DNA of 32,607 nt from Thermoplasmatota archaeon (lineage in GTDB: Archaea > Thermoplasmatota > E2 > JACPAO01 > JAHFTW01), in the NCBI GenBank assembly GCA_041636435.1, contig JBFKTF010000003.1, forward strand, positions 1-32,607, given 5' to 3'. A program made the translations under genes and the position numbers. Below, piece after piece: positions 1 to 32,607 of this stretch. Under the pieces are notes generated by a model, which had not been told where the DNA came from, ran no database searches, and was given only the letters and a program-made list of their open reading frames with translations. The stretch's first letter is position 1, and each line of letters starts with the position of its first letter.

Positions 1-1
1 A

Positions 2-835
2 TGGCTCATCCGCCGCCAAACGCCCACGCCGCGCCGCGCACACGAGACCCCCGCCGCCACGCCGGGCCTGCAAGCCATGGCGTGGTGTCTCGTCGGGCTC
101 GGGCTCCTGCCTGCACTGTCCGTGCTGGTGGGTGGGTTCCAAGTCGGCGGCCAATGGAGCCTCGAGGCCTGGCGCGCCCTGCTTGATCCCGACCATGCCG
201 CCCACTTGCCCGGCTTCGCGCTTGGACGCGCCATCGGGTTGAGCCTGTTCTACGCCGCATGCAGCGCCACCATCGCCGTCGCCCTCACCGCCTGCTTCGC
301 CTACGGGCTCCGCGCCAGTTCCCGCTGGGCCACACGCTTTGCCGAACTGATCGCCGCCTTGCCCCTGGGCACCAGCAGCCTCCTCATCGGCTTCGGCCTC
401 ATCCAAGCCACCAGCGTCGCCTTCGCCGCCTCCGCCGGCCGCCTCATCATCATCGCCGCCCACGCCCTCGTGGCATTCCCCTTCGCCGCCCGCGCCTTGC
501 TGCCCGCCATCCGACAACACGACCACCGGCTCGACGAAGCCGCGGCCCTGCTGGGGGCCCCCGGACGCAGCATCGTCTGGCGCATCCACCGACCCATGCT
601 GGCCGGCTCGTTGGCCGCCGCCATCGGCATCAGCGTCGCCATGAGCCTGGGCGATTTCGGTGCCAGCCTCTTGCTCATGACCGCCGACGACCGCGGCCTG
701 TCCGTCTGGATTGCCGCCCACGGAGGCACCGCCTCCTTCAACCCCCTCGTCCGTGCCCAGGCCGTGGCCCTCTCCGGATTGCTCATGGTGCTCGCCGTCG
801 CCGGCATCGCCGTGGCCCGCGTGGAGGGCGAATGA
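2..835 (+). CDS. ABC transporter permease (ThiP/FbpB-like), 5'-truncated by the window edge
   Basis: Frame open from position 2; multiple TM segments; EAA loop 'LDEAAALLGAP'; 'SLGDFGA'; ATGA overlap with the downstream ATPase. Confidence 0.85.
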   Translation, partial: WLIRRQTPTPRRAHETPAATPGLQAMAWCLVGLGLLPALSVLVGGFQVGGQWSLEAWRALLDPDHAAHLPGFALGRAIGLSLFYAACSATIAVALTACFAYGLRASSRWATRFAELIAALPLGTSSLLIGFGLIQATSVAFAASAGRLIIIAAHALVAFPFAARALLPAIRQHDHRLDEAAALLGAPGRSIVWRIHRPMLAGSLAAAIGISVAMSLGDFGASLLLMTADDRGLSVWIAAHGGTASFNPLVRAQAVALSGLLMVLAVAGIAVARVEGE

Positions 836-1491
836 CGCTGGACATCCACGGCCTGGCCATCGACTACGACGGCCACCGCCTCCTGGAGGACATCCACTTC
901 GCTGTCCCCGACGGACGCAGCGCCTTCTTGCTTGGGCCCAGTGGCTCCGGCAAGACCAGCATCCTGCGCTGCATCGCCGGTCTGCAGCGCCCCGAAGCTG
1001 GCTCGGTTTCTGTGGCCGGACAACGCCTCGACGACGTGCCCACCCATCGGCGCCGCGTCGGGATGCTGTTCCAAGAACCGGCCTTGTTCCCGCACCTCGA
1101 CGCGGCCCAGAACGTCGCGTTTGGCTTGCGGTACCGCGACGTGCCCCGCAACGAGCGCCACGAAGAAGCCCTGCGATGGCTGGGCCTTGTGGGCCTCGCG
1201 GACCGCGCCAACCAATCCGTCGACACGCTCAGCGGGGGGCAACGGCAACGGGTCGCCTTGGCCCGCACACTGGCCGCCAAGCCCCGGGCCGTGCTGCTGG
1301 ACGAACCGTTCTCCGCCCTGGATGCCGCGCTGCGCCTCGAACTGGGCGCCCGCGTCAAGCAACTGCTGGCCAAGCAAGGCGTGCCGGCGCTGTGGGTGAC
1401 CCACGACGAAGCCGAAGCGGAACGCTTGGCGGATCTCGGTTGGCGCATCCAGGGCACGGGTCTTGTGCCGATGGCGAAGCCCCAAGAGTGA
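832..1491 (+). CDS. ABC transporter ATP-binding subunit (ThiQ/PotA-like)
   Basis: Walker A GPSGSGKT, Q-loop FQEPALFPH, signature LSGGQRQR, Walker B LLDEP, H-loop VTHD. Start taken as the ATG at 832. Confidence 0.93.
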   Translation: MTLDIHGLAIDYDGHRLLEDIHFAVPDGRSAFLLGPSGSGKTSILRCIAGLQRPEAGSVSVAGQRLDDVPTHRRRVGMLFQEPALFPHLDAAQNVAFGLRYRDVPRNERHEEALRWLGLVGLADRANQSVDTLSGGQRQRVALARTLAAKPRAVLLDEPFSALDAALRLELGARVKQLLAKQGVPALWVTHDEAEAERLADLGWRIQGTGLVPMAKPQE

Positions 1492-1510
1492 GCCACCCGT
1501 CACCAAGCAC

Positions 1511-1921
1511 ATGCGTGCCCGCGTGCTGATGGTGCCGGTGCTGTCGATCAGTTTGCTGTTCTTCGTGGTGGCCGCCTTCCTGGCCCGCAGCGACGACCAA
1601 GCCCTGGCCTGGGCAGCAGGCGGTGTCATGGTCCCCATCGTCGCCATCGTGCTCTTGCAGTTGGCGCACATGCTGCGATGGCGTGGCATGGGCAAGCGCC
1701 TGGGACTTGTCCCCCAAGGCAACGGTGCTTACCCCGATTTGGCTGGACCCTACAAGGGACGCCGCTTGGTCATCATGCGGCGCAGCGACCCCACCGGCAT
1801 GGGGCCCAGGCTCTCCACCATCGTCCGCTTGGAGGGCGTGCAAGAGCTTCGGCTGCCGGGCGTCATCGCCGATCCGGCCACCGTGCGGAGCGTGTTGAAG
1901 CCGTTCTTGGAACGGGCGTAG
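1511..1921 (+). CDS. Hypothetical membrane protein (2 TM plus small soluble domain)
   Basis: MRARVLMVPVLSISLLFFVVAAF...; two hydrophobic helices; fills the gap before the convergent gene. Confidence 0.6.
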   Translation: MRARVLMVPVLSISLLFFVVAAFLARSDDQALAWAAGGVMVPIVAIVLLQLAHMLRWRGMGKRLGLVPQGNGAYPDLAGPYKGRRLVIMRRSDPTGMGPRLSTIVRLEGVQELRLPGVIADPATVRSVLKPFLERA

Positions 1922-1922
1922 C

Positions 1923-2858
1923 TTACCAGAAGACGACGCTGCCCGTGGCGGCGTAGATGCCCAGCAGGTACCCGACGATGGCGCCACCGTTGAGCAGAGG
2001 AAGCCCCGCTTGCGGGTTGCCCTTCAACACGAACGCCATCAGCACCGCGAAGCCAGCCAAGGTGCCCACCGCCGCGCCCAGCACCGGCATGATGGAGCCG
2101 ATGCCGGAACCGAACATCAGGGCCGAGACCACCAGAATGGTGGGCATGACCAGGTCGCCCAGGCCCATGAAGAACGCCTCGCGATCCTCTTTGTTCTCGG
2201 CGCCCGCTTCCTTGAACTTCGCCGCTTCCTTCAGGAAGGAGTAGCCGCGGGTCTTGGGCACCACCAGCAACACGGGCAGGCGCAGCTCGATGACCGAGTC
2301 GGCCAGGTCCAGCATGTGCTTGGTGCGGTACACGGCGATGGCGTCGTAGATGGCCAGCGCCACCAGCATCACGACCACCAGCCACGGCTCCAGGCTGATG
2401 CCAAAGATGGCCGCGGCACCAGCCGCCACCAAGATGCCCACGAAGTCCACCACGTACCATTCGGGGTGCTTGTACAGCCAGAACACGGAGCCGCCGCCGA
2501 TGGCGGCCCCCAGGCCCCACGCAACGGTCGTCCCCAAGCCCCAGGTCAACAGCAGTGGCGCCACGACATACATGACCGTCGAGCCCACGGCGAGCAAGAT
2601 GATGGCTTGGATGGCCCACTTGATGCCGCGCTTCTGGAGCCACAAAATGAGGAACGTGAAGCCCAGCAGCAGCAGGACGTAGTACACGATGTTCGTCGGG
2701 TCGCCGCTGTCCTCGAACGCCTGCAAGCCCGCATCCAGGCTCGGCTTGGCAAACAGCACGGCCAAGACCTGTGTGATGAGGAACGCCATCAAGAGACCAG
2801 CCGTCGCGCGGTAGTCGGCCATCGTCACGGGGGCAGGTGCAGCGGATTCCTCGCTCAC
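1923..2858 (-). CDS. Presenilin/SPP-family (A22) intramembrane aspartyl protease
   Basis: YD motif 'AIYDAIAVY', GxGD 'MGLGDLVMP', PAL-like 'QAGLPLLN'; about 9 TM. GTG start at 2858 inferred. Confidence 0.92.
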   Translation of the reverse strand: MSEESAAPAPVTMADYRATAGLLMAFLITQVLAVLFAKPSLDAGLQAFEDSGDPTNIVYYVLLLLGFTFLILWLQKRGIKWAIQAIILLAVGSTVMYVVAPLLLTWGLGTTVAWGLGAAIGGGSVFWLYKHPEWYVVDFVGILVAAGAAAIFGISLEPWLVVVMLVALAIYDAIAVYRTKHMLDLADSVIELRLPVLLVVPKTRGYSFLKEAAKFKEAGAENKEDREAFFMGLGDLVMPTILVVSALMFGSGIGSIMPVLGAAVGTLAGFAVLMAFVLKGNPQAGLPLLNGGAIVGYLLGIYAATGSVVFW

Positions 2859-2898
2859 GCTGGGTCCACTTCGGTGGGCATCAAAGCGGTTCGCTTGT

Positions 2899-3444
2899 TC
2901 ACCAGAGCTCTTGCCCGGCGCGGCGCAGTTCGCGGCGCTTCTTCTCCAAGAAGCGGTAGACGCTGCTGTGCTCGCTGCCACGCAGCAACATCTCCACGGC
3001 CTGCTTGGCGTCCTGCAAGCCCTCGATGTCGCCGATGATGCCGATGGTGTGGCCATAGATGGCCAAGTCGCAGCCGGTCTGGTCTTCGACGATGCGGCGG
3101 GTCTTGCCCTCGGCACCAATGATGCGGGCCGCGACGCGGCGCACGTGGTTCTTGTGCTTGCCGACGAAGTCGTGGATGTCCAGCAGTTCGAAGTACACGT
3201 CGTCGCTGAAGAGGCGCATGGCGTGCTCGGGACTGAAGCCCCGGCCCAGCGCCTTGACGATGTCTTGGAGCTTCAGGACCATCAACGGATCGGCGCCATC
3301 CTGTTCGTCGTGGATGGCGACTTCGTTGTTCTCCGAGTCGACGTCAATCTTGACGCCGCCGCGGCGCTCCAACTGCTTGCGGGTTTGGCCCTTGGGGCCG
3401 ATGACGACCGCCACGCGGTCCTTGGGTACACGCACGTAGATCAT
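2899..3444 (-). CDS. KH-domain ribosome biogenesis protein (Dim2/Pno1/Krr1-like)
   Basis: Two KH GxxG motifs (VIGPKG, IIGAEG), 'GRGFSPE', 'GSEHSSVY'; canonical position next to RIO1. Confidence 0.93.
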   Translation of the reverse strand: MIYVRVPKDRVAVVIGPKGQTRKQLERRGGVKIDVDSENNEVAIHDEQDGADPLMVLKLQDIVKALGRGFSPEHAMRLFSDDVYFELLDIHDFVGKHKNHVRRVAARIIGAEGKTRRIVEDQTGCDLAIYGHTIGIIGDIEGLQDAKQAVEMLLRGSEHSSVYRFLEKKRRELRRAGQELW

Positions 3445-4325
3445 TGTGGATGCTCCAGCTTGCTCTTGAGTTCCGATTCGTCCAGCTTCACGCGCATGCG
3501 CTTGAAGTAGGCCGTCAGGTTCTTGATGTCCCGGTCACGGAACTCCCAGGCCATGGGGTGCTTGCGGGGCACCGCTTGGCCCACGTCGATGATGCGGGGG
3601 GCTGCCCGCTTGGGGTCGTCGGCATCGACGACCAGGATGTTGTATTCGCTCAGGTCCGCATGGACCAGGTCCGCCTTGTTGTGGATGGCGACGTAGTCGT
3701 CGCGCAACTTGTTCCAGAAACGCGTGGCGAGCTTGGGGTCGATGCGTCCCATGCCCTTGAGCGTCGTCCAGGGGCCTTCCTCCACGCCGATGTACTCGGT
3801 GACGAGCACGTTGTTGAGGACCTTCAAGGGCTCTGGCACGTCGACGCCCGCATCGCGCATGCGGTGCAGGTTCCGGAACTCCTTCTGTGCCCAGGCATGC
3901 GTGAGGGCGCGCTTGTCGCCCGTGACGCCTTGGAAGCGGTCGTCGCCCTGGATGTATTGCAGGACGTGCTTGAAGGTGGCCGTGTTGGTGCGGTAAATCT
4001 TGACCGCCACGTGGGCCCCGGTCGGGGTCGTGCCGCGAAACACGTTGGCTTCCTTGCCGGTGCTGACGGGGAAGTCCAAGGACTTGAGAACGCCGCCCGT
4101 GAACATCTTGTGGATGGTCATCAAGGTCTGGTGATCGAACACCTCGCCCTCGGTGCGCCGGTCCTTGCCGATGCGCCCCTTGAGCTTCTTGACCATCCGG
4201 TCGGCCATTTGGAAGGCCCACTCGTCGTTGCTCGCGACCGTCTCGTCCAGAGATTCCTCGTCGTCCAGCGAGAGCAGCGGCTCGGCTTCCCAGTCGACCA
4301 TGTGCTCGACGACGTCTTCGCTCAT
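3441..4325 (-). CDS. rio1: RIO1 serine/threonine kinase
   Basis: STGKEANVF, AVKIY, 'WAQKEFRNL', HADLSEYNIL, IIDVGQAV. Confidence 0.95.
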   Translation of the reverse strand: MSEDVVEHMVDWEAEPLLSLDDEESLDETVASNDEWAFQMADRMVKKLKGRIGKDRRTEGEVFDHQTLMTIHKMFTGGVLKSLDFPVSTGKEANVFRGTTPTGAHVAVKIYRTNTATFKHVLQYIQGDDRFQGVTGDKRALTHAWAQKEFRNLHRMRDAGVDVPEPLKVLNNVLVTEYIGVEEGPWTTLKGMGRIDPKLATRFWNKLRDDYVAIHNKADLVHADLSEYNILVVDADDPKRAAPRIIDVGQAVPRKHPMAWEFRDRDIKNLTAYFKRMRVKLDESELKSKLEHPQ

Positions 4326-4356
4326 GGAACTCCTGCGGCGCCGTCGCTACGGGCCA

Positions 4357-4800
4357 TCAGAACCCGTGGTCGAGCAATTCGGGGATGAGGCCGCGGCGCG
4401 ACAGGTGCTGCGACTGGATGCGCAGGTACCGGTGCTTCACGTCGGCCTTCTTGTCGTCGATGTCCCAGGGCCGGACGATGATGAGGTCGCCGGGCTTGAT
4501 CCACTGGCGGCGCTTCATCTTGCCGGGAATGCGGGCCATGCGGGACTTGCCGTCCTCGCACATCACGATCATCTTGCTGGCGCCGAGGATCTGATCCGCG
4601 ATGGCGTAGAGCTCGCGGTTCTTGATGTCGGGCAAGCGGTAGCGGATCGGCCCGTCGTCGGCTTCACCCGACTCGATGGCCCGTGCCTGGGCGAAGGCGG
4701 CGCGGTCGGCGGCGCGAGCAGCCTTGCTGCCCGTGGCGACCGGTGCGGCCTTGATCTCGCGGTCGTCCACGTCTTGTGGTTCGTCGCGTTCGTCAGTCAC
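4357..4800 (-). CDS. eif1a: Translation initiation factor aIF-1A
   Basis: 'LGASKMIVMCEDGKSRMARIPGKMKRRQWIKPGDLIIVRPW'; aIF1A-RIO1-KH synteny; GTG start with TTATAT at -30..-25. Confidence 0.93.
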   Translation of the reverse strand: MTDERDEPQDVDDREIKAAPVATGSKAARAADRAAFAQARAIESGEADDGPIRYRLPDIKNRELYAIADQILGASKMIVMCEDGKSRMARIPGKMKRRQWIKPGDLIIVRPWDIDDKKADVKHRYLRIQSQHLSRRGLIPELLDHGF

Positions 4801-4896
4801 AATTCTGTTCCAGCTTCACATCCCATATAAGCCAGGGGGGTGGTCCACTGGCAGCGTCGCCCAAGCCTTCAAGCCGGTCCCATAGGTGGTCCTGTG

Positions 4897-6648
4897 ATGG
4901 CGGAACTGGCGGAAGCCCGTCCTGTGGTGGAGATGGACCCCCGCGTGTCGCTCGTGGCGTACACGCATGACCCGTACGGACTGGCGGTCGCCAGCGCGCG
5001 CACTTGCTACGCAGCGGACTTCGTGTTCCTGCGCCAACTGACGCCCAAGGGCGAACGCACCCGCACCACGCTCCTCGATGCCTTGCCGGACCACAAGGAC
5101 ACCTTGGACAAGATTGGCAACAGCCGCACGCCCCAGGAAGAACGCATCCGCCTCGTGGACGAATTGCTGGAGGCCGTCCAGGACGAGGACACCCGCAACG
5201 CGGTCAACGTGTTCGCCCAACTCAGCACGGACCGTGGCCCGGTGGACGACCGCATCGCCCAGTCCATCTACGAAGCTGGCCACCACACCCCCTTCCAGCA
5301 CCCGACATTCGTCTTTGGCTTGGAAGGCGTCAGCCGGAACGTCGTGGAGTCGTTCTTCCACCAACACACGTTCTACAACTCGGAGCAGCAGTCGCAGCGC
5401 TACGTCGAGATGAAGCACGCCGAAGTGCACGTCCCGGCCAGCATCGCCGCCAACGACGATGCCCGCCGCGTCTTCGACGACGCCGTGCGCCAGGCCTGGG
5501 ACACGTACCATGCCCTGCGCGACGGGCTCGTGGAGGCCAACATCAAGATCATGTCGGCCATTGGCCGCATCAAGGGCCAGACCGAGAAGCAGATGCGCAC
5601 GGAGGCCGAGAAGAAGAGCCAGGAGATGGCGCGCTACGTCATCCCCGTCGCCGCCTCCACCAAGCTCTACCACACCGTCAGCGGCATTGTCCTGTTGCGC
5701 TACGTGCGCATGAGCCAGGCCCAAAACTGCGCCCCCGAGGCCAAGCACATCGTCGACCAGATGGTCGCCGCCGTGCAAGCCGTGGACCCCGAATTCTTCG
5801 ACAAGATTCACGAGGACCCCCACGCCCGACAGGACCTGGTGGAGTGGGACCTCAGCACGGACGCCCCCCAACGCCCCAGCATGAACCTGGGCGGCATGAC
5901 CAGTCGGCTCATCCACCACACCAAGGACGGCGGCGCCCTCGTGGCGCAGACCATCCGCGAAGTGACGGGCAGCGGCATGCCGGACAACGAGATCCTGCCC
6001 CGGGTGTTGGATCCGGACGTGAACCCCATCTGGAACGACACCCTCAACACGTGGGACCACAGCCCGGTGCTGCGTTCCCTGCGGCACATCCACTACACGT
6101 TCCACAAGCGCCAGAGTCTCACCGCCTACGCGCAGGACCAACGCCACCGCATGACGCCAGGCACCCGCCCGTTGCTGCACCGCTGCATCGGCAAGACGCC
6201 GGACGTCTACGTGCCCGATGTCATCCAAGGCGACATGTTGGAGGCATACAACGCGGGCATCCAGCGACTCTGGGATGCCATGCACGCCCTCATCGAGATG
6301 GGCATCCCACGAGAGGATGCCGCGTACCTGCTGCCCAACGCCACCAACATCTACTACACCCAATCGGGCGACCTGCTGAGTTTCATCCACAAGTGGCGCC
6401 TGCGGCTCTGCTTCAACGCGCAGAAGGAGATCTTCGAAGCGAGCCTCGACGAGCTGCGCCAGGTCCAGGCGGTCCACCCCGAATTGACCCGCTACCTTGG
6501 GCCCCCGTGCACGTTCGTGGCGGCGGCGCAGCCTCCGGAATTGCAGGACGACGTGGATGCCTGCTGCCCCGAAGGCCCTCGCTGGTGTGGTGTCAAGGTC
6601 TGGAAGAACTTCGACGCCGCCGCAGGCAAACCGAAGCGCCCCTACTAG
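4897..6648 (+). CDS. thyX: FAD-dependent thymidylate synthase with tandem ThyX domains
   Basis: Domain 1: 'GHHTPFQH', 'VSR', 'SEQQSQRY', 'EMARYVIP'. Domain 2: 'HSPVLR', 'QDQRHR', 'EDAAYLLPNAT', 'LRLCFNAQKEI'. GGTGG upstream of the ATG at 4897. Confidence 0.88.
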   Translation: MAELAEARPVVEMDPRVSLVAYTHDPYGLAVASARTCYAADFVFLRQLTPKGERTRTTLLDALPDHKDTLDKIGNSRTPQEERIRLVDELLEAVQDEDTRNAVNVFAQLSTDRGPVDDRIAQSIYEAGHHTPFQHPTFVFGLEGVSRNVVESFFHQHTFYNSEQQSQRYVEMKHAEVHVPASIAANDDARRVFDDAVRQAWDTYHALRDGLVEANIKIMSAIGRIKGQTEKQMRTEAEKKSQEMARYVIPVAASTKLYHTVSGIVLLRYVRMSQAQNCAPEAKHIVDQMVAAVQAVDPEFFDKIHEDPHARQDLVEWDLSTDAPQRPSMNLGGMTSRLIHHTKDGGALVAQTIREVTGSGMPDNEILPRVLDPDVNPIWNDTLNTWDHSPVLRSLRHIHYTFHKRQSLTAYAQDQRHRMTPGTRPLLHRCIGKTPDVYVPDVIQGDMLEAYNAGIQRLWDAMHALIEMGIPREDAAYLLPNATNIYYTQSGDLLSFIHKWRLRLCFNAQKEIFEASLDELRQVQAVHPELTRYLGPPCTFVAAAQPPELQDDVDACCPEGPRWCGVKVWKNFDAAAGKPKRPY

Positions 6649-6840
6649 CCGGCGCGTGCATCGCACCGGGTCCATGGTCTGGCGTCTGTCACATCGGAAT
6701 CACCGCCCCGGCATCGATCCGAGGGTCCTCATCCTGCGTGCGGGTTCGATGGAACCGGACACACGTTGGCCAAAGCAAAATGCCAGGCGCCGCTGGCCCA
6801 CCCGTTGACCGGTCCAATCAACCGACGGCGCAACCCCAAC

Positions 6841-7215
6841 GTGGAACCAATCCGCGACCCCGCTGGCCACGCTTGGCTGGACGAGGGTCTTGACGAGTTC
6901 AACGCGGGTCGCCACTGGCATGCCCACGAATCGTGGGAACACCTCTGGTTGGGCTTGGAGGGCGACGACAAGGTGTTCGTCCAGGGACTCATCATGGCCG
7001 CCGCCATGCTGCACCAGTATGGTCGCGGCGTGGAGCGTGGCGTGGCCAACCATTGGGCCAACGTGCAGGCTCGCTTGCCGCCCCATGCACCCCGCAAGTG
7101 GGGCATCGACGTATCCGGCCTCTTGGAGCAACTTGAAGCGTTTGCCCAGGCCGCGGCCGCGGGGGACCTGTCCCGGTCGCCCGCGACGGTCCGCATGGTC
7201 CGCACCAAGGATTGA
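6841..7215 (+). CDS. DUF309 family protein
   Basis: 'GLDEFNAGRHWHAHESWEHLW' and 'QGLIMAAAMLHQ' match the DUF309 pattern. GTG start inferred. Confidence 0.85.
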   Translation: MEPIRDPAGHAWLDEGLDEFNAGRHWHAHESWEHLWLGLEGDDKVFVQGLIMAAAMLHQYGRGVERGVANHWANVQARLPPHAPRKWGIDVSGLLEQLEAFAQAAAAGDLSRSPATVRMVRTKD

Positions 7216-7239
7216 AACCTGCAATCCCCTGCGCGACCC

Positions 7240-8109
7240 GTGTCTGGCACCATCCAGGAACGGACGGACGTCGCCGAGGTCGGCGGCGGCCCCATGGTGG
7301 AGGTCCTGTACTTCACGGACCCCTACTGCAGTTGGTGCTGGGCAGCGGAGCCCGTGTGGCTGCACCTCAAGGAAGCCTACGGCGGCGCCGTGCATTTCCG
7401 CACCGTCATGGGGGGCCTCGTGGAACGCGCCGGCGAGGACATGATGGGCGAACGCTTGATGCTGCTACGCCAACACATGCACGACGTGTCGGCCCGCAGT
7501 GGCCAACCCATCGACCCATCCTTCTTGGACGCCGTGGACCCCGAATTCAGCACGTGGCCCGCATGCATCCATGTCAAGGCCGCGCAGGCCCAAGCCGAGG
7601 ATCTGGGCGAACGGTACCTGCGCCGCCTGCGCCGCGCCATCATGACCGAATGCCGCCAGGCCAGCGACCCCGGCGTGGCGGAGAAGCTCGTGGACGACGT
7701 GGAGGGTCTGGAGATGACGCGCTGGAAGACCGACGTCGTCGACGGCACGGCCCTCTCAGCGTTTCTTGATGATCGAAAGACCTGCGAGCAGTTTGGCGTC
7801 ACGGGATTCCCCACCATCGTCATCCGCACCAGCGACCCCGACCGGGCGCCCCGCGTCTTGCCTGGCTACCGACCATACCCCGAAGTGGAACAGGCACTCA
7901 AGGAACGGGCGCCATGGGTGCAGCCCCGCGACACCCGGACGCCCATCGACCTGTTGTTCGACATGGGGCCATTGACGACCAAGGAGATCCAAGAAATCCA
8001 AGGCACCACGCCCCGCGAGACCATGGACGTCCTGGATGGCTTGGCGGCCGAGGGCACCATCGAGGCGGTGCGCATCGCGGGCGGGACCTTGTGGCGGCTT
8101 CCTGAGTAA
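7240..8109 (+). CDS. DsbA-like thioredoxin-fold protein (YjbH/SpxH/FrnE-like) with C-terminal winged HTH
   Basis: 'FTDPYCSWCW' CxxC, cis-Pro 'GVTGFPT', 'GYRPY'; wHTH-like tail 'LTTKEIQE...LDGLAAEGTIE...GGTLW'. Confidence 0.85.
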   Translation: MSGTIQERTDVAEVGGGPMVEVLYFTDPYCSWCWAAEPVWLHLKEAYGGAVHFRTVMGGLVERAGEDMMGERLMLLRQHMHDVSARSGQPIDPSFLDAVDPEFSTWPACIHVKAAQAQAEDLGERYLRRLRRAIMTECRQASDPGVAEKLVDDVEGLEMTRWKTDVVDGTALSAFLDDRKTCEQFGVTGFPTIVIRTSDPDRAPRVLPGYRPYPEVEQALKERAPWVQPRDTRTPIDLLFDMGPLTTKEIQEIQGTTPRETMDVLDGLAAEGTIEAVRIAGGTLWRLPE

Positions 8110-9318
8110 TCAACCCCGGGCCGCGACGTCGATGGCGTGGGCTTGCTCCAACGACAAACCAAGGCGCTCCCGCGCCTTGTCCAAGACCTTCATCTCGGCC
8201 GCGGTGAGGTGCCCGTCGCCCCAGGCTTCCTCCGCCAGGGCCTGGTACAGTGCCTCGCGGTCGTTGTCCGAGCGTTCCTTGATTGGCCTCGCCTCGGGCA
8301 TCGCCATGGAGGCGACTCGCTCGGCCAGGCGTTGCAGGGGTCCAAGCGCGAAGACCAGTGCCCCGGCGGCCACGGCCCCCACGAGCAAACCGCGATCGTC
8401 TCCTAGCTTCTCCGAGACAATGAACTGGACGCCGACGAATACGGCCGCGAAGATGGTGGCCAAGGTCGATTGACGGATGGTGAATCGAATCTTGACGTCG
8501 ATGTCGAAGGCGCGGTGGCGTACGACGGCGTAGCCAAGGATGGTCACCGCCATGATGCGCATCGCTCCAAGGAATCCCAAATCGCTGGGGTGGTGGTCGG
8601 CAAACAACCAGCCCCACGTCAATCCCGCCACGGCCCACCAAGCGGTCCATGCGAACAATTTGTGGTCGTCCCGGTCGGCGGCCAGGGCGCCCAGCGCATA
8701 GACGATGACCAGGGTCCAGACAATCGGGGCTTCGTTCAAGCCACGGCCAAGGAATTCGGCCGTTCTGGTCAGCACCCACGTCACCGCGAACGGCGCGATG
8801 GCCAGACGGATCAACCGCGTCCGGTCATTGCGGGCATCCAGCGCCAGCACCATCCATAGCAGAAACGGGGCCAGGGATGCCGCAAACGCATTGCTGATGG
8901 CGGCCAGGGGTGCATCCACGGCACTCTGTGCAAGCCTCCACCCCATGCTGGCGCTGGCCAACGCGCTGAGCACGGTGGCCGCAACAAGGGGCCACGCGCG
9001 GCGCCTCGAGCCATTGTGCAAGCGCACCAACCGAACCCCAGCCAGGATCAGGAGCGCGAACCCCGCGGATTGGAATCCATGGGCGATTTGCCCTTGCCAT
9101 CCATGCAGGTCCAAGCTGTTGAGGCCCGGGTTGGCGAGCAAGACGATGTTGGCCGGAATCACGGCGACGCCGAGGCCAATGGCAAACAATCCGGCCGCCG
9201 CGCCCGGCTTCGTGCGTGGTCGCTTCAGCCAGACAAACAAACCGAACGCCAGGAAGAACACGCCGCTGGCGATGTCGACGCTGAGTCCGACTTGCCGCCA
9301 TTGCTCCCAGTCAATCAC
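8110..9318 (-). CDS. Polytopic membrane protein with sensor-like TM region and C-terminal TerB-like helical domain
   Basis: About 10 TM segments; 'GYAVVRHRAFDID' typical of the ends of HisKA_7TM-like input domains; C-terminal 'EAWGDGHLTAAEMKVLDKARERLGLS'. Confidence 0.7.
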   Translation of the reverse strand: MIDWEQWRQVGLSVDIASGVFFLAFGLFVWLKRPRTKPGAAAGLFAIGLGVAVIPANIVLLANPGLNSLDLHGWQGQIAHGFQSAGFALLILAGVRLVRLHNGSRRRAWPLVAATVLSALASASMGWRLAQSAVDAPLAAISNAFAASLAPFLLWMVLALDARNDRTRLIRLAIAPFAVTWVLTRTAEFLGRGLNEAPIVWTLVIVYALGALAADRDDHKLFAWTAWWAVAGLTWGWLFADHHPSDLGFLGAMRIMAVTILGYAVVRHRAFDIDVKIRFTIRQSTLATIFAAVFVGVQFIVSEKLGDDRGLLVGAVAAGALVFALGPLQRLAERVASMAMPEARPIKERSDNDREALYQALAEEAWGDGHLTAAEMKVLDKARERLGLSLEQAHAIDVAARG

Positions 9319-9343
9319 GGAGCGTCACCGCTTCGCGGCCACT

Positions 9344-9835
9344 TCAATCCTTGCGCGCCACCTTGCGCGCCGGCACCCCAGCCCAGAACTCGCCGGCGGG
9401 CACGTCACGGTTGACCAAGGCCATGGCCCCAATGGTGGCCCCATCGCCAATGGTGACGCCGGGCAGGATGAGTGCCTTGGCTCCGATGCTGACGCCCTCG
9501 CCAATGGTGACCGGCCCGCGCTGGTAGTCCTTGACGGTGTAGCCATGGCATAGGATGGTGGCATCGTAGCCAACGATGCTGTTGTCGCCAATGGTGACGT
9601 CCTGGGGGTAGAGGATGTCCAAGGTCGCCTCGAACCCGAACGCCACGTGTTTGCCAATCTTGGCGCCACACAGCCGGTACATGATGGCCTTGAGGCGTTG
9701 GCTGGGGCTCCACCGCGCCAGCAGGATCCACCACGTGTTCCAGAACACCCGGAAAAACCCGACGTCGCGGTAGACGTGCCACAGGCTGTTGTGCTTGCCG
9801 CTGCTGGGGTGGACCGTCACGCGCTCGTGGGGCAC
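9344..9835 (-). CDS. Hexapeptide-repeat O-acetyltransferase, YvoF-like
   Basis: LbH repeats (VTIGDNSIVGYDATIL, VTIGEGVSIGAKALILPGVTIGDGATIGA); N-terminus 'HPSSGKHNSLWHVY' resembles B. subtilis YvoF as recalled. Confidence 0.85.
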   Translation of the reverse strand: MPHERVTVHPSSGKHNSLWHVYRDVGFFRVFWNTWWILLARWSPSQRLKAIMYRLCGAKIGKHVAFGFEATLDILYPQDVTIGDNSIVGYDATILCHGYTVKDYQRGPVTIGEGVSIGAKALILPGVTIGDGATIGAMALVNRDVPAGEFWAGVPARKVARKD

Positions 9836-9873
9836 GATGCCCCATGGATGTGGCGGCGTAAAGGGGCGCGGGT

Positions 9874-10668
9874 TCAGAGGTCGGCGGCAAAGCGCCGTGC
9901 GGCGGCGTGGACTTGTTCCTGCCAGTCCTCGTCGCTGCCAGCGTACATGACGCTGCGACCCACGTTGACCACCGCGAAGCGTCCATCGGCGTCGCCACCT
10001 TGGTGCAGCGTCGTGGCGGCGTCGCCTCCTTGGGCGCCCACGCCGGGAATCAAGAGCGGGACGCCGTCGCCGACGATGCCTCGGATGGCGGCCAGTTCGT
10101 CGGGGTATGTGGCGCCGGCCACGAGACCGATGTTGCCGTCGGTGTTCCACTCCATCGCCTTGTGGGCGACGTGGTGCCAGAACGGCTTGCCATCCACGAC
10201 GAGGTCCTGCAGATCACCGGCGCTGGCGTTGCTGGTGCGGCACAGCAGGAAGACGCCCTTGTCCACGTAGTCCGTGAACGGCTTGACCGTGTCATGGCCC
10301 AAGTACGGCGTCACGGTGACGGCGTCGGCGCCCAATTCATCGAAGGCCGCTTCGGCGTACTTGCTGGCCGTGTGGCCGATGTCGTTGCGCTTGCCATCCA
10401 GGATGACCGGGATGCCGGGGGGCACGGCGGCGATGACGTCCATCAGCGCTTCGTGGCCCAGGCTGCCCAGCGCTTCAAAGAACGCCGCGTTGGGCTTGTA
10501 CGCCGCGGCCACATCGTGCGTGGCCTCGATGATGCCCAACAAGAACTCCGTCGTGTCGTCCACGCCCAAGCCCTTCGGGTACTGTTCGGGGTCCGGATCC
10601 AGGCCGACGCACAACCAGCTGCCCGCGCGCTCCGCGCTGGCGACGAGGCGTTCGTTGAAGGTGTCCAC
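9874..10668 (-). CDS. pyrF: Orotidine 5'-phosphate decarboxylase (subfamily 2)
   Basis: 'LCVGLDP', 'YKPNAAFFE', 'DGKRNDIG', 'LCRTSN', 'GATYP', 'PGVGAQGG', 'NVGRS'. Confidence 0.95.
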   Translation of the reverse strand: MDTFNERLVASAERAGSWLCVGLDPDPEQYPKGLGVDDTTEFLLGIIEATHDVAAAYKPNAAFFEALGSLGHEALMDVIAAVPPGIPVILDGKRNDIGHTASKYAEAAFDELGADAVTVTPYLGHDTVKPFTDYVDKGVFLLCRTSNASAGDLQDLVVDGKPFWHHVAHKAMEWNTDGNIGLVAGATYPDELAAIRGIVGDGVPLLIPGVGAQGGDAATTLHQGGDADGRFAVVNVGRSVMYAGSDEDWQEQVHAAARRFAADL

Positions 10669-10729
10669 GAAGCGGCCAGCCGGGGCTCCGACTTGGCCGT
10701 TTGCACGAAGCGACGCACCGAAGGTGCAG

Positions 10730-10756
10730 CAAAGGGAGGAGAGGAAGAAGAAGCGA
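10730..10756 (-). terminator. Putative pyrimidine-rich archaeal terminator after aIF-5A
   Basis: The minus strand reads TTCGCTTCTTCTTCCTCTCCTCCCTTT just after the aIF-5A stop. Confidence 0.45.
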
Positions 10757-10762
10757 ATCCGC

Positions 10763-11149
10763 TTACGAGGTGCTGACGGACTGCAGCATGCGGCGGCCCA
10801 TGGACTCGATGTAGACGCAGTCCTTGCCGGCCTCGACGCCTTCGACGTCGCCGATGGGCAGTTCGAAGGTCTCGAACGTCTCGGCGTCCATGATCTGGGC
10901 TTGGTCGCCCATGATGGCCAGGATTTGGGCACCGCGGCGGTCCATGACAGGGACCCAGATCTTGTCGGTCACACTGCCGGTGTAGGTCTTCTTGGAGCCC
11001 GTGAAGATGCTGCGACCCTCGATGCGGGCCTTGGCAGCGCCGTGCTTGCCGGGCTTCGACTTCGTGATGGAGTCGATCTTGCAGGGCTCATCGTCGATGA
11101 GCATGAAGCGTCCTTCCTTCAGGGTCCGGACTTCAGCCTGTTCCTTCAT
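10763..11149 (-). CDS. eif5a: Translation factor aIF-5A
   Basis: Hypusine motif 'SKPGKHGAAK'; 'AQIMDAETFETFE'. Confidence 0.96.
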   Translation of the reverse strand: MKEQAEVRTLKEGRFMLIDDEPCKIDSITKSKPGKHGAAKARIEGRSIFTGSKKTYTGSVTDKIWVPVMDRRGAQILAIMGDQAQIMDAETFETFELPIGDVEGVEAGKDCVYIESMGRRMLQSVSTS

Positions 11150-11250
11150 GGGGCTCGTGGCGCGGGAGCCCCCCTTCCTGATAAAGGGTATCGGAGCCGC
11201 GTCGCTGGACACAACGGTCAAGATGCGGCCATCCCCATCGGCCCAGGTCG

Positions 11251-12834
11251 ATGGCTGCCAAGATCGCCGTGCCGGCCGAAAACGAATCCAGCGACGGCCT
11301 GTTGCGGGAACTGAACCTGTTTGGTGCCGTGTCCATGATTGTGGGCATCGTCATCGGGAGTGGCATCTTCCTGAGCGTCAACCGCGTCGCCCAAGGCACC
11401 GGTTCCCCCGCCATGATTGTGGTCCTGTGGGTCGTCGCCGGCCTCATGACGCTCATGGGTGCGTTGTGCTACGCCGAATTGGGCACCATCTTCCCCCGCG
11501 CCGGGGGCGAATACGTGTTCCTGAAGGAAGGCCTTGGGACGTTGGCGGCCTTCATGTCGGGGTGGGTGGCGTTCACCATCAATCTTGCCGGCAGCGCCGC
11601 GGCCTTGGCCATCGTGTTCAGCAACCAACTTTTCGTCATCGCCGGCAACTCGGAAGGCACCGTCCTGTTCGACATCCCGGGCGCCTTCTTCCCGCCCTTC
11701 ACCACGGTGCGCCTGTTTGCCATCTGCCTCATCGCCATCTTGTCCATCGTCAACTATTACGGCGTCAAGTACGGCGGCGGTGTCCAGATGGTTTTCACTG
11801 CCGCCAAAGGCATCGTGATTGTCGGCCTCGCCATCGCGGCCTTGGCCTATGCGGGTGACGCCCTGACTCCGGAGGTCGGCTTGTTCGAGACCGCCGAGTA
11901 CAGCATCGAGAAGGACGGCGCCATCGAGAACCTCACGGGCTTCGACATGGGCCTCTTCCTCGGCGTCGCCATGGTGGGTGCCCTGTTTGCCTACGATGGC
12001 TGGACCAACGTGGTCCGCGTCGGGTCCGAACTGAAGAACCCCGGCAAGAACATCCCCAAGGCGATGTTGCTGGGTCTGGTCGGCGTCATGGTCCTCTACA
12101 TCCTGATCTCGTTTGGCTACCTCAACGTCCTGGGCTACCAAGGGTTGGCCGACGCCAGCGTCGCGGGACTAAACGACAACGCCCGCACCGTCGCCACCAA
12201 CACCGCCAATGGTCTCTTTGGCGAGGGCGGCGAGAACATCGTGGCCGGCATGATTCTCATCAGCGTCTTTGGTGCCCTCAACGGCATCACCCTCAGTGGT
12301 CCCCGCATCTATTACGCCATGGCCCGCGACCGCCTCTTCCCCCGCATCTTCGAACGCCTGACGCGCCACCACACCCCCGGTTGGGCCATCCTGTTCCAAG
12401 CACTGCTTGGCGGTGTCTTCCTGTTGTTCTTCGACTTCGAAGCCCTCACGGACAACGTGGTGTTCATCTCGTTCTTCTTCTACGGCCTCGCCGCCGTGGG
12501 GCTCATCGTGCTGCGCCGCACCCACCCCCACTTGCACCGCCCCTACAAGGTGCCCCTCTACCCGGTGCTGCCCGTCGCCTACGCCATCGTGGCTTGGACG
12601 TTCGTCACGTACCTTATCGTCGACCAAGCCGGCGCCATCGCCGACACGGTCGCCGCCGGCGGCGCACTCACCGCGGACCTGTTCAATCGGGTGTTCAGCT
12701 TCCTCGTCGTCCTGGCAGGCCTGCCCATCTTCTTCGTCTACCGGCGACAAGCTGTGGCGGCCGCCAAGAAGGAAGGCAAGCTGCCCCCGCCGCCCCTGTT
12801 TGGTCCTGACCCCCACGCCGAAGAGCGTGCGTGA
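11251..12834 (+). CDS. APC-family amino acid permease (LAT/SteT-like)
   Basis: 'IGSGIF', 'CYAELGT..PRAGGEY', 'FAYDGW', 'ELKNPGKNIP', 'RPYKVP'; 12 TM. Confidence 0.93.
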   Translation: MAAKIAVPAENESSDGLLRELNLFGAVSMIVGIVIGSGIFLSVNRVAQGTGSPAMIVVLWVVAGLMTLMGALCYAELGTIFPRAGGEYVFLKEGLGTLAAFMSGWVAFTINLAGSAAALAIVFSNQLFVIAGNSEGTVLFDIPGAFFPPFTTVRLFAICLIAILSIVNYYGVKYGGGVQMVFTAAKGIVIVGLAIAALAYAGDALTPEVGLFETAEYSIEKDGAIENLTGFDMGLFLGVAMVGALFAYDGWTNVVRVGSELKNPGKNIPKAMLLGLVGVMVLYILISFGYLNVLGYQGLADASVAGLNDNARTVATNTANGLFGEGGENIVAGMILISVFGALNGITLSGPRIYYAMARDRLFPRIFERLTRHHTPGWAILFQALLGGVFLLFFDFEALTDNVVFISFFFYGLAAVGLIVLRRTHPHLHRPYKVPLYPVLPVAYAIVAWTFVTYLIVDQAGAIADTVAAGGALTADLFNRVFSFLVVLAGLPIFFVYRRQAVAAAKKEGKLPPPPLFGPDPHAEERA

Positions 12835-12893
12835 TTCGATAGATCCGGACCATGGGGTCGCCGTTCTTGACGATGGCCTGCGATGGCGCATCG

Positions 12894-13103
12894 ATGATGC
12901 GTGCCATCCTCACCCTGAGCCTGCTCTTGATTGCCCCCACCGTGGCCGCCGAAGCGGACCTCGACGTCGGCGCCGACGCCGAGACCCGTTCCTATTGCGT
13001 CATTGGCGACGTCGTCAACACGGGAGGTGGCCCCTGCGAAGGCATCTACTGCGAAGGCTGGAGCCGTGGTGGCTGGCACGTCTGCTGGGACATCCACCCC
13101 TAG
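12894..13103 (+). CDS. Small secreted Cys-containing protein
   Basis: Signal peptide MMRAILTLSLLLIAPTVAA, acidic spacer, 4 Cys and 3 Trp; followed by a pyrimidine tract. Confidence 0.6.
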   Translation: MMRAILTLSLLLIAPTVAAEADLDVGADAETRSYCVIGDVVNTGGGPCEGIYCEGWSRGGWHVCWDIHP

Positions 13104-13159
13104 GCCCCACCCCGCGCCTCATCCCTTTCTTCTTGGCAAAGCATTGAACCCGGGAACGC

Positions 13160-13936
13160 ATGGTGGCCACCGTGCCCTCCCCGGAACAGAACGCGCTCGA
13201 GCTGGCCGACGCCGCCCGCGAAGCATGGCGCGCGGTGCGCCACCGCGACGACCTGCACCAAGAAGTGGGCACCGGTGCCGATGGCACCCCGACCCTGCGC
13301 GTGGACCAAATCCTGGACGAAGCCATCCTGGAACGGGCACGGGACTTGGGCATCGGCGTCATCAGCGAAGAAAGTGGCCAGAGCGGCGATGCCTCATCCG
13401 GCCTCTGGGCCTACGTGGATCCATTGGATGGCAGCCGCAACGCGGCCCGCGGCATCCCGTTCTTCTGCACCAGCATCGCCATCGCCGATGGCCCCGGCCA
13501 TGACCACTTGTTGGCCGGCGTGGTGCGCAACCTCGTCACCGGCGAGACCGTGCACGCCGGGGAAGGCCCGGTCCGCGTGGACGGCGACGTCCACGAGCCA
13601 CGCCCATTCAACCCCGGCGAAGTGATGGTCGCCGTCATCGCCGACTCGGCCAAGGACGAAATCAAGGCGGAACAAGGGCGCCGCGGCCACCACATGCGCG
13701 ACTTGGGCTCCGCCGCCCTGGAGATGGCCTACATCGCCACGGGCGCGCTGGATGCCTTCCTGGTGCGCCAACCCTGGCTGCGCAACATCGACATCGCCGC
13801 CGGCATGCACCTTGTGGACCGCGCCGGAGGCGAGCACCACGACCCGCAAGGCGGCCCCGTCCAATTGGACTTCGACGTGCGCCGCCGCATCGGCATCGTG
13901 GCCGGCCGAGCCGGCGCTCTGGAGGCCGTCGCATGA
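13160..13936 (+). CDS. Inositol monophosphatase/FBPase-family phosphatase (possible NADP phosphatase)
   Basis: 'GADGTPT', 'ISEE', 'VDPLDGSRNA', 'RDLGSAALE', 'DIAAG'; ATGA overlap with NAD kinase. Confidence 0.9.
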   Translation: MVATVPSPEQNALELADAAREAWRAVRHRDDLHQEVGTGADGTPTLRVDQILDEAILERARDLGIGVISEESGQSGDASSGLWAYVDPLDGSRNAARGIPFFCTSIAIADGPGHDHLLAGVVRNLVTGETVHAGEGPVRVDGDVHEPRPFNPGEVMVAVIADSAKDEIKAEQGRRGHHMRDLGSAALEMAYIATGALDAFLVRQPWLRNIDIAAGMHLVDRAGGEHHDPQGGPVQLDFDVRRRIGIVAGRAGALEAVA

Positions 13937-14760
13937 AGTGGGGTGTCATCGGCAAAGGCGGCATCCCCCACGTCCAAAAGGAGGCCGAGGAAGTCATTCG
14001 GCTCCTCAAGGCCCGCGACCAAGAAGTCCTCGTCGACGAGGAGCTGCGCGCCATTGGCGAAGAGACCCGTCCCATCGCCCAGTTGGACGACGAGGTCGAC
14101 TTGTTCGTCACCATTGGCGGCGACGGCACCATCCTCCACACCCAGCACCACACGGACAAGCCCGTGCTGGGCATCAACGCCGGCGCCATCGGGTTCCTGG
14201 CCGAGGTGGAGCCACCCCATGCCGCGGCCGCCATCGACGAGGTCGTGGCCGGACGCCACCGCATCGAAGAACGCCACCGGCTGCGCACCACGCTCGATGG
14301 CCAGGTGCTCAGCGACGCCATCAACGAAGTGACGTTGCAGACCAGCCGCATCGCGAAACTGATTCGCTTCCACGTCCACGTCGATGGCGAACTGCTGGAC
14401 ACGTTCCGCGGCGATGGAATCATCGTCAGCACCCCCACCGGCTCGACGGGTTACGCCATGAGCGTCGGTGGCCCGCTGGTGCACCCGCGAGTCAATGGCA
14501 TCGTCTTGGCGCCCATTGCGCCATTCAAACTCGCCAGTCGACCCTGGGTCGTCCCCGCCGATTCCCGCATCGAAGTGACGTTGCTGGAACGCGACAGCGC
14601 CCAAGGCCTGCAACAGGCCCGCGCCGTCATCGATGGCCAAATGGGGCACAACGTGGACACCGGTTCCACGCTCCGCATCGGCCTCAGCGACCACAAGGCC
14701 CGCTTCGTCCGCCTCACCACCGGATTCTACGAACGCGTCCGCACCAAGCTCACGCGCTGA
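13933..14760 (+). CDS. nadK: NAD kinase
   Basis: 'GGDGTIL', 'GINAGAIGFL', 'INE', 'GDGIIVSTPTGSTGYAMSVGGP'. Confidence 0.96.
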   Translation: MKWGVIGKGGIPHVQKEAEEVIRLLKARDQEVLVDEELRAIGEETRPIAQLDDEVDLFVTIGGDGTILHTQHHTDKPVLGINAGAIGFLAEVEPPHAAAAIDEVVAGRHRIEERHRLRTTLDGQVLSDAINEVTLQTSRIAKLIRFHVHVDGELLDTFRGDGIIVSTPTGSTGYAMSVGGPLVHPRVNGIVLAPIAPFKLASRPWVVPADSRIEVTLLERDSAQGLQQARAVIDGQMGHNVDTGSTLRIGLSDHKARFVRLTTGFYERVRTKLTR

Positions 14761-15359
14761 TGGTCTTCCGCCGCAAGAAAGGCAAGTGGCGCGAAATCCG
14801 CGAAGGCTACGACAAGCTGCCCCGCGATCAGTGGACCGACGACGAAGACGCCCACTGGTGGGCCAACTGCAGCAACGACGAATACTGGGCCGAGTGGGAA
14901 CGCTGGAGCCGCGAAACCCACACCCACCCCAAGATCAAACAAATCAAGCGCGACGTGCTGGACATGGCGATGCAGGCGGCCAAGGAAACCGACACGGCCG
15001 CCATCGAGGACGCGGTCGCCCGTGGCGATGCCTTCTACGAAGACGGCGGACAGCGAGGCGCCGAATTCGCGTGCTTGCTCAGCGTCCGGGGCGAAACCAT
15101 CGATGAATTGGTGCTCCTGCCCGGCACCGTCAGCGGCGACGAACACGCGATCTTCAACATGTGGATGCAGCCCATCGACAAGACGGTCCGGGGCAGCCTC
15201 CACAGCCACCCCGACGAGCATCCGTACCCCAGCGAAGCGGACTTCGAGTTGTTCGAAGCCCACGGGGAAATCCACCTCATCTTGTGCCGCCCGTACGGGC
15301 CAGACGATTGGCGCGCCTATGCCCACGACGGGACGCCCATCCACTTGGAGGTCGTATGA
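14760..15359 (+). CDS. JAB1/MPN+/JAMM metallo-isopeptidase with N-terminal extension
   Basis: Catalytic E ('AEFACLL') and HxH-x7-S-x2-D ('HSHPDEHPYPSEAD'); TGATG coupling to nadK. Confidence 0.88.
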   Translation: MVFRRKKGKWREIREGYDKLPRDQWTDDEDAHWWANCSNDEYWAEWERWSRETHTHPKIKQIKRDVLDMAMQAAKETDTAAIEDAVARGDAFYEDGGQRGAEFACLLSVRGETIDELVLLPGTVSGDEHAIFNMWMQPIDKTVRGSLHSHPDEHPYPSEADFELFEAHGEIHLILCRPYGPDDWRAYAHDGTPIHLEVV

Positions 15360-16318
15360 TCAGCTGGCAAGACGCCCTGGTCGCCGCGGCGCCCATTCTC
15401 ATCGCGTGGCTGCTGTGGCGCTTGCAAGCGCTCGCCATCAACCGCGTCTTGCGGGGCGGCATGGTCAAGCTGCTGCGTTACCAGCGCACCACCTACAACG
15501 TCGTCAGTTGGTTTGGCGTGCTGCTGCACGAAATCAGCCACGCCGTCGTCATGCTCCTGGGCGGACACGGCATCCGCGGCTTCAAGGTCGGCGTCGACGC
15601 CGGACACGTCACGCCCAAACAGGTCCGCAAGGGGCCCTTGGGGACGCTCACGTTCATCGCCGCTGCCTTGGCTCCCATGGTGGCCGCGCCGGCCGCCATC
15701 ACGGCGTTCCTGCTCATTGGCCGTCCCTTGCCCGACACCTCGGCGGCCCATGGTTTCGTTGGCATCCGGGACAACTTGGAGTACATTGCCACGGACATCC
15801 TGCAACGGCTCGCTTTTGACGTGGCCGGCATGGACTTGACCACTTGGATGGGTGCGACCCTGTTTGCCTTGGCCGTCTTCGCCATGCCATCGGCCCGGCC
15901 AAGCCACGTCCGCAACAAAGGCGAGGCCGATGAAGGCGACATCGCCGTGGTGCGCCGTCTCATCCGCCAACGGCCCTGGCCGGTGCTGGCGTTCTGGCTG
16001 GTGCTGTACGGCGCGTACTTCGCCATCGTGCCCTTTGCCCCCGCAGCCTACTGGCTGGGCTGGCAACTGGTCTGGTCCATTGGCCTGGTGGGCACCACGC
16101 TGGCGGTCCTCATGGGCCTCGTTTGGTATGCTGTGGCGTGGACTGGCCGCGTGCAGGCCTGGATTGCTTGGCTGCCCTACGCGGCCGCCATCGCCGTCCA
16201 AGTGGGCGGTCGGCTGCTGGACGTCCCCGGGGGCGTCTTGGTCATCAACGCCGCATCCATCGTTGTTCTGCTGGGCCTGGCGTGGTCCTTGCGCATGATG
16301 GCGCCGCGCCGCTTCTAG
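15356..16318 (+). CDS. Membrane metalloprotease (M50/M50B-like)
   Basis: HExxH 'GVLLHEISHAVV', 'AALAP', multiple TM segments; ATGA overlap with the JAMM gene. Confidence 0.75.
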   Translation: MISWQDALVAAAPILIAWLLWRLQALAINRVLRGGMVKLLRYQRTTYNVVSWFGVLLHEISHAVVMLLGGHGIRGFKVGVDAGHVTPKQVRKGPLGTLTFIAAALAPMVAAPAAITAFLLIGRPLPDTSAAHGFVGIRDNLEYIATDILQRLAFDVAGMDLTTWMGATLFALAVFAMPSARPSHVRNKGEADEGDIAVVRRLIRQRPWPVLAFWLVLYGAYFAIVPFAPAAYWLGWQLVWSIGLVGTTLAVLMGLVWYAVAWTGRVQAWIAWLPYAAAIAVQVGGRLLDVPGGVLVINAASIVVLLGLAWSLRMMAPRRF

Positions 16319-16364
16319 GCCGAGTCGGAATCCCTTTGCCGGCCCGGTCCTACGTCCACAGGAC

Positions 16365-17360
16365 ATGGCGGAGATGCGTCTGCTTCCCGGCGAACGGATG
16401 GAGAGCGACTTGCGGCCCCACCCCTTCGCGTGGGCTGGCTACTACTTCATCGCCGCGTGGCCTGCGCTGCTGGGCATCGCCTTGGCCTTCGTCTTCCGCA
16501 CCGATTGGTGGCAGAACGCCGACCAAGGCGCTTGGTACCAGGTGTGGACCTGGCTCTATGGCAACACGGCCAGCGCCGTGGTCTACATGTTCGTGGGACT
16601 GCTGCTCATGGGCGCCATCATCGCGGTGGCGGCCATCCGATGGCGGACGTTCTTCGCCTACGCCTTCATCGGCCTGCTCGTCACGGCCGCGGTGGTCATG
16701 ACCGACATCGTGCCCGAGATGCTCATCCCGTTGGCCCTCGTCGTCGCCAGCTTCCCCTACCTGGCCGGCATGGAGCTGGATCGCCGCAGCCACCACTACA
16801 TCCTCACGAACCTGCGCATCGTGTTCCGCGGCGGCATGTTCGTGCGCCACGAACGGCAACTCAAATACGAGGCCATCACCGACCTCGACGGCACCCAGGG
16901 CCCCCTGGCGCGCATGTTCGATTTCGGGACCCTCATCCCCGTCACCCAATCCGGCTTCGGGCTGGGCGCCGACAAGTCCGAGGCCAACATCGCCGTGGGT
17001 GGCGGTGGCAGCAAAGGCGGCATCTTCGGGGGCGCTGCGGTGTCCGCCGGCGGCGGCAAGGAAGTCCAAACGGGCCGCGCCAAGTCGTTCCACCAACTCA
17101 CCGGCGTGCGACCTTACGCGGAGACCAAGTATCTCCTGGAGCGGCTCGTCCAAGAAGCCACCAGCACCCCGTACCTGCGCGAACAAGTGGAGCTGCAGCG
17201 GGAGATGCTGGAGCACATGCGCGACGAGAAACGCGCCCGCGCCGAAGCGGCCCACGCCCCCCACCCGGAGCGGGACGCCACGGCACCGCCACGCCCCACG
17301 CACGAGGACGTCGACTCGTGGGAAGGTGGGGGCAGCATCCCGCCCGGCCGACGCCGCTAG
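16365..17360 (+). CDS. Membrane protein with bacterial PH (bPH_2) domain
   Basis: 'LLPGE...LRPHP' N-terminus, 4 TM, 'YILTNLRIVFRGGMF...QGPLARMFDFGTL'. Confidence 0.8.
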   Translation: MAEMRLLPGERMESDLRPHPFAWAGYYFIAAWPALLGIALAFVFRTDWWQNADQGAWYQVWTWLYGNTASAVVYMFVGLLLMGAIIAVAAIRWRTFFAYAFIGLLVTAAVVMTDIVPEMLIPLALVVASFPYLAGMELDRRSHHYILTNLRIVFRGGMFVRHERQLKYEAITDLDGTQGPLARMFDFGTLIPVTQSGFGLGADKSEANIAVGGGGSKGGIFGGAAVSAGGGKEVQTGRAKSFHQLTGVRPYAETKYLLERLVQEATSTPYLREQVELQREMLEHMRDEKRARAEAAHAPHPERDATAPPRPTHEDVDSWEGGGSIPPGRRR

Positions 17361-17405
17361 CCTGGTCCAGCACGCCTTTGAAGTGCGCTGGGCTGGGACG
17401 CCTCG

Positions 17406-17708
17406 ATGCCTTTCTGTGCCGAATGCAAGAGCATGGCCTACCCGGTCGACGGCGTGCTGACCTGCCGCAAGTGCGGTTGGAGTGCCAACAAGAAGGCCGA
17501 GAGCCAGATCATCAAGGGCGAGGCCGTCGGCAAGGAACGCGTCGTCGTCGAGAAGGTCGACGACCCGCGAGCCCAGCAGGATGCCGAGTGCCCCAAGTGT
17601 GGCCACGGCAAGGCGTACTTCCACCTCATGCAGACCCGTCGCAGCGACGAACCGCCGACGGAAATCAACGAGTGCATGAAGTGCGGGTACTCCTGGCGGG
17701 AGTACTGA
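17406..17708 (+). CDS. tfs: Transcription factor S (TFS, RpoM-like)
   Basis: Two Zn ribbons (CAEC/CRKC and CPKC/CMKC) with acidic hairpin 'QTRRSDEPPT'; adjacent to PCNA. Confidence 0.93.
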   Translation: MPFCAECKSMAYPVDGVLTCRKCGWSANKKAESQIIKGEAVGKERVVVEKVDDPRAQQDAECPKCGHGKAYFHLMQTRRSDEPPTEINECMKCGYSWREY

Positions 17709-17714
17709 GGGTCA

Positions 17715-17912
17715 ATGAAGACGGGCGAGCGGCGACCCAGGGGTTTCTTTGGCCAGTTCGGGCTGGTGCCTTGGATGGTCATCGGCATTGGGCTGCTGCT
17801 TCGCTTCGTCTTTGTCCAGTTCACGGACGCTCCGCAGGTGGCCATCACCGGGACAGTGCTTGTCGTGGTGGGTGGTGTCTGGGGTCTCGTGCGGTGGGCG
17901 CGCGCCGCGTGA
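17715..17912 (+). CDS. Small 2-TM membrane protein
   Basis: 65 aa, two hydrophobic helices, GAGG upstream of the ATG. Confidence 0.55.
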   Translation: MKTGERRPRGFFGQFGLVPWMVIGIGLLLRFVFVQFTDAPQVAITGTVLVVVGGVWGLVRWARAA

Positions 17913-18009
17913 CCGCCGCTTGCAGGCACGCACGTTGGCTCCAAACGAACCATTGGTAACAATCGGCGTAGCCTTAAGCTCCCTCCAGGAATGGGCACTT
18001 CGATAGACC

Positions 18010-18753
18010 ATGCCCGCGTTCAAGGCCAAGGTCAAGGCGGAAGTGCTCAAGACGGTCCTCGATGCCGTCCAGACTCTCGTGGACGAGACCAAGATCCAGA
18101 TCAGCGCCGAGGGCATCAGCCTCAAGGCCGTCGACCCCGCCCACGTGGCCATGGTCGACCTCAGTCTCGGCAAGGGCGCCTTCACCGAGTTCCACGGTGA
18201 CGACATGGAGATTGGCATCGACCTGGACAAGCTGAAGGACATCCTGAAGCTCGCCAGCAGCGGCGACGAAATCGGCCTCGAATACAAGGAAGACAGCCAC
18301 CGTCTCGTCTTCAGCATCGGCCACATCACGCGCCGCATGGCCCTGGTGGACACCACCAACATGGGCGACCCCAAGGTCCCCAACCTGAACCTCCCCAGCA
18401 AGGTCACCATCCTCGCCGGCGAGCTGCAGCAGGGCATCAAGGCCAGCGAGGCGGTCAGCGACCACATCGCCCTGGTCACCAACAGCGAATCCTTCGAGCT
18501 CATCGCCGACGGCGACACCGACCAGGTGCACCTCAAGCTCACCGGCGACGACCTCATCAAGATGGAGGCCCCCGAGGAGAGCCGCAGCCTGTTCAGCCTG
18601 GACTACTTTGCCAACATGAGCAAGGTCGTCAAGGGCGGCGACACCATCACCCTCAACCTCGGCACCGACTACCCGGTGAAGATGGAGTTCGACATCGCCG
18701 GCGGCGGCGGCCACATCACCTACCTGCTGGCGCCCCGCATCGAATCGGACTGA
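18010..18753 (+). CDS. pcn: DNA polymerase sliding clamp PCNA
   Basis: 'LKAVDPAHVAMV', 'SLFSLDY', 'LGTDYP', C-terminal 'YLLAPRIE'; CTTAAG TATA at 17973. Confidence 0.97.
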   Translation: MPAFKAKVKAEVLKTVLDAVQTLVDETKIQISAEGISLKAVDPAHVAMVDLSLGKGAFTEFHGDDMEIGIDLDKLKDILKLASSGDEIGLEYKEDSHRLVFSIGHITRRMALVDTTNMGDPKVPNLNLPSKVTILAGELQQGIKASEAVSDHIALVTNSESFELIADGDTDQVHLKLTGDDLIKMEAPEESRSLFSLDYFANMSKVVKGGDTITLNLGTDYPVKMEFDIAGGGGHITYLLAPRIESD

Positions 18754-19142
18754 TGACGTCCACGGGGTGGCCCGCGGCCGCCCGTTGCGGCGCCGTGCTG
18801 CTCGTCCTAGCGCTGGCTGGCTGCATCGACGACATCGGCAAGCAGACCTCCATCCAGGTCGACCACACCGGCGAACGCCAAGCCCTCATGGCCGAGCGCC
18901 AACTGACCTGCGGCGACCAAGTCCTGCTGCGCTTCGATATCCAACGCATCGACGAACGCCTGCAACTCCGCATCCTGGATGGCGTCGGCCGCATGGTGTT
19001 GGAGGAGCAGTTTGGGGGCGATGGGCGCGCACCATCCTTGGGCTCCGACGAACGGAGTCTGTTTGGCGAACCCGGCGATTGGCGCCTATTGGCCGAATGG
19101 GAAGGTGCCGACATCGCCTTCGAAGCCCGCCTCACCTGCTGA
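18753..19142 (+). CDS. Predicted lipoprotein (paralog 1)
   Basis: Lipobox LAGC; beta-rich domain containing 'GEPGDWRL'; ends in Cys. Confidence 0.7.
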   Translation: MTSTGWPAAARCGAVLLVLALAGCIDDIGKQTSIQVDHTGERQALMAERQLTCGDQVLLRFDIQRIDERLQLRILDGVGRMVLEEQFGGDGRAPSLGSDERSLFGEPGDWRLLAEWEGADIAFEARLTC

Positions 19143-19179
19143 GCACAACCGCTAAGCGGCGCGGCGCGACTGAGGTGGC

Positions 19180-19611
19180 ATGATTGGACGCGCGATGGCC
19201 CTCTGCCTCGCTTTCTTGCTTGCAGGCTGCGTCGCCTACGAGGGATCGCCAACTGGCGTCAGCGGCCACTCCAATGGTCCCCAAACCTACGACCAGAAAT
19301 CTGTGGGCAACACCCCCGACAGCTTCGGTTACAGCATGAGCGCCGGCAACAAGTCGACGCTCGAGCAATACGACTGGGAGAACGGCGCCAGCCGCGCCGT
19401 CATCGGGCTCAGCGGCCACGTCCAACAAGGCTCCCTGACGCTCACCATCAAGGACACCGCCGGCCTCGTGGTCTATGCGCAGACCTTCACCGGCAGCGAC
19501 TCCCAAGGCGTCTACTCCGAACGAGGCGTTCCCGGCGAGTGGCAAATCGAGCTCCAATTCGAAGACTACACGGGATCGCTGAGCCTCGGCATCTCGGCCC
19601 ATTACGGCTGA
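19180..19611 (+). CDS. Predicted lipoprotein (paralog 2)
   Basis: Lipobox LAGC; 'LTLTIKDTAGLVVY', 'GVPGEWQIELQF'. Confidence 0.75.
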   Translation: MIGRAMALCLAFLLAGCVAYEGSPTGVSGHSNGPQTYDQKSVGNTPDSFGYSMSAGNKSTLEQYDWENGASRAVIGLSGHVQQGSLTLTIKDTAGLVVYAQTFTGSDSQGVYSERGVPGEWQIELQFEDYTGSLSLGISAHYG

Positions 19612-19662
19612 ATCCCACCCGCCGCCCGGAATCCCTAAGTGCCCGGCGTCGGGGTGATGGCC

Positions 19663-20064
19663 ATGGTCGGACGCGTGTTCCTCCTTGCCAGCATCGTCCT
19701 GTTCGCCGGCTGCATCGACGTCGAACAGGGAAATCAAGGCCAATCGGCTGAAGCGGAAGGCGAACAAGAGGTCGCCATCGCAGGCCAAGGGCAGATGACG
19801 GGCAGCAAATCCAAGCAAGTCGCATGCGACGGCTCCGCCCGCATCTCCGTCGGCATCCAAGGCCAAGGCGGCGTGGACGTCACGGTCCGCGATGGCTCCG
19901 GCGACAAGGTCTACGAGAAGTCCTTCGACGGCCAAGGCCAGACGGCCGACGACGTGAGCCGCACCGGCTCCGCCGGCACCTGGCAACTGCATGTGGAGTT
20001 CAGTGGCAGCACCTACTACCCCATGGGCTTCCAAGGCCAGTACGGGATCTACCTGCGCTGCTGA
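19663..20064 (+). CDS. Predicted lipoprotein (paralog 3)
   Basis: Lipobox FAGC; 'VDVTVRDGSGDKVY', 'GSAGTWQLHVEF'; ends in Cys. Start could be 19657. Confidence 0.75.
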   Translation: MVGRVFLLASIVLFAGCIDVEQGNQGQSAEAEGEQEVAIAGQGQMTGSKSKQVACDGSARISVGIQGQGGVDVTVRDGSGDKVYEKSFDGQGQTADDVSRTGSAGTWQLHVEFSGSTYYPMGFQGQYGIYLRC

Positions 20065-20096
20065 GCTTTGAAGTAGGCCCCGCCTCTGGCCACGAC

Positions 20097-21203
20097 GTGG
20101 ACCTGGTCCGGCTGGCGTACTACCCCTTCCTGCCGGAGGTCCCCGGCGTGGTGCGGGAAGTGGGCCCCGACATGGGGCAGGTCCTGACCAGCGGCATCTA
20201 CTCCGGCGTCCGCCGACGCGGCTTGGCCCGGGTGGAGGGCGCCATGGACGACCGGCAGATTCCGCCAGTCACCATCACCGATGAGCGCGGCGCCCTGGCC
20301 GAAATCTTGTCGGTCCCCATCGCCCGCATGCTGGTCACGCTGGTGGCGGATCGGACCCTGCGTCGCCGCTACGCGGAAGCCGAAGGTGCCCGCCTGGAAG
20401 CCGTGCTCAAGGAAGACGCCGACAGCATCCCCGTGGCCGCCGAGGCACTGGGCGTCCAAGTGGTTCCCCACGGCGACGCGTGGCGCATCCACATGACCGA
20501 CTACTTGCAGGTGGCGCCCACCCACGAAGCGGAATGGAAACTCATCCTCCGCCCCGTCGAACAAGGCTGGGTCCCCTTGAGCGGGCTCAGCGTCTCCCGC
20601 TTGTGCCGCGAAGCCCTGGCCAAGCGCATCGAAGAGGAACTGGAAGCGGAAGCCAAGAAGCCCGTGCACGACGAAGTCCGCATGGCCCTGCAACCGATGC
20701 TGGACGAACTGGGCCCCAAGCTCGCCGAAGCCCGCGAGAACTGGCAAACCGGCGACTTTGGCCCCGTGCGGCGCGAACTGTTCCCGCCCTGCATCGTGGC
20801 GTTGTTCAACGACATGAAGGACGGCAAGATGATTCCCCACCACGGCCGCTTCGCCATGGCCAGCTTCCTCGGGACCATCGGCATGACCGTCCAAGACGTC
20901 ATGGACTACTTCCGGGAAATTCCCAACTTCGACCCCGAGAAGTCCCGCTACCAAATCGAGCACATCCTGGGCGACCGGGGTGTCGATGGCTACACGCCGC
21001 CGGGCTGCGGATGGATGCAGACCAACGGCGTGTGCCCCCTCGAAGCACGCGACAACTTGTGCTTCAAAATCAAGCACCCGCTCAGCTACTACCGTGCCCG
21101 CCTGCGCTTCCAAAAGGAAGACGAAGAGAAGGCGGCCAAGCTCATCGAACACGAACGGCGCAAGAAGGAAGCCTTGGCCAAGGCGGGGGCGGCCAATGAG
21201 TGA
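20097..21203 (+). CDS. priL: DNA primase large subunit
   Basis: 'YPFLPE', 'WKLILRPVEQGWV', four Fe-S Cys ('FPPCI', 'YTPPGC', 'VCP', 'LCF..KHPLSYY'). GTG start inferred. Confidence 0.93.
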   Translation: MDLVRLAYYPFLPEVPGVVREVGPDMGQVLTSGIYSGVRRRGLARVEGAMDDRQIPPVTITDERGALAEILSVPIARMLVTLVADRTLRRRYAEAEGARLEAVLKEDADSIPVAAEALGVQVVPHGDAWRIHMTDYLQVAPTHEAEWKLILRPVEQGWVPLSGLSVSRLCREALAKRIEEELEAEAKKPVHDEVRMALQPMLDELGPKLAEARENWQTGDFGPVRRELFPPCIVALFNDMKDGKMIPHHGRFAMASFLGTIGMTVQDVMDYFREIPNFDPEKSRYQIEHILGDRGVDGYTPPGCGWMQTNGVCPLEARDNLCFKIKHPLSYYRARLRFQKEDEEKAAKLIEHERRKKEALAKAGAANE

Positions 21204-22470
21204 ACCGCCGGCGCAGTTTCCGCCGCCGGTGGCCAAGACCATCGACTGGCTCAAGGAGAACTGGTCCTGGTACTACGCCCACAACCCACCGCCCATGCCG
21301 GATCGCTACACGCGCCGCGAATTCGGCTTCATGTTGTGGCCCGACAAGCCCGGCCCGCCCCCGTTTTTCCGCCACCGCGCATACAGTGACCGCAAGCGGT
21401 TCACCGACTACTTGGCCTACAAGGCCCCCCACAGTTGCTACTACTCCACCGCCTACTACCGCCGCCCCGCGGAACTCAAGATGGCGGACAAGGGCTGGCT
21501 CGGCGCCGAACTAATCTTCGACTTGGACGCCGACCACTTGGACGAAGCCGAAGCCGCCAAGGCCCGCGGCGAGGAAATGCCCATCGAGGACCAGCTGCGC
21601 ATCGTCAAGGACCAATTCCGCCGCCTGCTGGACGAGTTCATCTTCGGCGACTTCGGCGTCGACCCCAAGGACGTCTTCCTCACCTTCTCCGGTGGCCGTG
21701 GCTACCACGCCCACGTCATGGATCCGCGCATGATGGCCCTGGACAACAAGGCCCGCCGCGAGATCGTCGACTACATCACCGGCAAGGTCCCCACCGCCAA
21801 AGGCACCGACGAGCCGGACTTGTCCCCGTTCATCTGGGAGAAGGCCTTGGACGTGCGCGGCCAAGGTCAATGGGCCAAGGTCCGCAAAGCGCAGTACATG
21901 CATCCCGTCGACGCGCCCGGGTGGCAAGGTCGCCTCACGCGGAGTCTCGTGCAGATTCTCCAGACCCAAGTGCTGGATGCGCCCCGCGACGACGCCATGG
22001 CGTGGCTCGTGCACGACGTCGACGGCGTTGGCAAGAAGTCGGCCGAGACCTTCCTGGATGCCTTCGATGCCGAGAAACTGGACCGCATCGGCAAGGGCTA
22101 CCTCGAGCAAGGCACCGTCGTCAAGCGCGTGTGCAAGCACGTGCTGGCGCAATCCGCCCTGGCCCTGGGCAAGGGCGAAACCGACGAACCCGTCACCGCG
22201 GACGTCAAGCGCCTGATTCGCTTGCCCGGGAGCCTGCACGGCAAGTCGGGCCTGCGCGTCGTGACGTTGACGCGCGACGAGCTCGACGACTTTGATCCAT
22301 TCCGCGACGCCGTCGCCTTCCCCATGGACCCCGTCAAGCTCGTGCCTCGCAGCGACCAAAGTGTCACCTTGGCCGGGGAACGCGTCGCCGTCAAGGGTGG
22401 CGATGAAACCGAGGTGCCCATGGCGCACGCGGTCTGGATGTGCGCGCGGCAGCAAGCAAGTCTTGCCTAG
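21196..22470 (+). CDS. priS: DNA primase small (catalytic) subunit
   Basis: 'REFGF', 'YYSTAYY', 'GAELIFDLDADHL', 'SGGRGYH', 'DEPVTADVKRLIRLPGSLHGKSG'. Confidence 0.96.
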   Translation: MSEPPAQFPPPVAKTIDWLKENWSWYYAHNPPPMPDRYTRREFGFMLWPDKPGPPPFFRHRAYSDRKRFTDYLAYKAPHSCYYSTAYYRRPAELKMADKGWLGAELIFDLDADHLDEAEAAKARGEEMPIEDQLRIVKDQFRRLLDEFIFGDFGVDPKDVFLTFSGGRGYHAHVMDPRMMALDNKARREIVDYITGKVPTAKGTDEPDLSPFIWEKALDVRGQGQWAKVRKAQYMHPVDAPGWQGRLTRSLVQILQTQVLDAPRDDAMAWLVHDVDGVGKKSAETFLDAFDAEKLDRIGKGYLEQGTVVKRVCKHVLAQSALALGKGETDEPVTADVKRLIRLPGSLHGKSGLRVVTLTRDELDDFDPFRDAVAFPMDPVKLVPRSDQSVTLAGERVAVKGGDETEVPMAHAVWMCARQQASLA

Positions 22471-22530
22471 GTGCCGGGGTGGCGCGCTGTCGCCAGGCAT
22501 GCTTAAGCCGCCCCCAGCGGGTCCGGCTGC

Positions 22531-23259
22531 GTGCAGATTCCCCGCGTCCAGGCGGCGTTGGTCGTCGTTGGGTTGCTGGCCACCGCGGCCCTGCCCCAAC
22601 TGTGGCCCGTGGATGCATTCGTGAACCAGGTTGGCTGCGCGAGCGCTCCGGTGCTCGACGACGACGCCTTGGTCATCCAGCGCCCCCAACTGGGCCCATG
22701 GAACATGGACGATGCATCGTCTCGCATGTTCCATTACGACGCCGAGGCCGACGTGACGTGGGTGCTCCCAGGCTGCGGCCACGAAGCCGCCGCCGTGGCG
22801 TTCCGCGTGCAAGGTGACCATCGGGATGCCAAGGAATTGACCATCCGGCCAGGGCCCGGCGCCGATGGGACGCCGATTCCGTTCAACCACAGCCACGTGC
22901 ATTGGGTCTACTCAGGCGTCTACGAAGCCACGCCCCAAGGCCTGCGCATCGCCGCCTTCGCAGCACCTTGGGCCCTCGTGGTCGCCGCCGCAGGCCACGC
23001 CATCGCACCGGGGCGGCGAGACGCCATCGTCGGCGCCATCGCCACCGTGGCCGGCGTCTGGGGCGGCATCGAAGCGGGGCACCTGGGCCTCTTGGCCTTC
23101 CCCGCCATGTTGGGTTCGATTCTGCTGGTCGTCGTGGGCGCGACATCTCGATGGCTCTGGTCGCGGCCCTGGGGATTGCCCCTGGCCCAAGCCGGCATCG
23201 GGATGCTGGTGGCCATCTTGTGGGCCTTCACGCACCTCCCCCACCCCATCGACGCCTGA
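22531..23259 (+). CDS. Hypothetical membrane protein (N-terminal signal/TM, extracellular domain, ~4 C-terminal TM)
   Basis: Hydrophobicity pattern; own CTTAAG TATA at 22502-22507. Confidence 0.6.
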   Translation: MQIPRVQAALVVVGLLATAALPQLWPVDAFVNQVGCASAPVLDDDALVIQRPQLGPWNMDDASSRMFHYDAEADVTWVLPGCGHEAAAVAFRVQGDHRDAKELTIRPGPGADGTPIPFNHSHVHWVYSGVYEATPQGLRIAAFAAPWALVVAAAGHAIAPGRRDAIVGAIATVAGVWGGIEAGHLGLLAFPAMLGSILLVVVGATSRWLWSRPWGLPLAQAGIGMLVAILWAFTHLPHPIDA

Positions 23260-23297
23260 CCGCCAACCGTTAAAGGAATCCGGCGGGTCCAACGGCC

Positions 23298-24020
23298 GTG
23301 GCGGACGAGAGCATCTCCTACGAGATGCTGCAGGACATGCTCCGATCGGAGCGGCGCAGCAACAAGCTGGGCCCAGCGCCGAGCAGGTTCTGGCACGACG
23401 TCCGTTCGTTCTTGGAGGAAGTCATGGCCAACTTCCGCCAGGAGCAACAAAAGGATCCGTTCAGCCGCCGCGTCATGATGGTCACCGACGAGGTGAAGCA
23501 TGCCCAGCAAGCCGCCGAGTCGCTGTGGGCCCTGCGCGAGCGCAAGATGAGTCTCTACGCGCTCAGCCAAGTCCGCGAACCGAATCCCCAACGCCCCGAT
23601 GGGTTGACTCCCGACGAGGAGCGCATCTACGACCACATCCTGGCCGCTCTGCAAGATGGGCGCCAGATGATTCTGGAGGGGGCTCGGCTCCCCGAGCGTG
23701 GCAGAAAGCCCGTGCAAGACAAGGCGGCGGCCCCCAAGCCGCACCAAGTCGCCCAGGCTCCGGCGCCCCCGGCTCCAGAACCGGCCCCGCCAGAAGCCCC
23801 TGCCGAAGCCAAGGAGGCACCCAGCCCCGCCACGGTCCCGGCCGACACCCCCGACACGCCGCTAGTCACCATCCGCGCCTTGTCGGACATCCCGGCCTTC
23901 GTGGGGCCCGACATGCAGACCTACCTGCTCAAAGAGGGCGACGTGGCCACCGTGCCCGAACCGATTGCCACCTTGCTCCAGAAGCGCAAGAAGGCCGCGG
24001 CCATCGACGTCACGGCATGA
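23298..24020 (+). CDS. GINS subunit (Gins51-type: A domain, Pro/Ala linker, B domain)
   Basis: 'RSERRSNKL', 'RERKM', 'LTPDEERIY', B domain 'IRALSDIPAFVGPDMQTYLLKEGDVATVP'; synteny with priS. Confidence 0.9.
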   Translation: MADESISYEMLQDMLRSERRSNKLGPAPSRFWHDVRSFLEEVMANFRQEQQKDPFSRRVMMVTDEVKHAQQAAESLWALRERKMSLYALSQVREPNPQRPDGLTPDEERIYDHILAALQDGRQMILEGARLPERGRKPVQDKAAAPKPHQVAQAPAPPAPEPAPPEAPAEAKEAPSPATVPADTPDTPLVTIRALSDIPAFVGPDMQTYLLKEGDVATVPEPIATLLQKRKKAAAIDVTA

Positions 24021-24056
24021 GCCAACGCCCTTAAGCCGCGCATCGGTCGCCGCTGC

Positions 24057-24416
24057 ATGGAACACAGCGCGCAGAACACTCGCTTCCAGGAGCAGAACGA
24101 CGAGGGCGAGATCGCCGCGTCCGTCTACTACTCCAACCACGACCTGCGCGAGATGTTCAGCCGCGAGAACGCCGAACGCCGCCGCACCGGCGGCAAGATG
24201 CTGCGCAAACTCCTCACCGCAGCCCAAGACAAGAAGTGCATGGCGCAGATGGTGAAGATCCGCGAAGCATACGACGTCGCCAACAACGACGACGTCATCT
24301 TGGTCTGGGTCAAGCAACAGATTGACGCCGGCAAGGTCGACGACATCCACGCGGAATTGGTGAAGGCGGCCTTGACGACGAAGATCCCCGAGCGGGACGG
24401 CCCCTTCGAACCCTAA
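24057..24416 (+). CDS. Hypothetical protein
   Basis: 119-aa ORF with host-like codon usage and its own CTTAAG TATA at 24030-24035. Confidence 0.65.
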   Translation: MEHSAQNTRFQEQNDEGEIAASVYYSNHDLREMFSRENAERRRTGGKMLRKLLTAAQDKKCMAQMVKIREAYDVANNDDVILVWVKQQIDAGKVDDIHAELVKAALTTKIPERDGPFEP

Positions 24417-24703
24417 CGCGTTTCCATCGCGTCGAAGCCGGCTTCCAAGTCGCCCATGGCGTCGTCCACGGCGGACAATGCTCGTTGCAGCTTGGACAAC
24501 AATTCGGCCGTGTCCATGTTGCGCCGCTGGGTCAACGCCTCCGTGGCTTCCGAGGCCGTATCGGTCAGGTCTTGATGCAACGCCATCAAGCGCTGCCGGC
24601 GCACCGGGCTCGTGCCGCGCTGCCCGGCGATGCGCTGAATCAAATCCGCCATGGCCAACGGGAACTGGGCCAAGGTGAGGATCAGGTCCTCATCGTCTTG
24701 CAC
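24413..24703 (-). CDS. Hypothetical all-helical protein
   Basis: 96 aa, amphipathic helices; GGAGGTG upstream; start overlaps the 3' end of the receiver gene. Confidence 0.6.
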   Translation of the reverse strand: MQDDEDLILTLAQFPLAMADLIQRIAGQRGTSPVRRQRLMALHQDLTDTASEATEALTQRRNMDTAELLSKLQRALSAVDDAMGDLEAGFDAMETR

Positions 24704-25064
24704 GGTCCACCTCCGCCAAGATCTGCTGGCGGAACAAGCCGAAGTCCATGATCTTCTCGACCTGGGCGTCGCAACCCGCCGCCTTGACCTCCTCCCCGGT
24801 GTAGCGGTCCACGAACGCCGTGCAGGCGACGAGGCGCGCGTGGCGCGTGTGGTGGTGGCTGCGCAGGCGGCGGGCCAAATCCAGGCCGCTCTCGCCGCCC
24901 AGGTGGATGTCCAACAACCCGATGTCGGGCGTCCAGTCGTTGACGACTTCCATGGCCTCGTCCACGCTGGCGACCATGCGCACGTCGTGGCCTTGGTCTG
25001 CGAACAACAGCTCGTAGACGATGCGGTTGAGGGGATCGTCTTCCACGATCAAGACCCGGGCCAC
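24690..25064 (-). CDS. Single-domain response regulator receiver (CheY/DivK-like)
   Basis: 'VLIVEDD', phosphoacceptor 'LLDIHLGGESG', 'ACTA', 'VEK'. Confidence 0.9.
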   Translation of the reverse strand: MARVLIVEDDPLNRIVYELLFADQGHDVRMVASVDEAMEVVNDWTPDIGLLDIHLGGESGLDLARRLRSHHHTRHARLVACTAFVDRYTGEEVKAAGCDAQVEKIMDFGLFRQQILAEVDRARR

Positions 25065-25138
25065 GAGTGCACCAAGTGGTGGCGGTAGATTATCTGCATG
25101 GTCCAGAAGGGCGGCCCGCGCCCCTGCCCTCAACGGTC

Positions 25139-25144
25139 TTATAT
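25139..25144 (+). promoter_or_regulatory. TATA box upstream of the L44e-S27e operon
   Basis: TTATAT in a GC-rich context about 95 nt upstream of the L44e ATG. Confidence 0.55.
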
Positions 25145-25237
25145 GGGTCCTTTGTCGGCGACCCTGCCTCTCATCCATTCATCGCGCCCCCGGATCGTCA
25201 GACCGGTCGTCGTTAGGGAAGAGGCGGAGGAATCCCC

Positions 25238-25516
25238 ATGAAGGTCCCCCGCAACACCAAGCGCTACTGCGCCAAGTGCAAGAAGCACACCGAACACGAG
25301 ACCCAGCGCGTCAAGAAGAAGCGCGCCTCGGAACTGAAGTGGGGTCAGCGTCGTTTCCGCAAGGTCACCGCTGGCTACCGTGGTTTCCCGCGTCCCAAGC
25401 CCGAAGGCCGCGAGAAGCCGACCAAGCGCATCCTGCTCCGCTACCAGTGCAGCACGTGCCAATACACGAAGCAGCCCGCGGCCCGCCGCGCCAAGAAGTT
25501 CGAACTCACGGAGTGA
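25238..25516 (+). CDS. rpl44e: 50S ribosomal protein L44e (eL42)
   Basis: '[11 protein letters not shown]', 'KWGQR', 'KPTKR...YQCSTC'. Confidence 0.97.
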
Positions 25517-25521
25517 ATCAA

Positions 25522-25689
25522 ATGGCTTCCAGTTTCCTCAAGGTCAAGTGCACCGACTGCGGCAACGAACAGATCATGTTCCAGCGCGCAGCCAGCAAGG
25601 TCGACTGCCTCGTCTGCGGCGCCAACCTCGCCACCCCCACCGGTGGCCGGGCGCACGTCAAGGGCGAAGTCGTCAGCACGCTCGAATAG
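25522..25689 (+). CDS. rps27e: 30S ribosomal protein S27e
   Basis: 'FLKVKCTDCGNEQIMF...VDCLVCGANLATPTGG'. Confidence 0.97.
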   Translation: MASSFLKVKCTDCGNEQIMFQRAASKVDCLVCGANLATPTGGRAHVKGEVVSTLE

Positions 25690-25724
25690 AGCGACGACCG
25701 CACGCCGTGTCCGGCTCCGGCCGG

Positions 25725-25750
25725 TTCCCTTTCCCCTTTCCCTCCACTTT
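25725..25750 (+). terminator. Putative pyrimidine-rich terminator after S27e
   Basis: TTCCCTTTCCCCTTTCCCTCCACTTT tract; a new TATA-like element follows before aIF2alpha. Confidence 0.45.
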
Positions 25751-25846
25751 GCGCCCATTGGGCACGCGTTGAATCTCCCCTGAGCGGAGCCGCCGCGCCG
25801 AACTTCGTCCCCCTTTCTTTATGACCAAGGGGCGACTAGGCGAAGC

Positions 25847-26644
25847 GTGGCCAAACTGACTGAATTCCCGGAGGAAGGCGAACTCGTCGTCGGGACCGTG
25901 CACAAGGTGCAGAACTTCGGCGCCTTCATCCTGCTTGAAGAGTACGGCGGCAAGGAGGGCTTCTGCCACATCCGCGAAGTCGCCAGTGGCTGGGTCAAGC
26001 GCATCCGTGACTTCGTCCGGGAACAGCAGCGCGTCGTCTGCAAGGTGCAGGGCGTCAACGAATCCAAGGGCCACATTGACCTGAGCCTCAAGGCCGTCAA
26101 CGACCACCAGCGCCGCGAAACCATCCAGCGCTGGAAGAACGAGCAGAAGGCCGACAAGCTCCTGGAAATGTTCAGCGAGCGCCTCGGCATGGACATGGAG
26201 ACCATCCAGACGATGGTCGTGAAGCCCTGCCTCGGTGTCTGGGAATCGATGTACGATGCATTCCAGGACGCCGCCGAGCTCGGTGAGGACGTCTTCAAGG
26301 AAGAGAAGCTGGAAGGCGACTGGGTCCAGGAATTCATCGACTTCGCCAAGGAGAACATCCAGGCCCAATACGTCGAAGTGGTCGGCTTCGTCGAAGTCCG
26401 CAGCAACGGCCCCACCGGCGTCAAGGACCTGCAAAAGTCCCTCAAGCAAGCCGAGAAGTCGGAATTCGAGGACGTCAAGATCGCGGTCACCTACAAGGGT
26501 GCCCCGTACTACCGCGTCGAAGTGCAGGCCCCCGACTACAAGATCGGCGAGGAACAACTGCGCAAGGCCGCCGACCGTGCCGTCGCCACCATCCAGAAGG
26601 CCGGCGGCACCGGGGCCTTCCACCGCGAACTCGACGAGGCCTGA
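25847..26644 (+). CDS. eif2a: Translation initiation factor aIF-2 alpha
   Basis: S1 domain 'FPEEGELVVGTV...GAFILLEEY...EVASGWVKRIRD', 'IDLSLK', 'GAPYYR'. Confidence 0.96.
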   Translation: MAKLTEFPEEGELVVGTVHKVQNFGAFILLEEYGGKEGFCHIREVASGWVKRIRDFVREQQRVVCKVQGVNESKGHIDLSLKAVNDHQRRETIQRWKNEQKADKLLEMFSERLGMDMETIQTMVVKPCLGVWESMYDAFQDAAELGEDVFKEEKLEGDWVQEFIDFAKENIQAQYVEVVGFVEVRSNGPTGVKDLQKSLKQAEKSEFEDVKIAVTYKGAPYYRVEVQAPDYKIGEEQLRKAADRAVATIQKAGGTGAFHRELDEA

Positions 26645-26646
26645 TC

Positions 26647-26820
26647 ATGGCCAAGGTGCTGCTCAAGCGCTGCACGAAGTGCAAGGAGTACACCTTGCAA
26701 GAGACCTGCACGCACTGTGGCGGCGCTGCCCGGCCCAATCGGCCGGCCAAGTACAGTCCCGAGGACCACCGTGGCGAGTACCGGCGCAAGCTGAAGCAAC
26801 TGGACCGCGAGAAGGCATGA
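26647..26820 (+). CDS. nop10: H/ACA RNP protein Nop10
   Basis: 'CTKCKEYTLQETCTHCGG...PAKYSPEDHRGEYRRK'; synteny. Confidence 0.95.
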   Translation: MAKVLLKRCTKCKEYTLQETCTHCGGAARPNRPAKYSPEDHRGEYRRKLKQLDREKA

Positions 26821-27575
26821 CCGACCTGATGCGCTTCGTGGAGCACAGCACGCCCGACGTGCAAGCCCCGATTCTCGTCGAAGGCTTGCCCGGCGTGGGC
26901 AACGTGGGCAAGCTCGCCGCGCAACACCTCGTCGACAGCCTCGACTCGGAATTGTGGTGCGACATCTTCAGCCACGACTTCCCACCCCAAGTCACCGTCC
27001 AAGAGGACGGCACCGTGCGCATGGTCCGCAACCAACTCTGGTGGGTCCCTGCTCGGGACGATGCGCCCCCGCTGGTGCTCCTCACGGGCGACTACCAACC
27101 CCTCAGCAGCCCCGGCCAGTTCGCGCTCGTCGAAGGGGTGCTCGACCGCATCGAAGCGTTGGGTTGCAAGACCATGTACACCCTGGGCGGGTACGGCTTG
27201 GGCGCCGCCGTGGATGACCCCGAGGTCCTCGGCGCCGCGACCGACATCGACATGGTCGAAGAATTGCAAGGCCTCGGCGTGAAGTTCCAAGAGGACGAAC
27301 CCGGCGGCGGCATCATCGGCGCCAGCGGCCTGTTTCTGGGCCTTGGCATGGAACGTGGCCTGCGTGGCGCGTGCCTCATGGGCGAGACCAGCGGCTACAT
27401 GGTCGACCCCCAAGCCGCCGGCGCCGTCCTGGGCGTCTTGAGCAAGTTGCTGCAACGGGACATCGGCCTGGACGATCTGGACGACAAGGCCGCGGAGATT
27501 GACCGCATCGCCCAACAGCTGCACGAAGCCGAACAAGCGGCCCGCGAGCCCGGCGACCTGCACTACATCGGCTGA
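26817..27575 (+). CDS. Proteasome assembly chaperone (PAC2 family)
   Basis: 'EGLPGVGNVGKLAA', 'FPPQV', 'GDYQP', 'LMGETSGY', C-terminal 'LHYIG'. Confidence 0.93.
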   Translation: MTDLMRFVEHSTPDVQAPILVEGLPGVGNVGKLAAQHLVDSLDSELWCDIFSHDFPPQVTVQEDGTVRMVRNQLWWVPARDDAPPLVLLTGDYQPLSSPGQFALVEGVLDRIEALGCKTMYTLGGYGLGAAVDDPEVLGAATDIDMVEELQGLGVKFQEDEPGGGIIGASGLFLGLGMERGLRGACLMGETSGYMVDPQAAGAVLGVLSKLLQRDIGLDDLDDKAAEIDRIAQQLHEAEQAAREPGDLHYIG

Positions 27576-27642
27576 ATTGCCGCGATTCTTGCGCGTTCCA
27601 CGCCGCATGCCGTGATTTAAGGACCGGCACCCTTCCACGCGC

Positions 27643-29283
27643 GTGCCCCAGACCCGGCAACGGCCGTCCAAGATGGCCCGCTTCAACGAGATCGTGTCGA
27701 TCCTCGTCGAGAACGACTTCTGGGGATTGCTGCGTACCCTCATGCGCGGCGACCACACCCTCCGCGACGGCACCCCCGTCGCGGCCCGCGTCCGGCAAGT
27801 GCTGGAAGCCTTGGGTCCGACGTTCATCAAACTCGGGCAACTGATGGCCACGCGGCCCGACCTGGTGCCCCAAGAGTTTGCGGACGAGTTCAAGAAGCTC
27901 TACGACGGCACCGCTCCGAGTCCCTACGAGGACGTGCGCCGGGTCATCCAGGAGGAACTGGGCAAGGACGTCGAGCAAATCTTTGCTGCTTTCGACGAAA
28001 AGGCCCTGGCCAGCGCCAGCGTCGGCCAAGTCCACCAAGCGGTCCTGCAAGATGGGACCAAGGTCGCCGTCAAGGTGCAACACCCGGGCATCCAAGAGGA
28101 CATGCTGCTGGACTTTGAGATCCTGCGGGGCCTCGTCACGTTCATCGAGAAGACCTTCGCCGCCAGCCGGCTCTGGCAACCCAAGCAACACTTGGACGAA
28201 CTCAAGTCGATGCTGGAGCGGGAGCTCGACTATCGCTACGAGATGAAGAACACCCTGCGCGTCGCCCACAACTTCCGTAGCGACTCCGAGGTCCACATCC
28301 CCCGCATGCACACGGAGCTCTGCTCTGGGCGCGTCATGGTGATGGAGTTCATCGACGGCATCAAGTTCGCCCACGTGGACCACTTGGATGCCTTGGGCAT
28401 CGACCGCAAGAACGTCGCCCGCATCATCACGCACGCGATGGCCAAGCAGATCTTCGTCCACCGCATCTTCCACGCCGACCCGTCCCCGGGCAACATGATG
28501 ATTCTCAGCAGCGACCGGGTCGTCTTCCTGGACTTTGGCGCCGTGGGCATTGTCACGGAACGGCGCAGCAAGAACATCCTCAAGCTCATCACCAGCGTCG
28601 GCAAGAGCGACGTCGAAGGCATCGCCGAAGCGGTCATCGATCTGTGCGAACAGCACGGCGAATACGACCACAAGCGATTCATGAACGACGTCGAGCGGTT
28701 GTCCGACTTCATCGAACGGGAACAGGTCAGCGTGGCCGACCCACGCATGATGGAGATGATTCTCGACATGGCCAAGCGGCACAAGATGCTCTTGCCTGCC
28801 GACTTCATGCTCATCAGCCGGTCGTTGTTCCAATTCGATGGGTTCTGCCGCGAACTGGACCCCGACTACGACTTGGTCACGGTCCTGGATCCGCTGGTCG
28901 CGGAGCTGGTGTGGAAGAACATCACGAACACGAAGAAGCAGAAGGAGCTCGTCGAGGAGACCGTCGGGGAGTTGCTGCGCTTCGGGCGCACGTTCCCCCA
29001 CGCCCTGAACCAATTGGTCAAGCGCATCGAACGCAACGAATTGCGCACCACCATCGACGTGGCGGGCTTGGAAGGCATCAAGCAGAGCCAAGGCCGCAAC
29101 ATGCAGAAACTGGCCTTCACGGGCATCGTCTGCTCCCTCATCCTCGGATTGGCCGTGGTCTACACCGGCCCCGAACCAGGAACGCGGGGGTTGCAATTCA
29201 TGTTCCTCTCAGGGGGCATCATCGCCGCCTGGGCATTGGTTCTAATCTTCTGGTCCGAGATGATGAAGCGCCGGGACGATTGA
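27643..29283 (+). CDS. UbiB/ABC1 (AarF) atypical kinase with two C-terminal TM segments
   Basis: 'LGPTFIKLGQ', 'ASASVGQVH', 'VAVKVQHP', 'FHADPSPGN', 'LDFG'. Confidence 0.93.
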   Translation: MPQTRQRPSKMARFNEIVSILVENDFWGLLRTLMRGDHTLRDGTPVAARVRQVLEALGPTFIKLGQLMATRPDLVPQEFADEFKKLYDGTAPSPYEDVRRVIQEELGKDVEQIFAAFDEKALASASVGQVHQAVLQDGTKVAVKVQHPGIQEDMLLDFEILRGLVTFIEKTFAASRLWQPKQHLDELKSMLERELDYRYEMKNTLRVAHNFRSDSEVHIPRMHTELCSGRVMVMEFIDGIKFAHVDHLDALGIDRKNVARIITHAMAKQIFVHRIFHADPSPGNMMILSSDRVVFLDFGAVGIVTERRSKNILKLITSVGKSDVEGIAEAVIDLCEQHGEYDHKRFMNDVERLSDFIEREQVSVADPRMMEMILDMAKRHKMLLPADFMLISRSLFQFDGFCRELDPDYDLVTVLDPLVAELVWKNITNTKKQKELVEETVGELLRFGRTFPHALNQLVKRIERNELRTTIDVAGLEGIKQSQGRNMQKLAFTGIVCSLILGLAVVYTGPEPGTRGLQFMFLSGGIIAAWALVLIFWSEMMKRRDD

Positions 29284-29319
29284 CGGTCCCTTTTATTTGC
29301 ACCAGCTCGATGGAATGGC

Positions 29320-29817
29320 ATGAAGACCCTCCCGGTCCTCGCCATCGTTTCTGCCGTCGTCGGTGCCATCGGCGCCATCGTGTTCGTCGACCCCGCCCAG
29401 CTTCTGCTCGGCTTCCTGGCCGTCGCCCTTGGCGTGGTGGCCATCGTCATGCACCGGGCGCTGCCCGGCTTCGTGGTCGGCGGCGGCTCCATTGTCTTGG
29501 GCATTCTCGGAAGCCTCTGGGTCATCGGCAGCATCGGCGGTGAAGACGGCGAAGTCGGCTTTGGCGCCTCGCCCGAAATTGGCCACGCCGTGCTGGTGTT
29601 CACGATGCTCGCCACCGTGGGGCTCCTCTTGTGGGTCCACTTCCACGACATCGCCATGTGGGCCAAGGGCGTCGGCATCGCCAGCCTCGTCCTGACCCTC
29701 GTCTTGGCGCTCGTGTTCAACGGCCAACTGGGCGACCAATCGGCTGTTGGCGGTTTCGTCGTCGCCGCGGCCGCCCTCGCCGGCATCGTGGTCCCCATCG
29801 AACGCATGCGCGCATAG
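29320..29817 (+). CDS. Hypothetical membrane protein (~6 TM)
   Basis: Highly hydrophobic; TTTTAT TATA at 29291-29296. Confidence 0.7.
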   Translation: MKTLPVLAIVSAVVGAIGAIVFVDPAQLLLGFLAVALGVVAIVMHRALPGFVVGGGSIVLGILGSLWVIGSIGGEDGEVGFGASPEIGHAVLVFTMLATVGLLLWVHFHDIAMWAKGVGIASLVLTLVLALVFNGQLGDQSAVGGFVVAAAALAGIVVPIERMRA

Positions 29818-29855
29818 GCGACGGGCCTAAGAGCGACGCCCGACTCGGCCGCGCC

Positions 29856-31193
29856 ATGAGCCTCCGGACCCTGGGCTGCGGCCAGGTCACCAGCGAGCAC
29901 TACGGCACCACCCAGACCTTCGCCGGCTGGGTTGACAGCGTCCGCGCCAAGGGCAACATCGCCTTTCTGGAACTGCGCGACCGCACGGGCCGGGTCCAGT
30001 TCGTTCTCCTGAAGAAGAAGCTGGCCGAGGAGGCCCCCGGCTTGTTCGAGAGCCTCACCAAGCTCACCGCCGAATCTTGCGTCGCCATCACCGGCGAAGT
30101 CAAGGAATCGGACAAGGCCAAGGCCGGCTTCGAGGTCTTGCCCACCAGCGCCGAAATCCTCAACGTGGCCGAGACGCCCCTGCCCATGGCCCTCTGGGAC
30201 GATGACATCGAGACCGGCCTCGACACCCGCCTCGACAACCGCTTCCTCGACGTGCGCACCGACCGCGCCAACGCCATCTTCCAGATTCGCCACGAAGTGC
30301 TGCGCGCCGGCCGCGAATACCTCACGGCCCAGGGCTTCCAAGAAATCCACACCAGCAACATCATCGCCGCCAGCAGCGAAGGCGGCACGGACACCTTCAC
30401 GGTGGATTACTTCGGCCAGAAGTGCTTCCTCAGCCAGTCGCCCCAATTGTACAAGCAGATGATGATGGCGTCGGGCATGGACCGCGTCTTCGAAATTGCC
30501 CGTTACTTCCGCGCCGAGAAGCACTCCACCACGCGCCACCTGAACGAATCCACCGCCTTTGACTTGGAGCAGGCCTGGGTCCGCGATGAAGACGACGTCA
30601 TGCAGACCATCGAAGGTCTGCTGCACGCCATTTGGCAAGGCGTCGCCACCAACTGCGCCAAGCAAGTCGAAATCCTGGGCGCGGACGTCAAGGTCCCCGC
30701 GCTGCCATTCCGCCGCGTGCAATACGAAGAGGCGTTGGAGATCATCAACGGCCGCAGCGAACTGGGCCTCGAATTCGGTGACGACATCGGCACCGAAGCC
30801 GAGAAGGTCCTCGGCAAGGCCATGGAGGAAGAGGGCCACGAATTCTACTTCATCACCAAGTGGCCCCTGGCGCCCAAGCCGTTCTACATCCAACCCGAAG
30901 AAGGCGGCCAAGACAGCCGCCTGTGCCGCGCCTTCGACTTGGACTTCCGTGGCGTCGAACTCATTTCGGGTGGCCAACGCATCCACGACCCCGAGCTCTT
31001 GAAGCAGGGCATCGTACGCTGGGGCCTCGACCCCGCCGACTTCGGCGACTACCTCGAAGCGTTCCGATACGGCATGCCGCCCCACGGAGGCTGCGGCATC
31101 GGCATCGAACGCATCCTGATGCAGATGCTGGGCCTCGGCAACATCCGCGAAGCCATCCTGTTCCCGCGGGATATGGATCGGGTCACGCCGTAG
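29856..31193 (+). CDS. aspS: Aspartyl-tRNA synthetase (archaeal type)
   Basis: OB fold 'AGWV..VRAKG..FLELRDRTG', 'LDTRLDNR', 'LSQSPQLYKQ', 'FRAEKHSTTRHLNE', 'ELISGGQRIH', 'GMPPHGG.GIGIER', 'FPRD'. Confidence 0.96.
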   Translation: MSLRTLGCGQVTSEHYGTTQTFAGWVDSVRAKGNIAFLELRDRTGRVQFVLLKKKLAEEAPGLFESLTKLTAESCVAITGEVKESDKAKAGFEVLPTSAEILNVAETPLPMALWDDDIETGLDTRLDNRFLDVRTDRANAIFQIRHEVLRAGREYLTAQGFQEIHTSNIIAASSEGGTDTFTVDYFGQKCFLSQSPQLYKQMMMASGMDRVFEIARYFRAEKHSTTRHLNESTAFDLEQAWVRDEDDVMQTIEGLLHAIWQGVATNCAKQVEILGADVKVPALPFRRVQYEEALEIINGRSELGLEFGDDIGTEAEKVLGKAMEEEGHEFYFITKWPLAPKPFYIQPEEGGQDSRLCRAFDLDFRGVELISGGQRIHDPELLKQGIVRWGLDPADFGDYLEAFRYGMPPHGGCGIGIERILMQMLGLGNIREAILFPRDMDRVTP

Positions 31194-32050
31194 GCGTGTC
31201 CCGCGGATTGCGGCCCACTTGTGGGCCGTATGACCGCGTGACTCCGTAGGAGTCTCGTGGAGGTGGCGGTGCGCGGGCGCTCGCCTTGGCCGCATGGCCG
31301 CCATGGGAGGGTCCCGCATCCAGGGAACCATCGGTGCCAACGTGGGCATGTCCACGTCCAGCGGATGCACCGGAAGCGTGACACACAGGCCACTGTGGAA
31401 GGCGGCTTTCCCGAGAACGCCTTTGTCTGCCCCGTGTTTCATTGGGTTTGCCGCGCAAGCGGCGACGACGGTCGTCATGGCGCCCGGGACACCGGAGCCG
31501 GATCGTCGGTGGGTCACGGCCAGGGATGGTCGCGGCCCGGGAACCGCGCCCTTGGCCCGGTGACGCCCCACGGGGCGACGCCGTGCCCATCCAGGCGCCC
31601 GCGTCCCTCGGGATGCAGGCGGCCAAGGACTCGGTGACCACCGCCCCGGCAACGGCGGCGGCGCCGACGGACGGGGCCATGGCGCGCGGACGGGACGGGC
31701 TTGCCCGCCCCGCCCGCAACACCTGCGCACCGCGCGGGCCGTGGTCGCATCGCACCCGCCACGCAGCCGACCCGGTCGGAAGCCACCGGGGCCCTCGGGT
31801 GGGCACGTCGAGAGACGGGCCCGCGATGCCAGCGCATCCGCGCCGACCCCTGACCACATGGTCGGGCGGGCCGCTCATTGGGCTGCCCGCCTCGGAACGT
31901 CATCCGAGGGGGTTCACGGACGCGGCCACTTCGGTGGCCGCACCGTCGTCCCTGCGGCGGGGTCCTTCGGGGCTTCGCCGCAGGGCACTCTTGTGTCCTC
32001 CGTGGGCACTCCGCGCCGGTCTGGGTGGTCGCCGGCGCGGACCTGCCTAC
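31190..32050 (+). ncRNA. Candidate large structured non-coding RNA or non-autonomous element, family unknown
   Basis: No credible ORF; more than 15 hairpins by eye with cUUCGg and GCAA/GAGA tetraloops and G-U pairs favouring the + strand; closing stem gtaggcgtgtcc/ggacctgcctac. Confidence 0.6.
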
Positions 32051-32607
32051 ACGAACCGATGCACCGCACCTTGGTGGTCCACGACGTACAGCGTGCCCGA
32101 TGCGTCCTCACCAAAGCTGCTGATGCGCAAATCCGTGTCCAGCGTGTCTTGCAATGCCCAGCCGTCCCCCGTCGACACCACGGTGCGGATGGTGCCCGAG
32201 CAATAGTCTCCCAGCACGTACTTGCCGACGAGGCCCGACACGTCGCCGCGGTGCACGAAGCCGCCCGTCACCGAGCAGTCGCCTCCTTGGTTGGCGTACT
32301 CCGCCACCGGCAACACATGGTCGATGGCGACACCGGGTTCGTGCAAGTGCGTGCCCTCGTACACCGGCCAGCCGTAGTTGGCGCCCCCGTTGCCTCCGGC
32401 CGCCTCGAAATTGACTTCCTCCCAGGCATCCTGGCCCACGTCGGCAATCCATAGGTCCCCGGTGGCGCGGTCGAAGCTGAAACGCCACGGGTTGCGCAGG
32501 CCCCAGGCCCAGATCTCGTCGAGGGCGTCCGGGTCGCCCACGAAGGGGTTGTCGGGCGGCACCATGTAGGTCCGGCCGCGATCGACGTCGATGCGCAGGA
32601 TCTTGCC
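32047..32607 (-). CDS. PQQ-dependent glucose/sorbosone dehydrogenase (GSDH beta-propeller), 5' part outside the window
   Basis: 'GKILRIDV', 'PPDNPF', 'WAWGLRNPWRFSFD', 'DVGQDAWEEVN', 'NYGWP', 'SFGEDASG'. Confidence 0.92.
   Translation of the reverse strand, partial: GKILRIDVDRGRTYMVPPDNPFVGDPDALDEIWAWGLRNPWRFSFDRATGDLWIADVGQDAWEEVNFEAAGGNGGANYGWPVYEGTHLHEPGVAIDHVLPVAEYANQGGDCSVTGGFVHRGDVSGLVGKYVLGDYCSGTIRTVVSTGDGWALQDTLDTDLRISSFGEDASGTLYVVDHQGAVHRFV

Follow-up and report, generated by a model that had tools for sequence, protein, structure and literature searches.

The question raised by this locus is what is encoded by the 853-nt gap at positions 31194-32046 of the window, the latter being the whole 32,607-nt stretch of contig JBFKTF010000003.1 (assembly GCA_041636435.1, Thermoplasmatota archaeon) which was analysed. 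In our opinion it is probably the gene, present once in the genome, of a large non-coding RNA with extensive structure, read from the + strand and representing an undescribed family of one Thermoplasmatota order; its transcription and function are still untested. The gap is flanked by convergent genes: the aspS open reading frame (ORF) ends at 31193, and the stop of the minus-strand ORF of a GSDH-type dehydrogenase lies at 32047. The first-pass annotation described it as the only large gap in a tightly packed window, and the observation is real, as this is the sole stretch of low codon periodicity of at least 450 nt in the contig. The spread of G+C between codon positions amounts to 0.38-0.52 in aspS and 0.34-0.46 in the GSDH gene, versus just 0.02-0.28 within the gap. 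Among the 52 such stretches detected genome-wide the gap has the highest G+C content (0.725), with a peak of 0.79-0.80 at 31500-31799 versus 0.60-0.68 in the flanks, and the same scan also flags the genes of RNase P RNA and SRP RNA. The element is present in a single copy in this genome.

Comparison with Rfam 15 provided no family match for the whole window at gathering thresholds; in the E-value mode the best scores for 31000-32250 were 15.8-21.1 bits against cut-offs of 55-98, and 13 homologous loci (38,363 nt) gave no match at E <= 0.1, so the novelty claimed for the RNA survived this check. RNase P RNA and SRP RNA of the same genome were found above cut-offs on other contigs (C264:258-536, 121.2 bits, and C147:661-966, 131.2 bits, respectively) and neither of their models matched the gap. 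With no tRNA found in the window and no rRNA similarity revealed by Rfam in the window or the 13 homologous loci, the statement that the gap encodes none of these RNAs could be upheld.

The local hairpins proposed previously are present in the sequence (11 were checked), the one at 31646-31655 having a stem of 3 bp only, and a separate count of perfect hairpins with a 4-nt loop and a stem of 4 bp or more gave 16 of them in the gap. Its minimum free energy (MFE) is -520.2 kcal/mol on the + strand (z -4.99) and -497.0 on the - strand (z -5.15), none of the 20 dinucleotide shuffles reaching it on either strand; the gap thus folds about 5 standard deviations better than the shuffled controls. Segments of 150 nt within the gap reach z of -7.1 on + and -4.2 on -, while 24 segments outside of it, some straddling its edges, span -4.3 to +2.7; the lowest value belongs to 31126-31275, with the aspS stop and the first hairpins (-4.3 on +, -3.6 on -), and the remaining ones range from -2.2 to +2.7. 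The stability of the whole gap is nearly equal for both strands; the strand signal resides in loop types and G.U pairs, not in folding energy. Stable tetraloops and G.U pairs possible on the + strand only are there as had been described, three of the latter in the 16-bp stem at 31950-31985.

All features given below are on the + strand. Around the aspS stop codon (TAG, 31191-31193) the hairpin ACGCC-GUA-GGCGU (31185-31197) can be read from the sequence, the first of two 'CC-GUA-GG' hairpins; in the alignment the motif also lies over the aspS stop in genomes G020 and G012. The leader between aspS and the conserved core (31194-31331; local z -4.3 and -2.7 on +) contains a CUUG-capped 9-bp hairpin (31209-31230), the hairpin GACUCC-GUA-GGAGUC (31240-31254) and a stem at 31263/31304. 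It differs among strains, is partly alignable to G020, and its GUA hairpin carries one compensatory U.A to C.G change relative to that genome.

Homologues were reached stepwise. The first match, obtained with nhmmer, was between positions 145-347 of the gap and sequence lying downstream of aspS in G012 (E 7e-7). A model built from the window's copy and G012 alone matched full-length in 10 further genomes (32.7-68.3 bits, E 1.4e-6 to 8e-17), so that, with G000 and G012, 12 of the 32 scanned genomes of the family were positive. With a 14-sequence model the core was detected at E <= 2e-7 in 16 of 38 genomes of the order, the window's genome counted, next to two weak matches; in the 15 positive genomes among the 37 others it occurs once. 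The same model matched none of the 113 genomes sampled across other families of that class, nor any of the three other genomes of the genus, one of which (G002) keeps the aspS-GSDH synteny with a coding-looking gap of ~370 nt. As just 3 of the 10 near-complete genomes of the order possess the element, we regard it as dispensable. In 17 of the 18 related loci examined, these being the loci with a match at E <= 0.006, the core is situated near the 5' end of a non-periodic stretch of ~500-1300 nt; the weak G017 match is the only case with coding sequence directly after it. Flanking genes vary between the loci (aspS, GSDH, ABC1 kinase, cupredoxin), with aspS upstream of the element in G000, G012 and G020.

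The part of the gap recognised in this way is the conserved 5' core at 31332-31483, defined by covariance-model matches and by covariation. It scores full-length 165.9 bits with model R1 and 118.7 bits (E 5e-33) with model R2, the training sets of both having included the window's copy. Comparison of the homologous sequences demonstrates that its predicted fold is a closed multi-helix junction, in which helix P1 (31334-31336/31476-31478 and 31341-31343/31468-31470) closes the domain. Besides the hairpin at 31384-31397, checked in the sequence, it comprises an AAGGCG/CGCCUU hairpin (31399-31423) with the conserved loop GCUUUCCCGAGAA, seen in alignments A4, A5 and A6. The stem of this hairpin varies by genome (UCGCG/CGCGA, GCA/UGC, CCAU/AUGG) and the loop is kept, as an invariant-type 12-nt, UUUCCNGAAAAU-like sequence with the consensus UUUCC(N)GA(A/G)AA(U), whose GAGAA variant is common to the window's copy, G026 and G029. 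The most conserved element of the family is the hairpin GCCGC-GCAA-GCGGC at 31450-31463 (helix 7), paired in 92.9% and represented in G012 by CCCAC/GUGGG. At conserved positions the window's core departs from the consensus, having GAGAAC for GAAAAU and GACACACAGG for GCAG..GGGG.

In the 19-row core alignment 80.4% of cells are paired versus 39.0-46.2% with the partners slid, two-sided changes occur in 18 of 23 core pairs versus 5-9 in the slid controls, and the covariation score equals 0.264 versus 0.037-0.093, a value reached by none of 500 shuffles; a 14-row alignment showed similar covariation. Homologues therefore not only exist but, in the core, covary. These counts rest on alignments fitted to the covariance model; RNAalifold applied to the unfitted, ragged MAFFT alignment A5 recovered the GCAA hairpin only, and pairwise counts of compensatory changes based on MFE structures of whole elements (kept 0.26-0.52) revealed no consistent difference between strands.

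A strand signature was provided by the loops. Among perfect hairpins with 4-nt loops in 12 elements, GNRA, UNCG or CUUG caps are found in 83 of 161 on the + strand and 5 of 161 on the - strand, the genome background being 1321/24798 (5.3%). The window's copy alone has 4/14 on + versus 0/14 on -, and the whole gap 5/16 versus 0/16. When 11 relatives are pooled, 79 of 147 hairpins carry stable tetraloops, 59 of these 79 lying beyond the first 200 nt. In the core helices 34 G.U cells were counted versus 16 A.C cells. On the whole, the interpretation of the gap as a non-coding RNA is supported, being largely borne out by comparison, and none of the four refutation checks that were run refuted it.

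Downstream of the core the similarity fades. At the position of the family's second domain (31484-31530) relatives have a long hairpin capped by CCG-GAAA-CGG (15 homologues folded; alignment A5), GAAA or GAGA caps being present in 7 of the 15; in the window only a CCGG-GACA-CCGG / CCGGAGCCGG hairpin is found there, with GACA and GAGC loops at 31484-31503, and its homology is uncertain. A kissing loop between the UUUCC loop of the core and GGAAA of the second domain was also considered and dropped, as the GAGA, GAGC and GAAC variants do not covary. Beyond it extends a lineage-specific, hairpin-rich body (31531-32010), with G+C up to 80% and local z down to -7.1 on + versus -4.0 on -, which includes hairpins with CUUG (31696-31707) and GAGA (31806-31817) loops, one at 31890-31909, and two UUCG-capped ones of 8 bp (31922-31941) and 16 bp (the already mentioned 31950-31985). 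Only ~150-190 of the 853 nt can be aligned to relatives: homology is demonstrable for 31332-31483 and perhaps up to ~31520, 31520-32046 being lineage-specific. From the first-pass proposal of an ~850-nt RNA it is thus the core that stands on homology, and 31520-32046 does not; we assign the latter to the RNA on account of the hairpins and tetraloops it contains, and by analogy to the elements of relatives, which measure 0.5-0.95 kb overall, 0.8-0.95 kb in most cases, and bear numerous hairpins with GNRA, UUCG and CUUG caps.

The elements of relatives terminate at the 3' side in the hairpin CCGC-UUGC-GCGG, a reverse complement of the GCAA hairpin (an exact one in 11 relatives), followed by a U-rich tract, which stands after CCGCUUGCGCGG. 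This motif was found in 11 family genomes, with a weaker form in G026 and G028, and in the 11 it lies 413-805 nt downstream of the 14-nt 5' hairpin, T-rich sequence following it in 10. Of the 154 cells compared between the two, 146 can pair (137 Watson-Crick, 9 G.U), and complementarity is higher within the own genome than between genomes (15.46 versus 14.27 of 20; 3 of 5000 permutations as high), a comparison slightly favouring the own genome, since the 3' partners were picked there as the best complement. The window's copy is an atypical member of the family: its body is unalignable and the canonical 3' motif is absent, both in the window (+ strand, up to 3 mismatches) and in the whole assembly, together with the U-tract. 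The place of the motif is occupied by a terminal 9-bp hairpin CCGCGCCGG/CCGGCGCGG (32011-32040) six bases before the GSDH stop codon, with no U-tract after it, which may be a diverged equivalent.

Such a copy might be suspected of being a relic in a family that is otherwise real, its locus remodelled at the 3' side or decaying, so that only the ~150-nt core would be left and 31520-32046 would be unrelated G+C-rich spacer. The missing 3' motif and U-tract, a body alignable to no relative, the core deviations at conserved positions, the lack of the element in all three congeners and a share of stable tetraloops (4/14) below that of the pooled relatives (79/147) agree with this idea, which we nevertheless find unlikely: it is precisely the unalignable part that shows the strongest local folding of the region (z -4.6 to -7.1 on +), its UUCG, GAGA and CUUG caps are on the + strand only and the three G.U pairs of the 16-bp stem exist on that strand alone, and between other genera, too, the bodies have diverged beyond recognition with both ends kept. 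Moreover, a contig of a co-occurring strain has 12 differences, all at 31251-31335, and zero in 31336-31622, leaving the core identical just downstream of them; this contig and the coverage of the body come from contigs of public DNA runs only, and the stretches left uncovered in runs X5 and X7 carry no information. Nor is it at all likely that the hairpins form merely a structured 3' UTR, which stabilises or terminates the convergent aspS and GSDH messages without a separate RNA function. The convergent position of the gap, the hairpin enclosing the aspS stop codon, the lack of a promoter-like A+T-rich box upstream and the stability alike on both strands would fit, but the core is also found next to an upstream gene directed away from it (genus g4 and others), and the neighbours differ. 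With such varied neighbours and orientations it is not tied to aspS or any single message, and conserved loops, covarying stems, a 5'-3' pair separated by 413-805 nt and enrichment of stable tetraloops on one strand only would be unexpected for a generic 3' end.

Explanations at the level of DNA or protein fare still worse. That the segment acts as DNA, be it a repeat rich in palindromes, a non-autonomous mobile element bounded by terminal inverted repeats or a segment able to invert, appears highly improbable to us, even if in relatives most of the element lies between inverted repeats of 12-14 nt (the GCAA hairpin and the UUGC hairpin), its distribution across the order is patchy and its position relative to GSDH varies: there is a single copy per genome and no adjoining transposase, integrase or reverse transcriptase, the 5' repeat lies ~100-116 nt inside the conserved core instead of at the edge, the two repeats differ by 9 G.U versus 3 A.C, and the 83 versus 5 asymmetry of loop types makes sense only for a + strand RNA. 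To an unrecognised or decayed protein-coding gene we give next to no credence. The gap is indeed crossed by two open frames, one of 231 aa (-) and one of 254 aa (+), and weak periodicity is visible at 31250-31450 and 31500-31750; however, at 66-80% G+C long frames commonly arise by chance, as the 899-aa frame running antisense through aspS shows, and the minus frame which fits the weak periodicity continues through aspS without a stop. Pfam found nothing in the five gap ORFs, homologues differ by indels of every length and none of their loci has codon periodicity, so the search for a conserved frame ended empty-handed. A hint of period 3 in the core mismatches between G000 and G012 was rejected as coding evidence, the fitting frame being stopless and without a Pfam match and the homologues having indels.

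Assuming then a structured + strand RNA, we infer that 31332 to ~32040 (~710 nt) would form one molecule in the window's genome. It may be a stable self-folding RNA, acting as a ribonucleoprotein scaffold or as a catalytic or architectural RNA, and presumably no cis-regulatory leader. In relatives the 5' GCAA hairpin and the 3' UUGC hairpin are inferred to pair, intra- or intermolecularly, closing the RNA or joining its copies. No RNA run was found to contain the sequence, so transcript evidence is absent. It is plausible that the RNA is produced by read-through from aspS, a proposal prompted by the lack of any visible A+T-rich, promoter-like box upstream; a by-eye search of 120 nt upstream of 16 cores yielded only A+T-rich candidates that did not agree with one another, CTTATCC in three g4 genomes being an example.

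OLE, ROOL and GOLLD are large 'ornate' non-coding RNAs of bacteria and phages, and their families are contained in Rfam. The new element is like them in the size class (~0.6-0.9 kb), the many short hairpins with stable tetraloops, the conserved blocks between variable stems, lineage restriction and unknown biochemical function. It differs in that no Rfam model matches the window or the 13 homologous loci, in its archaeal host (with archaeal-type RNase P and SRP RNAs) and in the lack of phage or plasmid context, the viral scan having 0 true cases among 6 candidates; no OLE-partner-like gene was seen beside it, no dedicated partner search having been made. The earlier suggestion of a novel archaeal RNA of GOLLD/ROOL/OLE size is supported by the absence of a known family and by the 0.5-0.95 kb elements of relatives, with the qualification that in the window homology is demonstrable for the core only. 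OLE, ROOL and GOLLD are reported to form homo-oligomeric complexes (PMC12286853). Complementary 5' and 3' hairpin loops could in principle serve similar oligomer contacts, which is an inference by analogy only. As a doubtful, tentative extension one may imagine the first large 'ornate' class of archaeal RNA, ~0.7-0.95 kb long, with complementary ends giving a ring-like fold or head-to-tail copies, working as an RNA-only or RNA-scaffolded assembly or as a ribozyme, in a role unrelated to translation, RNA processing and protein targeting.

To our knowledge, the large structured RNAs of archaea, rRNA apart, comprise little more than RNase P RNA and SRP RNA; in the portion of the literature available to us no large structured RNA of Thermoplasmatota was found described, which does not rule out that one has been published. 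Archaeal RNase P RNA and SRP RNA, transcribed independently of their neighbours, are likewise single-copy, G+C-rich and multi-helix, with GNRA and UUCG caps, yet they are universal, whereas the new RNA occurs in 16 of 38 genomes of one order. Some likeness exists also to the processing stems of archaeal rRNA precursors, whose 5' and 3' flanks pair over a long range: in relatives a conserved 5' segment is fully complementary to a 3'-terminal one situated hundreds of nucleotides away. However, the new helix would pair perfectly over 14 bp and lack the bulge-helix-bulge motif which the splicing endonuclease needs, the 5' partner lies inside the conserved core and not before it, and the window's copy has no 3' partner and no rRNA similarity.

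The RNA is new as a family; its function, still unknown, will decide if it also represents a new kind of system. If our reading is true, uncultured Thermoplasmatota possess a conserved, order-restricted RNA of ~0.9 kb, a new family with no known relative, which, thanks to its covarying core and strand-specific tetraloops, would be well suited to structure probing and cryo-EM, and scanning of G+C-rich gaps in high-G+C archaeal MAGs can still reveal large RNAs.

Several further searches were carried out. Profile HMM and single-sequence nhmmer comparisons of the bodies of 11 relatives with the gap and 300 decoys gave zero gap matches, and tblastn of the relatives' downstream ORFs against the gap gave only noise, apart from a G012 hit reflecting DNA similarity. 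Of two JGI metagenome contig scans, one returned 0 stretches and the other 2, neither confirmed by the model, as was none of the 6 candidate stretches of the viral contig scan; the scan of genome contigs returned 26 stretches, 9 of them confirmed, all from genomes already found. In blastn of the gap against 40 relatives the hits did not exceed 79 nt, and three of them (G028, G014 and G009, query 258-300) correspond to the region of the GCAA hairpin.

The non-coding element described here fills an 853-nt gap (31194-32046) between two convergent genes, aspS, which ends at 31193 on the + strand (Pfam tRNA-synt_2 plus OB fold), and a glucose/sorbosone dehydrogenase gene (GSDH, Pfam match), which stops at 32047 on the minus strand. 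The window is the entire 32.6-kb contig C3 of a 2.0-Mb metagenome-assembled genome (MAG) with 66% G+C, denoted G000; its relatives are denoted by other G numbers. By composition the gap is non-coding, as the codon-position G+C difference amounts to 0.38-0.52 in aspS, 0.34-0.46 in GSDH and 0.02-0.28 in the gap. In a genome-wide scan its G+C of 0.725 was the highest of 52 low-periodicity stretches of at least 450 nt, with a maximum of 0.79-0.80 within 31500-31799; the same scan also flagged the contigs of RNase P RNA and SRP RNA. A protein-coding frame, which would have refuted the non-coding RNA proposed by the first-pass annotation, did not emerge: besides the low periodicity, none of five open frames inside the gap matched Pfam (best E-value 0.13). 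An 899-codon open frame (29160-31859, minus strand) runs antisense across all of aspS into the gap, thus long frames arise easily at this G+C; the frame is a mere by-product of high G+C, and in this genome the length of an ORF carries no information. A small hydrophobic ORF of 165 codons is located upstream of aspS (29320-29817, + strand).

The hairpins which that annotation had listed in the gap were found in place by sequence check and enumeration, and folding exceeds the shuffled controls on both strands. The minimum free energy is -520.2 kcal/mol (z -4.99) for the + strand and -497.0 kcal/mol (z -5.15) for the minus strand, and none of 20 dinucleotide shuffles per strand equalled the real value. 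Local folding was computed in 150-nt windows with 60 shuffles each. Outside the gap z ranged from -2.2 to +2.7, except for 31126-31275, which crosses the aspS stop into the first hairpins (-4.3 on the + strand, -3.6 on the minus strand), while two windows within it gave -2.9 and -7.1 on the + strand and -0.8 and -4.0 on the other. By folding energy alone the strands are hardly distinguishable. The clearest strand signal comes from a loop census of 12 elements, each covered from the start of the core to the 3′ end of the element: GNRA, UNCG or CUUG loops cap 83 of 161 perfect 4-nt-loop hairpins on the + strand versus 5 of 161 on the minus strand, the genome-wide background being 5.3% (1321/24798). 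For the G000 element the respective counts are 4/14 and 0/14, and for its entire gap 5/16 and 0/16. In the 11 relatives 59 of 79 stable-loop hairpins lie past the first 200 nt, so the entire non-coding stretch, not the core alone, is marked as + strand RNA. G-U pairing specific to this strand, also claimed earlier, is borne out by 34 G.U versus 16 A.C cells in the core helices and by three G.U pairs in the 16-bp stem 31950-31985.

The gap sequence is present in a single copy in G000 according to blastn, which gave nothing convincing against 40 relatives. With nhmmer, gap positions 145-347 matched a region of G012 (E 7e-7), and the cores of both genomes (31332-31483, + strand, in the window) align ungapped over 150 nt. 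A covariance model of this pair (R1) gave full-length matches in 10 further genomes of the family, at 32.7-68.3 bits, and a 14-sequence core model (R2) detected 16 of 38 genomes of the order, including G000, at E <= 2e-7, plus two weak matches; the homologues anticipated for the element therefore exist. In 113 genomes sampled from the other families of the class, scanned with stricter filters, R2 had no match, nor did it match the three congeners (72-91% complete), and scans of JGI metagenome contigs and IMG/VR yielded no true match. Among 10 near-complete genomes of the order only 3 carry the element and the congeners gave no match, so it is patchy and dispensable. In G009 a second weak core match (25.3 bits, E 4e-4; locus L088, C66:3771-3909, + strand) lies beside the strong copy and may be a diverged paralogue or chance. 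Two carrier species representatives (loci L070 and L074) of the same family as G000 are titled 'uncultured Halobacteriales archaeon', the other seven being Thermoplasmatota/Thermoplasmata; this is probably a labelling error.

In the alignments the core is bounded by a closing helix, in which its 5′ end pairs with the conserved ACGGUC(A)UCG, and contains a GGGG/CCCC helix as well as a CCGC-GCAA-GCGG hairpin, the stem of which is CCCAC/GUGGG in G012. A 12-nt loop, UUUCC(N)GA(A/G)AA(U), is retained on a hairpin whose stem varies, from AAGGCG/CGCCUU in G000 to UCGCG/CGCGA, GCA/UGC and CCAU/AUGG elsewhere; the GAGAA loop variant of G000 is common to G026 and G029. Covariation, the test that had been suggested for the RNA, supports this core: in a 19-row model alignment 80.4% of cells were paired versus 39.0-46.2% with slid partners, two-sided changes occurred in 18 of 23 pairs versus 5-9, and the covariation score was 0.264 versus 0.037-0.093, none of 500 shuffles reaching the observed values. 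A 14-row alignment gave a similar outcome. Both core alignments were fitted to the model and hence lean towards it; from an unfitted MAFFT alignment RNAalifold recovered the GCAA hairpin alone. In seven relatives the core is followed by a long hairpin with a CCG-GAAA-CGG cap (GAGA in G010); at this position G000 has only GACA and GAGC loops.

We could also establish a defined 3′ end of the element in the relatives. CCGCUUGCGCGG terminates the non-coding stretch in 11 family genomes; it is the exact reverse complement of CCGCGCAAGCGG in the core, lies 413-805 nt downstream of the core hairpin and is followed in 10 of 11 by T-rich sequence (the G010 tail is not T-rich). The distance from core start to this motif is 813-943 nt, with the exceptions of G043 (537 nt) and G046 (642 nt). 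Within its central 14 nt, complementarity extends to 146 of 154 cells (137 Watson-Crick and 9 G.U; the others are 3 A.C and 5 of other kinds), and in G012 both partners have changed together. Complementarity is higher within a genome (15.46/20) than across genomes (14.27/20), and only 3 of 5000 permutations came as high as the within-genome value; taking as 3′ partner the best complement that each genome offers introduces a small bias into this comparison. A weaker motif is present in G026 and G028, which belong to another family of the order, the G028 copy being followed by a T-run. Sequence alone does not show whether the GCAA and UUGC segments pair with each other, intra- or intermolecularly, or form separate hairpins whose loops are complementary.

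No known family accounts for the element. A search of the window against Rfam 15 at gathering thresholds returned no match; in E-value mode the gap gave only matches of 15.8-21.1 bits to unrelated families, and 13 homologous loci gave none at E <= 0.1. RNase P, SRP RNA and tRNA had been dismissed on inspection, rightly so: archaeal-type RNase P RNA (C264:258-536, minus strand, 121.2 bits) and SRP RNA (C147:661-966, + strand, 131.2 bits) are encoded on other, short contigs, and ARAGORN detected no tRNA in the window. Among known RNAs the element comes closest to the large ornate bacterial RNAs OLE, ROOL and GOLLD, which it resembles in size, hairpin architecture and unknown function. It failed the test for membership in these or any other Rfam families. 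A large RNA of this kind in Thermoplasmatota or other archaea was not found in the literature, as far as a non-exhaustive search goes. We rate the element as a new family without known relatives, with unknown function, unproven transcription and an atypical copy in the window.

The genes next to the core differ from locus to locus. In G000, G012 and G020 aspS lies upstream of it. The GSDH gene is upstream and pointing away in G043, G047 and G010, and downstream and convergent in G000, G019, G023, G014 and G020; a cupredoxin-domain protein is encoded downstream in G044, G012, G009 and G046, and an ABC1 kinase upstream in G023. The unit moves within a conserved neighbourhood, tied to no one gene, which argues against a leader or 3′ UTR. 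Of 18 related loci examined, 17 carry a core match at E <= 0.006, and in these the core lies ~100-250 nt into a stretch that lacks codon periodicity and runs ~500-1000 nt further 3′; the weak G017 match, with coding sequence directly 3′, may be false. The convergent aspS-GSDH arrangement recurs in several family genomes with varying content: ~1250 nt of non-coding sequence in G012; ~370 nt, coding-like, in G002, a congener without the RNA that has a hydrophobic 110-codon frame there (L033 2-331); a full gene in G006; and in G008 (L017, 830 nt) a low-G+C (45-55%) spacer, ~800-1000 nt without codon periodicity, in which the RNA model had no match. The slot is a hotspot for differing inserts. None of the flanking ORFs examined (Pfam scan limited to four, plus three window genes) was recognised as a reverse transcriptase, transposase or Cas gene, and no neighbouring gene suggests a function.

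The main rival, that the window copy is a 3′-remodelled relic, draws on its being an atypical family member. The family 3′ motif is missing from the + strand of the window at up to 3 mismatches and, in plausible context, from the G000 assembly; no U-tract ends the copy, and a 9-bp hairpin unlike the motif (32011-32040) abuts the GSDH stop codon. Nothing beyond ~31520 aligns to relatives, and the core deviates from consensus at some conserved positions. Bodies are strongly divergent between other genera too, and a variant contig of a co-occurring strain (run X1, 31221-31622) has all its 12 substitutions in 31251-31335 (85 nt) and none in 31336-31622 (287 nt). Two other studies yielded small contigs whose matches are limited to 31316-31617 and 31389-31567. 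These observations are consistent with a core that is more strongly constrained than the leader. Contigs from public DNA runs (marine and sediment metagenomes, three studies) span the whole gap, pieces 31319-31706, 31637-32112 and 31708-32300 bridging it into GSDH; these runs may include the source sample of the MAG and are not independent proof of assembly. We regard a relic as improbable. The data demonstrate that the non-coding element is single-copy, conserved, covarying and strand-marked and that its core motifs are defined; it is likely to be a genuine gene for a structured RNA of a new family. Assigning the whole of 31332-32040 to one functional RNA is less certain. The large structured RNA of OLE/ROOL/GOLLD size class envisaged by the first-pass annotation is thus supported by the conserved core and + strand tetraloops.

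The element would be transcribed from the + strand as a stable RNA of ~0.7-0.95 kb, in which the GCAA and UUGC hairpins may join the ends or link copies, and which might serve as the scaffold of an RNP or have an architectural or catalytic role. Since the 140 nt upstream show no A+T-rich box and aspS is co-oriented, read-through from aspS would be a reasonable, as yet untested, source of transcription in G000. CC-GUA-GG hairpins occur in the window at 31185-31197, enclosing the aspS stop codon, and 50 nt downstream at 31240-31254, where X1 substitutions 31251 and 31252 are non-compensatory. In G020 (L082) about five such hairpins lie within ~250 nt between aspS and the core, flanked by a direct repeat of ~15-16 nt of the aspS 3′ end (GCGTTACGCCGTAGG), which looks like a duplication or insertion scar.
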